DNA from: Candidatus Daviesbacteria bacterium
GTDB taxonomy: Bacteria; Patescibacteriota; Microgenomatia; Daviesbacterales; UBA10151
DNA length: 64,000 nucleotides
Reading direction: 5' to 3'
NCBI GenBank assembly: GCA_030699125.1
Contig: JAUYKM010000018.1
Span: 34,884-98,883 of the forward strand
Shown: one piece after another, positions 1 through 64,000 of the stretch
How the letters are laid out: each line of letters begins with the position of its first letter
Position numbering within the stretch: position 1 is the first letter of the stretch
The notes under the pieces: generated by a model
What the model was told of the DNA's origin: nothing
Databases searched by the model: none
Seen by the model: the letters and a program-made list of their open reading frames with translations, nothing else
Translations under genes and position numbers: made by a program

Positions 1-1561
1 ATTGGGCACTCACCTCAGTAGTTGATTTCCCCCATGTTCCATCATCTGCCGAACGGGATGCAATAGAAACAGAGGTATCCAAATTAAACTTCAAACCACT
101 GGTGTTAGTTAAAACTGCTCCCTTTGAAAGGGTAACTTCCCGATCAGTTTTATTCCTAAGAACCACTGTTCCTTTGGCCGGATCTCCTATCTCACGACTT
201 CCGGTGGCCCCTATTGAATCAGACCCTGATACCTCAGTTGTAACCAGCTCACCGGGAATTATTTTAGCTTCTCTGTCAATTTCTTTTTGTTTGGGATCTG
301 CTATAACTTGGGTTTCTTTCTCCAAAATCTGGGGTTCAACAAATATTTTAACATCTGCCTTAGGTAATAAAAGATAGGCGCCAATTATCCCAAAAATAAT
401 CAGTACAATAACTACAAAAAAGATAGTTCCTCTTGCTTTGGCTTTCTCAATTAATTTATTTACGAAACTAATATTAAAAAATGCCGGGAGTTTAAATTTT
501 CCAATTGACAACTGTGCTGGTGGAGCAAGTTCCTTAGAGAAATCATCATGTCGAGTAATTGGTTGATCAGGCGGTTGAACTAAATTTTCCTTTTCTTCTT
601 CCTCATTGATTTGCTCTGATATATCCCCCATGACAAATCCGCTGGCAGATAGCTCTGGCTTTGACTCCTCTTCCATTTCTTTTTTTTCAACAGACTCTTC
701 CTTTTCAGCGGGCTCTATCTCCTCAGATGGTTCTGACTCCCCCTCCTTAATCTCTTTTAGATCTGAGGCGGGCTTGGTAATTTGGGCTTTGGTATTTTTA
801 ACAAAAACTATCTCATTATTTACTTCAAACCCCCCGGCATAACAGATACTCTCTATTTCAACACCGGATGGGAGAATCTCAATTTTAGGAACATGTAAGA
901 ATGATAGATTCTGCATCCAGGAAAATTCATGCAGCTCATTTTTAATTTTTTCTAATTTTTCTTCCTCCAATCCATAAATTAATATCTTGGAAGGCAAAGT
1001 TTCCACATTAGTAAATGCGAGTAAAGCTTTCTCAATATCTACCCCACCATTTTCACCTCTGCCCACTACTCTGGTACCATCCAGTCTGCCGGCTCTGACC
1101 ACAGATACTGTCAAGTGTTCTGCCTCAAAACCTACTAAAATGGCTGTGGTTGGCACCCCCTCAGTTTTTTCCAAATAGTGAATTAAGGCATGTGAGGAGG
1201 CCACATAAGCCATGGGGGAAAGTTCCAAATCCTTGATCATATTCCTCAACACTTTTAGATATTCTCCCCTCAAATCATCATCAACTAACCATGAATCAGG
1301 TACGCCAAAGAGGATTTTTTCAGGCTCTATTTCTCTTACACCCAACACTTTATCTAGTAGAGAGTCTGTCACCCGCAGAAGATCTTGTAAAGAAGTATAT
1401 GTATCAGTGGCAGTTTCTAAAATCTGTAAATTACTTCCATCGATATTCCAAAGAGCGGCTGTTAATTTTTCATTAGATATATTTAAGGCAAAAAAATATT
1501 CTACTTGTGGTTCTTTTTTGCCAAAAGGTAAGATTGAAGTTAATTTATCGAGCAGACCCAT
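1..1561 (-). CDS. Partial CDS whose 3' end runs off the window. N-terminal actin-like (FtsA/PilM-like) domain, acidic linker, single TM helix and extracytoplasmic domain.
   Basis: ATG at 1559-1561 (minus), 5 nt after the alaS stop, with no stop before the window edge. The plus-strand ORFs over 102..1565 are S/T-rich antisense artefacts. A hand translation begins MGLLDKLTSILPFGKKEPQVEYFFALNIS...ILVGFEAEHLTVSVV, which resembles the FtsA/PilM N-terminus, followed by an E/K-rich linker and a hydrophobic helix. The frame was not verified codon by codon. Confidence 0.45.
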   Translation of the reverse strand, partial: MGLLDKLTSILPFGKKEPQVEYFFALNISNEKLTAALWNIDGSNLQILETATDTYTSLQDLLRVTDSLLDKVLGVREIEPEKILFGVPDSWLVDDDLRGEYLKVLRNMIKDLELSPMAYVASSHALIHYLEKTEGVPTTAILVGFEAEHLTVSVVRAGRLDGTRVVGRGENGGVDIEKALLAFTNVETLPSKILIYGLEEEKLEKIKNELHEFSWMQNLSFLHVPKIEILPSGVEIESICYAGGFEVNNEIVFVKNTKAQITKPASDLKEIKEGESEPSEEIEPAEKEESVEKKEMEEESKPELSASGFVMGDISEQINEEEEKENLVQPPDQPITRHDDFSKELAPPAQLSIGKFKLPAFFNISFVNKLIEKAKARGTIFFVVIVLIIFGIIGAYLLLPKADVKIFVEPQILEKETQVIADPKQKEIDREAKIIPGELVTTEVSGSDSIGATGSREIGDPAKGTVVLRNKTDREVTLSKGAVLTNTSGLKFNLDTSVSIASRSADDGTWGKSTTEVSAQ

Positions 1562-1566
1562 ATAAA

Positions 1567-3405
1567 TTATCTTAACACAACTTCGGCTCTAATGCGCCTG
1601 ATTCCGGAGGAAATTGCTTCCTCTTTGGCAATTTTTATTTTACCAATAGCACCTGTTTTTTCAACGTGAGGTCCGCCACAAAATTCCAGAGAATAATAAC
1701 CTCCTCGCAATCTTTTATCTTTTGCATCTGGACTAATCTTAAATCCCGGTCCCACTCCATAAATGGAAACCTTATCTGCATATTTTTCATTAAAAAGCCC
1801 GATGGCATTCATTTCCTTTGCCTTCTCCAAAGGAATAATTATATGATCTACCTGCAAATTTTCCTCAATTCTTTTGTTCACCAAATTTTCCACTTGTTTT
1901 ATCTCTTCCTCTGTCATTTTTCTATTAAAAGAAAAATCAAATCTAAGTCTCTCTGAAGTGATATTGGATCCTTTCTGAAAAACTTCCGGCCCTAAAACAT
2001 CGCGCAAAGCCTGGTGCAGAAGATGGGTAGCTGTATGATACTTGGTAACTATCTCAGAATGATCTGCCAACCCCCCTTTAAACATTCCTGCAGAGGCAGT
2101 TCTGGAAACTTCCCGGTGTTTCTCAAACTCTTTCCTAAATTGTTCTCTATCAACAATTTGTCCTTTTTCTTTAAATAATTCCTCAGTAATCTCCACCGGA
2201 AATCCATATGTCTGGTATAAATCAAAAGCTTTTTTTCCATCAATCTGATCAATCTTTTCCACCTCTTTTAATCCTTTTTCCAAAGTCTTAGTAAATCTAA
2301 AAACCTCAGTTGATATAATATCTGAGATAACTCTTTTATCTTTTTCAGTATCCAGATAAATCCCATCATAAATTTCTACAATGGCATCACAGACTGCCAC
2401 CACATCATGCTCATCAATTATTTTTTCCAATTTTCTCATCTTTATAACAGATCTCCTGATCAGTCTTCTTAAAACATAACCCTGCAATTTATTAGATGAT
2501 TCCACTCCTTGCACCACTAGAAAGGTAGCTGCCTTTAGGTGATCAATAATCACTCTCATCGCTTCTGCATTCTCTTCATATTTTTTGCCACTTATTGTTT
2601 CGATTATTCGAATAATTGGTACATAAAGATCTGTTTTGAAAACATCCGGAGTATCTAGCGTTGTAGCTGTTAATCTTTCTAACCCACCGCCAAAATCTAC
2701 ATTTTTTTGAGGAAGTTCTTTTAAAGTCCCATCTTCCTGTTTTCTATATTGGATAAAAACTGAATTACAAATTTCTAAAAACCTTCCGCAATCACAATTG
2801 GGATGACACTCTTTACCAAATTTTGGATCATGAGGTGTGCCAAAATCATAGAATACTTCAGAGTCAGGGCCACCAATTTCTCCTGCTGGCATTTTATCCG
2901 GAGGACCGGAACGAGACCACCAATTTTTATCTACTCCGTAAAAATGGATATGCTCATCCTCAACCCCAAGATTTTTCCATATTTCATATGATTCTGTATC
3001 CTTGGGCACATCATCAGTACCTTCAAAAACCGCTACATGTAATTTATTTTTATCCAGACCAATTTCTTTAGTTAAAAATTCCCAACACCATTTTAATTGT
3101 TCTTCCTTAAAATAATCCCCCAAAGACCAGTTGCCTAACATTTCAAAAAAGGTAGTATGTCTGTTATCCCCAACTTCCTCTATATCTTCAGCTCTAAAGG
3201 ATGGTTGGGAATTAACTAATCTTTTTCCTTCAGGATGTTCTTGTCCAAGTAAATAAGGAACCAGTGGCTGCATGCCGGATGAGGTAAATAAAGTTGTGGG
3301 ATCATTTTCTGGCACAAGCTTTGCAGGCGCAATTTCTTTATGTTTATAACCTTTTAGGTTTTTAAAAAACTCAATATACTTCTTTCGAATTGTTTTTGAA
3401 TCCAT
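1567..3405 (-). CDS. alaS: Alanyl-tRNA synthetase (short, CPR-type)
   Basis: 612 aa. Class II aaRS motifs, a C-terminal editing/second-domain HxxxH-CxxxH-like region (HTATHLLHQA, CGGPHV), and an AlaRS N-terminus FFKNLKGYKH. Confidence 0.9.
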   Translation of the reverse strand: MDSKTIRKKYIEFFKNLKGYKHKEIAPAKLVPENDPTTLFTSSGMQPLVPYLLGQEHPEGKRLVNSQPSFRAEDIEEVGDNRHTTFFEMLGNWSLGDYFKEEQLKWCWEFLTKEIGLDKNKLHVAVFEGTDDVPKDTESYEIWKNLGVEDEHIHFYGVDKNWWSRSGPPDKMPAGEIGGPDSEVFYDFGTPHDPKFGKECHPNCDCGRFLEICNSVFIQYRKQEDGTLKELPQKNVDFGGGLERLTATTLDTPDVFKTDLYVPIIRIIETISGKKYEENAEAMRVIIDHLKAATFLVVQGVESSNKLQGYVLRRLIRRSVIKMRKLEKIIDEHDVVAVCDAIVEIYDGIYLDTEKDKRVISDIISTEVFRFTKTLEKGLKEVEKIDQIDGKKAFDLYQTYGFPVEITEELFKEKGQIVDREQFRKEFEKHREVSRTASAGMFKGGLADHSEIVTKYHTATHLLHQALRDVLGPEVFQKGSNITSERLRFDFSFNRKMTEEEIKQVENLVNKRIEENLQVDHIIIPLEKAKEMNAIGLFNEKYADKVSIYGVGPGFKISPDAKDKRLRGGYYSLEFCGGPHVEKTGAIGKIKIAKEEAISSGIRRIRAEVVLR

Positions 3406-3435
3406 GAAGCCATTTTAACAAGAACAAGGAGGAAT

Positions 3436-3453
3436 GTCATTCCTGCGAAAGCA
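3436..3453. other. Perfect hairpin ttcctgc-gaaa-gcaggaa (GNRA-like loop) in the spacer between the module-copy-1 operon and alaS.
   Basis: 7-bp perfect stem with a 4-nt gaaa loop read directly. No U-tract, so it is not a canonical intrinsic terminator. Confidence 0.4.
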
Positions 3454-3467
3454 GGAATCCAATTAAA

Positions 3468-4094
3468 TCATTGAATAAATCTAATGGTGGAAATAATTTG
3501 ATTTTGTATCTCACTAAATGAAGTTTTCTTAAACGTAGATACAATGTATACAAATCCTCCATAGTCAGTATCTAAATGTAAATTTGGCCATTGTGGTACT
3601 AAACCTGCTCCCTTTGGATAATCTTCTGGTCTAACCAGATATTCTTTCCATTTGTAATCATTTATTATTCTTTCCTGTGGAGTAAGATTAAGATACATAT
3701 AGTATCTGTCTTGCTCTGCATTTCCAATGGGGATTTCTTCCATACGCATACTCAATACATTGTCGCCATATCTATCAATCATTATTGTCAAAAATTTTCT
3801 TGTTTGCATGGTTATAGGTAATTCTTCAAAACTTAAATCTGCAGGATATTTAAATTGAATACGATATTCTTTATTTGTATATGTTTTCCAATTTGCTGTT
3901 TCCACAGCACCAGTCGGTGCAGGACTCGCATCTGAAGTTGTCGAAGGTTGGATAGTTTGTTGAGGAGTAGGTTTATTTAAATTAATTTTTCCAGCATAAA
4001 TTAAATATCCACCAATTGCTGCAGCTATTAGTAAAACTATTAATATCGGCGCTAATCCTTTTTGTTTCACTAGCTTTAGTATACTACTTTTCAA
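3468..4094 (-). CDS. Membrane-anchored secreted protein, paralog 1 of the NWKTYT..FKYP family. N-terminal TM helix, P/S/T-rich linker and a conserved globular domain.
   Basis: 208 aa with an N-terminal helix LAPILIVLLIAAAIGGYLIY and motif ANWKTYTNKEYRIQFKYP. The C-terminus STIRFIQ matches the paralog at 41787..42392 (NTFKFIN). Overlaps the upstream protease gene by 11 nt. Confidence 0.75.
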   Translation of the reverse strand: MKSSILKLVKQKGLAPILIVLLIAAAIGGYLIYAGKINLNKPTPQQTIQPSTTSDASPAPTGAVETANWKTYTNKEYRIQFKYPADLSFEELPITMQTRKFLTIMIDRYGDNVLSMRMEEIPIGNAEQDRYYMYLNLTPQERIINDYKWKEYLVRPEDYPKGAGLVPQWPNLHLDTDYGGFVYIVSTFKKTSFSEIQNQIISTIRFIQ

Positions 4095-4494
4095 TTATTC
4101 TAATATCTAAATTCCATTTATATCTTTCAAAAGTAATTCTGGCTTTAGAAAAGAAATCCTCTTGTCCTAGTACACATTTAAAGGGTGTGTTTAGCTGATT
4201 ACTAAATTGCACCGGAATATTTAATTGATGTCCTCCTACTTCTATTGTGATTTTTGAAGAATAAGATAAAAATGGAGAACCGTTGATGCCAAATGACGTC
4301 TGAGGCTTTATATTTCCTAGATCGATCCCAAGTATATCAGCTATTTCCATAGTTAGGTATGAATAATCAGCTCCTGAGTCCACCAAACAGAGAATAGGTA
4401 AAGTTGATTTTTCCTGATGAATAAATTTGGCAGGAATCAGTGGTCTTTTTGTATCTTTAGGAATTCCCGGAAGTGTGGTGTATGGAAAATTCAT
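4084..4494 (-). CDS. Retropepsin-like (clan AA) aspartic protease, copy 1
   Basis: 136 aa. Active-site motif LVDSGADYSYL (D-S-G-A), no signal peptide. Its start overlaps the stop of the upstream small gene (TAATG). Confidence 0.8.
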   Translation of the reverse strand: MNFPYTTLPGIPKDTKRPLIPAKFIHQEKSTLPILCLVDSGADYSYLTMEIADILGIDLGNIKPQTSFGINGSPFLSYSSKITIEVGGHQLNIPVQFSNQLNTPFKCVLGQEDFFSKARITFERYKWNLDIRIIEK

Positions 4495-4691
4495 TAGCCA
4501 CTTGTAACATAACCACGATAATTTTTGGCAGCAGGAATTAACACAACATCCTCTCTTTTCTGTTTTTCAACTTTATCACTAACTTCTTTCAGTGTCTCTC
4601 CTGAGGCCACTACTCTTTTATAATCAGCAGTCATAGCCACCCAACCTGACGAAAAATTTTTAAGTAATTTAGATAGATTTACCGTTTGCAT
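4494..4691 (-). CDS. Small conserved protein (65 aa) paired with the retropepsin-like protease, resembling a DUF5678-type small protein.
   Basis: Motif GWVAM..VVASGETLKEV...VLIP is shared with the 73-aa paralog at 42973..43194 (GKWVAM..VVAHARTLHEV..VTQIP). Translationally coupled to the protease. Confidence 0.65.
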   Translation of the reverse strand: MQTVNLSKLLKNFSSGWVAMTADYKRVVASGETLKEVSDKVEKQKREDVVLIPAAKNYRGYVTSG

Positions 4692-4715
4692 ATGTTATAT
4701 TTTACCACACTTTAA

Positions 4716-4985
4716 TTATAAAACCTTTTTGTAGAATCTTTTGTGTTTTGGTTTAGATTCTTTTTTAGAAGATACTTGCTCGGCTCCTTTTTCCAAAGTG
4801 GCAATTAAGTTTTGACTTTTTTTATCTTGAAACTTTTTGTCCATCCCCAAATCCAAAACATCATTTAATCTATCTAGAGCCCTTTTTAAATTCTTTAAAA
4901 TTAAATAAACCTGAAAACCGGTAATACTTAAGAATACGGACAAAAGTATAATTAAAAAAATTAGCCCTATTTGTAAAATATCCAT
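4716..4985 (-). CDS. Small membrane protein (N-terminal TM helix plus charged coiled tail)
   Basis: 89 aa, LIFLIILLSVFLSITGFQVYLIL followed by a K/E-rich tail. Tightly packed in the operon. Confidence 0.55.
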   Translation of the reverse strand: MDILQIGLIFLIILLSVFLSITGFQVYLILKNLKRALDRLNDVLDLGMDKKFQDKKSQNLIATLEKGAEQVSSKKESKPKHKRFYKKVL

Positions 4986-5000
4986 ATTGTTAGATTAACA

Positions 5001-5642
5001 CTATTCCGGTTTGTAGAAAACATTTCTTTCTACCTCTGTCTCCTTCCCCTCTTTAGATCTGGCTGTGATGGAGATACTATTAATACTCTCCTTTAGTCTT
5101 ATTTCCTGAGAAAATCTACCGCTTATGTCCACTTGAATTTCCTGATCATTAATAGAAACTTTAGCCTCAGGATCAGTTCTTCCGGAAACAATAATAACCT
5201 CATTTTTATAAGTTTCCTGATCATTTGGTTGAGAAATTTCCAGGAAAGGAGTTCCAGCTAAAAAACGATATTCAAACCAAAGATAGGCAAAAAAAGAAAA
5301 AATTAGTACAACTACTATTGTTCCCAAAAGCTTGGCAGGCGTGATTCTTAATCTTTTTTTATCAATGGGACTAATAAAAGAATCTAAAATTCTGGGAGGA
5401 TTTTTATGGATAGAGTATTCTCTTCTATAAATTGCCAAAAGCTTAGATGTATCTAATTTTAAAAATTTACCGTAATTTTTAATAAAACCCTGAACAAAGG
5501 TGGGAGGGGGGAGTTTGATATAATCATCATTTTCCAAAGCTTTCAAAAGTTCAATTCTGATTTTGGTAATCTTTTCTATCTCTTCCAAGGTATAAAATTT
5601 TTTTTCTCTTTCTTCTTTTAAAATCTGGCCGACTGTACGCAT
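5001..5642 (-). CDS. RodZ-like helix-turn-helix membrane protein
   Basis: N-terminal HTH LEEIEKITKIRIELLKALENDDYIKLPPPTFVQGFIKNYGKFLKLD as in RodZ/XRE. A central TM helix and a C-terminal extracytoplasmic domain. Confidence 0.6.
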   Translation of the reverse strand: MRTVGQILKEEREKKFYTLEEIEKITKIRIELLKALENDDYIKLPPPTFVQGFIKNYGKFLKLDTSKLLAIYRREYSIHKNPPRILDSFISPIDKKRLRITPAKLLGTIVVVLIFSFFAYLWFEYRFLAGTPFLEISQPNDQETYKNEVIIVSGRTDPEAKVSINDQEIQVDISGRFSQEIRLKESINSISITARSKEGKETEVERNVFYKPE

Positions 5643-6191
5643 TTAGTTTAATTTAAAACTCCCTTCTCTTAGTATTTTAAATTTTCCATTTTTTTCTAAT
5701 TTTATTAATGTAGACGGCTTGGCACTGATTCTACCACTATCATGGTAATAATCCACCCTATTCCCAAAATATTTTTTTGCCTCAGCCAAAGTTTGCGAAG
5801 GTTTCCTTCCCTCAAAATTGGCCGAGGGAGCAACTAAAGGACCTGTTTGTTTTAATAACTCCGTTAGCTTTTCATCTTTTGGCATTCTAAATGCTAAACT
5901 TTCTGTCCCCCTGTGAAGATATTCAAAGTTCTTGCTAGAGATGGGCAAAATAACACTTAAAGGGTTAGGCCAGTGACTTTGGAGAAAATCTCTCTGATGC
6001 TGAGTTAACTTAATTCCAAACATTTCCAAATCCTTTATGGAACTAATCAAAATTATGAAAGGTTTATCTAAACTTCTTTTTCTTAATTGATAAATTCCTT
6101 CTACAGTTTTAGAATTTAATGCAGATCCCACAATTCCATAAATAGTATCTGTAGGGATCACCCAAATCCCCCCATTTTTTAAATCCCTCAT
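5643..6191 (-). CDS. tsaC: L-threonylcarbamoyladenylate synthase (YrdC/Sua5 family)
   Basis: 182 aa. YrdC-fold motifs IPTDTIYGIVGSA and KRSLDKPFIILISS. Confidence 0.8.
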   Translation of the reverse strand: MRDLKNGGIWVIPTDTIYGIVGSALNSKTVEGIYQLRKRSLDKPFIILISSIKDLEMFGIKLTQHQRDFLQSHWPNPLSVILPISSKNFEYLHRGTESLAFRMPKDEKLTELLKQTGPLVAPSANFEGRKPSQTLAEAKKYFGNRVDYYHDSGRISAKPSTLIKLEKNGKFKILREGSFKLN

Positions 6192-6295
6192 TTTGATTGT
6201 TTTCTTGTCAGAGGAAAATGAATGGAAAATAGCACTAAAGATGCCACAGAAATTAAATAAAAATATATAGTGGCAATTATTTTCCCAGACATAAA

Positions 6296-6505
6296 TTAGA
6301 TTACAGAAAATTCTACCGGTAGAGGGGTTCTTCTTTTAGGTAACTCTATGTATAGTTTCTCAAACCCTATCACCTTACCTCTTTTATCTTTACTCACGAT
6401 AGTCCCATCTCCAATCTCTTCACTAACCACTTCTTTCTTGGGATCATCAAACCAAACACTTAAAGTCTGGCCCTTTTTATCATAAAACATTTTGATCTTT
6501 GACAT
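6296..6505 (-). CDS. DUF2283-type small protein (antitoxin-like partner)
   Basis: 69 aa, KMFYDKKGQTLSVWFDD...GKVIGFEKL. Overlaps the upstream DUF4258-like gene by 26 nt. Confidence 0.65.
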   Translation of the reverse strand: MSKIKMFYDKKGQTLSVWFDDPKKEVVSEEIGDGTIVSKDKRGKVIGFEKLYIELPKRRTPLPVEFSVI

Positions 6506-6812
6506 ACACTACTTCTCCCTCCTTAATTCTATCAGTTAAATAAGCTGTAATCATATAGCCATTTTTTTTATCTATATGATCTGTTACTGCACAAACATTA
6601 AGCTTACCAATTTTCTTATAATACAAATGTACTCTTAAATCCTTTATGCTTCTTCTAACTTCATCAGGATCTTTTAAGGATTCTTTAACTTTAGCTTCAT
6701 ATTTGGCAATACTTGGATGTTTAATTGTTACAATCATTTGCCAATATGCTTTAGTAGTTCTGATAATAATACCAAGTGGTGTTTTAATCTTAAAGTATTC
6801 ATCAGAAACCAC
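6480..6812 (-). CDS. DUF4258-type protein (RelE-fold toxin-like partner)
   Basis: 110 aa. Paired with and overlapping a DUF2283-like gene, the classic DUF4258/DUF2283 arrangement. Confidence 0.55.
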   Translation of the reverse strand: MVSDEYFKIKTPLGIIIRTTKAYWQMIVTIKHPSIAKYEAKVKESLKDPDEVRRSIKDLRVHLYYKKIGKLNVCAVTDHIDKKNGYMITAYLTDRIKEGEVVYVKDQNVL

Positions 6813-6892
6813 AGCCTAATTATAAAATAATGAGTTCCCACTTACAATTGCCGCCTTCTGCTCTAATGATTCGTATCATCTATACAGACTAA

Positions 6893-6946
6893 AATGATTT
6901 AAATCATTGAATCAGAGATTATATAAGCTTATTCTCTGATTTTTTT
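6893..6946. terminator. Tandem inverted repeats at the HIT gene 3' end: a 16-nt perfect palindrome aatgatttaaatcatt, and a 9-bp stem aatcagaga/tctctgatt followed by TTTTTT (plus sense). Putative bidirectional terminator.
   Basis: Read directly. The second stem spans the HIT stop codon. The T-run follows on the plus strand and an A-run precedes it. Confidence 0.35.
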
Positions 6947-7387
6947 AGCCAGTTCTGCTAATTTGTTATCATCCTCTCTTTTATAATCATTAGAGGAAAT
7001 GTACCCTTCATATCTTGTAAAGTACTTTCTGACATAATTTTTTGAGGTTATTCTTTTCCATTTTTCCATTTTAGTTCCATGCATGGGGAATAATTTAGCA
7101 TGGACATGATCAATTGCAAAACCTTCAAAAATCATACCGGTCCTACCTACATCCTCCAATTTCTCATCAAGTAATTTGGCTACTTTTTTAGTTGCAATAA
7201 CCAAGTCCCTTAAAACATCATCTTCTAAATCAAATGCATAACTTGGGTAATGTTGTTTTGTAATTACTACTGAAAATCCTACTGTATTTGGGAAAATTGA
7301 TAAAAAGGCTAAATGTTTTTCATCTTCCCATATTAAATGTGAAGGGGCTTCTCCTTTAACAATTTTGCAGAATATACAATCATTCAT
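6929..7387 (-). CDS. HIT (histidine triad) family nucleotide hydrolase
   Basis: 152 aa. N-terminal CIFCKI and histidine triad AIDHVHAKLFP. Confidence 0.85.
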   Translation of the reverse strand: MNDCIFCKIVKGEAPSHLIWEDEKHLAFLSIFPNTVGFSVVITKQHYPSYAFDLEDDVLRDLVIATKKVAKLLDEKLEDVGRTGMIFEGFAIDHVHAKLFPMHGTKMEKWKRITSKNYVRKYFTRYEGYISSNDYKREDDNKLAELAKKIRE

Positions 7388-7389
7388 TA

Positions 7390-9486
7390 TTAACTCTCTG
7401 CACCTCCAGCACTTTGGGCAAAGTATTCTTCAGCATTTCTGACCAAAACATCACGCGGTTTAGATCCATCTCCCGGCCCAATAATTCCTGCCACCTCCAA
7501 CTCATCTATGATTCTGGCTGCTCTGGCATAACCCACTTTTAGCCTTCTTTGCAGAAGTGATGCAGAAGCCCGATCATATTGACAGACAGTTCTCACTGCC
7601 TCCTCAAATAATTCATCTCTCTCTCCGCCATTTCCTCTTCCTCGAAATCTACCAAGAGGCATTTCTGTTACCTCAGCTGTATATTCAGGCGCCACCCCCA
7701 GATCTTTTAAGTATTTAATGAGATTGTTAATCTCTGGATCATTAACCAAAACTCCCTGAATCCTTAATGGTTTGGAAGCATCGGGCGGCAAAAACAGCAT
7801 GTCTCCCCGTCCCAACAGTTTCTCCGCCCCCGGCTGATCAATAATTACCCTGGAATCAACCATGGATGAAACATTAAAGGCAATCCGGCAGGGAATATTG
7901 GCTTTAATCAGTCCAGTGATAACATCAACTGATGGGCGCTGGGTAGCCACCACCAAATGAATTCCTGTGGCCCGGGCCAGCTGGGCAATTCTGGTGATGG
8001 CATCCTCGATCTCAACAGGGGCAAACATCATCAAATCTGCCAGCTCATCAATGATGATGACAATATAGGGCAGGGCCTGAAAACCGGACATCTCATTATA
8101 TCCTGAGATATTTCTCACCCCCACTGACTGGAATAATTTATACCTTCTGTCCATCTCTGCCATGGCCCACTTTAGGGCTGATAATATTTTTTCCGGTTCT
8201 GTAATAACCGGTGTTAAAAGATGAGGAATACCGTTATAATTGGTCAACTCCACTCTTTTGGGATCAATTAAGATCATTTTCAACTCATCCGGCGAGTTCC
8301 TAAAAAGCAAAGACCCAATGACAGTATTAATCATGACTGATTTACCGCTCCCCGTAGTTCCGGCAATTAAACAGTGAGGCATTTTATCCAAATCCACAAT
8401 CACCGGGTTGGAAGAGGTATCTCTTCCTAGAGCCACAGCTAATTTAGATTTATGTTTGGCCATTTCATCAGAGCCCAGAATATTTTTTAGGCCCACCAAC
8501 TCTAAAGAGCGGTTTGGTACCTCAATTCCCACCAATGATTTACCAGGAATGGGAGCTTCAATCCTGACTGTTCCGGTAGGGGTGGCCAGAGCCAAAGCAA
8601 TATCGTGTTGCAGATTGGCAATTTTGGAAATTTTAGTACCGGCAGAGATTCTTAAGGCATATTGAGTGACAGCTGGACCGCCATTAACCTCTGCCACATC
8701 CGCCTGGATTCCAAATGAATCCAAAGTTTTTTCAATAATATCTGCATTCTTTTTGACATCACCACGTTCTGCTTGAGCACCAGTTTTGTCGGAAAGCAGT
8801 GAAAGTGAAGGGTATTTCCATACCTTTGTTTGTCCTGCCACGTTTTGTACCAATACATCAGAGATGACATTATCTTTAGCAGGAGGTGGCGATGCTCTCA
8901 CAGGTCTATCATCCAAACCGGATACTTTAATGGGAATATGTTTAGCTTCAAAAGTTCTTTGTCTTGATAAAATTGGCTGTACAAGCTTCTCCTTAAAGAA
9001 TTTGAAAATCAAAAAAAATATGGCAAAAATCTGACCTAAAGAGGTATTAAATAACACTACCAATCCCACCAAAAATACCAAACCCAAAACAGCTACTGCC
9101 CCTAGTGGGGTGACAAAAGATGAGAGTTGTTGCCAAAGAGTCAACCCCAATGTACCTGCCCGATCAACTGAAACAGGGGCTGTCAAACCGGCCAAAGAAA
9201 AAATAATTAATAAAAGACCCAATAAAACATTGGTTTGGACAAATTTCCATCTTACTTTAGTCAATACCAAACCGCAAAGCAAAAAAACTAATGGTGAAAA
9301 AATACTGGTCCAACCAAATATCCTATTTAATAGATCTCTCCAAAAATTTAGCATAGCTGATTCTGTACTAATTGAGATAATGGAAAGAATGGCCAAAAGA
9401 AAAGCGATCAGGCTTCCTACTGCTGTAATAGTTTTTTGTCTTAATCTTAATTTGGGTAATCTGTAAATAGATCTTCTGCGTGACAT
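7390..9486 (-). CDS. ftsK: DNA translocase FtsK
   Basis: 698 aa. N-terminal multi-TM region, Walker A GTTGSGKSV, and the FtsK motor and gamma domains. Confidence 0.9.
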   Translation of the reverse strand: MSRRRSIYRLPKLRLRQKTITAVGSLIAFLLAILSIISISTESAMLNFWRDLLNRIFGWTSIFSPLVFLLCGLVLTKVRWKFVQTNVLLGLLLIIFSLAGLTAPVSVDRAGTLGLTLWQQLSSFVTPLGAVAVLGLVFLVGLVVLFNTSLGQIFAIFFLIFKFFKEKLVQPILSRQRTFEAKHIPIKVSGLDDRPVRASPPPAKDNVISDVLVQNVAGQTKVWKYPSLSLLSDKTGAQAERGDVKKNADIIEKTLDSFGIQADVAEVNGGPAVTQYALRISAGTKISKIANLQHDIALALATPTGTVRIEAPIPGKSLVGIEVPNRSLELVGLKNILGSDEMAKHKSKLAVALGRDTSSNPVIVDLDKMPHCLIAGTTGSGKSVMINTVIGSLLFRNSPDELKMILIDPKRVELTNYNGIPHLLTPVITEPEKILSALKWAMAEMDRRYKLFQSVGVRNISGYNEMSGFQALPYIVIIIDELADLMMFAPVEIEDAITRIAQLARATGIHLVVATQRPSVDVITGLIKANIPCRIAFNVSSMVDSRVIIDQPGAEKLLGRGDMLFLPPDASKPLRIQGVLVNDPEINNLIKYLKDLGVAPEYTAEVTEMPLGRFRGRGNGGERDELFEEAVRTVCQYDRASASLLQRRLKVGYARAARIIDELEVAGIIGPGDGSKPRDVLVRNAEEYFAQSAGGAES

Positions 9487-9531
9487 ATCTATGTTATATC
9501 TGTTTAACTATTATACCACACTATGGGCCAA

Positions 9532-11202
9532 CTATACTTCTACCACCATCGGTAAAATCAGAGGCCTTCTTTCTGTAATCTGATCAAAATATTTATCTAA
9601 AGAGTCCTCGATCATTCTTCTGATAAATCTCCAGTCGGAAATTTTATGAGAATGTTTTTCCAAAGTTTGTTTAACAATTAAACGTGCTTCGTTCAATAGA
9701 TCCTCCGCAATCTCCCCAAAGACAAATCCCCTGGAGATCACATCAGGTTCTGAGGTCAATTTACCTGTTTGTTGATCTATAGAAACAACAACCACCACCA
9801 CGCCTTCCTCACTCATTTTTTGTCTGTCTCTTAAGACAACACTGCCAATATCACCAATCCCCAATCCATCCACAAAGACATTTTGCACCTCAATCCTTCC
9901 TTCTATTCTAGCTTGTCCATTTTTAATATGTAAAATTTCTCCATCCATCATTTTCAAAACATGATCCTGTTCATAGCCTAACTCAAACATTTGATTTCCA
10001 AATATATCCATGTGTCTAAATGTGCCTCCAATCGGCATTAGGTATTTTGGTTTTATTAAGTTGACCATAAGCTTCAACTCTTCCGATGCAGCATGACCGG
10101 ATACATGAAGATCTGAGGTAATAGCAGAGTAAATCACGTGTACCCCCAATCTGCTTAGGGAATCAATTAAAGCATTCTGGGCAGATTCCGTAGAGGGAAT
10201 AGGATCGGCCGAAAAAACTACTGTGTCACCTTTTATAAGTTTTACCTGTTTATGTTCTTCATTGGCGAGTCTAACCAAAGAGGAGTCAGACTGACCCTGA
10301 GCGCCGGCAATTAAAATCAGTAACTTTTTGGGAGCATGCGAGGAAATAGCATCAGAGGCAACCACCAGTCCTGCCGGAACAGCCAAATACCCTAAGTCTC
10401 TGGCAATTTGAAAGTTTTTCTCAAATGAACGGCCGACCACAGCCACCTTCCGTCCCAATTTTTGGGCCACATTTATTGCTTGTTGCATCCGGGAAACATT
10501 TGATGAAGTCATGGTGATAAACAGTTTACCTTGAGTCTCTTGTGCTGCTTTTTCAAAAGTTGGCTCAATTGATTTTTCCGATTTATTAAAACCGGGTTTA
10601 TCAATCCTTAAACAATCAATTAAAAGAAGCAGTACCCCTTCTTTGCCTAAACTGGCAGCTTGGGCCACATCAGTGACCTGTCCGGAAACAGGAGTCCAGT
10701 CAATCTTAAAATCTGCCTGGTGAATAATTAAACCAACCGGGGTCCTAATGACAATGCCTGTTGAATCTGGTACTGAGTGTGAAACCTGATAAAATGAAAC
10801 CTTAAATACCCCTAGATCCAATTTTTGATCAATTTTAACCTCAATAACTTTATTCTTAGGCAAATTATGTTCAATAAATTTAGACCTGATAAATCCGGCT
10901 GTTAATCTTTGGGTATAGATGGGTGCGTTTAGTTCCGGCCAAATAAAAGGCAATCCACCAATATGATCCTCATGTCCGTGAGTGATGATAATCCCTCTAA
11001 TTTTATGCTTTTTATCACGAAGGTAGGAAATATCAGGGATAACCAGATCTACTCCCGGCATGGCCTCATCAGGAAAACCTACCCCGCAATCCACAATCAG
11101 GATATCATCTCCATATTCATACACATACATATTTTTGGTGACATCACCCACACCACCTAAGGGAATTAATTTGAGAGTCTGATGATCATGGGCAGCATTC
11201 AT
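9532..11202 (-). CDS. rnj: Ribonuclease J (metallo-beta-lactamase/beta-CASP RNase)
   Basis: 556 aa. HGHEDHIGG motif and RNase J domain order. Confidence 0.9.
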   Translation of the reverse strand: MNAAHDHQTLKLIPLGGVGDVTKNMYVYEYGDDILIVDCGVGFPDEAMPGVDLVIPDISYLRDKKHKIRGIIITHGHEDHIGGLPFIWPELNAPIYTQRLTAGFIRSKFIEHNLPKNKVIEVKIDQKLDLGVFKVSFYQVSHSVPDSTGIVIRTPVGLIIHQADFKIDWTPVSGQVTDVAQAASLGKEGVLLLLIDCLRIDKPGFNKSEKSIEPTFEKAAQETQGKLFITMTSSNVSRMQQAINVAQKLGRKVAVVGRSFEKNFQIARDLGYLAVPAGLVVASDAISSHAPKKLLILIAGAQGQSDSSLVRLANEEHKQVKLIKGDTVVFSADPIPSTESAQNALIDSLSRLGVHVIYSAITSDLHVSGHAASEELKLMVNLIKPKYLMPIGGTFRHMDIFGNQMFELGYEQDHVLKMMDGEILHIKNGQARIEGRIEVQNVFVDGLGIGDIGSVVLRDRQKMSEEGVVVVVVSIDQQTGKLTSEPDVISRGFVFGEIAEDLLNEARLIVKQTLEKHSHKISDWRFIRRMIEDSLDKYFDQITERRPLILPMVVEV

Positions 11203-11211
11203 AGGTTTAAT

Positions 11212-13536
11212 TTAAAAATTGCTGTCTCTTTTTTTGAATTTAGAGAATTTGGCTCTGGTTCTATCAAAAGGACCCTTGCTGCCAAAATCTCTTTTGGGAA
11301 ATCTGTCTCTTCTGGGGCGAAATCCATCTCTTCCGCTACCAAAAGGTCTTCTCTCACCTCTACCCATACCTTGTGGTCTTCCCTCAGACGGACGGAAGCG
11401 AGGTCTACTCTCAGTTTCCATCTTTCTATCTTCACCAAAAAGCATTGACAATCCTACCTTTCCTTCTGGAGAGACATCAGTTACTCTGACCTTGACTTCC
11501 TGTCCCTCAGAGACAACATCCTCTGCTTTCTCAACACGTCCCGGAGCCATCTGAGAAATATGCACCAGACCATCTTTACCAGGAGCAATTTCTACAAAAG
11601 CTCCGAACGGAGCCAATCTGACCACTTTACCCGTAAATTCATCTCCTATATTAATCTCCTTAAACATACCATTGATCGCATCCAAAGCCTGATCAACACT
11701 TTCACTCCTTACAGCCGAGACCATCACTGTACCATCATCCTCGATATCAATCTGAGCTCCTGTTTTATTAATAATAGAATTAATAGTCTTACCTCCTGAA
11801 CCAATTAACAGTCCAATCTCTTCCGGCTTAATATGTATAATCTCCACTCTGGGGGCATGGGGAGACAAGGGACCTGCTGATGGAATCACCTTCTCCATTT
11901 CTTCTAAGATTTTTAATCTGGCATTTTTACCTAATCTTAAAGCTTCCTCAATAATTTCAAAAGTTAATCCTTCTAATTTTGTATCCATTTGAATTGCGGT
12001 AATACCATTTTTAGTACCGGCCACTTTAAAATCCATTTCTCCATAAAAATCCTCCACTGCCCTCATATCTGTCACCACCTGGAATTTTCCACGTCCTGAG
12101 CCTGTCGAAGGATTATCATCGGAAAAAAGTCCCATGGCAATTCCGGCAACCGGGGCAATAAGTGGTACTCCAGCATTTAGAAGAGCTAGGGTGGTTGAAC
12201 AAACTGAGGCTTGAGAAGTTGAAGCATTGGCTGCCAAAACCTCCGATACTACCCTGATAGCATAGGGGAATGTATTCTCATCTGGAATAACAGACACCAT
12301 AGCTTTTTCCACCAAGGCCCCATGTCCTACGTCCCGTCTGTTGGGAGCACCAATCCTTTTTACCTCACCTACGGAAAAAGGATTAATACTCATATTATAG
12401 TGATGCATGAATCTTTTTTGCCTTTCTCCTTCCATGCCGTCTAATGTTTGCTGCAGAGACGGAGCACCAAGGGTGGCAACTGATAAAACTTGGGTATCAC
12501 CCCTTTGGAAAAGAGCTGATCCGTGGGTTCTGGGTAAAAGTCCCACCTCCATTGACAGAGGTCTCACCTCATCCATGGCTCTGCCATCAACTCTTTTGTC
12601 TTTTCCTAAGACTGTTTCATGTACAATCTCTTTAGCCACCTTATCGAAAATTCCGGAAATTATCTCGGCAGTTAAGGTCTCTTTATATTTTTCTGCCAAC
12701 TCTCTTTTAATCAGATTTCCTGTTGCTTCATGCCAGGGATGTTCATTATCAAATAAAGCAGCTTCAATCCTCTCTTTAGTCAGTTTAGTTACTTCCCCAA
12801 GCAAGGCTTCTTCCAAAGCATCTTCCAAATGTGAAATTTCTTGTTTATCCTTTCCTGCTTCCTTAGTAAATTCTTCAATTAGCTCAATAATTGGTTGGGC
12901 ACTTTTATGAGCTTCCTTAATTCCTTCAAAAACAACTGAATCATCTATTTGCTTGGCTCCTGTTTCTATCATGACCACTTTATTTTTACCTGAGGCCACC
13001 ACCAGATCCATATCCAGATGTTCCATCTGGGAGATGGTTGGATCAACTACTAGATTTCCTTCCTTACTGCCGATTCTTATTCCGGCAATAGGTCCATTCC
13101 AGGGAACAGAAGATATAGAAAGTGCAGCGGATGCTCCAATTAGACCTACCAAGTCAGGATCATTGTCTTGATCAATTGATAAAACAGTTAAAATTACCTG
13201 TACCTCATGCGCTTTAAAATCTTTAGGGAAAAGTGGCCTGATGGAGCGGTCTATTAATCTGCCTGTTAAAACTGCTTCATCAGTAGGTCTTGTTTCTCTT
13301 TTAATGAATCTGGATGAAGAAATCCTCCCTCCAGCATAATGTTTTTCCACAAATTCCACAGAGAGCGGAAAGTAGCCAATATCCTCCAGTAGTGGCTGGG
13401 TGGCCACAGTTGCTAAAATCACTGTTTCTCCCCATGACACTACAACAGATGCATCTGCTTGCAAAGCCAGCTTACCGGTCTCCAGTTTTAACTTTCGACC
13501 GTTTAAATCAATTTCTTTAGTTACCATTTTACTCAT
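11212..13536 (-). CDS. pnp: Polyribonucleotide nucleotidyltransferase (PNPase) with an R/G-rich C-terminal tail
   Basis: 774 aa. Two RNase PH domains plus KH and S1 domains, N-terminus MSKMVTKEIDLNGRKL, and a C-terminal RG-rich extension. Confidence 0.95.
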   Translation of the reverse strand: MSKMVTKEIDLNGRKLKLETGKLALQADASVVVSWGETVILATVATQPLLEDIGYFPLSVEFVEKHYAGGRISSSRFIKRETRPTDEAVLTGRLIDRSIRPLFPKDFKAHEVQVILTVLSIDQDNDPDLVGLIGASAALSISSVPWNGPIAGIRIGSKEGNLVVDPTISQMEHLDMDLVVASGKNKVVMIETGAKQIDDSVVFEGIKEAHKSAQPIIELIEEFTKEAGKDKQEISHLEDALEEALLGEVTKLTKERIEAALFDNEHPWHEATGNLIKRELAEKYKETLTAEIISGIFDKVAKEIVHETVLGKDKRVDGRAMDEVRPLSMEVGLLPRTHGSALFQRGDTQVLSVATLGAPSLQQTLDGMEGERQKRFMHHYNMSINPFSVGEVKRIGAPNRRDVGHGALVEKAMVSVIPDENTFPYAIRVVSEVLAANASTSQASVCSTTLALLNAGVPLIAPVAGIAMGLFSDDNPSTGSGRGKFQVVTDMRAVEDFYGEMDFKVAGTKNGITAIQMDTKLEGLTFEIIEEALRLGKNARLKILEEMEKVIPSAGPLSPHAPRVEIIHIKPEEIGLLIGSGGKTINSIINKTGAQIDIEDDGTVMVSAVRSESVDQALDAINGMFKEINIGDEFTGKVVRLAPFGAFVEIAPGKDGLVHISQMAPGRVEKAEDVVSEGQEVKVRVTDVSPEGKVGLSMLFGEDRKMETESRPRFRPSEGRPQGMGRGERRPFGSGRDGFRPRRDRFPKRDFGSKGPFDRTRAKFSKFKKRDSNF

Positions 13537-13571
13537 AAATTTTTTTAGGGGGTTTGGAAACTGTGGAAGAG

Positions 13572-13656
13572 ATAATTAGTCTTCAGCTTTCAGTCTTCAG
13601 TTATCAGATTTTTTGTTTCCCAGTCTGATAGCTGATAGCTGACGTCTGATTGCTAC
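13572..13656. repeat. Heptamer-periodic imperfect palindromic element A in the rpsO-pnp spacer (the pnp 5' leader). Its core is near-identical to element B at 40984..41061.
   Basis: On the minus strand it reads (NNNTCAG)n - A-rich loop - (CTGANNN)n - CTAATTAT. A 29-31 nt block ctgaagactgaaagctgaagactaattat is identical to element B in the same orientation relative to the downstream gene. Confidence 0.7.
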
Positions 13657-13688
13657 TTAACTCTTTGCAATCTCCAAAACCCTGCCCA

Positions 13689-13958
13689 CTATCTAGATAA
13701 ACCAAGCTTATTAATTACCATTGTATATCTTTCATTATCTTTTTTAAATAAGTATTGCAAAAGTCTTCTTCTTTTATTAACCATAGATAACAGCCCACGG
13801 CGTGAGTGTATATCGTGTGGATGTTCTTTTAAATGAGCAGTTAAATTCTTAATCTGTTCAGACAAAAGAGCAACCTGAACCTCAGGAGATCCGGTATCAC
13901 CGGACTTGGTGGCAAAACCCTTAATGATTTGCTGTTTTACTTTTGGATCAAGTGGCAT
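13689..13958 (-). CDS. rpsO: 30S ribosomal protein S15
   Basis: 89 aa, a typical S15 sequence. In the conserved rpsO-pnp arrangement. Confidence 0.95.
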
Positions 13959-14137
13959 CGTAAATCCTTTCTGTGGAACAACTTTGATGCCAAAGTCGTC
14001 CTTAAGTTAATGTTTGAGGTATTTTAACAGAAACTTTTAAAATATGCAAATTTATGCATCATGACAGCATGAAGCGATATATTACTTCCAAACCAGATGT
14101 TATGGGTGCAGTGATTTCGGTGATCTCGATCCTTGTT

Positions 14138-14893
14138 TTAAGCTTTTTTGACTCCCTCAAAGCGACCACCTAAGTACGGATAGCGAGTATCCAGACTCCA
14201 GATCCAATAGACCCCCAAGCTGCCATCCGAATAGAAGCGGGCGCCGCCCACCTCACCCTTGCGGCGAGACCCAAGCAAACGAACCCAACCTGCTTTATCC
14301 AAACCTAATTCATCAAAATAATGGCCTGTTAGATCCTTACTGTTTTGTGAACCAATAATATAAGCTGTCAGTCTTTGGCCTTTCCAGTGATTTTGTTTTG
14401 CCAATTCTTCCAGATCTTTCCGGTTGGTTCCAGTGTAAGGGGTTTGCCAACCTGATTCAATATCAAACCAACCTCCTCTACTATCTGTGTGTTTAACTGG
14501 GGTTCCTGCTTTAACAACCCAACTACCCATTTGTGGATGCATCTTGCCCAATAAAATCAAACCTGCGGGTGTAGCTGTTAATTCTGATGGCATATATATC
14601 GGTGCTCTCGGAACTTGCAAATGTTCCATATCTACAATTTCATCTCGATGATAAGGACTATCTGGTACCTCAATCTTTAAACCAACTTTTGACCCTAATA
14701 CACTCCATCTAGTTCGCCAGTATTCAGTCACAACTTCTGGAGTGTGTGGTTTGGTTTTAAATTCTGCTACCGCCTGTTCAAGTAGACCCAGGGTTCTTTG
14801 GGATTCTTCTACAGCCTTAAGTTGGTCAAGCTCTACCAGTTCTCGTCTAAATGCTCCGTCTGCTTCTAGTAGCCTTTCTTTATGTTGCGTCAT
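14138..14893 (-). CDS. Hypothetical protein. Its GC content is markedly higher than its neighbours, making it a candidate horizontally acquired gene.
   Basis: 251 aa with an N-terminal coiled coil and a W/G/R-rich C-terminal domain (WFDIESGWQTPYTGTNRKDL...RFYSDGSLGVYWIWSLD). Local DNA is roughly 50% GC versus the mid-30s% around it, estimated by eye. Confidence 0.6.
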   Translation of the reverse strand: MTQHKERLLEADGAFRRELVELDQLKAVEESQRTLGLLEQAVAEFKTKPHTPEVVTEYWRTRWSVLGSKVGLKIEVPDSPYHRDEIVDMEHLQVPRAPIYMPSELTATPAGLILLGKMHPQMGSWVVKAGTPVKHTDSRGGWFDIESGWQTPYTGTNRKDLEELAKQNHWKGQRLTAYIIGSQNSKDLTGHYFDELGLDKAGWVRLLGSRRKGEVGGARFYSDGSLGVYWIWSLDTRYPYLGGRFEGVKKA

Positions 14894-14928
14894 ATTATCG
14901 TGAATTTAACATATTATAGGATCTTTTG

Positions 14929-15930
14929 TCAACCTAATGATGAGCCTTTAAAGATTTTGGGGGTGAGCCAATCCGGTTCCGGGGTTTCAGAAACTACCCT
15001 TTCTCCTGCTGGTCTTTCTTCAGGTGAAGGTTGGATCTGATCATTACCTGTTGCTGAAGAGGTTTGAGTCACAGAAGGGGTAACAAATTCATCAACAACT
15101 TGGGCCTCTTGAGGAGATGGAGGAATAAGAGAACTTAAATCTAAACCGCGCTTTTCTCCCGGCTGATTTATTACTGATGGTTTCTTTCCCCCTGCTCTTA
15201 AAAGATTGGCCATTACCATATATGTGTCTGCATTTACTTGCGGATTAGTCAGATTGGTTGTTGATTCAAACACTCCAGCTAAAAGATTGCTTGCAGTATC
15301 CGCATCTAAAGAATACCCCAGATCAGCAATTAAATTGGCCATTACTTCTGCTAAACATGATGCGTTTGTATCCAACACATTAGTTTGTCCAAAGCCGGTA
15401 TTGGCGCTTTGGGTATCAATATTCACTATATGCACTCCGGAAAACTTTTGTTGATTTTGCCTATAGATTGAACCTAAACTGTCCAAGTTAGCAGCACCAA
15501 TTACAAAAACTAGATTAAATCCACTTCCCTGATAGTGAGGTACAATTTTAGTTGGCTGAAAAGTCTGACCTGACAGAACATGAAAAACTAAATTCAAGTT
15601 ATTATCTTGAGCAAACCAGTCTAATTTTTCCAATGCAGGGATAGTACCATCAGATGAGGCTACACCTTCCAGGCTAATTGTTAAGTTCCCACCTTCTGTA
15701 GAAGGTAAAGTCTTTTGAACATGATCAATCCCAAAAAGATAGGATTGTCCCACCCTAATAGTATCTTCACAAACTATGCTGATTTCTTTACCAGCTGCCT
15801 CCAGGATTAAAAATAACGCCAATCCGGCAGATAATTTATCAATATTTGCATTAGCAGGCAACGCAATTAAAATATTTTTGGCAGTTGGCAGAAGATTTTT
15901 CAGCTCAGTAATCTGACTATCGTATTTCAT
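14929..15930 (-). CDS. DHH/DHHA1-like phosphoesterase homolog with degenerate catalytic motifs and a disordered P/S/T-rich C-terminal tail
   Basis: 333 aa. The N-terminus ILIALPANANIDKLSAGLALFLILEAAGKE matches the NrnA-type DHH layout, but DGD and DHH are replaced (NID, NIDTQ). Confidence 0.4.
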   Translation of the reverse strand: MKYDSQITELKNLLPTAKNILIALPANANIDKLSAGLALFLILEAAGKEISIVCEDTIRVGQSYLFGIDHVQKTLPSTEGGNLTISLEGVASSDGTIPALEKLDWFAQDNNLNLVFHVLSGQTFQPTKIVPHYQGSGFNLVFVIGAANLDSLGSIYRQNQQKFSGVHIVNIDTQSANTGFGQTNVLDTNASCLAEVMANLIADLGYSLDADTASNLLAGVFESTTNLTNPQVNADTYMVMANLLRAGGKKPSVINQPGEKRGLDLSSLIPPSPQEAQVVDEFVTPSVTQTSSATGNDQIQPSPEERPAGERVVSETPEPDWLTPKIFKGSSLG

Positions 15931-16105
15931 TGTGCTTGAATTCTACCTTAATATCCCATAAAAATCAAGTCTGCGCAGATTTTTATAGTCCACGTCTATA
16001 ATTGCAAGCGTAGCCAAGTCTAACTTGGCGTAGCGCAGCAATTACTCAGCAGAGCGCTAATTGCAAGCTGTATGTTACAATCTACCTGATCATACCCGAT
16101 CATAA
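15931..16105. promoter_or_regulatory. Divergent intergenic region with direct repeats (taattgcaagc x2, gcgtagc x2) flanking the hairpin gccaag-tcta-cttggc. Candidate operator and divergent promoters.
   Basis: Repeats read directly. The region lies between a minus-strand and a plus-strand gene start. Confidence 0.3.
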
Positions 16106-17332
16106 ATGGAATTCGAGGAAAGATCTGATCAATTGATGGAACGAAGAGAGTTTCTCCAATATTCAGCTTTAGCAACCGCGGCTTGGCTGATTAGTCTAAA
16201 TGGTCCTGATAAACATAAGCCTCCTGAAAATAGAAATCCTCTTGAGCTGAAAAATTATCTAGATTTTTATCGCCGTTCTGCTGTTAAAAATATTGTGACG
16301 TTCACTGACGGCACACAAGCAATTATTCCCAGTTCAGCTTACGGGGATGAAATTTATATGCGTGATTCATTTTTCACTTGTGTAGGTTTAGAGAATTTAT
16401 TGGTTAATGACTGTCTGAATCCGTTTGAAGAAAGACAGCTTCAAAACGGTCAACTAGCTCATGCCATCCCTCGTAGTCTTGAGCGAAATGGGTCTGACCC
16501 CAGAGATGATGAGTCAACTCTTATTTATCTCATTGGCAAGGGTGTTGCAAACAGACAATTTCAAAGGGTGAGCAGAGAAGCTATAACAAAAGCTTGGTCT
16601 TTTATACAATCTCATGTATTTGAGGGTTGGTATCTCTCAGATGAGGGTCCTTTTCGATATTGGGCAGATACATATATCAATAAATCCGAAGATGTTATCT
16701 CTTACAACCAGGGGTTATATGCGCTGGCTTTACGTTTCCTCAACAAGTTTGATCCGAAACTTGTCCCGAATCATATTTTGTCTCAAGCCGAAGAAAATTT
16801 TCGGAGTCTTTTCAGAAACGATCTCGGCTTTATCCCCTTAAGCAAGAATACTTCTTACCAGGATATATCAGCTCTACTGCCGGAATTTCTGGCAAGATAC
16901 TATTTCCATGAGGGCATTCTTCAAAATAATCATATTATCTCATCTTTAAATCACCTTATTAGAACCGCCAGTGTTTGGGATAATCAGCAAAGATTGAAGG
17001 GGATAAAAACTATTTGTCAACCCGACGGCTCTTTTTTACCTCCTGATTATTTTTTTAATCATCTTAACAACCCAGGAGAGTATCATAATGGTGGGTATTG
17101 GCCACTATATGTGCTGGTGGCACTATGTTTGGCATATAAAATTACCCTGGACGAAAAATACAAATCTATAGCTACTGTTTTAGTTCAAGAAGAGTTATCC
17201 GATGGGAGAAGTCAGGAGTTTATCTATTTAGCAGAAGGGCGGGAAGGAACTCATGATGCGGAAAGATCAGATTACTCCTGGAATGCCTTACTTATTCCCG
17301 CGTTCAAATGGTCAGGAATGGTATCTATATAA
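16106..17332 (+). CDS. Secreted (alpha/alpha)6 six-hairpin glycosidase, amylo-alpha-1,6-glucosidase C-domain-like, with a twin-arginine (Tat) signal peptide
   Basis: 408 aa. Tat motif ERREFLQYSALATAAWLIS and the GDE_C-like motif EYHNGGYWPLY. Confidence 0.55.
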   Translation: MEFEERSDQLMERREFLQYSALATAAWLISLNGPDKHKPPENRNPLELKNYLDFYRRSAVKNIVTFTDGTQAIIPSSAYGDEIYMRDSFFTCVGLENLLVNDCLNPFEERQLQNGQLAHAIPRSLERNGSDPRDDESTLIYLIGKGVANRQFQRVSREAITKAWSFIQSHVFEGWYLSDEGPFRYWADTYINKSEDVISYNQGLYALALRFLNKFDPKLVPNHILSQAEENFRSLFRNDLGFIPLSKNTSYQDISALLPEFLARYYFHEGILQNNHIISSLNHLIRTASVWDNQQRLKGIKTICQPDGSFLPPDYFFNHLNNPGEYHNGGYWPLYVLVALCLAYKITLDEKYKSIATVLVQEELSDGRSQEFIYLAEGREGTHDAERSDYSWNALLIPAFKWSGMVSI

Positions 17333-17341
17333 GTCTGCTGT

Positions 17342-18811
17342 CTATATCACTCTAAATGATTCCACTATATCCCCAATTTGAAAATCCACAGGGGGATTAA
17401 ACAGCATGCCGCAATCATTCCCTTTTTCCACTTTATTAACCTCATCCTTAACTTTTTTTAAGGATTTTAATTTGGTTTCACCTATAATCTCTCCTTCCCT
17501 CACCACTCTGATCCTTTGTCCTTTGGCAATCTCTCCTTCCACCATCCTGCATCCGGCAATCCTTTCATCCTTTCCGTGAGGAAACTCGGCAATAATATTG
17601 CCCTTTCCCAAAACTTCCTCCAACTGCCCTACCTCCAGTAAAGTATTGACTACTTCCTCAACATCTTCTAAAAGCTCATATATAATATTGTAGGTTCTTA
17701 TTAAAACTTGTTCATTTTCAGCCAATTTTTGGGCCAGTGGAGCCACTTTCACATTAAAGCCAATGATAATTGCTCCCACAGTGGAGGCCAATTTAACATT
17801 TTCTTCTCCAATCTGCCCTGTAGCTGTAAAAATAAAATTAACTATTTTTCTCTCTTCATTGAATTTCTCCAAAGAGGCCTCAATTGCCTCCAGTGACCCT
17901 TGCTTATCAGCCTTAATGATTACCTTAAGAGTCTTATCTTTTTCGCTCTTAAGCCTATCTACTAAGCTGGCAGCAGCTTCTTTGATGGATGATTCAACTG
18001 CTTCTTGTCCTAGAGTGGCACCTACCTCCGGCACAGTTTCCAAACCCAAAACCTCAACAGACATGGATGGACCTGCCTGATCCAGGGGAGAACCATTAAA
18101 ATCAAACATCCCTTTTATTTTTCCTTTTATTCCCCCTACCACAATTTGATCTGCCCGCTTTAATGTACCATTTCTCACTAAAATGGTAGCTATGGGGCCT
18201 TTAAATTTATCCAAATTAGCCTCAATCACTACTCCAGCAGCAGGTAATGAAGGATCACCCTTTATTTCATGCAGCTCGGAAACTAGTAGTATCACCTCCA
18301 AAAGCTTATCCACCCCTTCTCCTGTTTTGGCAGAAAGAGCAACCAGAGGTACATCTCCTCCATACTCCTCTAAGTTTACTTCTCTATCAGTTAATTGTTT
18401 TTTGATCTTTTCTAAAGAGACTTTTAGGTTTAATCCCGGCAGGTCAATTTTATTAACAGCCACAATCATAGGGACTTTAGCTGCCTGAATATGCTTGAGG
18501 GCCTCAACAGTTTGGGGCATGATCCCATCATCTGCTGCCACCACCAGTATAGCAATATCAGCCACCTTAGCACCTCTGGATCTCATTTTCTCAAAAGCAG
18601 CATGACCGGGAGTGTCTATGAAAGTGATAAGTGGAGAGTGCTGAGTGCTAAGTCCACTTTGCACTTCTATCTGGTAGGCTCCAATATGCTGGGTGATACC
18701 GCCATGTTCTTTAGCAGCCACTGAGGATTTTCTTATAAAGTCAAGGAGGGTGGTTTTACCGTGGTCTACGTGACCTAATATAGTTACAATTGGTGGTCTT
18801 GTTTGTTCCAT
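17342..18811 (-). CDS. infB: Translation initiation factor IF-2 (short form lacking the N-terminal domains)
   Basis: 489 aa. G domain [19 protein letters not shown] and NKID. In the conserved nusA-infB order. Confidence 0.9.
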
Positions 18812-18840
18812 AATAACTTTCCAGGCGAAAAGTACTCATA

Positions 18841-20154
18841 TTACTTTGGCTTTTCACCAGATTTATCAGCTTTTTCTATATCTTTTTCCGCATCCTTCGC
18901 TGCTTTTGGATCATCAACCTTTGGTTCTTCTTCCAATTCTCCGCCTTTGGATTCATCCTGCATAGCTTCCGTTATGTTCTCTTCCACAGCTTCAACTGCA
19001 GCTTCACCAGCAGTTTTTGAAGGGTCTGTTGCTTCTGTTTCAGCTTTTTCTTTTCCTTCTTCTGGGGTTTCAGCAGGAACCTCTTCAGTTTTTTTCTCAG
19101 CTTTTTTCTCTTCCCTCTTAACGCTTTCCGTTTCACTCTCTAGTTTCGGTTCCCCTGAACCTACAATATCTATCTTCCAACCAGTTAGCTTGGCAGCCAG
19201 TCTGACATTTTGTCCTTTTTTACCAATTGCCAAAGATAGTTGATCTTCAGGCACTGTTACTGTGGCTACCTGATCTTCTTTATTTAAACTAACAATTATA
19301 TCTTTGGCAGGAGATAAGGCGGCAGCTATGAACCTGGCAGGATCCTCGGAATATGAAATAATGTCAATCTTTTCTTCTCCCAACTCACTCATCACAGCTT
19401 GAACTCTCACTCCTTTTTGTCCCACCAAAGAACCCACCGGATCAACTCCTTCCTGGCTGGATTTGGCAGCAATCTTGGATCTGGATCCTGCCTCTCTGGC
19501 AACCACCTTAATTTCCACAGCACCGGATTGGATCTCCGGTACTTCCAGAGCAAATAGTGCTTTAACTAACTCCGGATCAGACCGGGAAACCACTACCTCT
19601 GAGCCTCTACCACCTTCTCTAATTTCCTTAATTAAAAATTTCAATCTTTGATTTTGATGATAAATCTCTGAATGAACTTGTTCGGAGGGAGGGAAAACCC
19701 CTTCTGCTCTGCCTAAATCTATAAAAAAAGTGTTACCTTCCTGCCTTTGAATACTTCCGGAGATCACTGTGCTTACTTTATTAGAATATTCTGATAAAAT
19801 GGCATCCCGCTCAGCCTCATTAAGACGCTGCATGATCACCTGTTTGGCAATCGCGGCAGCAATTCTGGCAAAACCGGGGGGAGTAACATTTTTATCTTTG
19901 TTTAAGATGGAGATTTCCCCTGTGGCAGGATTAACTTCGGAGGTGAATCCCTCAAAATCTTCAGGAACCTCTTCGTTTCGAAGCATTAAATCTTTTTTAT
20001 AGGCGGCTAAAGCAGCTTGTCTGATGGCATCCAAAACCACAGAAACATCTACCCCTTTTTCAGAGGCTATTTGATTTAGCGCAGCTGCAAATTCTGTTCG
20101 TGCTTGAGCCATAGTTTTAAAAAGGGCGGGCACTAGTCCCACCCTAAAGGTCAA
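18841..20154 (-). CDS. nusA: Transcription termination/antitermination factor NusA with an acidic E/K-rich C-terminal extension
   Basis: 437 aa with S1 and two KH domains. Located 29 nt upstream of infB. Confidence 0.9.
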   Translation of the reverse strand: MTFRVGLVPALFKTMAQARTEFAAALNQIASEKGVDVSVVLDAIRQAALAAYKKDLMLRNEEVPEDFEGFTSEVNPATGEISILNKDKNVTPPGFARIAAAIAKQVIMQRLNEAERDAILSEYSNKVSTVISGSIQRQEGNTFFIDLGRAEGVFPPSEQVHSEIYHQNQRLKFLIKEIREGGRGSEVVVSRSDPELVKALFALEVPEIQSGAVEIKVVAREAGSRSKIAAKSSQEGVDPVGSLVGQKGVRVQAVMSELGEEKIDIISYSEDPARFIAAALSPAKDIIVSLNKEDQVATVTVPEDQLSLAIGKKGQNVRLAAKLTGWKIDIVGSGEPKLESETESVKREEKKAEKKTEEVPAETPEEGKEKAETEATDPSKTAGEAAVEAVEENITEAMQDESKGGELEEEPKVDDPKAAKDAEKDIEKADKSGEKPK

Positions 20155-20238
20155 TTGGATTGTTAACCAGAGATATATTAACTTTTTGCCTTCTTAAAGT
20201 CAAGCTCAAGCTACTAATGTGTTAAGCTTAAAGAAGAT

Positions 20239-20688
20239 ATGTTATATGAATTAAAAATATTTATAATCCATGAACTGATCCATATTTTATTGGGGTTAAT
20301 TCTTTTTCTTAGTCTTTCCAGGATTATCAAAAAATATAGACTTCTTTTTTGGGCATTTTTAGTATCAATCTTTCTAGATATTGACCATTTATTTGATTAT
20401 TTTATAGCCTTGGGAGCTAAACTGGATATCAATGCTATGGTCACCGGGAGTTATTTTGATACAAATACTCATACCTATATTCCACTGCACTCCTGGGAAC
20501 TAGCTGTCATTATGATTATTTTAGGTTGGATCAAAAGAAGAAAAAATGTGGGTAAGTTTTTGATTGCCACAGGAGTGGGGATATTTACTCATCTTTTAGT
20601 TGATCAGACCTGGTATCAGCCGATCTGGAATGTTTACTTTCTCATATCCAGATTTGCCCACAACTTTATACCATCATATCTTTGGTAA
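20239..20688 (+). CDS. Membrane-bound metal-dependent hydrolase-like protein (YdjM/DUF457-like)
   Basis: 149 aa, multi-TM, with conserved His/Asp in ELIHILLG...DIDHLFDY...THLLVDQ. Confidence 0.4.
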   Translation: MLYELKIFIIHELIHILLGLILFLSLSRIIKKYRLLFWAFLVSIFLDIDHLFDYFIALGAKLDINAMVTGSYFDTNTHTYIPLHSWELAVIMIILGWIKRRKNVGKFLIATGVGIFTHLLVDQTWYQPIWNVYFLISRFAHNFIPSYLW

Positions 20689-20691
20689 TCC

Positions 20692-21657
20692 CTAAAACCA
20701 ACCTTTTTTCTTATCCGAAGGAGAGCTACGCTCATTTCCCAGCTTATAGAGTTCCTCATATAATTGTTTTTCCTGCTTGGAGGGATTTTTGGGTACATTT
20801 AAGTTTACCCTGACATAGTGATCACCGTAACCATGACTTCCCAATCTGGGGACTCCTTTACCTTTTAGTTTTACCAGAGATCCAGGCTGGGTGCCTGGAG
20901 GAACCTTAACCTTAACTTTTCCCTGTACTGTTTCTACCTCAAACACATCCCCTAAAACCAGTTGGGGGATATTTATAGTAATCTCGGAAAATATATCTGC
21001 CCCTTCCCTTAAGAATTCCGGATTTCTATCCACTCTGAAGACAATATCCAGATCACCAAATCTGATTTTAGTGCCATTATCTACTCCAGCTGGAACCTTT
21101 ATCCTCATTCTTTTTCTTTCCAGCCTTCCTTGAGCATTTCTTGTTTCCGTCTCAATATCTTTAGTCACTCCTTTAATGGCCTCATCAAAAGATACACTCA
21201 TCTGATAAGTAGGTCTTCTTCTCATGGCAGCTCCAAACCCTCCGCCAAAGATTTGTTCAAAAAGCTCAAACGGATCTTCAAATCCGCCAAAGTCAAACTG
21301 AATATTGGGATTACCACCTCCCGAGGATGACCAGGAATATTGCTGCCAGTCGCCGCCAAAGGGATTACCTCCACCCTGAGCACCGCCGAAGGGTCCGCCT
21401 GCCCCAGCTCCCCCGTATCCTCCGGCACCCCGGTCAAAAGCAGCATGACCAAATTGATCATAAGCTCCTTTTTTCTGGGGATCAGATAAAACCTGATAAG
21501 CCTCGCCAATCTCTTTAAATCTGCCTTCAGCCCCGGCAGTTTTATCTACATCAGGATGATGCTTTCTGGCCATCTTTCTATAAGCAGATTTAATCTCCTC
21601 AGCTGAGGCAGATTTAGAAACTCCAAGTATTTCGTAGTAGTCACGTTTAGTAGCCAT
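20692..21657 (-). CDS. dnaJ: DnaJ-family co-chaperone, type II (J-domain plus G/F region, no Cys-rich zinc finger)
   Basis: 321 aa. J-domain DYYEILGV...HPD, a G/F-rich linker, and no CxxCxGxG repeats. Confidence 0.85.
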
Positions 21658-21669
21658 ATTATTTATATT

Positions 21670-22068
21670 TTAAGATCTGGCGGGGGATTTTTGTTCCACT
21701 TTAGAAACACCTAAATTAGCGGAGGTGATCTCTTTTTTTCCTTCAGAAAAAGTGGCTTTATATATTCCAAACTGTTTAAATGGCAATCCCCCAAACTCAA
21801 TTAAAATATTGGCTCTGCCCCCGCGACCAATGGTAATATTAAAATCCCTCTCAAATACTACATTATCTCCTTTTTCGTGAGCCAATTTTACCCCAATAGT
21901 GACATTGGTATTAGCTTCACCCTCAAAGGAGGCCACCAGGAAACCTTTTTGTAAAATAGGACTATCATTTGAAGAATGGAAATGGTCAAATTCACCCAAG
22001 ATTGACAATTTGCCATCAGAGGAAGTCAGAGCATAATCACAGAAAAGGGCAAATCTGCCTTTAATCAT
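21670..22068 (-). CDS. Hypothetical protein inserted between dnaK and dnaJ
   Basis: 132 aa with no motif recognised. Overlaps the dnaK stop by 8 nt and lies 13 nt upstream of dnaJ, so it is co-transcribed within the heat-shock operon. Confidence 0.55.
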
Positions 22069-23998
22069 TCTTTTTCTCTTCCTCTACTACTTCACCTTCC
22101 ACAGTCTCTTCAGTCTTAGGAGCTTCACCAGTTGATTCTTCAGTCTTTGCTTCTTCCTTACCTGCTGTACCCTGTCCACTGTCACCTGTACCCTTTTGTT
22201 CATACATGGCTGATCCTACTTTCTGCAACACTTCTCCTAAGGCATCACCTTTTTTCTTAATATCATCTGTGTCCTCACCTTTCAAAGCCTCTTTTAACTC
22301 ATTTAATTTCTGTTCAACCTCTGTTCTAACATCCTGAGACACCTTATCCCCTTGCTCTTTTAAAGTTTTTTCTGTCTGATAAACCAATCCGTCAGCAATA
22401 TTTCTGATCTCAATCCCCTCTTTTTTCTTTTTATCTTCCTCGGCATGGGCTTCAGCCTCTTTAGTCATCCTTTCCACTTCAGACTTATCTAAGCCTGTGG
22501 AACCAGTGATGGTAATTTTTTGCTCCTTGCCGGTAGCTTTATCTTTGGCAGAAACATTTAAAATACCGTTAGCATCAATATCAAAAGTAACTTCAACTTG
22601 TGGAACTCCACGAGGAGCCGGTGGAATACCATCCAAAATAAAGCGGCCCAAAGATTTATTATCTGCAGCCATTTCCCTTTCACCTTGCAAAACATTAATC
22701 TCAACTGATGTCTGATTATCAGCAGCGGTGGAGAAAACTTCTGATTTGGAGGAAGGAATAGTGGTATTTCTATTTATTAAGGAGGTGCGGACTCCACCCA
22801 AAGTTTCAATTCCCAAGGTCAAGGGTGTCACATCAAGTAAAAGCACATCTTTAACTTCCCCACCCAATACCCCTCCCTGAATAGCCGCACCAACAGCCAC
22901 CACTTCATCAGGATTAATGCCTTTGTGCGGTTCTTTGCCAAAAAACTCCTGGACCGACTTTTGTACGGCAGGCATTCTGGTCATGCCTCCCACCAAAACT
23001 ACTTCATCAATTCCGCCAGCTGGCGGATTTTCGTTCATCTTGGCATCCTTAAGACAACTCTTTACTGCCTCAAAGGATTTATCAATTAAAGGTTTAACCA
23101 TGGCCTCAAGCTTAGCCCTGGATAATTTCATCTCCAAGTGCTTGGGACCAGAATCTGTGGCTGTGACAAAAGGAATGGAAATCTCTGCCTCCATGGAGGA
23201 AGAAAGCTCAATCTTGGCTTTTTCCGCTGCATCACGTAATCGTTGCAAAGCTTGTTTGTCACCTTTTAGATCAATTCCCTCAAGTTTCTTAAACTCCTCT
23301 GCTAAATAATCTAAAATTACCTGGTCAAAATCATCTCCACCTAAGTGTGTATCACCATTAGTGGATTTAACCTCAAAAACTCCCTCACCCAGTTCCAAAA
23401 CAGAGATATCAAAAGTGCCTCCACCCAGATCGTAAACAGCAATGGTGTGAGCGTGTGATTTATCCAAGCCATAGGCCAGGGCTGCCGCAGTGGGTTCATT
23501 AATAATTCTTTGCACATTAAGTCCGGCAATTTCCCCGGCTTGTTTGGTGGCTTGCCTTTGGGCATCATCAAAATAGGCAGGAACAGTAATCACAGCATCA
23601 GTTACTTTTTCACCTAAATAGGATTCAGCATCAGCTTTAATTTTTTGCAGGATTTGAGCAGAAATTTCTTGAGGAGTATATTCATGGCCTTCCACTTCCA
23701 CCACAGCCATACCATTTTTACCGGACTTGATAGTATAAGGAAGCCATTTCATGTCCCTTTGGACCTCAGGATCATTAAATTTTCTTCCCATCAGTCTTTT
23801 GATAGAAAAAATGGTTTCTTTGGGATTTACCACAGCTTGGCGTTTGGCCACTCTGCCCACAATATTTTTGACAGGATTAACAACAGAGGGGATGATATTT
23901 TCCCCCTCAGCTGAGTGGATAACTTTGGGCTTTCCACCCTCCATTACCGCCACAGCAGAATTTGTTGTTCCTAAATCAATTCCTACAATTTTAGTCAT
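22061..23998 (-). CDS. dnaK: Molecular chaperone DnaK (Hsp70)
   Basis: 645 aa with [18 protein letters not shown] and an EEVD-like acidic C-terminus. Confidence 0.97.
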
Positions 23999-24016
23999 AT
24001 TATTAAATTCCTTTCA

Positions 24017-24235
24017 TTATCCATCAGTCCAAAGAGCTAATGATCTTCTGCTTTTGTTAATTCTTAAGATTGACGTGCTTGAGGGATATCGTAAAAATCC
24101 AACTAATGACATTACTCCTCCACCAACACCAAACAAAACTGGATCCCATGATTTTGGACCCCTAATTCTCAATTCCATATCTCTCTTCCAACCTCCAGTT
24201 ATATTACTAAATCTTCTTTCTTTACTTTCTATCAT
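24017..24235 (-). CDS. Candidate small ORF (72 aa) in the grpE-dnaK spacer, preceded by a perfect Shine-Dalgarno sequence
   Basis: AAGGAG (complement of 24242..24247) sits 6 nt before the ATG. The product MIESKERRFSN...GPKSWDPVLFGVGGGVMSLVGFL has no recognisable family. Coding status is uncertain. Confidence 0.3.
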   Translation of the reverse strand: MIESKERRFSNITGGWKRDMELRIRGPKSWDPVLFGVGGGVMSLVGFLRYPSSTSILRINKSRRSLALWTDG

Positions 24236-24255
24236 ATTTTTCTCCTTTTTTACTT

Positions 24256-24340
24256 GTCATTCTGAACGTAGTGAAGAATCTCTCAGTTTATCTGAGGAAC
24301 CTTGCATTCGCAAGAGATCCTTCGTTTCACTCAGGATGAC
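24256..24340 (-). other. Complex structured inverted-repeat element that starts at the grpE stop codon. Outer arms gtcatcctgagtgaa / ttcactacgttcagaatgac enclose two inner hairpins (cttgc-gaat-gcaag and ctcag-ataaa-ctgag).
   Basis: Read directly on the minus strand. Not followed by a U-tract. Lies immediately upstream of the SD of the small ORF. Confidence 0.5.
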
Positions 24341-24888
24341 ATTTCTCCTTCCCCAGATCCTTCGTCGCTGGATTGCTCCTCAGGATGATTATCTTGCTTC
24401 CGCCCGACAATCACTTGCGCTGGTCTTAAAACTTTTCCATTTAAATTATACCCTTTTCTAACAACTTCCAAAATACTATTCTCACCCTTGCCCGCCGAAG
24501 CTTCAGCGGAGGAGGGTTCACGAGTATCAACTGCCTCATGAAGGCTTGGATCAAATTGTCCCTCTTCCGGTATTTCATCCAACCCTTCCTGAGCTAAAAC
24601 CTGTTTAAATTCCTTGACTGCCAACTCTACTCCTTTAAACCAACCTGACTCCTTCTCCTGTTCACTTGTTCCACCCAAGGCTTGTTCTAAGTGATCCAGA
24701 GTTGGTATTAGCTTCCTTAACAATTCTGCCCCAACGTAGGCAACCATCTCTGAACGGCCTTCAGAAATTCTTCTCTCCAGATTCTGATAATCAGCTACTG
24801 CTCTTTTGAGCTGATTTTCCAAATCAGTTACTCTGGTTTGTAATTGTTCCAATTCCTCGTTTTTTTTATTATCTTGTTTCTTAGACAT
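24331..24888 (-). CDS. grpE: Nucleotide exchange factor GrpE
   Basis: GrpE coiled-coil and C-terminal domain. Start chosen at MSKKQDNKK (24886-24888); the ORF-track start at 24921 adds 11 hydrophobic residues. Confidence 0.85.
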   Translation of the reverse strand: MSKKQDNKKNEELEQLQTRVTDLENQLKRAVADYQNLERRISEGRSEMVAYVGAELLRKLIPTLDHLEQALGGTSEQEKESGWFKGVELAVKEFKQVLAQEGLDEIPEEGQFDPSLHEAVDTREPSSAEASAGKGENSILEVVRKGYNLNGKVLRPAQVIVGRKQDNHPEEQSSDEGSGEGEMSS

Positions 24889-24976
24889 AATGATTTGTAA
24901 CAAGTACAGTAAAGGTAACAAGGCACAAGTTATTTGTATTTTAACTTGTCACTTGTCACTTGTTACTAGTTACTTC

Positions 24977-25723
24977 TCATACCCTTCCTGCTTCACAAAC
25001 TAAATTTCTGACATATTTGACATAAGGCAACACAAGCGAAAAATTCATCCTGGCAGGACCGATTACTCCAATCACCCCGCCTTTTCCGGGAATGGCCGGA
25101 TTTATAGGTACAAACTCATACCTGGTAAAAACAAATCCTGTAGGAACCAAATCCTCATAGCCTAACTCTTCTCCAAAAAGAATATGGATTGGATCTGCTC
25201 CTTGAGCTTTGCCAATAATCTCGACTAACCTGGGGTTCTCATCAAATAAAGATAAAACCATTCTGGCTACATCAATATCATAAAATTCCGGCCAGTCCAA
25301 AATATTGGCTGCCCCGGCATAATATACCTGCCCTTCATCATCCCGGGCCAAACCTAATATTCCTAAGCGATTTGCCAAAGCTGAAACTGCCTCTTTTAAT
25401 AATTTTTCTTCTTGAGCTTTCTGCTGCCATAATTTCTCTTTGATCGAAACTTCGGCAGTTATCGGCAATTCCTTCTCTTTCATCAGTTCCGAGATATAAA
25501 GTCTCATTCCCATAGAAGTAGGCGTTCTGCCGGCTGAAGTATGCGGCTGTCTCAGATAGCCTCCTTCAGTCAGCTTTCCCATTTCAATTCTGATGGTGGC
25601 AGGGGAAACCCCCAGATCATACTTCCTTTCTATTATCTCTGAACCTACCGGTTCAGCTGATTCGATATATTCCTCAATAATTGCTTTTAAAAGTGCCTTT
25701 TGTCTATCGGTTAAATCAGACAT
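24977..25723 (-). CDS. hrcA: Heat-inducible transcription repressor HrcA
   Basis: HrcA N-terminal winged helix MSDLTDRQKALLKAIIEEY. Start chosen at this Met (25721-25723); the longer ORF to 25822 would overlap the CIRCE, the promoter and nadK. Confidence 0.85.
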   Translation of the reverse strand: MSDLTDRQKALLKAIIEEYIESAEPVGSEIIERKYDLGVSPATIRIEMGKLTEGGYLRQPHTSAGRTPTSMGMRLYISELMKEKELPITAEVSIKEKLWQQKAQEEKLLKEAVSALANRLGILGLARDDEGQVYYAGAANILDWPEFYDIDVARMVLSLFDENPRLVEIIGKAQGADPIHILFGEELGYEDLVPTGFVFTRYEFVPINPAIPGKGGVIGVIGPARMNFSLVLPYVKYVRNLVCEAGRV

Positions 25724-25725
25724 AG

Positions 25726-25752
25726 TTAGCAGTAATATACACCGAGTGCTAA
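25726..25752. promoter_or_regulatory. CIRCE operator (HrcA binding site) TTAGCAGTA-N9-GAGTGCTAA directly upstream of hrcA, overlapping a TTGACA-N17-TATATT promoter (minus sense)
   Basis: Right arm matches the consensus TTAGCACTC-N9-GAGTGCTAA perfectly; the left arm matches 7 of 9. -35 TTGACA at 25759..25764 (complement). The -10 sits inside the CIRCE spacer. Confidence 0.8.
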
Positions 25753-25791
25753 TATTTGTCAAGATAGTGTCTTTAGTAGTACCATTCCTGT

Positions 25792-26487
25792 ATGAAGATA
25801 CTCTTATTTGGTAACGATGCAAAAGATATAGAAGGATTGGTAAAAAAATTGGGCTTTGAGATAGTAAGCTCCAACCCGGATGTAATTATAAGCTATGGGG
25901 GAGATGGTACCCTTCTTTCCTCAGAAAGAGAATATCCAGGTATTCCCAAACTACCCATCAGAAATTCCCAGTTTTGCAATAAATGTGCTGAGCATGCAGA
26001 TGAACATTTGCTTTCACAATTTTTAGAAGATAAACCACAATTCAGAGAATATAAAAAGCTTCATACTAATATTGAAGGTAAAGATTTATACGCCTTAAAT
26101 GATTTTGTAGTCAGAAATGAACTACCCATGCATGCTATTAGATTTCAGATAGATGATGGTCAACTCTTAATCGGCGATGGAATAGTTGTGGCAACTCCCT
26201 TTGGCTCAACCGGTTATTTTAAAAGTATTTCTCAAAAAACTTTTGATACTGGATTTGGCTTAGCTTTTAACAATCTAACAGAAAAAAAAGAACCTTTATT
26301 TTTACAAGATAAAGATTTACTAACCTTTAAATTAGTTAGAGGTAAGGCTACCTTATCTTTTGATAATAGTGCTGATATTTTTACAATCGACGAGGGCTCT
26401 GAACTTGTGTTTAAATTATCAGACCATCTTGCCAAAATCTATGAACCCACCTCTTTGCGCTGCCCTAACTGCAAGGTCCAAAGATAG
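25792..26487 (+). CDS. nadK: NAD+ kinase
   Basis: 231 aa with the GGDGT motif (ISYGGDGTLL) and the NADK C-terminal domain. Confidence 0.8.
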   Translation: MKILLFGNDAKDIEGLVKKLGFEIVSSNPDVIISYGGDGTLLSSEREYPGIPKLPIRNSQFCNKCAEHADEHLLSQFLEDKPQFREYKKLHTNIEGKDLYALNDFVVRNELPMHAIRFQIDDGQLLIGDGIVVATPFGSTGYFKSISQKTFDTGFGLAFNNLTEKKEPLFLQDKDLLTFKLVRGKATLSFDNSADIFTIDEGSELVFKLSDHLAKIYEPTSLRCPNCKVQR

Positions 26488-26519
26488 CTTTACACACCAG
26501 GGGTGTAATAGATTTACAC

Positions 26520-27476
26520 CTAAGGATTTACAGCCGGTTCTAGAAAATTTAATTCCTTTTTAGAAGTATCAAAGGAGATTTTAATGCCTATTGGCATGGG
26601 GATATTCACAGTAAAGTGCCCAAAATCTAAATTAGCCATAATTGGAAATTTATAATCCTTTAGAATATCCAAAATCATCTCTTTGGTAGGAGGTTCAACT
26701 ACTTCCTTATCCCTTATTGGTTTTATATACTTTATTTTTCCTATTAACATCCCAGAAATTTTATCTAAAATTCCTGCATATTTTAGCTGGTAAAGATAAC
26801 GCGCTATGTTATATCTTTCCTCTCCCACCTCTTCCCAAAAAAGGATCGCCTCACCAAAATCATCAAGCTTTGGGAAAAATGGACTACCAATTTGGGTGGA
26901 CAATAAATGCAGTAATCCCCCCACCAAATGACCAGAGGTTCTCCCTTTTTGCCATTCCTCCCATTCACTTAGAGGCTTTATTACTCCAGGAGCTTTTGGT
27001 TTAGTCAAAAATTTTATAAAGAATTCTTTATCCAAACCAGACTCATCCTGACCAAACCCAAAAGTCACATCATCCATATGAAACCCCACCATTCCGCATT
27101 TAGCAAAGATTGCTAAATGATATGTAGTCATATCTGACATACCGATAAAGGGTTTCGGGTTATTAGTTATTAATTCGTAGTCTAAATATTCCAAAACAGA
27201 AATAGCGGAATACCCACCTGTCTGGGCCATGATGGCTTTGATACTTTTATCTGCAAACATGGAGTTAATATCATCAGCCACCTCTTTTGGTGTCCCTGCT
27301 GCCCACCATCTAACTTTCCCAATGGTTTTTCCCTCTTTAATCTTAAATCCCATTTCTGTAAGAATCTTTTTTCCTCTTTCGTAGTTTTCTCTGAAGGATG
27401 GGAAGACAGGTAAAGAAGGCGCCACGATTCCAATAGTATCCCCTTTATTGAGTTTTGGAGGTTTGATCACTTTCAT
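26520..27476 (-). CDS. LD-carboxypeptidase (S66 family, LdcA-like)
   Basis: 318 aa, S66 fold with an IGMSDMT nucleophile-region motif. Confidence 0.7.
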   Translation of the reverse strand: MKVIKPPKLNKGDTIGIVAPSLPVFPSFRENYERGKKILTEMGFKIKEGKTIGKVRWWAAGTPKEVADDINSMFADKSIKAIMAQTGGYSAISVLEYLDYELITNNPKPFIGMSDMTTYHLAIFAKCGMVGFHMDDVTFGFGQDESGLDKEFFIKFLTKPKAPGVIKPLSEWEEWQKGRTSGHLVGGLLHLLSTQIGSPFFPKLDDFGEAILFWEEVGEERYNIARYLYQLKYAGILDKISGMLIGKIKYIKPIRDKEVVEPPTKEMILDILKDYKFPIMANLDFGHFTVNIPMPIGIKISFDTSKKELNFLEPAVNP

Positions 27477-27485
27477 TAACGAAGA

Positions 27486-27523
27486 ATATCATATTTTAAA
27501 AAATCTCGCCCCAAATTGTGAGC
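27486..27523 (-). terminator. Intrinsic terminator downstream of the DUF378 gene: 11-bp perfect stem AAAAATCTCGC/GCGAGATTTTT with a 12-nt loop and flanking A/T runs (bidirectional potential)
   Basis: Read directly at 27488..27523. A U-run follows the hairpin on the minus strand. Confidence 0.65.
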
Positions 27524-27553
27524 GAGATTTTTAATTCCTAAAATCTAGGAAAA

Positions 27554-27763
27554 TTATGACTTAGAACTACACATCTTGCAATCATTCATGTGAGTAGCTC
27601 CAATATAGACTGCTGATACCCCAACCAAGATATAAACTATATTACTAAGGCCCATTCCACCAAAAATAGTTTCCACCAAATTCATATTAAATAGTGCCCC
27701 CAATCCCCAATTCAAACCACCAACTACAAGTAAGCTAAAGGCTACTATATGAAGTATTTTCAT
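27554..27763 (-). CDS. DUF378 family small membrane protein
   Basis: 69 aa, MKILHIVAFSLLVVGGLNWGLGALFNMNLV, typical of DUF378. Confidence 0.75.
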   Translation of the reverse strand: MKILHIVAFSLLVVGGLNWGLGALFNMNLVETIFGGMGLSNIVYILVGVSAVYIGATHMNDCKMCSSKS

Positions 27764-27861
27764 TTATTTATCACCTCCCTTTTTATCTCGCCATAGTTTC
27801 ATGCAAAGGCGGATATACCCAGTGTAAGCATAAATTAAATCTTTAATCAAGTGGAATACAC

Positions 27862-29064
27862 CTATTTGCGGATAAACAATAGCGCATTGGGGATATTGCG
27901 GCCTGGTCCTACTTTATAACCACCGTGCCACAAAGCTGTGGAACCTCCTGAATCTAAATTAAGGGCATTATGCATGCCCATAGCTTGTAAAACCCTGGCT
28001 ACCTCAGCTACTGTGGCATTATGCACCACCCCAATAAAAACTGTGGAATCACGATTACCCACAAAAGAGCGGGAACCTCTAGAGCCCTGTTTAGGATCAG
28101 AATTCCCCCCAAATACCACATTTGATCCGGCCACCAAAAGCGGGTGATTGGCCAAAACTGCATCAACTCCGGTATCCCGACCCCATTCTAAAGATTGTCC
28201 CACAAATCTTGCTAATGAGCCGGAAAAAATTACTGCCGGTACGCTGGAGTAAACATTATTATCAGAATTGATATAAACTTTATTTTTATTCATGGCCAAA
28301 GTATCATAGGCATTAGCTTTTCCAGCGCAGGATGGATATTCAGCCGGACAAAAATAGGATCCATTTACCCCGGCAAAAGCCCCGGATCTGGAAATATAGG
28401 TGGCTAAAGGTAGTGTGGGACAATTGTCCCGGCAATCAGCATCTGAGGCAGTATCTACAATTACCCTGGTGGAATTTAAGTCAGCGGATATTACATCTAC
28501 CAGATATTCTCCAATATCGATAGAGACTCTTTGTCTGGAATAACCGGATCCGGGAGGAGTATTGCTTTGGGTCACATTTTCAGGAATGGTAAAGGAAACT
28601 GCTGCTTTTTGGTTTTCTTGGTCAATGTTAGATGATACATCTGATAAAATTTTGCCTGCTTCTTCAAAGTTTCTATCAGATAAAAGTTTCAAAGATTTGG
28701 CAAAATCCTTTTCAAAATCTCCTTTTTTATTTTTGTCCCCACTGTAATCCAAAAGTTTTTCGTAAACTACAACGGCCTGATCATATGTTTTCTCAATACT
28801 AACAATTTCTTTTCTTAAATCCTGATTTATCTTTACCTGATCTTCATTCTTTAAATCCTCCAATTCCTTTCCAATACCCATCAGCTCATTTTTTAGTTTT
28901 GTCTCAGTACTTAGAAGCTCCGTAATTTTTAGGTTAAGAGTAAAAATATTCTGGAAATTAAAAGCAAGAAGAATAATCAGCCCTAAAAGTAAGGCAGACA
29001 GAATATACTTGTGTCTAAAAATTTTGGAAAGAATGTTGTTAAATATCCAAACCAAATGTCTCAC
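27862..29064 (-). CDS. Membrane-anchored phosphodiester glycosidase family protein (NAGPA/DUF2233 domain)
   Basis: 400 aa. N-terminal TM helix, coiled coil, and a C-terminal NAGPA-like domain with NALNLDSGGSTALW. Confidence 0.65.
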   Translation of the reverse strand: MRHLVWIFNNILSKIFRHKYILSALLLGLIILLAFNFQNIFTLNLKITELLSTETKLKNELMGIGKELEDLKNEDQVKINQDLRKEIVSIEKTYDQAVVVYEKLLDYSGDKNKKGDFEKDFAKSLKLLSDRNFEEAGKILSDVSSNIDQENQKAAVSFTIPENVTQSNTPPGSGYSRQRVSIDIGEYLVDVISADLNSTRVIVDTASDADCRDNCPTLPLATYISRSGAFAGVNGSYFCPAEYPSCAGKANAYDTLAMNKNKVYINSDNNVYSSVPAVIFSGSLARFVGQSLEWGRDTGVDAVLANHPLLVAGSNVVFGGNSDPKQGSRGSRSFVGNRDSTVFIGVVHNATVAEVARVLQAMGMHNALNLDSGGSTALWHGGYKVGPGRNIPNALLFIRK

Positions 29065-29110
29065 TCAATTATTGTAGTCATAATTGCTCCAAAGAGGCAA
29101 TTTATCAAGA

Positions 29111-30889
29111 TTATGATTTCAAAATACTCAAAAATGCCTCCTGGGGGATTTCGACTCTACCAATCATTTTCATCTTTTTCTTTCCCTTTTTCTGCTTCTC
29201 AAGCAGCTTATCTTTTCTGGTTCTATCCCCTCCATATAGCTTGGCTGTGACATCTTTTCTAAATGGTGAGATGGTTTCTCTGGCAATAATATTTCCTCCA
29301 ATTACTGCCTGAATTGCTATGGCAAAATTTTGCCTGGGCAACACTTCCTTTAATTTTTCCACCATTTTTCTTCCAAAACTTTCCGCCTTTTCCCGAACCA
29401 CAATGGTGGAAAGTGCATCCACTTTTTCTCCTGCCACCAAAATATCTAACCTTACTGCTTCCACCTCTCTATATTCTAAAAATTCCCAATCTAGCGAGGC
29501 GAAACCAGAGGAAACTGATTTTAGCCGATCATAAAAATTGGTAATCATCTCAGAAAGCGGCATTTCATACTTAAGTTCCACTTGAGTACCAAAATATTGA
29601 GTATTGATAAACTTCCCCCGTCTTTCTGTTACCAAATCCATTACATTACCAATAAAATTTTGTGGAATAAAAATTTTTAAAGATACCCAGGGTTCCTTAA
29701 CATTTTTCATAAGTGAGGGGTCAATTTCAGAAGGATTATGAATTAGCTTTCCCTCAATCTCATATTCCACTGAAGGGATAGTGGCAATCAAATCTACTCC
29801 CGCCTCAGTTGATAATCTTTCTTGGACAACCTCTGCATGCAGAAGACCCAAAAATCCACACCTAAAACCATTTCCTAAAGCCTGAGATGATTCCAACTCA
29901 TAAGATAAAGAGGGATCATTTAGTCTAAATTTTTCCAAAGCCTCTTTGGCTTCAATGTATGAATCCTGCTCGATGGGAAAAAGTCCTACATAAACCATAG
30001 GTTTTACCTCTTTGTACCCTGGAAGAGGTTCAACATCCAACTCAGTAGAAATAGTATCTCCTACTCTCACCTTATCCGAATCTTTTATACCAGTAGCAAT
30101 ATAGCCAATATCTCCTGCATAAAGTCCGTCATTTAAAGTTAGCTCCGGCGCAAAAAAACCAGTTTCTAAGATATGTCCCTCAGCCTTATTTTGCAGAAAA
30201 CAAATTTTTGCGTTAACTGGTGGCGTTTGACCTTCCATAATTCTCACCTGGGCAATCACTCCCTTAAAAGGATCGAAAAAACTGTCAAAGATTAATGCTT
30301 TCAATGGACACCCTTGGGGTGTATTTGTATTGACACCTGCGGATTTTGGGGCTGGGATACGCTCAATAATGGCTTTCAATAATTCCTCCACACCTTTTCC
30401 TGTTTTTCCAGATACAAGTAAAATCTCATCTTTATTAAACCCAAATGTTTCTATTAGTTGTTTTTTTGTGGATTCAATATCTGCATTTGGTAGATCAATT
30501 TTATTAATAACAGGAATTAAAGTCAGATTCTGCTCCAGTGCAGCCAGACCATGAGCTAAAGTCTGAGCCTGAATCCCCTGAGTCGCATCTACCAAAAGTG
30601 TGGCTCCCTCAACTGCTGCCAAAGCCCGAGATACTTCATACGAAAAATCCACATGGCCCGGGGTATCAATTAAGTTTAGGGTGTAGGGTATAGCGTCTAG
30701 GGTATAGCTAAGGCGCACTGGCGCGAGCTTAATGGTAATTCCCCGCTCCCGCTCCAATGCTAGAGAGTCCAGAAGCTGCGGCTTCAGTTTTTCCTTGGGG
30801 ATAGTGCCGGTAATTTCCAGCAGTCTGTCTGCCAGAGTGGATTTACCGTGATCAATGTGGGCAATGATGGAAAAATTGCGAATGTTCAT
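29111..30889 (-). CDS. lepA: Elongation factor 4 (LepA)
   Basis: 592 aa with NFSIIAHIDHGKSTLADR and DTPGHVDF. Contains a small in-frame tandem duplication YTLDAIP/YTLNLID (DNA tagggtatagc x2). Confidence 0.95.
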   Translation of the reverse strand: MNIRNFSIIAHIDHGKSTLADRLLEITGTIPKEKLKPQLLDSLALERERGITIKLAPVRLSYTLDAIPYTLNLIDTPGHVDFSYEVSRALAAVEGATLLVDATQGIQAQTLAHGLAALEQNLTLIPVINKIDLPNADIESTKKQLIETFGFNKDEILLVSGKTGKGVEELLKAIIERIPAPKSAGVNTNTPQGCPLKALIFDSFFDPFKGVIAQVRIMEGQTPPVNAKICFLQNKAEGHILETGFFAPELTLNDGLYAGDIGYIATGIKDSDKVRVGDTISTELDVEPLPGYKEVKPMVYVGLFPIEQDSYIEAKEALEKFRLNDPSLSYELESSQALGNGFRCGFLGLLHAEVVQERLSTEAGVDLIATIPSVEYEIEGKLIHNPSEIDPSLMKNVKEPWVSLKIFIPQNFIGNVMDLVTERRGKFINTQYFGTQVELKYEMPLSEMITNFYDRLKSVSSGFASLDWEFLEYREVEAVRLDILVAGEKVDALSTIVVREKAESFGRKMVEKLKEVLPRQNFAIAIQAVIGGNIIARETISPFRKDVTAKLYGGDRTRKDKLLEKQKKGKKKMKMIGRVEIPQEAFLSILKS

Positions 30890-30924
30890 GGGAGTATTGT
30901 AGCCAAAATATACTAGCCAAGCAA

Positions 30925-32565
30925 TCAGACAGGAGGATGTTCTGAAGTAATCATCTCTTCTGACTTTAGTTTGGACTGGAATCTGCCTAATTTTTTAATC
31001 AGATCTACATAAGTTGTTAGCTCTTTAACTTTCATAAACCAGACCAAAATTACATAAACTGATATGGCAAAAGTGGCAGATATGCCGGTTAAAATAATCA
31101 GGTTAACAGTCCGGGTGGTATCAAAAATCACCTGGTCCAAAAGTTTGATGGGAATATATAAAGCTACGCCCATGATAATTGTGGCCATCATCATCTTCCC
31201 AAAAGGACCGAAAGCCTGACCTAGATTAAAACCGCCTACTTTAAAATGTAACATTATAAAAAGCAATGTCCCTGATAAAATACTGGCGATTGAAAAAGCC
31301 AAACCCAAACCCCAGACATCCAAATTAAGTACCCGGATAAACAAAAAGCTTAAAAATATATTGACCAAAACTACTATTAGAGAGATCAGGACCGGAGTCC
31401 TAGTATCTTTAAAGGCATAAAAAGCCCTCACCAGTAGCAAAGATATAGCCTGGGCACCCAGGCCGATGGAAAGAAAAGCCAGAGTTCTGCCTGTCAAAAC
31501 TGTAGCTTCCCAGTCAAATTGGGATGCTCCGAAGATTAATCTGACTGAAGGGATTCTTAAAACAATAAGGATGGCAGTTGAAGGTAGGACCAAAAATAAA
31601 ATCTGATGTAAGGTAGTTAAAAGAGTGGTTTTAAACTCCTCAATTCTGCCCCTGGCCCGCTCATAAGATAAAACTGGCATGGCAGCTTGAGCTATGGTGG
31701 CACCGAAAAGAGAGATGGGCACCAGCTGCAAGTGCTGAGCAAAAGTTAAATAAGTAACAGATGATGTAGAGATGAGTGATGCTAAAGCTATTGCCACCCT
31801 TTCGTTAATCTGTTCTGCTGCCAAACCAATAGTTCTTACACTCATCAACTTAATAATCTCCCGCAACCCTGAATGAATAAAACCACCAATCAATTCTACT
31901 TTGAATCCCAGAGATAAAACCAAAGGTAGTTGAATTAAGACGTGTAAGATTCCTCCAATGATTACACCAAACGCTGCTCCCATAATTCCCAAAGAATTAG
32001 ATAGAAGCAAAATCCCAATAATAATACCTATATTATAGAAAACCCCTGCCAAAGCCGGGATGATAAATCTTTGAAATGATTGCAAAATACCGATAAAGAG
32101 CGAGCCAAAGGAGAGAATAATTTGACCTATCAAAATAACTCTGGTTAAACTGGCTACTTGCAATTTTTGTTCTTGAGAAAAACCCGGCACAATTAAATTT
32201 GTTAAAGGTTCTACAAAAATATAGATCACAATGGCAACCAAGATTAAAATCAGCAGCATCAAATTAAATACCGAACTTGACAACCTAAAAGCTTCGCTCT
32301 TACCACCTTTCTCCAAAGTTTCTGTAAAGATAGGGATAAAGGCCACAGAGAGAGCGCCAAAAATAAAAATATGGAAAATCAAATCAGGTAAGCCAAAAGC
32401 GGCAAAAAAGATAGCCACAGTATCCGGCGGAAAAATGTGAGCCAGTAATCTGTCTCTAACTAGACCCAATATCTTTGATAAAATTACCGTGGCCATAATA
32501 ATGGTAGCACCGGATAAAATGGAGGTTTGTCTGGTAGATAAAATAGACAGAATATTTTTAACCAT
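30925..32565 (-). CDS. murJ: Lipid II flippase MurJ
   Basis: 546 aa, 14-TM MATE-like fold with a MurJ N-terminus. Confidence 0.85.
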   Translation of the reverse strand: MVKNILSILSTRQTSILSGATIIMATVILSKILGLVRDRLLAHIFPPDTVAIFFAAFGLPDLIFHIFIFGALSVAFIPIFTETLEKGGKSEAFRLSSSVFNLMLLILILVAIVIYIFVEPLTNLIVPGFSQEQKLQVASLTRVILIGQIILSFGSLFIGILQSFQRFIIPALAGVFYNIGIIIGILLLSNSLGIMGAAFGVIIGGILHVLIQLPLVLSLGFKVELIGGFIHSGLREIIKLMSVRTIGLAAEQINERVAIALASLISTSSVTYLTFAQHLQLVPISLFGATIAQAAMPVLSYERARGRIEEFKTTLLTTLHQILFLVLPSTAILIVLRIPSVRLIFGASQFDWEATVLTGRTLAFLSIGLGAQAISLLLVRAFYAFKDTRTPVLISLIVVLVNIFLSFLFIRVLNLDVWGLGLAFSIASILSGTLLFIMLHFKVGGFNLGQAFGPFGKMMMATIIMGVALYIPIKLLDQVIFDTTRTVNLIILTGISATFAISVYVILVWFMKVKELTTYVDLIKKLGRFQSKLKSEEMITSEHPPV

Positions 32566-32626
32566 GATTTAATATAGTAGCACTCAATCTTGCACAAGAA
32601 TAGAGGCTTATGTTAATATACCCACC

Positions 32627-32920
32627 ATGCCTATTATTAAATCAGCCATTAAAAAGGTTCGAAAAGATAAAATAAGAACTGCCCGCAATAAAAAACGGGA
32701 GGATACCCTAAAAGATCTTATCAAAAAGGTGAGAAAGTCTAAATCTGCTAAGGACCTGCAAGCTGTTTATTCAGCCTTAGATAAGGCAGCTAAAGTTAAA
32801 TTAATTCATCGAAACCGTGCTGCCAGACTAAAATCCAGATTGTCCAAAGGTGTTAAAGAAACTATCGCAATAAAGAGTCAACTTAAATCGCCTAAAAAAG
32901 TAGCCAAAAAGAAAGCCTAA
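32627..32920 (+). CDS. rpsT: 30S ribosomal protein S20
   Basis: 97 aa, MPIIKSAIKKVRKDKIRTARNKK. Confidence 0.85.
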   Translation: MPIIKSAIKKVRKDKIRTARNKKREDTLKDLIKKVRKSKSAKDLQAVYSALDKAAKVKLIHRNRAARLKSRLSKGVKETIAIKSQLKSPKKVAKKKA

Positions 32921-32964
32921 TTTTCCCCTTTTCCCTTTACCCTTTTCCCTGGTAGAATATTCAT
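32921..32964 (+). repeat. Polypyrimidine heptamer tract (TTTTCCC-like x4) followed by TAGAAT 6 nt before the ATG of the pilN-like gene (leaderless-type promoter context)
   Basis: Sequence ttttcccc ttttccc tttaccc ttttccc tgg tagaat attc ATG, read directly. Confidence 0.5.
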
Positions 32965-33549
32965 ATGGCTACCAAAAATACTCCTAAATTGATTCTTAAT
33001 CTTGATCTTCTAAAACCTCAATCTTCTCCTTTGAAACTTCCTGTCAAATTACTAAAATGGTCACTTTCAACCGGCAGATATATTTTTATTGTGGTTGAAG
33101 GAATGGTACTAGTTGCCTTTATCACCAGATTTTTCTTGGACGCTCAACTGATAGATAAGACTGAAAAAATTGATCAACAAGTCCAGTTTATCAAATCTAA
33201 AACTTCCGATGAGATTTTAATCCGCCAAACTCAGATGAAACTCTCTACCATTAATGCTTTTTATAAAGACTTAGTGGATTATCCTCTGATTCTAAAAAAT
33301 ATCGCTGATCAAACGCCATTAAATGTCTCCATCTCTAACATCTTCATGGAAAAAGTAACCGGCAAAGTTAATATTTCAATCAGCGCCCAAGCTCAATCAA
33401 ACAATGATGTCTCATCCTTTGTGACGGGCTTAAGAGAATCCCAATTTTTTTCCGATGTCAGAGTAACTGGAGTTAATTTGGAACAAAATATCATCCGCTT
33501 TACTGTTACTGCACAATCACAAAACTTAGGAGAAGGAATAAGTCTATGA
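32965..33549 (+). CDS. Type IV pilus assembly PilN-like protein (short cytoplasmic N-terminus, TM helix, periplasmic domain)
   Basis: 194 aa bitopic protein. Translationally coupled (ATGA) to a PilO-like gene. Confidence 0.45.
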   Translation: MATKNTPKLILNLDLLKPQSSPLKLPVKLLKWSLSTGRYIFIVVEGMVLVAFITRFFLDAQLIDKTEKIDQQVQFIKSKTSDEILIRQTQMKLSTINAFYKDLVDYPLILKNIADQTPLNVSISNIFMEKVTGKVNISISAQAQSNNDVSSFVTGLRESQFFSDVRVTGVNLEQNIIRFTVTAQSQNLGEGISL

Positions 33550-34160
33550 AAGAAACCTCGTCAACCCGTTATTCCAGATATTTTACCTATATTAGACCAA
33601 TAATAAGAATTCCTCTGGTTAAAAATTATGGGTCAATTATTTTTACCCTAACAGTGATCATTATTTTTATCTTTTTTGCCATCAAACCAACTGTAGAGAC
33701 AATTTTAGTTTTACAAAAAAAGTTGGAAAATGCCAACCAAGTCCTGGAACAACTTGAGGAAAAAAGTCACAATCTGGCTTTGGGAAAGCAAAATCTTGAT
33801 GGATTGGATCCACAAATAAAAACCAAAATATCCGCCTTTATTCCCGATACTGTCAGCTTAAGGACTATTATTCAAACACTCGAGCAAACTTCCCTCTCCC
33901 AAAATGCCTCAGTTTCAGCCTTACAGATCCAACCTCTTATGATACAACCTAAAAATAGTGAAGCGTTAGGAGAAATGACTGAAATTAGCTTTACTTTTAA
34001 TACAGAAGGTGGCTACTTAAATCTCTCTTCTATCTTGCAGCAAATTTTAAGAAGCAGCAACCGCCTATTTCCCATAAATAGTGTCAATGTTAGAAAAATT
34101 GATGATGCATCATCAACACTTTTGATGTCTGTTGTGGGTAAATCTTATTACATTAAATGA
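33546..34160 (+). CDS. Type IV pilus assembly PilO-like protein
   Basis: 204 aa. TM helix then the coiled coil QKKLENANQVLEQLEEK. Operon partner of the PilN-like gene. Confidence 0.45.
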   Translation: MKETSSTRYSRYFTYIRPIIRIPLVKNYGSIIFTLTVIIIFIFFAIKPTVETILVLQKKLENANQVLEQLEEKSHNLALGKQNLDGLDPQIKTKISAFIPDTVSLRTIIQTLEQTSLSQNASVSALQIQPLMIQPKNSEALGEMTEISFTFNTEGGYLNLSSILQQILRSSNRLFPINSVNVRKIDDASSTLLMSVVGKSYYIK

Positions 34161-34171
34161 GGAATTAAAGA

Positions 34172-34348
34172 ATGAATAAAAGGGAATGGTTAATTGCAGC
34201 TGTTTTAACATTTATTACCATAATTTCTTGGGTGGTGTTTGATATTATCCATACTCAACAAGAAGTAGAGATCCCCTCCCAGGTTCAAGAGGTATTAGAG
34301 CCGCTGGATCCCAATTTTAACACTCAAGTGTTAAAATCATTACCATGA
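34172..34348 (+). CDS. Small membrane protein (58 aa) not in the ORF track. Has a GAGGA SD and is coupled to the downstream gene (ATGA overlap).
   Basis: MNKREWLIAAVLTFITIISWVVFDIIHTQQEVEIPSQVQEVLEPLDPNFNTQVLKSLP, counted codon by codon (59 codons). Confidence 0.5.
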   Translation: MNKREWLIAAVLTFITIISWVVFDIIHTQQEVEIPSQVQEVLEPLDPNFNTQVLKSLP

Positions 34349-35292
34349 CTCATTTTTTTGATAAGTTTAAGATCCCCACGCTACTTGGGTTGGGTATTCT
34401 TTTATCAGGGATAATTGCCGGAGTATTACTGACTTTAAACCAGCAAGTTTTTTTGACCAGAGCCACTCCCCAAATTGAACCAAAAAATATTACACTTTCA
34501 AATATTTCTGAAACCGGACTCACCATTTCTTGGGAAACATCTTCTGAAATAATATCATCCATCTCTTTCGGTCAAAACTCCCCTCAAGAAAAATTTGTCT
34601 CAGATGATCAGGATTTTGAAGGCCCCACTCTTCATCAAATCCATTATGTTAGTCTGAAGAACCTTTTTCCCAAAACGATCTATAAATATCAGATTACTTC
34701 CTCTAGTTTCAAATCAAAGGTAAGTGAATTCAAAACAGCTTCTCCCGCTTCTTCTCAAACAGGTTTTGGACCTATCATTGGTACTGTTTTGGATGGTGAA
34801 TCACCGCTTAGTGAGGGCGTTGTTTATTTAACTATTCCGCAGGCCAATATCCAATCATCTCTCATTAAAGAGTTTGGCAGTTTTTTAATTCCCCTAAATT
34901 CTATTCGTACAACTAACTTAGCTGATATCTATAATTTAACTGAGGAAACTGTGGCTAAAATTAAGGTAGTTTCACCCAAAGGAGAAGCTAGCGCCACTTT
35001 TAAATTGAGCCTTGCGGGCGTGCAACTTCCCCCTATGAAATTAGGTGAGAATTTAGATCTGATCATTATGCCAGAAATAAAACCTGAAGAAGCTTCTCCA
35101 TCAGCACAAGAGTTAATCCAATATGATTTAAATGATGACGGCAAAATTAATGCCGCAGATAATGCAGTTATTTTAAATAATTTTGGAAATCCGCCAGCTG
35201 GCGGACCTAAAGAAAAAAGAGCAGATTTAAATCAAGATGGAATTGTTGATGAAAAAGATCTTACTTTAATGAGTAAACAAATTAACCAGTAA
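34345..35292 (+). CDS. Membrane-anchored surface protein with a fibronectin type III-like domain and a C-terminal type I dockerin repeat pair
   Basis: 315 aa. FN3-like ITLSNISETGLTISWETSS...KYQITS. Dockerin repeats DLNDDGKINAADNAVILNNF and DLNQDGIVDEKDLTLMSKQI. Confidence 0.65.
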   Translation: MTHFFDKFKIPTLLGLGILLSGIIAGVLLTLNQQVFLTRATPQIEPKNITLSNISETGLTISWETSSEIISSISFGQNSPQEKFVSDDQDFEGPTLHQIHYVSLKNLFPKTIYKYQITSSSFKSKVSEFKTASPASSQTGFGPIIGTVLDGESPLSEGVVYLTIPQANIQSSLIKEFGSFLIPLNSIRTTNLADIYNLTEETVAKIKVVSPKGEASATFKLSLAGVQLPPMKLGENLDLIIMPEIKPEEASPSAQELIQYDLNDDGKINAADNAVILNNFGNPPAGGPKEKRADLNQDGIVDEKDLTLMSKQINQ

Positions 35293-35922
35293 AAATTCTG
35301 CCTGGTCTTTTTCTAGGAGTCCGCTTTTGATCTTAAAATCTATCTCTATAATTTTTTTATATAAATTTTTAATTTTTTCCAGATCAAATTTTTTCTTTTG
35401 TCTTTCCAGTTTTTCTTTCACAAATTGCGGAGCATTTTTTGGGGTTACTACTAAATTTCTTAATAAATAAAAAATCATGGTGATAAAATATTGAATTTCA
35501 AAGCCTGAGGATTTCAATCTATCTATATCCAGAAATGCTTTTTTATTACCTTCTGCTAAAGAATCCAGAAAAGGAAAAACAGATACCTCTCTTGCTTCCT
35601 CAAAAAACTCAATCTCTCCTTTTTTTTTCACCCATTCCATGATCGGCTTTTTAAAAGAGACTTCATGATCAAACCAAAAAATTAGTTGGTAGTTGGTAGT
35701 TGGTAGTTGGTAGTTGGGCAAAAAATCTTCTGGTGGATTTTCTAAGATGATCAGTTTCTCTTCCGAAAATAATAGATTGGTCATGAGAGCTGCATTAATA
35801 CTTTCTAAATCTGCCTCTTTTTCAAAAATCACCACATTATTGGAATCAAAATCTTTTTTAATATTAACTAACCTAGTTCTTGATGCATCAATTGCCGGGC
35901 CGTGGAGAAGATGGCTCTTCAT
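35266..35922 (-). CDS. Putative DNA polymerase III delta subunit (HolA-like). Contains a 7-bp tandem repeat.
   Basis: 218 aa, weak HolA-like N-terminus MKSHLLHGP..LIILENPPE. Low-confidence product call. Confidence 0.35.
   Translation of the reverse strand: MKSHLLHGPAIDASRTRLVNIKKDFDSNNVVIFEKEADLESINAALMTNLLFSEEKLIILENPPEDFLPNYQLPTTNYQLIFWFDHEVSFKKPIMEWVKKKGEIEFFEEAREVSVFPFLDSLAEGNKKAFLDIDRLKSSGFEIQYFITMIFYLLRNLVVTPKNAPQFVKEKLERQKKKFDLEKIKNLYKKIIEIDFKIKSGLLEKDQAEFLLVNLFTH
35684..35711. repeat. Tandem 7-bp repeat (AGTTGGT)x4 inside the HolA-like CDS (encodes NYQLPTTNYQL)
   Basis: agttggt agttggt agttggt agttggg, read directly. The unit length is not a multiple of 3. Confidence 0.8.
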
Positions 35923-37123
35923 TTTTTTCCTCCTCTTCTAAAATCTTTTTAATATAGTCATGAATAATGGTAAAATCATCATCTTCAGATACTAACACAT
36001 AAGAGCCCCCATAATTTTGTGATGGAGGGTTAATTAGCAATCGGCTCCTATCCTCAGGTAAACCTTCCCTTTTAGAATCATCCAGAACAATGGTCTGAGT
36101 CTGGGCCAGTTTTTTAGATAATTTAAAAAATTCCACACCAACTCTTACTGAAATATCCGTATCAATACTTTTACCCAAAGTGTCAATTAATTCCCCGATT
36201 TTTTTCGGGTCGGATAAAGTCTCTAGAGAAAGCACTTTGTTGCGGATGGCTTGGATAATTTTTTCCTGTCTCTTTGATCTGGCAAAATCCGACCCCTCAC
36301 CGCCGCTGCCGTGTCTGGATCTAACAAATTTTAAGGCTGTTTCTCCATCCATATTTTGTTTCCCCTCATCAAAATGGATGTGTTCATAGCGGCAAGAAAA
36401 ATATTTATAACCTTTATCTTCCTGGGCCGAATCAGTGGCTATTTCACCCTCTTCTGATATAAAAACTTTCATCTTTCCCGGCTCAATATTAAGCTTTTCA
36501 GCTTCTTCTTCTGTGAACTCTCTTTCTTCTTCCGTATATCCACACAGGTCGTTTTCCTTTCCCTCAATAGGATAGAGATAATCATCAAAGCTTCTTTCCA
36601 CCTCCACATCAATGCCACCCAGAATATCTATGGCCTCAATAAAACCCTTAAAATCAACTCTTAACCCATAATGTATAGGCAAACCAACAACATTACCCAT
36701 AACAGTTTTAGTCAGTCCCAAACCATCTCCTTCACCTATACCAATCTGATAAATTGTATTCGCTTTGGAGGAAAAAGAGGGTAACCATAAATCTCTGGGA
36801 ATAGAGATGATATACAAATTATTATTTTCCAAATTATAGGAAGCCACCAATATGGTATCTGTGAGAGTTGCCCCGTCGTGTCTTCCTCCGGCCATACCCA
36901 AAAGTAAAACATTGACTCGATCATCATCAGATTTAAAAGGGCTCAAATTAAATATATATGTGATAACGGATGAGGAGGACGAGCCTCCAGTTAAAAAAAT
37001 GGCCAAGGCAATAAGCAGTGCCAAAACAATAAAAATGGGGGTAATCTTTTTGATAATCCTTTTTATTTTTTTAACCCGAAAGGGATTATCTAGCTCTCTT
37101 TTTTGTAAAATAATTCTCTTCAC
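35888..37123 (-). CDS. LytR-CpsA-Psr (LCP) family cell-envelope glycopolymer transferase
   Basis: 411 aa. N-terminal TM helix and LCP motifs VLLLGMAGG...TDTILVASYN...ISIPRD. Confidence 0.8.
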   Translation of the reverse strand: MKRIILQKRELDNPFRVKKIKRIIKKITPIFIVLALLIALAIFLTGGSSSSSVITYIFNLSPFKSDDDRVNVLLLGMAGGRHDGATLTDTILVASYNLENNNLYIISIPRDLWLPSFSSKANTIYQIGIGEGDGLGLTKTVMGNVVGLPIHYGLRVDFKGFIEAIDILGGIDVEVERSFDDYLYPIEGKENDLCGYTEEEREFTEEEAEKLNIEPGKMKVFISEEGEIATDSAQEDKGYKYFSCRYEHIHFDEGKQNMDGETALKFVRSRHGSGGEGSDFARSKRQEKIIQAIRNKVLSLETLSDPKKIGELIDTLGKSIDTDISVRVGVEFFKLSKKLAQTQTIVLDDSKREGLPEDRSRLLINPPSQNYGGSYVLVSEDDDFTIIHDYIKKILEEEEKNEEPSSPRPGN

Positions 37124-37797
37124 AGTGAAGTTATAATCTTAACAAATTCCTCTGCATTTAAGGAAGCCCTACCTATTAACGACCCTGAGATGTTTTCCAT
37201 ATCAATAAAGGATTTGATGTTTTCCGAAGTGACACTTCCTCCGTATAATACTTCTACATCTTCTCCATATAAACTTTTTATCCCCCGCGCTACAACCTCT
37301 GCATTATCAGGAGTATCAGGATTACCTGTTCCAATGGCAAAGACTGGCTCGTAAGCTACGAGTTTACAACCATCCGATACAAGAGTATCCGAACCCTGAA
37401 CACAAACTAGAGGGGTGATGTTATTTTCTACAGCACGCTTCACTTTTTGTGCCACTATCTCATCTGTTTCAGTAAAATTTTCCCTTCTTTCAGAATGACC
37501 GATGATGGAGAGGCTTACCAGATCTTTTAAAAGAGGCGCCGCCTCCTCACCGGTATATGCTCCCACATTATATGGGGACAGATCTTGTGATCCCACTACC
37601 AGAGGGTAATTGCCCACTGCCACTGCCTTTTTAACTTCGGAAAGAGCAGAAAATGCTGGACAAACTACCACCTTTAATCCGTCAGCTGACGGATCTATTT
37701 TGGGAATCTTTGGCCCTACATATGAAACCCAATCTAAAGCCTCTCTTATAGTTTTATTGCTCTTCCAGTTCGCGATCACCCAGAGATTCTTATTCAT
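37120..37797 (-). CDS. tpiA: Triosephosphate isomerase
   Basis: 225 aa with VIANWKSNKT, GHSERR, AYEPVFAIGTG and YGGSV. Confidence 0.9.
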   Translation of the reverse strand: MNKNLWVIANWKSNKTIREALDWVSYVGPKIPKIDPSADGLKVVVCPAFSALSEVKKAVAVGNYPLVVGSQDLSPYNVGAYTGEEAAPLLKDLVSLSIIGHSERRENFTETDEIVAQKVKRAVENNITPLVCVQGSDTLVSDGCKLVAYEPVFAIGTGNPDTPDNAEVVARGIKSLYGEDVEVLYGGSVTSENIKSFIDMENISGSLIGRASLNAEEFVKIITSL

Positions 37798-37918
37798 AGT
37801 TTTACGTTTTTGACGAAGTCAAAAAGGCAAGGTTCTTCGAAGCGAGCAGTATAATATTTCATACTGCGAGCGAGAAGGTCCTTATTTGATTTCTAATTGG
37901 CAATAATCCAAATATTTT

Positions 37919-38257
37919 TCATTTTCCCCACCAACCGTACTTATCCAAGTCTATCATGAAATCTGATGACACCTCAATTCCTTCTTGTTCTAAGAGCGCT
38001 TTTTGTAAAGCTTTCATATGTTCCGGACATTTGGTGGAAATGAATCCATCTTTGTTAATAATTCTTTGCCAAGGTAGATTATATTTATCACTGTTAAAGT
38101 GTAGAATCCCTCCTACCAATCTTCCACCCCTGGGCAATCCAGCTAAAGTAGCCACAGTACCATAGGTGGTAACCCGACCATTAGAAATTTTTTTAACTAT
38201 TTGAATAACTTTATATTTGAAATTTCGTCTAGAGGACGATTGGCCTCTGGCCAACAT
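37919..38257 (-). CDS. Alkyltransferase-like protein (ATL; MGMT/Ogt C-terminal domain lacking the catalytic cysteine)
   Basis: The MGMT DNA-binding domain is present, but the active-site PCHRV is replaced by LPWQRIIN, as in ATL/YbaZ. Start chosen at 38257 (MLARG), which abuts the trxA stop; the longer ORF would overlap trxA. Confidence 0.65.
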   Translation of the reverse strand: MLARGQSSSRRNFKYKVIQIVKKISNGRVTTYGTVATLAGLPRGGRLVGGILHFNSDKYNLPWQRIINKDGFISTKCPEHMKALQKALLEQEGIEVSSDFMIDLDKYGWWGK

Positions 38258-38258
38258 A

Positions 38259-38519
38259 TTAACCATTGAGAAGTTCAAGAAGCTCTTGCTTTGCTGTAAC
38301 TCCAATTTTTCTACCTACTTCTTTATCATCCTTCATAATAATATACGTAGGAATGCTCATCACTCCAAATTTTTGAGCTTCCTGGGGTTTCTCATCCACG
38401 TTAATTTCCTCAACCTCTATCTTAGAACCTAATTCTTTTTTAATTTCCTCCAAAACCGGTGCCATCACCCGGCAAGGTCCGCACCACTCAGCCCAAAAGT
38501 CCAACAGTTTAACTGCCAT
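38259..38519 (-). CDS. trxA: Thioredoxin
   Basis: 86 aa with the WCGPC active site. Confidence 0.9.
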   Translation of the reverse strand: MAVKLLDFWAEWCGPCRVMAPVLEEIKKELGSKIEVEEINVDEKPQEAQKFGVMSIPTYIIMKDDKEVGRKIGVTAKQELLELLNG

Positions 38520-38597
38520 AGCAGTTTATATTAACAACCCTTTTAAAAATTGTCTAGAGGAAAATTAGTTTCCTGATTGCTCTTGACGGCGAAGTTG

Positions 38598-39053
38598 TTA
38601 GTATTTTTTCATAAAAGGACTGCAACTTTTTAGTTTTTTACCAAATGCTCTATCAATGAATCTTCTATCCACATACTTAGACTTCTCAAAATCTTCTCTG
38701 ACCTGCTGGTATGCTTCAAGCTCTTCATCGCCTGCGAAACCACAAACTGAATTATGCCCCCCTTCCATTAATACAATTGCCTGGCTTAAATATAGTGGCC
38801 CTGCCAAAGTGTATGTTTTACCACTTCCCCCTTTCAAATCCATTCTATCTTTATGCAACTTTGCATATTGAAGAGTACTTTCCTCTCGTAAACGCTCCAA
38901 TATTGTTTGTGGCCGATCTAGGGGGGACTGTTGCGGAGTAGGCTCAGGAGTTGGAGATGCAGTCGGAGTCACTTCACCTGATAAAACAGGTTGGCAACTC
39001 ATTAACAATAAGGCTATTCCTGCTAATCTTGGTACTAGACATTCTTTACTCAT
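38598..39053 (-). CDS. Lipoprotein of unknown function
   Basis: 151 aa. Signal peptide with lipobox LLMSC, then a P/T-rich linker. Confidence 0.55.
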   Translation of the reverse strand: MSKECLVPRLAGIALLLMSCQPVLSGEVTPTASPTPEPTPQQSPLDRPQTILERLREESTLQYAKLHKDRMDLKGGSGKTYTLAGPLYLSQAIVLMEGGHNSVCGFAGDEELEAYQQVREDFEKSKYVDRRFIDRAFGKKLKSCSPFMKKY

Positions 39054-39081
39054 ACCTGGATTATATCTAACTATAAGCTAT

Positions 39082-40983
39082 TTGTCAAAGAAAGTTCCCG
39101 ATGTTAAGATAATGTCCGTGTCAACTCTCCTTTCTGATCTAAATTCAGATCAACAACAAGCTGTTAAACAAACTGAAGGCCCGGTTTTAATTTTGGCTGG
39201 TGCCGGCTCCGGCAAAACTAAAGTTTTAACATACAGGGTGGCTTATTTAATTTCCGAAAAGAAAATCCCTCCAGAAAATATTCTTACATTGACATTTACA
39301 AATAAGGCAGCCGGAGAGATGATGGATCGGATCCGCCGACTCATCACTCAGTACTCATCACTTAGCACTCAACCAGTCATGGGCACATTTCACTCATTTT
39401 GCGCCAAAATTTTGCGCCGTGAAGGTAAAGTTTTAGGACTCCCCCCGGGCTTTGCCATTTATGATGAGTCTGATGCGCTAGATGCCATCAAAGAAGCCAT
39501 GGGAAATATTAATATTCCCATTCAGAAAACCTCCCCTTCTGCTGTAAGAAATACTATCTCCGGAGCCAAAAATGAGTTGATCTCCAGTTTGGAATATCCA
39601 AAATATGCCCGTGGTTTTTTCCAGGAGCAAGTTGCCAAAATTTATTTAGAATATCAAAAAATTTTAGAAAGAAATCATGCTTTAGATTTTGATGATCTGC
39701 TGCTTAAAGTCATCCGGCTTTTTCAGACTGAGCCTACAATTTTAACTAGGTATCAAATCCAGTTTCGTTATATTTTAATTGATGAATATCAGGACACCAA
39801 TAGTGCCCAATATTTAATCTCTAAATACCTGGCAAATCGTCATAAAAATATCTGCGTGGTAGGTGATGCCAGCCAGTCGATTTACTCCTTTAGAGGTGCA
39901 GATTTTAGAAATATTGTTAATTTTGAAAAAGATTATCCTAATGTCAAGATTTTTAATCTGGAGCAAAATTATCGATCCACCCAAAATATTTTGGATGCTG
40001 CTCATAGCGTTATTTCCAAAAATAAATCTCACCCCATCTTAAAGCTTTGGACGCAAAAAGAGGGAGGAGAAAAGATAGAAGTAGTAGAAATAAGAAATGA
40101 GATAGAAGAAGCCTTATTTATTCTTTCTCAGCTTAAAAAACCTTTTTCAAATTATGCCATCCTTTATAGAACTAATGCTCAATCCCGCTCTTTAGAGGAA
40201 CAATTTTTAAAATCTGGTATCCCTTACAGATTAGTGGGGGGGGTTTCTTTTTATGCACGGAAGGAAATCAAAGATGTGTTGGCATATTTGAGACTGATAC
40301 AAAATCCTGATGATTCTGTCTCTAAAAAACGCGCTGAAAAAATTGGCAAGGGTAGGCTGAATAAATTGATGGAATTTTATACTGAAATATCAAATAATCT
40401 GGGTGCACATTCCACGCTAGAGCTGCTTGATTTGATTTTACAAAAAACCGGCTATTTAGCTTATCTTGATGATGGCACAGATGAAGGGAAAAACAGAGTG
40501 GAAAATGTTAAAGAATTAAAATCTGTAGCTGAGGAATTTCCTAATTTAGTGGAATTTTTGGAAAACGTGGCTCTTGTCGAAGCTGCTGATACACCGACCC
40601 ACCGGAAAACCGATACACTGAATAAAGATGCTGTAACTTTAATGACTCTACATAGCGCCAAAGGTTTGGAATTCCCCACCATTTTTATGATTGGCATGGA
40701 GGAGGGATTATTCCCTCATTCCAGATCCATGCTTGATGTAAGGGAACTAGAAGAGGAGAGAAGGCTCTGCTATGTAGGGATCACCCGGGCCAAAGATAAA
40801 TTATACCTAACTTATACCAGACAAAGACTTTACTTTGGCACCAGATCTAATAATTTAGTTTCTAGATTCCTGTCGGATATCCCCGAACACCTTATCAGCT
40901 CCAATGCCACTTTTAAAGATTCTGACCAATTTTTGGATGACGTGGATGTTGGAATAGACCAGGAAGAATGGTTAAATACATAA
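39082..40983 (+). CDS. uvrD: ATP-dependent DNA helicase UvrD/PcrA family
   Basis: 633 aa. Walker A AGAGSGKT and helicase motifs DEYQDTN and VGDASQSIY. Confidence 0.9.
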   Translation: MSKKVPDVKIMSVSTLLSDLNSDQQQAVKQTEGPVLILAGAGSGKTKVLTYRVAYLISEKKIPPENILTLTFTNKAAGEMMDRIRRLITQYSSLSTQPVMGTFHSFCAKILRREGKVLGLPPGFAIYDESDALDAIKEAMGNINIPIQKTSPSAVRNTISGAKNELISSLEYPKYARGFFQEQVAKIYLEYQKILERNHALDFDDLLLKVIRLFQTEPTILTRYQIQFRYILIDEYQDTNSAQYLISKYLANRHKNICVVGDASQSIYSFRGADFRNIVNFEKDYPNVKIFNLEQNYRSTQNILDAAHSVISKNKSHPILKLWTQKEGGEKIEVVEIRNEIEEALFILSQLKKPFSNYAILYRTNAQSRSLEEQFLKSGIPYRLVGGVSFYARKEIKDVLAYLRLIQNPDDSVSKKRAEKIGKGRLNKLMEFYTEISNNLGAHSTLELLDLILQKTGYLAYLDDGTDEGKNRVENVKELKSVAEEFPNLVEFLENVALVEAADTPTHRKTDTLNKDAVTLMTLHSAKGLEFPTIFMIGMEEGLFPHSRSMLDVRELEEERRLCYVGITRAKDKLYLTYTRQRLYFGTRSNNLVSRFLSDIPEHLISSNATFKDSDQFLDDVDVGIDQEEWLNT

Positions 40984-41061
40984 AGAGCTATCAGTCATCA
41001 GACGTCAGTCGTCAGACAATCAGAAATCTGAAAGCTGAAGACTGAAAGCTGAAGACTAATT
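40984..41061. repeat. Heptamer-periodic imperfect palindromic element B immediately upstream of the 3D-domain gene ATG. Paralogous to element A at 13572..13656.
   Basis: Plus strand reads (NNNTCAG)x5 - aaat - (CTGAAAG/CTGAAGA)x4 - CTAATT - ATG. The last ~31 nt are identical to element A read toward pnp. Confidence 0.7.
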
Positions 41062-41754
41062 ATGGAAAGATATCTGGGAATCTTATTAATAATAGGACTC
41101 ACCATTTTTGCCGGTTCTTTTTGGCAAAATCCCGTTATTCTGGGGGAATCCACAGGCCCTTCCCAAATTCTGCCAATTAGTCAGCCTGTTCTCACTCAAT
41201 CTGCCTTTAGTGAAAAATTGGAAGAAGATATAGAAATAATTCCTAAAAAAACAGTCTATGAGGATGACCCGGAGACTGAAGCAGGAATAGAAAAAATATT
41301 AGAAGAAGGCGAAGATGGTAAAAGGGTTAAAATTATCAAAATTACCTATTATAAAGATGGCGATGAATATGATAGACAAATTGTTTCTACTGAAACCACG
41401 CCAGCCAAAAATAAAATCATTTCAAGAGGCACTAAAATTATCTGGAAAACCTTAGCTACCGCTGATGGAGAAATTAGGTATTGGAAAAAATTACGGGTCT
41501 ATGCCACTCATTATGATTCCAGATGTCCAGGATGTAATGAATGGACAGCCATTGGTATGAGAGCCGGCAAAGGCGTTATTGCTGTTGATCCCAAAGTTAT
41601 ACCCTTAAGATCTAAAGTTTATATTCCGGAATACGGGATGGCCATAGCCGGAGATACTGGCGGAGCCATTAAAGGAAATATTATAGATTTAGGCTTTGAT
41701 GATGCCAGAACAGCCGGCTGGAGAGCAAAATTTGTAGATATTTATCTCTTATAG
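41062..41754 (+). CDS. G5 domain + 3D (MltA-like) domain cell-wall protein (YabE/RpfB-like)
   Basis: 230 aa. Signal/TM helix, a G5-like segment, and a 3D domain YATHYDSRCPGCNEWTAIGMRAGKGVIAVDPKVIP...AGDTGGAIKGNIID. Confidence 0.75.
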   Translation: MERYLGILLIIGLTIFAGSFWQNPVILGESTGPSQILPISQPVLTQSAFSEKLEEDIEIIPKKTVYEDDPETEAGIEKILEEGEDGKRVKIIKITYYKDGDEYDRQIVSTETTPAKNKIISRGTKIIWKTLATADGEIRYWKKLRVYATHYDSRCPGCNEWTAIGMRAGKGVIAVDPKVIPLRSKVYIPEYGMAIAGDTGGAIKGNIIDLGFDDARTAGWRAKFVDIYLL

Positions 41755-41786
41755 CATTATTACGAGGAGCGAAGCAACGTGGCAAT

Positions 41787-42392
41787 CTAATTTATAAATT
41801 TAAAAGTATTTAGAATCAATGCTCCACTCTCACCAATTACTGGTTCAAATGAAATTCTATAAACTTTATTATTGTGAATTAGAGTAAATACTCTATTAGA
41901 CTTTGGGCCAGCAACTACTCCCTTCAATGTTTGAATACCATCAATATACATATATTCAACCTTATTACCCTCATAATCTAACCCTATTTCTCCATCGAAA
42001 GACTTATAATCAGACATAAAGGACTCTATACTCTCTTTTTCTGTTTGCTCCATTGAAATTGTCATCTGTCCATCATCTACGAGTAGAGATACACTATCTG
42101 GATCTTCTAAAAAGATATTGTCAACACCATAACTTCCTCCTTCTTTAATCTTTCCATCAATTGGGTATTTAAATGAAATTCCTAATTTTGTACTTGTATA
42201 TGTTTTCCAATTAGCACTTCGAGTATCCTCAGTGTAAACAGTTTCATCCGGAGAAGGTTGCGGAGTTTGGGAAATAGCCGGACTAGGCGAGGGTTTTGAG
42301 ACAGTTGATCTTCCCAAATAATATGCTCCAAAGGCTACTACTGCTGTTATTAATATTCCGATTAAGAAAATCTGAATCTGACCCTTTTGCAT
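41787..42392 (-). CDS. Membrane-anchored secreted protein, paralog 2 of the NWKTYT..FKYP family
   Basis: 201 aa. N-terminal helix, P/S-rich linker, SANWKTYTSTKLGISFKYP, and a C-terminus NTFKFIN matching paralog 1. Confidence 0.75.
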   Translation of the reverse strand: MQKGQIQIFLIGILITAVVAFGAYYLGRSTVSKPSPSPAISQTPQPSPDETVYTEDTRSANWKTYTSTKLGISFKYPIDGKIKEGGSYGVDNIFLEDPDSVSLLVDDGQMTISMEQTEKESIESFMSDYKSFDGEIGLDYEGNKVEYMYIDGIQTLKGVVAGPKSNRVFTLIHNNKVYRISFEPVIGESGALILNTFKFIN

Positions 42393-42399
42393 AGCGTTT

Positions 42400-42558
42400 T
42401 TAACTTAATTTAAACTTTTTTTCGTAGCTTTTAATTAAACTGATTGATAAATCTTCATCAAAGATAGCCCTAGCTAAAATCCCTTTTATTTTGGTGTTAT
42501 TTCTTTTCCACTTTTTATCTGGTTTACAAATACCACAAGTAGATTTACTGATTATCAT
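42400..42558 (-). CDS. Candidate 52-aa CxxC micro-protein between the protease and paralog 2. Not in the ORF track.
   Basis: MIISKSTCGICKPDKKWKRNNTKIKGILARAIFDEDLSISLIKSYEKKFKLS, translated by hand and checked. Its stop lies 7 nt before the next start. No SD. Confidence 0.35.
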   Translation of the reverse strand: MIISKSTCGICKPDKKWKRNNTKIKGILARAIFDEDLSISLIKSYEKKFKLS

Positions 42559-42574
42559 ATTTAACTATTATACT

Positions 42575-42976
42575 CTAATTTGGTATTCTAATTGGCTCTA
42601 TCTCTACAGTCTGTTTCTGGTAACTCAATTTAACGTCAAAGTGATCAAAAAATCCTTGTTGGCCTAAGATTCCATGACCAAAATCGCTAATCTTTGCAAA
42701 AATTACATATGTTGCGTATGTGATCTTATCAATTTTTATATCTATTTCTCCCCAAAAACCCTCTATCTCATCGTTGCCAGCTCCAATAAAAGTAATTTTA
42801 TTTTTCTTCGAAAATTTTAGCCCTAGTTCTTTGGCAATTTCTAGACTAAAAATACAATGATCAGCTCCGGAATCAATTAACCCATGATATAGAATAAAGT
42901 AATTATCTGACTTAATTATAATTGGAATAATAGGTCTTCTGAGGTAAGGAGTGATCTCTTTATAAGGAAATGTCAT
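42575..42976 (-). CDS. Retropepsin-like (clan AA) aspartic protease, copy 2
   Basis: 133 aa with motif LIDSGADHCIF. The N-terminus MTFPY.. parallels copy 1 (MNFPY..). 4-nt overlap with the upstream small gene. Confidence 0.8.
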   Translation of the reverse strand: MTFPYKEITPYLRRPIIPIIIKSDNYFILYHGLIDSGADHCIFSLEIAKELGLKFSKKNKITFIGAGNDEIEGFWGEIDIKIDKITYATYVIFAKISDFGHGILGQQGFFDHFDVKLSYQKQTVEIEPIRIPN

Positions 42977-43194
42977 TCAGTATAAATAAATGGTCCTACT
43001 ATTGGAAGAACTTTCTTTGGTATTTGAGTAACTAAAGGCATTTCATATCCTTTTTGTTTTGCTTTTCGAAGCACCTCATGTAGCGTTCTAGCATGTGCTA
43101 CAACCTTAGGTTTAGTCTCATGATCAATCATAGCCACCCACTTACCCTTATAGTTTTTATTACCATAAATTTTGGTCATGTCTACTGCTGACAT
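42973..43194 (-). CDS. Small conserved protein (73 aa) paired with the retropepsin-like protease, copy 2
   Basis: GKWVAMIDHETKPKVVAHARTLHEVLRKAKQKGYEMPLVTQIP aligns with the 65-aa copy-1 protein. Confidence 0.65.
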   Translation of the reverse strand: MSAVDMTKIYGNKNYKGKWVAMIDHETKPKVVAHARTLHEVLRKAKQKGYEMPLVTQIPKKVLPIVGPFIYTE

Positions 43195-43268
43195 AGTAAC
43201 TTAATTTTACCATTTTTGGAGATCTAAAAACCATATGTAGATTAACAGCAAAATTTGTAGATATATAT

Positions 43269-44198
43269 TTACTCTGACCCTCTTTTTTGCTCTATACATT
43301 CTAATAAGTCCTTAGTTTGGGTCCATCCGCATCCCCCATCTTTCTGTCTTTCACATAAGGCATCTTTATAACATTCATACTCTTCCCTAAATTCACAGGT
43401 GGTAACAATATCTTTTTCTTCTTCATCTACACAAAGCTGATTACTACATCCTGCCACAAAACAACCTCCTATATTTTCCACCACTTTAACAGTTTGTAAA
43501 ATTTTCTCCCCCTCTTCACCTATAATTCTGAAAAGATACATTTTTTCACTGCTAGCAAGATAAATAAATTTTGGTGAGCCGGGCTGGTAAGTCACTATTC
43601 CATATTGTGCCAGCTGTCCGGAAATGGTGGCTTCCCCTTTTGGAGCAACATCATCTCTTCTGGCTGTATAATCTCCCCAGACAAAAGGATAATACCAATA
43701 ATTTTCATAGAATTGTTCTATGTCTAGTTTGTTGGGATTATTAAAAACCCAAAGAGTGAATGGATTGGTCTCAAAGTTATCTTCTTTTTCTAAAACCACC
43801 ACTGCTCCTAAATTGTCAGCTGGTGGATAGGCTACATATGCGGTAAAATTTTTTCTAAACTCCCCATTTCCTCTTTTATTGAACTCTTCTTCACTATCCT
43901 CTTTGACAACTAAATTCTTTTTGGAATATTCAAACTTAAAGCCAAGATCTTTATTCGTATATGTTTCTAAACTATCTTTTTGTTTATCAGGGGGTGGGAT
44001 AAAATTTGGTGGATTATTTTTGTAATTTAAATAAAAATATCCACTACCAAAAATGATTACTAAACTAATCAGCACAAGGATTATTGGGGCAGATCCTCTT
44101 TGTTTATAATTCGAGCGAAGCGAGAATTTCAAGCTTTGCTTATACTGAGCGTAGTCGAAGTACATAATATAATGATAGATTAGGTATTGCCAAAACAC
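43269..44198 (-). CDS. Membrane-anchored secreted protein, paralog 3 of the family, with a C-terminal cysteine-rich domain
   Basis: 309 aa. Helix APIILVLISLVIIFGSGYFYL, motif ETYTNKDLGFKFEYS, and a C-terminal CFVAGCSNQLCVDEEEKDIVTTCEFREEYECYKDALCERQKDGGCGW (9 Cys). The true start may be the internal Met at 44163-44165. Confidence 0.65.
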   Translation of the reverse strand: MFWQYLIYHYIMYFDYAQYKQSLKFSLRSNYKQRGSAPIILVLISLVIIFGSGYFYLNYKNNPPNFIPPPDKQKDSLETYTNKDLGFKFEYSKKNLVVKEDSEEEFNKRGNGEFRKNFTAYVAYPPADNLGAVVVLEKEDNFETNPFTLWVFNNPNKLDIEQFYENYWYYPFVWGDYTARRDDVAPKGEATISGQLAQYGIVTYQPGSPKFIYLASSEKMYLFRIIGEEGEKILQTVKVVENIGGCFVAGCSNQLCVDEEEKDIVTTCEFREEYECYKDALCERQKDGGCGWTQTKDLLECIEQKRGSE

Positions 44199-44222
44199 AA
44201 CTTATTCTGTTAACATCATCAA

Positions 44223-44876
44223 ATGCCAAGAAAAAAATCAGGCCAAATTATACCATTGCCTCAAGATAGAGTGGGATGGCTGATGAGTATTCCGGAAAGA
44301 GTTATATCTTTGCGTCCCTCCAGAAAAACATATATTATTCTGGTAATTGTCGGCGTATTGCTCCTGGCGCTTTATAAAAAAGAATGGTTTATTGCAGCAA
44401 CTATAGATGGTACCCCCATCACAACCTTGGAGCTTTTCTCCCGTATGAATCAACAATTCAGAACCCAAACTATAAACCAAATTGTCAATGAAAAAATTAT
44501 TTTGATGGAGGCGTCCAAAAAACAAGTAGCTGTTTCCTCCAGTGAGATTGATCAAAAGATTGGGGAGCTAGAAACCCAGGTCGGGGGTCGCGAAGTTTTT
44601 GAAAATTTACTTACTCAACAGGGCCAAACTAGAGATTCTTTAAAAGAGCAAGTCAGGCTTCAGCTGATTATAGAAAAACTGTACGCTAATGAGGCTACAA
44701 TCTCAGCAGAGGAGGTTGATAAATTTTTGGAAACAAATAGTGCTCTTCTGACCTCCACTGACTCAGCCAAACAAAGAGAAGAGGCTAAGGAAACTATTAA
44801 ACAACAGAAATTATCTCAAATTTTTTCCGAAAAATTTCAACAGATCCGCCAAAGCGCTGATATAAAAATTTACTAA
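44223..44876 (+). CDS. SurA N-terminal-domain-like / PrsA-like periplasmic chaperone
   Basis: 217 aa. TM/signal helix then a SurA_N-like helical domain. No PPIase domain. Confidence 0.5.
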   Translation: MPRKKSGQIIPLPQDRVGWLMSIPERVISLRPSRKTYIILVIVGVLLLALYKKEWFIAATIDGTPITTLELFSRMNQQFRTQTINQIVNEKIILMEASKKQVAVSSSEIDQKIGELETQVGGREVFENLLTQQGQTRDSLKEQVRLQLIIEKLYANEATISAEEVDKFLETNSALLTSTDSAKQREEAKETIKQQKLSQIFSEKFQQIRQSADIKIY

Positions 44877-44924
44877 ATATTAATTACCCTTATTATCTTA
44901 ACCCACTTCCACTATAATTAAACA

Positions 44925-45953
44925 ATGGAACTGCGAGTGATTCCGCCGGGCCAAAAATATCAATATAATAAATTTGTCACTCATGTAATCCAATCTTGGC
45001 AATGGGGAGATTTCAGAAAAGATTTAGGCTTACCGGTGTTAAGATATGGCATTTATCACAAAGGTCAAATATCACGGGTATTTCAGCTGACCTTACATAA
45101 AATTCCCTTTACTAAGAAATATGTTGGCTATCTGCCAAAGGGTCCCATGATAGATCAAGAATTAGTCCAAGCGTTGAAACAAATAGGTAAACAGGAAAAT
45201 TGTGCTTTTATTAAAGTTGAACCCGATGTGAAACTACCAACTACCAACCATCCGCTTCGCGAGGCGAGCCAACTACTACCAACTGAATTCATTAAATCTC
45301 CCAAATCTCTTTTTACCAAATATAATTTTGTTTTGGATATTACTAAATCAGAAGAAGAACTTTTAAAAAATACGCACCCAAAAGTAAGATATAACATCCG
45401 TCTGGCCCAAAAATATAAAGTAACAATTAAGCAAGGATTTAACGAAAAGGCTTTTGAAACATATTTAAAACTATATTTTCAAACTGTTAAAAGGCAGGGT
45501 TATCTGGGACATAATGAAACTTATCATAAAAAGGTTTGGGGTATTTTAAAAAATGCCAATATGGCAAGGCTTCTTATCGCCTACTACAAAGATGAACCCT
45601 TGGCTTGTTGGATGCTTCTTAATTTTCACGATACCCTCTATTATCCTTATGGCGGGTCCTCAATGGAGTTTAGAAATGTGATGGCCTCAAACCTGTTGGC
45701 TTGGGAAGCAATTCTTTTGGGTAAAAAAATGGGGCTGAAGAAATTTGATATGTGGGGAGCTTTAGGACCCAATGCTTCCCCCAAAGACCCTTGGTTCGGA
45801 TTCCACAAATTCAAACAGGGATATGGAGGGGAGTTGGAAGAATATATTGGCACTTATGATTATGTTTTTGACTGGCCGCTCTATTTAACATTTACTGCTA
45901 TAGATAAATTAACCCCGCTAAAAGTTTTCTTGTTAAAATTGCTAAAGAAATAA
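44925..45953 (+). CDS. FemAB-family peptidoglycan interpeptide bridge aminoacyltransferase
   Basis: 342 aa, FemX-like N-terminus and overall length. Contains ctaccaactaccaacc (LPTTN). Confidence 0.7.
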   Translation: MELRVIPPGQKYQYNKFVTHVIQSWQWGDFRKDLGLPVLRYGIYHKGQISRVFQLTLHKIPFTKKYVGYLPKGPMIDQELVQALKQIGKQENCAFIKVEPDVKLPTTNHPLREASQLLPTEFIKSPKSLFTKYNFVLDITKSEEELLKNTHPKVRYNIRLAQKYKVTIKQGFNEKAFETYLKLYFQTVKRQGYLGHNETYHKKVWGILKNANMARLLIAYYKDEPLACWMLLNFHDTLYYPYGGSSMEFRNVMASNLLAWEAILLGKKMGLKKFDMWGALGPNASPKDPWFGFHKFKQGYGGELEEYIGTYDYVFDWPLYLTFTAIDKLTPLKVFLLKLLKK

Positions 45954-46453
45954 TGGATCTGACTCTTTTTATATCTTTCGGTGTGTTAATCGGTTGTGCT
46001 ATTGGGTTATCCTGGTTTGCCGGATCTGATGCTCCATTTGTTCCGACCAAAATGGAGAATATTAGAAAAATTTTAAAATTGGCTAATGTAGGTAGGGGGA
46101 GAAAATTTTATGAATTGGGATCCGGTGATGGCAGGGTAGTGATTGAGGCAGCCAAACTGGAAGCTGATGCAGTTGGTATTGAACAGTCTTTAATTAGAGT
46201 CATCTATTCCAGATATACTGCCTCAAGATTAAAATTGAAAAATGCTAAATTTTATCATGGGAATATTTTCTCAAAAGATTACACTGATGCGGATGTTATT
46301 TATATTTATCTTCTTAATAAAGGGGTGGGGAGATTAGAGGAGAAGTTAAAAAAAGAATTAAAAAAGGGGTCAGTTGTAATCACTCAAACTTATCATTTCC
46401 CCAACTGGAAACCATACCAAAGCCAAGGAGATTTTTGGTTATACAGACAGTAA
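45953..46453 (+). CDS. Class I SAM-dependent methyltransferase
   Basis: 166 aa. N-terminal TM helix and SAM motif I ELGSGDGRV. Confidence 0.55.
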   Translation: MDLTLFISFGVLIGCAIGLSWFAGSDAPFVPTKMENIRKILKLANVGRGRKFYELGSGDGRVVIEAAKLEADAVGIEQSLIRVIYSRYTASRLKLKNAKFYHGNIFSKDYTDADVIYIYLLNKGVGRLEEKLKKELKKGSVVITQTYHFPNWKPYQSQGDFWLYRQ

Positions 46454-47530
46454 TTCTTTTGCTGAATTTGTTAATTGTTTAAGCCCACTCTTTTCTAGTA
46501 AAAATAAATCCTCAATTCTCACCCCTCCAAATCCTTCTACATATATTCCCGGTTCTATGGAAAATACCATTTCTTCTTCTAAATGATCCCTGCTTTTGGG
46601 TGATAAACTGGGATGTTCGTGTACTTCCAGTCCTATCCCATGGCCTAAAGAATGTGGAATGGTAGGAAAATCTTTGGATCTGATATATTCTCGCGCCACT
46701 CTATCAACATCTCTGGCCAAAATTTCCTTGCCTTTTTTTATGCTTTCATTTATGAAATCTGCACTTTTTTGTTGGGCCCCAAGAACAGTCTCATACATTT
46801 TTATTTGTTTGCTAGCTGGTTTGCCAAAAAACACAGTCCTTGTCATATCAGAACAATAATTTTGGAATTTCACACCAAAGTCCATTAAAACAAACTGATT
46901 TTTTCTTAACCTATCTTTTCCTGGTTGGTGATGAGGATATGCTGCATTTTTACCAAATGCAACAATGGTTCTAAAAGAAGGTTCATAATCCAATTTTTTA
47001 ATTTCATTATCTATTACAAAAGCAGTTTTCTTTTCAGAAATTCCTAATTTAATTTTTGTTACTGCTTTTTTAAAAACTTCATCACCAATTTGACATGCTT
47101 TGGAAATTAATTCAATCTCATCTTTATCTTTAATAGATCTTTTTATTTTTAGGTCAAAGTTTTTTAGATTTTTAAAAACCAAAACTAATTTCTTATATTC
47201 ATAAACCCTTAAATCATGTTCTTCAATTCCAATATAAGCATCATTATTTTTTAAGATTTTCTGCATTACTTTTGCAGGTGGCTCCCTACGACTTATTTCA
47301 ATTACTTTAAAATTTGGGATATTTATAGCCTTACTGTAAACAGAATGAGTTAAAATATAATTTCTATCTTTGGTTATTAAAAGATAACCATCTCTTTCCT
47401 CTTTAAAAAAATTGGAATAGCCGGTCAGGTATGTAATATTAGGAACAGATGAGATTAAAACTCCATCCAATTTTTCTCTTTTTAAATGTTGCTTTAATAT
47501 TTTTATTCTTCGCTCAAACATGGCTGACAT
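46439..47530 (-). CDS. Xaa-Pro aminopeptidase (M24B family)
   Basis: M24 motifs HGIGLEVHE and the C-terminal pita-bread domain. Start chosen at MSAMFERR (47528-47530), because the longer ORF overlaps sbcD. Confidence 0.8.
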   Translation of the reverse strand: MSAMFERRIKILKQHLKREKLDGVLISSVPNITYLTGYSNFFKEERDGYLLITKDRNYILTHSVYSKAINIPNFKVIEISRREPPAKVMQKILKNNDAYIGIEEHDLRVYEYKKLVLVFKNLKNFDLKIKRSIKDKDEIELISKACQIGDEVFKKAVTKIKLGISEKKTAFVIDNEIKKLDYEPSFRTIVAFGKNAAYPHHQPGKDRLRKNQFVLMDFGVKFQNYCSDMTRTVFFGKPASKQIKMYETVLGAQQKSADFINESIKKGKEILARDVDRVAREYIRSKDFPTIPHSLGHGIGLEVHEHPSLSPKSRDHLEEEMVFSIEPGIYVEGFGGVRIEDLFLLEKSGLKQLTNSAKELLSV

Positions 47531-47562
47531 TGTAGCATGGACTATGATAAAATCGCGAATGT

Positions 47563-48714
47563 ATGAAACTGCTTCATTTTTCTGATATCCACATAGGTAT
47601 GGAGAATTATGCAAAATTGGATCCCGAAACAGGATTATCCACCCGTTTATTAGACTTTTTTAATACATTTGATTTCATTGTTGAAAAAGCTTTCGAGGAA
47701 GATGTAGACGCAGTCGTATTTGCAGGGGACGCTTACAAAGCCCGCGATCCAAATCCCACCCAGCAGAGGGGTTTTGGGGAAAGAATAAAGAAACTGGCCA
47801 AAAAAATTCCGGTAGTTTTGGTGGTGGGAAATCATGATACCCCTAATGCAGAAGGAAAGGCCAATACTTTAGACATTTATTCTGCTTTAGAGATTGAAAA
47901 TGTTTATGTTTCCAGAAAAGTTGAGCTACTTAATATCCCGACCAAATCAGGAATACTGCAAATTGTCACTCTGCCTTGGCTGCATAAAAATGATTACAAA
48001 AGTGTTGGTGATAAATTAGCTCTTTTATATAACAAGATTGAAAAAAGCTCCCCTGCCATATTTTTATCACACTGTGAAGTTGAAGGTGCCTCATACGGAT
48101 CTGAAAAAGGACTGGCCATTTCCAACGATGTCACAATTCCCTTACCGTTAATCCAGAATAAAAAACTCTCTTATGGTGCTTTGGGCCATATTCACAAACA
48201 TCAAGTATTATCTCAAAATCCCCTTATTGTCTATTCCGGTTCTCCTCAAAGAATTGATTTTGGAGAGGAAAAAGAGGAAAAAGGAATCTGTTTGGTAGAT
48301 ATCCCCCAAAAAGGCTTCGCTAGCTTTCAGTTTATCCCCACTAATGCCAGACAATTTTTAACAATTACCGTTGATTTAAAATCCAATGATCCAAACCCCA
48401 CCAAAACAATCCTTTCTGAGATTTCAAAAAATAACATCAAAGACAAAATAGTCAGGATAATAATCAATATTCCCTTTGACTGTAGTGAAGAAATTCAGAT
48501 GGATCAGATTAAAAAATCCCTTAAAGAGGCAAACTATGTTGCGGGGATTTCCCGGAATATAGAGAGAAAAGAGAGATTTAAAATTGATACAGCGGAGGAG
48601 GTGGAAAGACTAACTCCCATCCAGGCTCTACAAAAATATTTTGAATCCAAAAAATATTCTCCCCAAAAACAAAAAGAGTTGGAGGGATTCGCTGCCCAGC
48701 TTTTAGATTCTTAA
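47563..48714 (+). CDS. sbcD: Nuclease SbcCD subunit D (Mre11-like)
   Basis: 383 aa with phosphoesterase motifs HFSDIHIG, GDAYK and GNHD. Confidence 0.85.
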   Translation: MKLLHFSDIHIGMENYAKLDPETGLSTRLLDFFNTFDFIVEKAFEEDVDAVVFAGDAYKARDPNPTQQRGFGERIKKLAKKIPVVLVVGNHDTPNAEGKANTLDIYSALEIENVYVSRKVELLNIPTKSGILQIVTLPWLHKNDYKSVGDKLALLYNKIEKSSPAIFLSHCEVEGASYGSEKGLAISNDVTIPLPLIQNKKLSYGALGHIHKHQVLSQNPLIVYSGSPQRIDFGEEKEEKGICLVDIPQKGFASFQFIPTNARQFLTITVDLKSNDPNPTKTILSEISKNNIKDKIVRIIINIPFDCSEEIQMDQIKKSLKEANYVAGISRNIERKERFKIDTAEEVERLTPIQALQKYFESKKYSPQKQKELEGFAAQLLDS

Positions 48715-48717
48715 AAT

Positions 48718-50886
48718 ATGATTCCTGTTGCTCTTAAACTTGCTAACTTCACCTCCTATGGTGAGGGTGTTTCTGAACTTAACTTTTCCAAATTTCATTT
48801 GGCTGCCATTTCCGGACTTAACGGAGCTGGAAAATCATCACTTCTGGATGCCATTACCTGGTGTGTCTGGGGCACCTCCCGTGCCGGTGATAATGCAGAT
48901 CAGTTAGTTAAACTGGGCTCTCAAAAGATGACGGTGGAATTTTCCTTCGAGCTGGATGGTCATATTTATACCATTAAAAGAGCTCGTTTATTAAAAGGTG
49001 GCGGCTCAACAGCCCTGGAACTTTGGTCTGGTTCCACAAATTCACCGCTGCACAACCTCACAGAGGGAACAATCAAAGCCACTCAACAAAAAATAATCAA
49101 CTTATTGCATTTAACCTTTGAGACTTTTACTAACTCCTCATTTTTAAGACAAAATCATGCAGACGAATTTACCACCAAAGGACCTACTGATAGAAAAAGG
49201 ATTTTATCAGATATTTTGGGATTGTCTCATTATGACACCCTTGAAGAGAGGGCAAAAGAAAAAGTTAAAGAATTGCATTCTAAATTAGCTCTTTTAGAGT
49301 ATCAGCTTTTAGAGATTGAGGCTGAAGTTTCACAAAAGGATGAAAGCCAAAATAAATTAAAGGAGGCGCAGGAGAAAATTTCTCAAGTCGAGCAAACTCT
49401 TAAGAAAATTGAGGAGGAACTAAAATCAATCAGAGAGACAAAAGAAAAGCTGATCTTGGCAAATGAGCAAAAATTAAAATTGGAGCAAAATTTGAGGGAA
49501 GATAAAATAGAACTTAATGAAATTTTAAGTCAGGGTCAAAAAAGATCTGCGAGAATTAAAAGATTGGAAGAAGATATTATATCTTTGCCTGAGATTGATA
49601 AAAAACTATCTGATTTAAGTAAGCTGAGAAAAAAGCAGGATGAGATAAATTTACAAAAACAAAAAGGGTTGGAACTGCAAAAACTTTTGGCAACTTCAAA
49701 TGGAGAGTTGGCTGTTAAAAAACAAGCTGAGGAATCAATCAGAAAACAGATCCTGGAGATAGAGAATGACATCAAAAGTTTAGAGGCAAAAGGCGCTAAA
49801 TGTCCTACCTGTGGACAGGAAATTGGCAAAGAGCATAAATTAGAAGTTAAAAAACAACTGATAAAAAAAGTTCAGGATTTTGAAAAAGAGCTGGGAAAAA
49901 TTGATCTTACCTCTGAGCAAAATGATATTAAAAAATACCAAGAACTTCTAAAAAATATTACCCCAATTGAGGAAGGAGATCTTAGTAAACAGATTGAACA
50001 ACTAGAGATGCTTCAAGTTAGAAAAGAGACTCTACTAAAAGCTAAAGCTGAGCTGGAAAGTGAAAAAAGAGTGGTAGCAGAACTTCGAGAATTTTATAAA
50101 AATAAGCTATCTATGATTAAAAAAATAGAATTAGGACTTGCTAAATTACCGGATGTTAAAGAAAAATTAGATTACCTGAATGTGGAAAGCATAGCAAAGG
50201 AGGAAACTTTAACAAAGCTTCGGGAAGAAGAGAAAGAGGCACGAAATATTTTTGGACAAGTTAAAGAATTAATGAGTAGAACGCAACAGTTGGAAAAATT
50301 ACAAAAAATAAAGTTGGAGGAAAAGAATATTTTGGAAAAGGAGAAGGCCAACTTTGAGGAGCTTGCCTTAGCGTTTGGTAAAAAAGGGATACAGGCTATG
50401 ATTATAGAAACTGCCATTCCGGAGATTGAGGAAGAAGCAAATAAACTGCTCGAAAGATTAACGGAGGGTAGAATGAAAGTTAGGTTTGAAACCCAAAGGG
50501 AAACTAAGACTAAAATGGAAAGTGGTGAAAAGGGCATTATAGAAACCCTAGATATTATTATTTCCGATGAGATGGGGGAAAGAGAATATGAGCTATATTC
50601 GGGAGGGGAGGCTTTCAGGGTAAATTTCGCCATCAGAATTGCCTTGTCAAAACTCTTAACCAGAAGGGTAGGAGCCAGATTACAGTTTTTAGTCATAGAT
50701 GAGGGTTTTGGTACACAAGATATAGAAGGAAGGACAAAAATTGTAGAAGTTCTAGATACTATCAAAAATGATTTTGAGAAAATCTTAGTCATTACTCATT
50801 TGGAACAGTTAAAGGAGGAGTTTCCAGTACGGATTGAGGTCATCAAAGGAAGTTCCGGCTCCACCTTTGAAGTAGTTGGACTTTAA
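48718..50886 (+). CDS. sbcC: Nuclease SbcCD subunit C (Rad50-like, short coiled coil)
   Basis: 722 aa. Walker A GLNGAGKSSLLDA, zinc hook CPTCGQ, signature LSGGEAFRVNFAIRIAL, and Walker B LVIDEGFG. Confidence 0.85.
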   Translation: MIPVALKLANFTSYGEGVSELNFSKFHLAAISGLNGAGKSSLLDAITWCVWGTSRAGDNADQLVKLGSQKMTVEFSFELDGHIYTIKRARLLKGGGSTALELWSGSTNSPLHNLTEGTIKATQQKIINLLHLTFETFTNSSFLRQNHADEFTTKGPTDRKRILSDILGLSHYDTLEERAKEKVKELHSKLALLEYQLLEIEAEVSQKDESQNKLKEAQEKISQVEQTLKKIEEELKSIRETKEKLILANEQKLKLEQNLREDKIELNEILSQGQKRSARIKRLEEDIISLPEIDKKLSDLSKLRKKQDEINLQKQKGLELQKLLATSNGELAVKKQAEESIRKQILEIENDIKSLEAKGAKCPTCGQEIGKEHKLEVKKQLIKKVQDFEKELGKIDLTSEQNDIKKYQELLKNITPIEEGDLSKQIEQLEMLQVRKETLLKAKAELESEKRVVAELREFYKNKLSMIKKIELGLAKLPDVKEKLDYLNVESIAKEETLTKLREEEKEARNIFGQVKELMSRTQQLEKLQKIKLEEKNILEKEKANFEELALAFGKKGIQAMIIETAIPEIEEEANKLLERLTEGRMKVRFETQRETKTKMESGEKGIIETLDIIISDEMGEREYELYSGGEAFRVNFAIRIALSKLLTRRVGARLQFLVIDEGFGTQDIEGRTKIVEVLDTIKNDFEKILVITHLEQLKEEFPVRIEVIKGSSGSTFEVVGL

Positions 50887-50900
50887 GCTACAATTATTAC

Positions 50901-51281
50901 ATGATCAAATTTCTGCCAAAATTGTTGCTGCCGCTAATTTTTTGGGGCAGTTTTATTTATGTAGTCTTACAAATTCCCTATCCTGAGTCTTTTTCTCAAG
51001 CCAGCCCTCAGCAACTTTTATATTTTTTTGTCAGTTTATTTTTTGCCATCACTTTGACTTTAAATATTTTTTTAAATTTTATTCTTTTGTCAGCATCAGT
51101 TGCTATTGGTATAATTCTTCTTCTTATTTTAAGGGCAATGGAATTTTTAAATATTGTCACCACCATTATGGTATTGATTGCAGTAGGTTTGCTTTTTTCC
51201 TATTTTGGGAAAATCAAAGGTAAAAAATTGACTTTAAATTCAAAAATCCCTAAACTGACACATCTAAGGAGAAGCAGATGA
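50901..51281 (+). CDS. Small multi-pass membrane protein of unknown function
   Basis: 126 aa, three predicted TM helices. 4-nt overlap with metG. Confidence 0.45.
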   Translation: MIKFLPKLLLPLIFWGSFIYVVLQIPYPESFSQASPQQLLYFFVSLFFAITLTLNIFLNFILLSASVAIGIILLLILRAMEFLNIVTTIMVLIAVGLLFSYFGKIKGKKLTLNSKIPKLTHLRRSR

Positions 51282-52699
51282 ATAAATATTACATTACTAC
51301 CGCTATTCCTTATGTTAATGCTGCGCCCCATATTGGGTTTGCCTTAGAAACCATTCAGGCAGACGCGATTGCAAGATATCATCGATTACTCGGAGAAGAT
51401 GTCTATTTTTCATCTGGTTCTGATGAAAATAGTTTAAAAAATGTTCAGGCTGCAGAAGCTGAAAATATTCCTACTCAACAACTAGTAGATAAATACGCCA
51501 AAAAATTCCAAGACTTGAAAGAAATTTTGAACCTTTCTTATGATATTTTTAATAGGACTGCCACTAAAAATCATTTTAAAGGAGCACAAAAATTATGGAT
51601 TTCATGTAAAAAAGAAGATCTCTATAAAAAAACCTACACCGGTCTTTATTGTGTAGGTTGTGAAGAATTTTATACTGAAGAAGAATTAGTGGAAAGACAT
51701 TGTCCGGAACATCCAAATATTATTCCAGATCAGGTGAGCGAAGAGAATTATTTCTTTAAATTAACCAATTACCAAACGCAATTAGAAGAATTAATAACTT
51801 CCAGCAAATTAGATATTATCCCCGAGACTAGAAAAAATGAGGTTTTATCCTTTATTAAACAGGGTCTCAAAGATTTTTCTATATCCCGATCTAAAGAAAG
51901 AGCAAAGAATTGGGGAGTACCTGTGCCAGGTGATGAATCTCAAGTTATGTATGTATGGTTTGATGCATTGGTAACTTATCTAACAGCACTTGGATATGGA
52001 AATAATGAAGAGTTATTCAATAAATATTGGACCAAAGACACACAAAAAATTCATGTGATAGGGAAAGGGATCATCAGATTTCATGCAGTTTATTGGATCG
52101 CCATGCTTTTATCTGTAAACTTTCCATTACCTAACACGGAATTTGTACATGGATATATCACTGTTAACGGACAAAAAATTAGTAAATCCTTAGGTAATGT
52201 GATTGATCCATTCCAATTGGTAGAAAAATACGGAACAGATGCACTCCGCTATTATCTATTAAGAGAAATCCCTGCATATGGAGATGGTGATTTTTCAGAA
52301 GAGAAGTTTAAGGAACTTTATAATGCAGATTTGGCAAATGGATTGGGGAATTTAATTTCCAGAATTGCTAAACTTTGTGAACAAAATAATATTGAGGCTT
52401 TTCCAGGTTCTTCTGTTTGGTGCGCTGATTTGGAAAAATATATGAAAGAATTTAAATTTAATGAGGCAATTGCAGTTATTTGGCAGCTTATCACTGAAAC
52501 AGATAAAAAGATTAACGAAGAAAAACCCTGGCAACTTAAAGGCGGAAAACTTAAGAAAATTTTAGAAGATTATATTAAAAGAATCCAGGCCATAGCCTTT
52601 AATCTCAGGCCATTTTTACCGGAAACGGCCCAAAAAATAGAAAAACAATTTTCAGGAAAAATAAAATCTGGCCCACCACTTTTTCCTAGAATTACATGA
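51278..52699 (+). CDS. metG: Methionyl-tRNA synthetase (core form)
   Basis: 473 aa. HIGH-type motif NAAPHIGF, zinc knuckle CVGCEEFY...CPEH, and KMSKS as KISKS. Confidence 0.9.
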   Translation: MNKYYITTAIPYVNAAPHIGFALETIQADAIARYHRLLGEDVYFSSGSDENSLKNVQAAEAENIPTQQLVDKYAKKFQDLKEILNLSYDIFNRTATKNHFKGAQKLWISCKKEDLYKKTYTGLYCVGCEEFYTEEELVERHCPEHPNIIPDQVSEENYFFKLTNYQTQLEELITSSKLDIIPETRKNEVLSFIKQGLKDFSISRSKERAKNWGVPVPGDESQVMYVWFDALVTYLTALGYGNNEELFNKYWTKDTQKIHVIGKGIIRFHAVYWIAMLLSVNFPLPNTEFVHGYITVNGQKISKSLGNVIDPFQLVEKYGTDALRYYLLREIPAYGDGDFSEEKFKELYNADLANGLGNLISRIAKLCEQNNIEAFPGSSVWCADLEKYMKEFKFNEAIAVIWQLITETDKKINEEKPWQLKGGKLKKILEDYIKRIQAIAFNLRPFLPETAQKIEKQFSGKIKSGPPLFPRIT

Positions 52700-53169
52700 A
52701 GAAAAATTTAAGGAAAATATCTAAAAAAGAATTGCAAAGAGGGGTTGATTATATTGGCATTACTTGTGTATTTTTTTGTCATGACGGAAGGGGGAATCTA
52801 TTATTTCATAAAAGGAGCCAGAACACCCGGGATGAAAGAGGTAATTGGGATGTGGGTGGTGGTTCTTTGGAATTCGGAGAATCATTTGAAGAAGGAGTTT
52901 TAAGAGAAATAAAAGAGGAGTATTGTTGTGATGTTTTAGATCTTAAACTAGTGGGCACAAGAAATGTTCTAAGAAAAAATCATGATAATAAAAAAACCCA
53001 CTGGGTTGCTTTACTTTTTATAGCCCAGGTAGATCCTGCGCAAGTTAAAATAGGCGACTCAGATGCTATGGATGAAATAGGCTGGTTTTCCCAAAAGAAC
53101 TTCCCGGAACCCATACATTCTTATTTCTATTCGTGCTTTGATTTAGTAAAAAAAGAAATACTTAAGTAA
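52696..53169 (+). CDS. NUDIX hydrolase
   Basis: Nudix box GGGSLEFGESFEEGVLREIKEEY. Confidence 0.8.
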   Translation: MKKNLRKISKKELQRGVDYIGITCVFFCHDGRGNLLFHKRSQNTRDERGNWDVGGGSLEFGESFEEGVLREIKEEYCCDVLDLKLVGTRNVLRKNHDNKKTHWVALLFIAQVDPAQVKIGDSDAMDEIGWFSQKNFPEPIHSYFYSCFDLVKKEILK

Positions 53170-53560
53170 AATATTTTTCTACTGCTTTATAGTGACCATC
53201 TACACAAAATTTTTTGTAGTTTTCTTTATTCACCCATCGATATTCACTATGCTCATCACTTAAAGTAACATCACCTGAAATATATTTACATCTATATCCC
53301 ACCAGAAATACTTTACCTTGATTTCTATGATCTTTGGGAAATTCTATCATCCAGGTGATAAATGGGTCGCCAATTTCAATTTCTAATCCGGTTTCTTCTC
53401 TGACTTCTCTTTTTAAAGCCTCCCTTAAATCATTTTCATCTTCTTTAATTTTCCCACCCGGTAAGTCTACACCTAGCTTAGGATCAACCAAGATTAGAAT
53501 TTCGCCTTTTCTGTCTATAAAAGCTTTTTGTCCTACAAAAAGCAATTGGTCGTCTTTCAT
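53162..53560 (-). CDS. NUDIX hydrolase
   Basis: Nudix box LPGGKIKEDENDLREALKREVREETGL. Confidence 0.8.
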   Translation of the reverse strand: MKDDQLLFVGQKAFIDRKGEILILVDPKLGVDLPGGKIKEDENDLREALKREVREETGLEIEIGDPFITWMIEFPKDHRNQGKVFLVGYRCKYISGDVTLSDEHSEYRWVNKENYKKFCVDGHYKAVEKYFT

Positions 53561-53599
53561 AGCTAAACAATAATACTAGAAAAATATATAATATTCATC

Positions 53600-54490
53600 A
53601 TGCTAATTGATACACATGCACATCTTTATTGGGATGTTTTTGAAAAAGATTTAGATCAAGTGATCCAGCGCTCTATTGATGCCGGAGTAAATACCATTAT
53701 TAATGTTGGGGTTGATGTTGAAAAAAGTAAAATCGCCGCTAGACAGGTTAAGGAGAAGTTATCAAAAATCCCAAACTTTTTTAGCTTTTCTACTATCGGA
53801 ATTCATCCACATGAAGCAATAAAATATCAAGATGATGTATCCATACACGAGGACATAAAGAAATTAGAAGAAATATATCAAACCCAACCAGATCATATTG
53901 TAGCAGTTGGTGAGTGTGGATTAGATTTTTATTTGGACAGGAATGATATTCATCCTGACATCACTCTCCCCTACGGTCAAATCAAGAATCTGCAAAGACA
54001 ATTATTTCAAGTTCAAATTGATCTGGCCAAAAAATTAAACCTACCCCTCATCGTCCATTGCCGTGATGATAGATCCAAGGGTAGTGGTTCGACAGGCTTA
54101 CCACCTCAGGAGACTTTGTCTCCTTCGGCCTGGGATGAAGTCTTAAATATGGTGGGTAATCATCCTACCATCCTCCACTGCTACTCAGGTTTGCCTAAAA
54201 CCACTAACCTAGTTCTTAGTTCCTCCAACCTTTTTGTTTCCTTTGCTGCCACCATTACCTATCCTAAAAATGAATATTTGAGGGATGCTGCCAGAATCTT
54301 ACCCTTAGAAAAAATCCTTTTAGAAACAGATTGCCCATTCCTCCCTCCTCAATCAAGAAGAGGTCAAAGAAATGAACCGGCCAATGTTTTAGAAACTGCC
54401 CAACTGATTGCTGATTTAAAAAATATATCTTTGGAGCAGCTCAACAATCAAACTTCTAATAATGTCAAACGTATCTTAAAGCTAAATTAG
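53600..54490 (+). CDS. tatD: TatD family metal-dependent DNase/hydrolase
   Basis: 296 aa with MLIDTHAHL and a conserved His/Glu/Asp set. Confidence 0.8.
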   Translation: MLIDTHAHLYWDVFEKDLDQVIQRSIDAGVNTIINVGVDVEKSKIAARQVKEKLSKIPNFFSFSTIGIHPHEAIKYQDDVSIHEDIKKLEEIYQTQPDHIVAVGECGLDFYLDRNDIHPDITLPYGQIKNLQRQLFQVQIDLAKKLNLPLIVHCRDDRSKGSGSTGLPPQETLSPSAWDEVLNMVGNHPTILHCYSGLPKTTNLVLSSSNLFVSFAATITYPKNEYLRDAARILPLEKILLETDCPFLPPQSRRGQRNEPANVLETAQLIADLKNISLEQLNNQTSNNVKRILKLN

Positions 54491-54526
54491 ATTTGATTTA
54501 TTAAGCTCAATTCATTACACTAGTGC

Positions 54527-56308
54527 TTGCATATGAGACTTTTGTTGCTTTTTTTTATTGGACTTTTGTCCTTTTTTTATTTCTCAGATATATTAAATCG
54601 CTTCAGCAAAAATATCCGTTATAGTCTAATTGGGATTGGTTTAACCATTCTTGGTTTAATCTTAGGTTTCTTTGGTCAAAATATACTTTTAGGCGGTCTA
54701 AACGTCATGAGTGCTTTTTTCTTAATAGGAGCAGGCTTAGGCTTAATCATTCATCATCTTCTATCACACAAATTTATTATCTCCGAGAATATAGAAAAAG
54801 CGTTTGTATTAAAACATGAAAGTTTAATTGAGCGAATTTTGGAAATACTGCCTGGGGCTATTACATGGATTGCCCTCACTTCCCCTATCTGGTTATCTTT
54901 TACACTACCTTTTGCTGTTGCATACTTAATTTTAATCGCAGACGTTTATTGGCTACTAACTGCTTTGAAAATTGGCATATTGATAATAGTCGGTTATAGA
55001 AAAATGGAATGGGCTAAAAAACAAAATTGGTTTAAACTTCTACAAAAAGAGTATCCAAAAATTTGGGAAAACTATTATCAGCTGATACTGATCCCCACTT
55101 TTAAAGAGCCCCCATACATACTTTCTACAACTTTAAACGGCATCCTAAACACAGAATATCCCAGAGATAAAATTTTTATTGCAGTGGGATTTGAAGAAAG
55201 AGATGATCCTCAAAAAATTAAAGAAACCAAAAATATATTAAAAAAAGTTGAAGGAAAAATTGGAGGAGTTTTTTCAACAATTCACCCCTTTGGTCTGGAA
55301 GGTGAGGTACCTGGCCAAGGTTCTAATAAAAATTGGATGATCAAACAAATCTTGCCGGAAATTAAAAGAAGGGGAATAAAAATAGAAGATATATTTGTTA
55401 CAACTTTGGATGCTGACTTTGTCATTCATCCCCAGTTTCTTGCTGGCGCTTTGCATAAATATTTATCGACACCTAATCTAGAAAGGGATAAACGAACCTT
55501 TACTGGAGTATTTTTATACCACAATAATTATTGGCAAACCCCAGCCCCTATGAGACTGATGGCAACCGGCACCTCCTTCTGGCAATTGGCAGAAATGGTT
55601 GGATCAGATAAATATATGAACTATTCATCTATGTCTGTTAATTTAAAAACCTTATTGGATATTGGACTGTGGATTCCTGATAAAGTCAACGATGACTCAG
55701 GGTTCTATTGGAAAGCTTACTATCATTTTAATGGAGATTATAAAGTTATACCTCATTTTATACCCATCTCTGCTGATGCGGTTCAGGATACCTCGCTTCT
55801 AAAAACTTTCCAAAACCAATATTTACAAATTAAGAGGTGGGCCTATGGGGTGGAACATATGCCCTTTATCATAAAACAGTATTTTACAAAAGAGATAGAT
55901 TTTTGGGACAAAACAGATAGAGTTTTATTTAAATTATGGGGAGATCTAAAATGGGGATTTTTGGCAATTTTTGTAACATTTGGTTCTCTTTTTATTCCCT
56001 TGGTTAATCCAGGATTTAAGGAGTCTGTAATCTCTATCAATTTACCCATTATCTCTTCCTGGATTTTAACAGCAGCTTTCTTAGGTCTTTTTGCCACAAT
56101 TTATGTTCACGAAAAAACAGTTCCCAAAAGACCTTCTTCTTGGTCCTTTTTACAAAGAATTTGGTCATATTTTCAGTGGCTTTTAATCCCCATTATTCTA
56201 ATCACCATTTCGTCGCTTCCGGCAATAGATGCCCAGACTTCCTTAATGTTTGGGAAAAGATTAGAGTTTAGAGTAACAAACAAGGTTCGGTTATTAAAAG
56301 AGGCTTAA
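54527..56308 (+). CDS. Membrane-embedded family 2 glycosyltransferase (processive/synthase-like)
   Basis: 593 aa, multi-TM, a GT-A core with DxD TTLDADF and a QxxRW-like region QIKRWAYG. Confidence 0.6.
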   Translation: MHMRLLLLFFIGLLSFFYFSDILNRFSKNIRYSLIGIGLTILGLILGFFGQNILLGGLNVMSAFFLIGAGLGLIIHHLLSHKFIISENIEKAFVLKHESLIERILEILPGAITWIALTSPIWLSFTLPFAVAYLILIADVYWLLTALKIGILIIVGYRKMEWAKKQNWFKLLQKEYPKIWENYYQLILIPTFKEPPYILSTTLNGILNTEYPRDKIFIAVGFEERDDPQKIKETKNILKKVEGKIGGVFSTIHPFGLEGEVPGQGSNKNWMIKQILPEIKRRGIKIEDIFVTTLDADFVIHPQFLAGALHKYLSTPNLERDKRTFTGVFLYHNNYWQTPAPMRLMATGTSFWQLAEMVGSDKYMNYSSMSVNLKTLLDIGLWIPDKVNDDSGFYWKAYYHFNGDYKVIPHFIPISADAVQDTSLLKTFQNQYLQIKRWAYGVEHMPFIIKQYFTKEIDFWDKTDRVLFKLWGDLKWGFLAIFVTFGSLFIPLVNPGFKESVISINLPIISSWILTAAFLGLFATIYVHEKTVPKRPSSWSFLQRIWSYFQWLLIPIILITISSLPAIDAQTSLMFGKRLEFRVTNKVRLLKEA

Positions 56309-56314
56309 ATTTAT

Positions 56315-56680
56315 ATGGTAGCATTACGAAATGAATTAATTGAGAATAAATTGACTAAAAGATTTTATCTTTGGACTAGTATAACTCCTTTGATAATATC
56401 ATTAATATTGATTCTGATTATCTTTTTTCTGTTTCGATATCTTCCTTCCCGACTTCCTCTTTTCTATTCTTTTCCCTGGGGAGAAAGTCAACTGGCTTCA
56501 CACTATCAATTCTATATAGTACCAGTAAGCATTCTAGTAATAACTTTTATTAATTCAGTAATTTCCGCTCAACTACACTCAAGTCAATTATTTTTTAAAA
56601 AAGGACTTCTTTTATCATCTCTGGTTATAACCACTATACTAACTATTACAATTATCAAGATAGTTTTTGTTTTTGTCTAA
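56315..56680 (+). CDS. Small membrane protein in the glycan cluster
   Basis: 121 aa, 3 TM helices. Confidence 0.4.
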   Translation: MVALRNELIENKLTKRFYLWTSITPLIISLILILIIFFLFRYLPSRLPLFYSFPWGESQLASHYQFYIVPVSILVITFINSVISAQLHSSQLFFKKGLLLSSLVITTILTITIIKIVFVFV

Positions 56681-56704
56681 ATAAATATTTAATTCAAAAT
56701 TTTT

Positions 56705-57766
56705 ATGATTTTTTTCTTTCCTGCTATTTTATCTTTCTTATTAACAGCTATATCTATCCCCCCCACTATTAAGTTTGCCAAGAAATTTAATTTAGTTGAT
56801 AATCCAAAATTAAGGCCACATCCTGCCCATATTCAAAAAAGGATTGTACCAAGAGCTGCGGGACTGGCTTGTTATTTAGGAATTGTCCTGTCAATATTAA
56901 TATTTGTTCCTATCAGCTTACAACTTATTGGTATTATTACTGCTTTATTAATACTGCTTGTTATCGGACTTCTTGATGATCGTTATCAGAATATTTCACC
57001 ATATTTTAGATTAATCATTCAATTTACGGCTGCGTTGATTGTAGTTTTGACAGGAATTGGAATAGAATTTATCACCAATCCTCTCGGAGGTATTATTCAG
57101 CTAAACCAACCATTTATTTTTAGCTTAACTTTTGGTGATACGCTAGCCTTAGTCTGGATAGTCTGGGTGATGAACATGATTAATTGGTCCAAAGGTGTTG
57201 ATGGGCAGATGCCAACTATTGCCTTTGCAGCATCAATTATTTTGGGTTTACTTTCTGTCAAATTATATCTCGAAGGTGATTTAATCCAGCAAAATGTCGC
57301 TATACTTTCTTTTATTACAACAGGAGCAAGTTTTGCTCTGCTTCTTTTTAATTGGTATCCTGCCAAAATTTTTCCGGGTTTTTCAGGATCCACGATCTTA
57401 GGTTTTATGATTGCAATTTTGGCAATCTTATCAGGAGCTAAGCTTGCCACTGCCGGTTTGGTATTACTTATTCCTGCCACTGATTTTGCCTATACTTTTA
57501 TAAGAAGAATCATCCAAGGAAAATCTCCTGTTTGGGGAGACCGCGGACATCTTCATCATAAACTTTTAGAAATGGGTTTGTCGCATCAGAGCATCTCCTT
57601 GTTTTACTTTTTGGGATCTGTTATCTTAGGGGCAATCGCCCTAAATTTATCAAGTAGCGGAAAATTATTTGCGGCGATTTTAGTAGCAATTATATTGCTT
57701 GGGGCAATATTATGGTTAAACTTTTTTGGGGGATCATTAAAACAGCCAGACCCAGACAGTGGATAA
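56705..57766 (+). CDS. Polyprenyl-phosphate N-acetylhexosamine-1-phosphate transferase (GT4, MraY/WecA family)
   Basis: 353 aa, 10-11 TM helices, GLLDD motif and a DNPKLRPHPAHIQKRIVPRAAG cytoplasmic loop. Confidence 0.75.
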   Translation: MIFFFPAILSFLLTAISIPPTIKFAKKFNLVDNPKLRPHPAHIQKRIVPRAAGLACYLGIVLSILIFVPISLQLIGIITALLILLVIGLLDDRYQNISPYFRLIIQFTAALIVVLTGIGIEFITNPLGGIIQLNQPFIFSLTFGDTLALVWIVWVMNMINWSKGVDGQMPTIAFAASIILGLLSVKLYLEGDLIQQNVAILSFITTGASFALLLFNWYPAKIFPGFSGSTILGFMIAILAILSGAKLATAGLVLLIPATDFAYTFIRRIIQGKSPVWGDRGHLHHKLLEMGLSHQSISLFYFLGSVILGAIALNLSSSGKLFAAILVAIILLGAILWLNFFGGSLKQPDPDSG

Positions 57767-58644
57767 AAAATTTTGCCATTTTTGCCGGCTTAATTTTTTC
57801 TGGAACCTTATTTGTTGGTGAAAATCAGATAAAAGCAATCGAAGCTTTTCTACTTTTTTGTGGGTTCTCTTCTGCCACATATTTTCTTAATGATGTCTTC
57901 GATATTGAAAGAGATAGACTACATCCTTTCAAGAGAAAACGGCCTATTGCCTCTGGAATCGTTCCAATTCCTGTTGCTGTCTCAATTGCATTGTTTTTAA
58001 TTGCCACGTTACTGCCTTTATCATATAGGCTTTCACCAGCCTTCTTTTTTGCCTCATTATTTTATTTAATAATACAACTGCTCTATTCTTCATATCTAAA
58101 ACAGATAATTTTAATTGATGTATTGGTGATAGCAGCAGGATTTGTTTTAAGAGTTTATGCCGGAGTTTGGGCCATTGATGCACATCTTAATGTTTGGTTT
58201 CTACTCTCTGTTACTTCTTTCGCTCTTTTTCTGGCCATTGGAAAAAGGAGATCAGAATTAACTTTAATGCAATCCAAAGCTGCCCAACATAGAGAAACAC
58301 TGCTGCATTATCCTGAAAATCTACTTGATATATTAACTTCCATGTTTGCCAATTCCACCTGGTTAACTTATGCTTTTTTTGCCTTTTTACAACCACCTAT
58401 CATAGCCCGTCCTTATCTATCCAATTTTTTAGGAGGTTTTGATGTCTATTTGAGCGAGGCAAAATATCTAATGGCCACAGTACCTATAGTTATCTATGCG
58501 GTTATGAGGTATCTATACATTATTTATGAGAAAAAAGAAGGCGAGTCTCCAGAAAGAGTCATTATCTCAGATAAACCACTTCTTATAACTGTGCTACTTT
58601 ATGTCGTGATGCTGATTGGAATTATTTATTATCTAGGGTCTTAA
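57712..58644 (+). CDS. UbiA-family prenyltransferase resembling decaprenyl-phosphate phosphoribosyltransferase (DPPR synthase)
   Basis: 310 aa. N-terminus KTARPRQWIKN and Asp-rich motif YFLNDVFDIERDRLHPFKRKRPIASG. Overlaps the upstream gene by 55 nt. Confidence 0.6.
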   Translation: MVKLFWGIIKTARPRQWIKNFAIFAGLIFSGTLFVGENQIKAIEAFLLFCGFSSATYFLNDVFDIERDRLHPFKRKRPIASGIVPIPVAVSIALFLIATLLPLSYRLSPAFFFASLFYLIIQLLYSSYLKQIILIDVLVIAAGFVLRVYAGVWAIDAHLNVWFLLSVTSFALFLAIGKRRSELTLMQSKAAQHRETLLHYPENLLDILTSMFANSTWLTYAFFAFLQPPIIARPYLSNFLGGFDVYLSEAKYLMATVPIVIYAVMRYLYIIYEKKEGESPERVIISDKPLLITVLLYVVMLIGIIYYLGS

Positions 58645-58705
58645 AATTCAAAAGAAACATTAGGAAGAAATCCCTTTTAAAAAAGTATTAAGATAAAATA
58701 GTTAC

Positions 58706-59164
58706 TTACTGACCAAATTTTACGCTTCCTATTTCTAGAAGATTCGCTCTTTCGTCTTCTAAATCGTTCCCGTCTACTTTAACTCCAGCTCTGGCATGAA
58801 GTGCTATTCCTTCAATTAAGTTCCTAATTCTGTAGACATCATTTCTTGATAATTTGTCTACAAAAATTTCCGGTCCCCCTGTTAAACTCTGTATATGCAC
58901 ATGACCAAAAAAAGGTCCTGCTGAGGCATTCACACAAGCAATGTCTGTAGCCATAATGGAAATAACCTCATCAGCCCATGGTCCGTCATTCCTTACCCAA
59001 ATCACTCTCAGCTCCTCAATGATCAAATCATCCCGAAAAAATGTCAACGGGAAAAGCTGTTTAAATCTTGCCAAAACTCTGGAAGTATTATTCTGGCTGA
59101 CTAATGGTCTTACACCAAAAACTTGGTCTAACTGCCAAATATCTGATTGGGCAACGTATTTCAT
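58706..59164 (-). CDS. Metallophosphoesterase-family protein (YfcE-like, with degenerate N-terminal motifs)
   Basis: 152 aa. GHVH motif present, but the N-terminal DxH is degenerate (SDIW). Confidence 0.4.
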   Translation of the reverse strand: MKYVAQSDIWQLDQVFGVRPLVSQNNTSRVLARFKQLFPLTFFRDDLIIEELRVIWVRNDGPWADEVISIMATDIACVNASAGPFFGHVHIQSLTGGPEIFVDKLSRNDVYRIRNLIEGIALHARAGVKVDGNDLEDERANLLEIGSVKFGQ

Positions 59165-59595
59165 TTCTCACCTCCTTTCCATTGATTTAAATAAAAATTA
59201 ACTTTATCCAAGATCATGTTAAAGTGTTGCGCCTCTCTCGTTGATAATTTCTCTTTTAAAAATGTATCCAGCTTAAAGGCTTGTTTTTTTATTTGATTGG
59301 CTATTTGTTGTCCTTTTGCAGTCAACATCATGGTATGCTTTCTTCTATCTGAGGAAAGATTCTCTCTTTTGACCAGCTCATGTTTTTCCAACTCGTCAAT
59401 CAGGCTGACCACCGAAGCAGGGTCTAGATTTAGTTTAGCGGCAATCTGAGTTTGGGTAACATTTTTTTCAGAATCAATAATTATTAGGGCATAAGACTCT
59501 GAATAAGAAAGTGAGACAAAGGGGGATTTAAAAGCCACGAATTTTTGTATTTTTCTCCCCAAATTGCTGGTGTGAAAAATCAAGGTATGTCTCAT
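59161..59595 (-). CDS. MarR family transcriptional regulator
   Basis: 144 aa winged HTH: TQTQIAAKLNLDPASVVSLIDELEKHELVKRENLSSDRR. Confidence 0.8.
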   Translation of the reverse strand: MRHTLIFHTSNLGRKIQKFVAFKSPFVSLSYSESYALIIIDSEKNVTQTQIAAKLNLDPASVVSLIDELEKHELVKRENLSSDRRKHTMMLTAKGQQIANQIKKQAFKLDTFLKEKLSTREAQHFNMILDKVNFYLNQWKGGEK

Positions 59596-59668
59596 ACAGA
59601 CTCCTTTCTAATAATTCGGAAGGAAACAATTAGAAATCTAACAGATTTTAGGAAGATTGTCAAGTCAA

Positions 59669-60466
59669 CTATTTTTTCTGGGTATAGGCTGAGGAAACAT
59701 ACCCTTCAGTACCGTCAGGAAGTCTCACTCTATCCCATCCTGATAATTCCTCTAGCAGTATCAGCGTATCCCCGGGATTAGCTCTGGCAATTTCTTTTGA
59801 AGTAGTTGTCGGTCTTTCTCTCACTCTCAAAAAATCAGTCGGAGTATTGGTAATGGTGACTTGTTCAGTTTGGCTAATAATGGGAGTTGGAATATTAGTC
59901 AAATCCGCCTCAGATAAGGCCAAATCAGCTGAGATAGTCAGAGAAAATCCTTGTGGTAGAGTAGCTTTGATACTTCTTTTAAGGTAACTGGAACGGCTAA
60001 TTAGAATGGTGCGTTCTCCACTTTCTAAATTAATACTGATGGGGGTTTGACCATAGCTTTTACCATCTACTTCTATATCTGCTCCCGATGGATTAGAAAT
60101 AATTGTCATTCCTCTACCTTTCTCCAAAGTTAAAATTTCACCTGCTTGAGAGGTGGGATCATCTGATAATTCTCTATTAATAACAGTTAAAGTACCGGCA
60201 GTCAGTTTAATTTTTCCTTGCCATAAGGATTTATCTTTTTCTATTCTAATCAAATACTCTTTTGCTAAGAGTTCTTTATTTTCATAAGGAGTTTTACCCA
60301 CTTCTTGATTATCCAGAAAAACAACTGCCTCGGTCGGATTAGACATTATAGAAATTCCGCTGCGTGGTTTAATACCTAAAAAAATTTCGGTAAGAGCAGG
60401 CGTGAAACGAATTACCAATATTAATAAACTTAATAAAATTAAGACAAAAAATAATATTTTTTTCAT
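59669..60466 (-). CDS. PEGA-domain surface protein (two PEGA repeats, N-terminal TM helix)
   Basis: 265 aa. PEGA repeats SIMSNPTEAVVFLDNQEVGKTPY and MTIISNPSGADIEVDGKSYGQTP. Confidence 0.7.
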   Translation of the reverse strand: MKKILFFVLILLSLLILVIRFTPALTEIFLGIKPRSGISIMSNPTEAVVFLDNQEVGKTPYENKELLAKEYLIRIEKDKSLWQGKIKLTAGTLTVINRELSDDPTSQAGEILTLEKGRGMTIISNPSGADIEVDGKSYGQTPISINLESGERTILISRSSYLKRSIKATLPQGFSLTISADLALSEADLTNIPTPIISQTEQVTITNTPTDFLRVRERPTTTSKEIARANPGDTLILLEELSGWDRVRLPDGTEGYVSSAYTQKK

Positions 60467-60504
60467 TTAGTATTATTATACCCTAAATATTAACCCATCT
60501 ATTT

Positions 60505-60533
60505 TTGACTTTCCATTAATTTTATGCTATATT
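60505..60533 (+). promoter_or_regulatory. Sigma70-like promoter TTGACT-N17-TATATT upstream of the M23 peptidase gene
   Basis: -35 at 60505..60510 and -10 at 60528..60533, read directly. Confidence 0.5.
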
Positions 60534-60564
60534 AGCGCTTCACAAAAACTTAAATTAAATAGCT

Positions 60565-61212
60565 TTGAAAGTTTTTGCGAAAAACCTTCTGTCTAAGAAA
60601 GTTTTAAGAGGGGTCGCCCTAAACTTTAAGCTTTCCAAAATTAAGCCCAGGTTCCAATCTAAGGTTTTAAGGCTTATATTTTTTTGGCCTAAATTGGCCA
60701 TTGTGATTTCAGCCCTTATTTTTTTAACGGGCTACTTCCCCTACTCCACTTTTCATCCGATTAGCATATCCACGGCCTACGCTGAGAAAAATGAGCAAAC
60801 CGATGAGGTTATCGCCCAATCATTTCCTCAACCAATCAGCCTGCCGCATTCCGGCTATCTTTCCAGTCGTTTTTCCAGATTTCATCCTGGTATAGACATT
60901 GCCTCTAACCTAAAATCTGCCATTCATCCAATCACTGCAGGTGTTGTGGAGGAGATAAATTATGGTTTCTTGGGTTATGGCAATAATGTAATAATTACCC
61001 ATCCCAATGATTTTAAATCACTTTATGGACATATGGGAAAAATATTTGTCCAAAAAAATCAATCAGTAACTGCTGAGGATGTCATTGGAGAAATAGGACT
61101 AACTGGATTTACTTCCGGTCCGCATACCCATTTAGAAATAACTTATCAGGGAAGGTATATTGATCCTATCATGATACTGCCAGAAATTCCCCCTATGCCT
61201 TTAGCTAAGTAA
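60565..61212 (+). CDS. M23 family metallopeptidase (LytM-like), membrane-anchored
   Basis: 215 aa. TM helix and M23 motifs HPGIDIA and GPHTHLEI. The start at 60565 is TTG; there is no upstream in-frame ATG. Confidence 0.8.
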   Translation: MKVFAKNLLSKKVLRGVALNFKLSKIKPRFQSKVLRLIFFWPKLAIVISALIFLTGYFPYSTFHPISISTAYAEKNEQTDEVIAQSFPQPISLPHSGYLSSRFSRFHPGIDIASNLKSAIHPITAGVVEEINYGFLGYGNNVIITHPNDFKSLYGHMGKIFVQKNQSVTAEDVIGEIGLTGFTSGPHTHLEITYQGRYIDPIMILPEIPPMPLAK

Positions 61213-61798
61213 TAATTTCACCTTCAACTGCAGTAACAGGGGTAGCTCTTAAACCAAGTTGTTCTCTTTCCCTATTAATCAGTCTTTCCATTAAGTTTTT
61301 GATCTCTATTGGATAATCAATATTTTTCAGAACTATTTCACCTTTAGAAACTCCGGCAGTATTAACAATAATTGAGCCGTGATGAAGAAATAATCTATCA
61401 ACAAATGATTGGTCAACTTCCAAGTGAGTGATTTTATCATAAAGAGTGGCTGTTAATCTGACTCCAAAAATACCTCTTTTGATAATTACTCTTCTGGTGG
61501 TTAACAAATATCTATTGGCGTGATAAAGGTGGGCTGTTTTAATAAATGCCACAAATGATGTCAGTAAAATGGCCAAAATAGCTGTCCATAATCTTTCCAG
61601 ATGAAAGAACCACCCCAAACCTAATCCTAAGGCGGCAAAGATCAAGCCGGGAAACATTAAATACATGATAAATTTAGACCTGATGAAAGCTTTGGATAAT
61701 CCTGTTGCCAAAACTAAATCTTCATCCTCAGACAGATATTTTTCAAAGGCTTTTTTTTGGGAAAGTGCTGGTGATTCCTTATAATGATACTTAGCCAT
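61205..61798 (-). CDS. Bacterial PH-domain (bPH_2/YdbT-like) membrane protein
   Basis: 197 aa, two TM helices followed by a PH-like domain. Confidence 0.55.
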   Translation of the reverse strand: MAKYHYKESPALSQKKAFEKYLSEDEDLVLATGLSKAFIRSKFIMYLMFPGLIFAALGLGLGWFFHLERLWTAILAILLTSFVAFIKTAHLYHANRYLLTTRRVIIKRGIFGVRLTATLYDKITHLEVDQSFVDRLFLHHGSIIVNTAGVSKGEIVLKNIDYPIEIKNLMERLINREREQLGLRATPVTAVEGEIIT

Positions 61799-61814
61799 TC
61801 ACCTAATTGTATCA

Positions 61815-63765
<1,951 letters not shown>

Positions 63766-63811
63766 ATGAAATAAACTTGGGGCAGAATGTGCAATGAGTT
63801 ATATCAAAAAC

Positions 63812-63838
63812 TAGCAGACTTTGTCAAGAGGTGCTAAG
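63812..63838. promoter_or_regulatory. CIRCE-like operator TAGCAGACT-N9-GGTGCTAAG upstream of groES, with a TTGACA -35 (minus sense) embedded in its spacer and TATAAC 17 nt downstream
   Basis: Right arm matches GAGTGCTAA at 7 of 9 and the left arm is degenerate. Position and promoter overlap mirror the hrcA CIRCE. Confidence 0.6.
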
Positions 63839-64000
63839 ACTTTTAACTTTTTGTTTGTATATATCTAACACCTGAGGCCTCATATCATTAGGATGAAAAT
63901 ATAAAGCTCCATCTTTTATCCTCTCCATGCCTTGGGGTGATTTCATACACCACATTTGGAATTTCTTAACTAAATTCTCGAAAATATCAAAAATAGAATA

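What the first reader, a model, noticed from the sequence alone, without database searches (positions are those of the whole stretch)
41787..44198. Module copy 2: expanded cassette with a Cys-rich third paralog and a CxxC micro-ORF, inserted between plus-strand genes
A minus-strand island sits between the plus-strand G5+3D gene and the SurA-like gene. It carries, in order:
- paralog 3 (309 aa, same ETYTNKDLGFKFEYS post-anchor motif, plus a 9-Cys C-terminal domain);
- the 73-aa small protein;
- the retropepsin-like protease (IDSGADHCIF), with a 4-nt overlap;
- a 52-aa CxxC micro-ORF whose stop is 7 nt from the next start;
- paralog 2, whose C-terminus NTFKFIN mirrors copy 1's STIRFIQ.

Finding the cassette in an accessory-looking insertion as well as in a core operon argues that it is a mobile or duplicating functional unit, with the secreted protein diversifying (three paralogs in 64 kb).
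Basis: seen in the sequence. Interest (0 to 1): 0.75.

Follow-up and report, generated by a model that had tools for sequence, protein, structure and literature searches.

The report
Mobile protease gene-pair cassette in Daviesbacteria
A 1.5-kb piece of foreign DNA, built around a widespread and uncharacterised gene pair (a small DUF5678 protein plus a retrovirus-type aspartic protease) that hops between genomes much as toxin-antitoxin modules do, has been spliced in next to a resident cell-envelope gene of a candidate-phyla-radiation bacterium.

Summary
The five ORFs are real, but the "island" is two things. Paralog 3 (8 Cys, not 9) is a resident gene: its orthologs sit between the SurA-like and G5+3D genes in relatives. 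Only 1,523 bp (41746-43268: DUF5678, protease, micro-ORF, paralog 2) are inserted. A 22-nt repeat that duplicates the 3D gene's last codons brackets them, and deleting them recreates the empty site of a relative that is 88% identical.

The conserved core is the DUF5678-protease pair. In 91 of 98 cases across CPR phyla, Omnitrophota, Chloroflexota, Acidobacteriota and an archaeon, DUF5678 lies directly upstream. The pair has its own promoter, an invariant DSG catalytic motif, dN/dS near 0.1 and ever-changing neighbours, often beside VapBC, HicAB or BrnT modules.

Flanking repeats are about 17-fold enriched around pairs. They duplicate gene 3' ends (once a tRNA) and look like donor and recipient alleles, which indicates insertion-duplication transfer.

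The 52-aa micro-ORF is a genuine gene (dN/dS 0.15) but confined to a small subclade. The anchored PsbP-fold proteins are old, fast-evolving relatives that join the pair only in some Daviesbacteria.

Best reading: a toxin-antitoxin-like selfish module. The mechanism is inferred, not shown.

The parts
43269..44198 (-). Paralog 3. This is a resident, N-terminally anchored PsbP/Mog1-fold envelope protein and is NOT part of the insertion. The likely start is the TTG at 44132 (287 aa).
43272..43481 (-). Eight-cysteine C-terminal tail of paralog 3 (Cys at residues 246, 251, 256, 268, 276, 282, 290 and 301 of the 309-aa ORF).
   Evidence: TIGR04289 eight-cysteine-cluster domain: E 1.3e-7, 32 bits, below the cut-off of 50. 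PF27854 is flagged weak on orthologs. All 8 Cys are conserved in 10 tail-bearing orthologs, and many ~210-aa orthologs lack the tail. Count.
43247..43277 (+). Displaced native 3' end of the G5+3D gene. It is the right copy of the flanking repeat (22-nt repeat at 43247-43268), still reads AKFVDIYLL-stop, and overlaps the paralog-3 stop as the live gene does in L008.
   Evidence: (18 nt exact; 0.02 expected by chance).
43204..43212 (-). Extended -10 promoter box (TGGTAAAAT), 9 nt upstream of the DUF5678 ATG. This gives a leaderless-type transcript.
   Evidence: The same box at the same spacing precedes DUF5678 in most relatives. Nucleotide homology to L104 and L004 starts at 43217.
42973..43194 (-). 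DUF5678 small protein (73 aa), the upstream partner in the pair.
42575..42976 (-). Retropepsin-like aspartic protease (133 aa, DSGA motif, no signal peptide by inspection). It overlaps DUF5678 by 4 nt.
   Evidence: PF13650: 26.6 bits against a cut-off of 24.3. The profile hits FIV protease (E 2.7e-4) and Ddi1. D[ST]G[AS] is kept in 83 of 83 homologs. dN/dS 0.09-0.10.
42567..42572 (-). TATAAT box 8 nt upstream of the micro-ORF ATG, conserved in L101 and L103.
42400..42558 (-). micro52, a genuine 52-aa CxxC, basic protein gene restricted to a small Daviesbacteria subclade. It appears translationally coupled to the anchored protein that follows.
   Evidence: Five homologs at 74-83% identity. It is more conserved than the flanking protease (47-64%) and DUF5678 (50-59%). 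dN/dS 0.15 at dS 0.6-1.06, an excess of third-position changes, and all other frames closed. No further homolog in about 100 loci.
41787..42392 (-). Paralog 2, an anchored PsbP-like protein (201 aa) that arrived with the cassette.
   Evidence: hhalign to the paralog-3 family: 95.7%, E 9e-9, full length. An ortholog-like protein directly follows the pair in L028.
41724..41754 (+). Live 3' end of the G5+3D gene (AKFVDIYLL-stop). It is the left copy of the flanking repeat (22-nt repeat at 41724-41745). Its last codons differ only synonymously from the displaced copy.
41746..43268 (-). The inserted 1,523-bp cassette, by one of the equivalent boundary conventions. GC is 32.3% against 37.4% for the window.
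   Evidence: Deleting it gives a contiguous 88%-identity alignment to L008 across the junction. GC.
3468..4691 (-). Copy 1: DUF5678 (4494-4691), protease (4084-4494) and an anchored protein (3468-4094), inside the TsaC-RodZ-like-tm89-...-AlaRS gene string.
   Evidence: The whole locus is conserved in L093 (DUF5678 78%, protease 80%, AlaRS 67%). A 78%-identical copy-1-type pair sits elsewhere in L087, bracketed by a 38-nt repeat.

Best explanation
SHOWN
- The region is a resident envelope gene (paralog 3) plus a 1.5-kb acquired cassette.
- The cassette went in at the very 3' end of the convergent G5+3D gene. Two copies of that gene's last codons now flank it.
- The copy next to paralog 3 is the native tail. 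The copy on the live gene carries different synonymous codons.
- The cassette holds two promoter-bearing, leaderless-type units. Unit A is DUF5678 then a retropepsin-like protease. Unit B is micro52 then an anchored PsbP-fold protein.
- Unit A is the part conserved across phyla. It is a roughly 0.65-kb self-contained module found in many phyla, often in several divergent copies, at ever-changing loci and frequently beside known toxin-antitoxin pairs.
- Both unit A genes are under strong purifying selection, and the catalytic motif is invariant.

INFERRED (transfer)
- The flanking repeats are donor and recipient alleles of the same gene end.
- So the cassette spreads between related genomes by Campbell-type insertion-duplication: a single crossover between a circularised donor fragment [gene end + cassette] and the homologous gene end of the recipient.

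INFERRED (function)
- Unit A works like a type II toxin-antitoxin or addiction module.
- The cytoplasmic protease, active as a homodimer like other retropepsins, is the harmful or effector partner.
- The co-translated DUF5678 protein binds and restrains it, perhaps through its low-confidence hydrophobic C-terminal tail.
- Unit B is lineage-specific cargo: a fast-evolving surface protein with a small coupled leader protein.

CONFIDENCE BY LAYER
- Anatomy and insertion: about 0.9.
- Allele-type insertion-duplication transfer: about 0.6.
- Toxin-antitoxin-like function: about 0.4.
For: Native status of paralog 3 and the empty sites.

Flanking repeat:
- 18 nt exact and 21 of 22 overall, with 0.02 matches expected by chance.
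- Both copies read AKFVDIYLL-stop, and the displaced one overlaps the paralog-3 stop as in L008.

Pair linkage:
- 91 of 98 proteases have DUF5678 directly upstream, across CPR phyla, Omnitrophota, Chloroflexota, Acidobacteriota, Planctomycetota and a Woesearchaeote.
- Three pairs lie within 4.5 kb in L026, and there are two in this window.

Mobility of near-identical pairs:
- The 80-85% identical orthologs sit at SbcC|MetRS, which is an empty site in this window.
- Others sit at FabD|BrnT, at HrcA|, or in a RiPP cluster.
- Nucleotide homology is limited to 43217-42570.

Neighbourhood:
- 118 Pfam families among 147 neighbouring genes.
- VapBC next to the pair in L032 and L079 (PIN and RHH hits in L032), a PIN-like/RHH-like pair by sequence in L016, and HicAB, BrnT-CopG and AbiEii in other loci.

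Insertion scars:
- Exact bracketing repeats of at least 16 nt occur in 6 of 62 real positions against 7 of 1,144 control positions (odds ratio 17, p 1.9e-5).
- They duplicate the last 20-135 nt of the adjacent gene or of tRNA-Pro.
- The second copy keeps the frame, the amino acids and the stop, and its differences are mostly synonymous.

Selection and anatomy:
- dN/dS 0.08-0.14.
- D[ST]G[AS] in 83 of 83 proteases.
- A conserved extended -10 box 7-12 nt before the ATG.
- Six loci keep DUF5678 intact while the protease ORF is fragmentary.
Against: - No toxicity, binding or proteolysis has been shown.
- Neither protein matches a named toxin-antitoxin family in Pfam or NCBIfam.
- No paper links DUF5678 or retropepsins to antitoxins.
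- Copy 1 is stably embedded in a housekeeping gene string in two species, which fits a domesticated cellular function as well.
- Most neighbours are housekeeping genes rather than defence or mobile-element islands.
- Only about 10-15% of pairs show flanking repeats.
- The mechanism that places a pair at a new locus for the first time is unexplained, and no recombinase lies inside the units.
- The shared stretch in the window is only 18-22 nt, which is short for RecA-dependent crossover.
Confidence: 0.5

Rival explanations
1. First reader's model. This is a three-part functional cassette in which the protease matures or processes the adjacent membrane-anchored protein. The small protein acts as its chaperone or inhibitor, and the whole unit duplicates and diversifies.
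For: - All three motif-bearing anchored proteins in the 64-kb window lie next to the two pairs.
- An anchored homolog directly follows the pair in L028, L019 and L093, and follows micro52 in L101 and L103, at different loci.
- The short start-stop distances suggest co-expression.
Against: - About 80 pairs in other lineages have no such neighbour.
- 77-85% identical copy-2 orthologs lack it.
- Paralog 3 is adjacent only because of the insertion.
- The protease has no signal peptide or membrane segment (by inspection), whereas the PsbP-like domain lies outside the membrane.
- Paralog-2-like genes also occur without a pair (L094, L095).
Confidence: 0.15
2. An anti-phage defence or abortive-infection pair. 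The protease is an effector that is released on infection.
For: - The protease weakly matches the B components of two PADLOC candidate systems: PDC-M08B (E 3.3e-5) and PDC-M52B (E 2e-3).
- The pair has a patchy, mobile, multi-copy distribution.
- Small retropepsin proteins are reported near type III CRISPR loci in Sulfolobales (PMC3973734).
Against: - DUF5678 matches no PADLOC model, and the scores for the protease are low.
- Neighbours are mostly housekeeping genes, not defence islands.
- There are no PHROG matches, and only 3 hits in 2.9 million viral contigs.
Confidence: 0.12
3. A domesticated housekeeping protease with a dedicated regulator or adaptor (for example in protein quality control). 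The variable locations would then reflect ordinary genome rearrangement.
For: - Copy 1 is conserved within the TsaC-RodZ-like-...-AlaRS string in two species.
- A recurrent site lies next to hrcA-grpE, the heat-shock regulon, in four genomes.
- Both genes are under strong purifying selection.
Against: - There are multiple divergent copies per genome, and the distribution across bacteria and archaea is patchy.
- Insertion scars with donor-type alleles are present.
- Closely related genomes have empty sites.
- Some loci carry degraded proteases.
Confidence: 0.15

Closest known systems
Type II toxin-antitoxin modules (e.g. VapBC, HicAB, BrnTA)
   Same: - A two-gene operon with the small gene first.
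- Overlapping, coupled translation and its own promoter.
- Sizes of 65-75 aa and about 135 aa.
- Multi-copy, patchy across phyla and at variable loci, often adjacent to bona fide toxin-antitoxin pairs.
- Occasional decay of the larger gene while the smaller stays intact.
   Different: - The putative toxin is a retropepsin-fold aspartic protease. To my knowledge, and in the literature searched, this is not an established toxin class.
- The small partner has no RHH, AbrB, HTH or Phd fold and no fold match at all.
- No functional data exist.
Bacterial retropepsin-like proteases (Rickettsia APRc, Pseudomonas retropepsin-like osmotic-stress proteases, SpoIIGA, PerP) and eukaryotic Ddi1
   Same: A single-domain clan AA fold with the D(S/T)G motif. 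The best solved relatives by profile are FIV protease and Ddi1.
   Different: - The bacterial examples are membrane-embedded, secreted or periplasmic (the papers listed; SpoIIGA and PerP from general knowledge). This one has no export signal.
- This one is always paired with DUF5678, and it is mobile.
Genomic islands that integrate into the 3' end of tRNA or protein genes and carry a replacement gene end (attL/attR repeats)
   Same: - Direct repeats that duplicate the target's 3' end, including one tRNA-Pro case.
- The second copy preserves the coding sequence, with allele-like differences.
   Different: - The units are only 0.65-1.5 kb and encode no integrase.
- The repeat sequence and length (18 to about 135 nt) differ at every locus. 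This fits homologous insertion-duplication better than site-specific recombination.
PsbP/Mog1-fold envelope proteins (cyanobacterial PsbP, mycobacterial LpqN/Mtc28/Apa, DcrB, T6SS immunity proteins Tsi3/TplEi)
   Different: - Sequence matches to Pfam PsbP_2 are below the cut-off.
- This is a CPR-specific family with variable Cys-rich tails.
- Its function is unknown.

Membership tests
Type II toxin-antitoxin system | Two adjacent, co-directional, small, co-translated genes with their own promoter | tested here: met
   A 4-nt overlap, genes of 73 and 133 aa, and a conserved extended -10 box.
Type II toxin-antitoxin system | The antitoxin has a recognisable DNA-binding or antitoxin fold, or matches a known antitoxin family | tested here: not met
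Type II toxin-antitoxin system | The toxin arrests growth and is neutralised by direct binding of the antitoxin | not testable with these tools
   This needs expression and rescue experiments, or a complex structure.
Type II toxin-antitoxin system | Multi-copy, horizontally mobile, at variable loci | tested here: met
Clan AA retropepsin-like aspartic peptidase (Pfam Asp_protease_2) | D(T/S)G(A) catalytic motif in a single domain of about 100-140 aa | tested here: met
   83 of 83 homologs. D35, S36 and G37 are invariant in A1.
Clan AA retropepsin-like aspartic peptidase (Pfam Asp_protease_2) | HMM score above the curated cut-off | tested here: met
   Copy 2 scores 26.6 bits against 24.3. Copy 1 is marginally below, at 23.7 against 24.3. 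The profile hits solved retropepsins and Ddi1 at E 3e-4 to 1e-3.
Clan AA retropepsin-like aspartic peptidase (Pfam Asp_protease_2) | Active as a homodimer with proteolytic activity | not testable with these tools
   No multimer modelling or assay is available.
DUF5678 (PF18929) | HMM score above the curated cut-off | tested here: met
   46.9 and 28.2 bits against 23.2.
Eight-cysteine-cluster domain (TIGR04289 / PF27854 Heavy_Cys_CGP) | Eight conserved cysteines in about 55 residues | tested here: met
   8 Cys, conserved in 10 orthologs.
Eight-cysteine-cluster domain (TIGR04289 / PF27854 Heavy_Cys_CGP) | HMM score above the curated cut-off | tested here: not met
   32.2 bits against a cut-off of 50. 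The precomputed PF27854 hit is marked weak.
PsbP/Mog1-like fold proteins (Pfam PsbP_2) | PsbP-type alpha/beta sandwich fold | tested here: met
PsbP/Mog1-like fold proteins (Pfam PsbP_2) | HMM score above the curated cut-off | tested here: not met
   13-17 bits against 27 for all three proteins.
Integrase-borne genomic island at a gene 3' end | Direct repeats that duplicate the target's 3' end | tested here: met
   The window, L087, L067, L016 and L079 (tRNA-Pro).
Integrase-borne genomic island at a gene 3' end | A site-specific recombinase encoded within the element | tested here: not met
   The units hold only the pair, with or without one or two small genes. The Xer-like gene in L016 lies outside or at the edge of the unit.

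The most novel reading that the evidence does not exclude
The roughly 0.65-kb DUF5678-retropepsin unit is itself an autonomous mobile element. One of its two products, neither of which has a recognisable recombinase fold, would promote integration next to the 3' ends of genes and tRNAs, producing the locus-specific gene-end duplications. That would make it one of the smallest self-mobilising DNA elements and a new class of integration machinery.

A less extreme version is held with about 0.35-0.4 probability. It is a new toxin-antitoxin family whose toxin is a retropepsin-fold protease, and it spreads by insertion-duplication.
Probability: 0.05. Interest if true: 0.9.

Novelty: new variant of a known kind. 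Interest (0 to 1): 0.6.

Why it matters
- DUF5678 and its obligate retropepsin-like partner form a widespread module with no published function. There are at least 300 clusters at 50% identity, across many phyla and an archaeon.
- If the protease is a toxin or effector held in check by DUF5678, that adds a new enzymatic class to toxin-antitoxin and addiction biology. It also gives a prokaryotic, minimal relative of retroviral proteases with a built-in protein regulator.
- The allele-like gene-end duplications are direct sequence evidence for how small accessory cassettes pass between uncultivated CPR genomes (insertion-duplication at gene ends).
- This can be tested in existing metagenomes.
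- The work also rescues a 52-aa gene that annotation-by-length filters would discard.

Tried and rejected
- **The whole minus-strand block is an island.** Rejected. Paralog 3 is syntenic in five relatives.
- **The 22-nt repeat is chance.** Rejected. 0.02 matches are expected, its position is exact at the block boundaries, and the empty site can be reconstructed.
- **It is a transposase-type target-site duplication that later decayed.** Rejected as the main model. Lengths vary from 18 to about 135 nt, and the second copies keep frame, amino acids and stop, with mostly synonymous differences.
- **The duplication is an assembly artefact.** Judged unlikely. The two copies differ by SNPs, and the window's structure recurs in a second assembly. 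A de Bruijn bubble would not create a repeat (inference).
- **micro52 is a spurious ORF.** Rejected. Its weak window hit at 29325-29402 lies off-frame inside lepA and is chance.
- **The two cassettes are recent duplicates, so compute dN/dS between them.** Not meaningful at 26-36% identity. Ortholog comparisons were used instead.
- **The pair comes from phage.** There are no PHROG hits, and only three IMG/VR contigs carry a relative.
- **DUF5678 fold identification.** This led nowhere in the PDB or BFVD. The AFDB library was unavailable.
- **Terminators or inverted repeats at the cassette ends.** None were found.
- **Literature on DUF5678, retropepsin plus antitoxin, and PDC-M08.** Nothing relevant.
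- **A donor-type locus with paralog 2 convergent on a 3D gene.** None could be found. The relevant contigs (L101, L103) end too early.
Full report
**1. What is there.**

The window comes from a Candidatus Daviesbacteria genome (CPR/Patescibacteria; source name).

All five minus-strand ORFs in the finding exist at the stated coordinates. The 4-nt overlap between the 73-aa and 133-aa genes is there, and so is the 7-nt gap between the 52-aa ORF and the 201-aa gene.

Family assignments:
- The 73-aa protein is DUF5678 (PF18929, E 2.5e-12).
- The 133-aa protein is a retropepsin-like aspartic protease (PF13650, above cut-off; motif DSGA).
- Copy 1 (3468-4691) has the same two families.
- The protease profile finds FIV protease and Ddi1 among solved structures.
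- The 309-aa ORF has 8 cysteines, not 9. They match the catalogued eight-cysteine-cluster domain below its trusted cut-off.
- The flanking plus-strand genes are G5+3D and SurA_N_3.

**2. The "island" is a native gene plus a 1.5-kb insertion.**

Paralog 3 belongs to a strongly conserved Daviesbacteria family. More than 300 homologs were found, roughly 20 of them with the Cys tail and many ~210-aa forms without it.

In five loci from three relatives the order is SurA-like <- | paralog 3 -> | <- G5+3D <- UvrD, with nothing in between. In L008 paralog 3 overlaps the 3D stop by 4 nt.

In the window a 22-nt direct repeat (21 of 22; 18 exact, with 0.02 expected by chance) lies at 41724-41745 and at 43247-43268. 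It brackets exactly DUF5678 + protease + micro52 + paralog 2.
- The left copy is the live end of the 3D gene.
- The right copy abuts the paralog-3 stop and still reads AKFVDIYLL-stop.

Removing 41746-43268 gives an uninterrupted 88%-identity alignment to L008 across the junction. The insert has 32.3% GC against 37.4% for the window.

**3. What is conserved.**

A scan of one genome per species returned 80 loci. Counting all loci then held, including those, 91 of 98 protease ORFs have a DUF5678 ORF immediately upstream on the same strand. The loci span many CPR phyla, Omnitrophota, Chloroflexota, Acidobacteriota, Planctomycetota and a Woesearchaeote. Some hold two or three pairs.

Further properties of the pair:
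- All 83 non-redundant full-length proteases keep D[ST]G[AS].
- DUF5678 has at least 300 cluster representatives, nearly all stand-alone proteins of 60-90 aa.
- Orthologs of the pair show dN/dS of 0.08-0.14.
- An extended -10 box ends 7-12 nt before the DUF5678 start in most of the fifteen upstream regions inspected, so the unit carries its own promoter and a near-leaderless transcript.

The neighbours are extremely varied, with 118 Pfam families among 147 flanking genes. Only hrcA/grpE recurs, and that is one inherited site in a subclade.

Known toxin-antitoxin genes are frequent close neighbours:
- BrnT/CopG, HicAB and AbiEii in several loci.
- VapBC in L032 (PIN and RHH hits confirmed) and in L079. 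L016 carries a PIN-like/RHH-like pair identified by sequence only.
- L032 has a VapBC module and a pair at the very same paralog-3 | 3D junction.

**4. The pair moves.**

The closest relatives of the copy-2 pair (80-85% aa identity) sit between SbcC and a TM protein/MetRS (L004, L014, L104). L017 carries a 62%-identical pair at the same site. That site is empty in the window, at 50886-50901.

Nucleotide homology to those loci covers only 43217-42570. That runs from 23 nt upstream of the DUF5678 start to 5 nt past the protease stop.

Other orthologs sit at FabD|BrnT, next to hrcA, or inside a RiPP cluster.

Copy 1, by contrast, is conserved with its whole gene string in L093. Even so, a 78%-identical copy-1-type pair sits elsewhere in L087.

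**5. Insertion scars.**

Exact direct repeats of at least 16 nt bracket 6 of 62 pairs, against 7 of 1,144 shifted control positions in the same loci (odds ratio 17, p 1.9e-5). The clearest cases:
- **L087:** the repeat is the last 38 nt, including the stop, of a Na+/H+ exchanger gene. The unit between the copies is just promoter + pair.
- **L067:** at least 135 nt of the upstream gene's end are duplicated.
- **L079:** the repeat is the 3' end of tRNA-Pro.
- **L016:** 23 nt are duplicated. **L002:** 26 nt.

In all four protein-coding cases the second copy keeps the frame, the amino acids and the stop. In L067, 15 of 135 positions differ, most of them synonymous, with three amino-acid changes in 44 codons.

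Copies that diverged under coding constraint are best read as two alleles of one gene end, donor and recipient. That points to Campbell-type insertion-duplication of a circularised fragment, or to an att-like surrogate gene end. It does not fit a transposase target duplication.

For the window this reading explains two things. It explains why the displaced tail next to paralog 3 keeps the native overlap geometry. It also explains why the live 3D gene carries different synonymous codons.

No recombinase lies inside any unit. How a pair first reaches a new locus remains unknown.

**6. The micro-ORF.**

The big protein database holds five homologs at 74-83% identity.

In three of the four contexts that could be read, micro52 lies 16 nt after the protease stop (the window, L101/L102 and L103). 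In those three it is preceded by a conserved TATAAT and followed within 0-7 nt by an N-terminally anchored protein. The fourth context, an ENA contig without retrievable DNA, has DUF5678 followed by micro52 with no protease gene called.

Evidence that it is a real gene:
- It is more conserved (72-83%) than the protease (47-64%) or DUF5678 (50-59%) beside it.
- dN/dS is 0.15 at dS 0.6-1.06.
- Differences concentrate at third codon positions, and all other frames are closed.

It is confined to a small subclade, with no hit in roughly 100 other loci. It has no family match, and its function is unknown. The geometry suggests a leader protein that is translationally coupled to the anchored protein (inference).

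**7. The anchored proteins.**

Homology among the three:
- Paralog 2 is a full-length distant homolog of the paralog-3 family (95.7%, E 9e-9).
- The copy-1 protein matches only over its N-terminal 70-120 residues.

These proteins evolve fast. Identity is 37-42% and dN/dS about 0.56-0.59, next to proteases at 80% identity.

An anchored homolog directly follows the pair in the window (twice), L028, L019 and L093, and follows micro52 in L101 and L103. It is absent from about 80 other pairs. The triad is therefore a lineage-specific association, not the core unit.

**8. How it most likely works.**

Shown:
- Unit A is a self-contained, mobile, multi-copy module under purifying selection.
- It encodes an apparently active cytoplasmic aspartic protease and an obligate small partner.

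Inferred (about 0.4):
- It behaves as a toxin-antitoxin-like or addiction module, in which DUF5678 restrains the protease.

Evidence against this reading:
- The confident DUF5678 model (pLDDT 89.7) has no antitoxin or DNA-binding fold, and no significant structural neighbour.
- Copy 1 looks domesticated.
- There are no functional data.

The rivals are a processing protease for the anchored protein, a defence system (weak PADLOC PDC-M08B/M52B hits) and a housekeeping protease with an adaptor. Each is given 0.12-0.15.

**9. Novelty.**

Both Pfam families are catalogued. I found no paper on DUF5678, on its linkage to retropepsin-like proteases, or on retropepsins as toxin-antitoxin components.

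I rate it a new variant of a known kind: a toxin-antitoxin-like mobile cassette with new components and an unusual, well-marked transfer signature.

Noticed in passing
window 6296-6812 (minus strand): A second small overlapping gene pair lies 1.6 kb from copy 1: a DUF2283 protein (69 aa, E 5e-10) and a 110-aa protein with no family hit. It looks like another toxin-antitoxin-type module, sitting between TsaC and a HIT-family gene.
   Followed up: partly
P0295 (search of protein representatives): A 763-aa protein with eight DUF5678-like stretches. Every other hit is a stand-alone protein of 60-130 aa, so a tandem-repeat form of this domain is odd.
   Followed up: no
L026 5738-10509: Three DUF5678-protease pairs lie within 4.5 kb of a Curtissbacteria contig, one of them on the opposite strand. 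Small genes that look toxin-antitoxin-like (DUF433-like, nucleotidyltransferase-like by sequence) are interleaved with them.
   Followed up: no
ENA contig of P0246 (no DNA retrievable): The gene order here is a 207-aa gene, then DUF5678, then only 85 nt, then a micro52 homolog. No protease gene is called. This could be a natural protease deletion that keeps both small genes.
   Followed up: no
window 44132-44060, 42392-42320, 4094-4010; A2 and A3 alignments: All the anchored proteins start with MQKG/KQKG followed by (S/F/L)AP-hydrophobic residues. This resembles the class III (prepilin-type) signal-peptide cleavage context, but without the +5 Glu. Whether they are processed by a prepilin peptidase was not tested.
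   Followed up: no
L093 6425-7252 and P0191: The copy-1 ortholog in L093 carries a different Cys-rich C-terminal tail (CGGIGANLPENQCPEGY.C...DAGGKC). The same tail appears on a paralog-3-family member, and L093 also has a Cys-rich insert after the anchor. Cys-rich modules appear to be shuffled among members of this family.
   Followed up: partly
L032 789-1435: A PIN_3 toxin / RHH antitoxin module occupies the same paralog-3 | 3D junction as the pair. This convergent-gene junction seems to be a hotspot for small accessory modules.
   Followed up: partly
L019, L020, L024, L028 (upstream of the pair): In four Daviesbacteria-like genomes the copy-2-type pair sits divergently next to hrcA-grpE(-dnaK). 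This may just be one inherited site, but a link to the heat-shock regulon was not examined.
   Followed up: no
window 29325-29402: micro52 gives a weak tblastn/HMM hit (E 7e-4 / 2e-3) inside lepA, in a different reading frame. It is judged a chance match of lysine-rich sequence.
   Followed up: yes
L016 7068-7937: The right copy of the 23-nt flanking repeat lies within the last codons of a Xer-like tyrosine recombinase gene (Phage_integrase, E 6e-26) that abuts the pair-containing block. Whether this recombinase is involved is unknown.
   Followed up: partly
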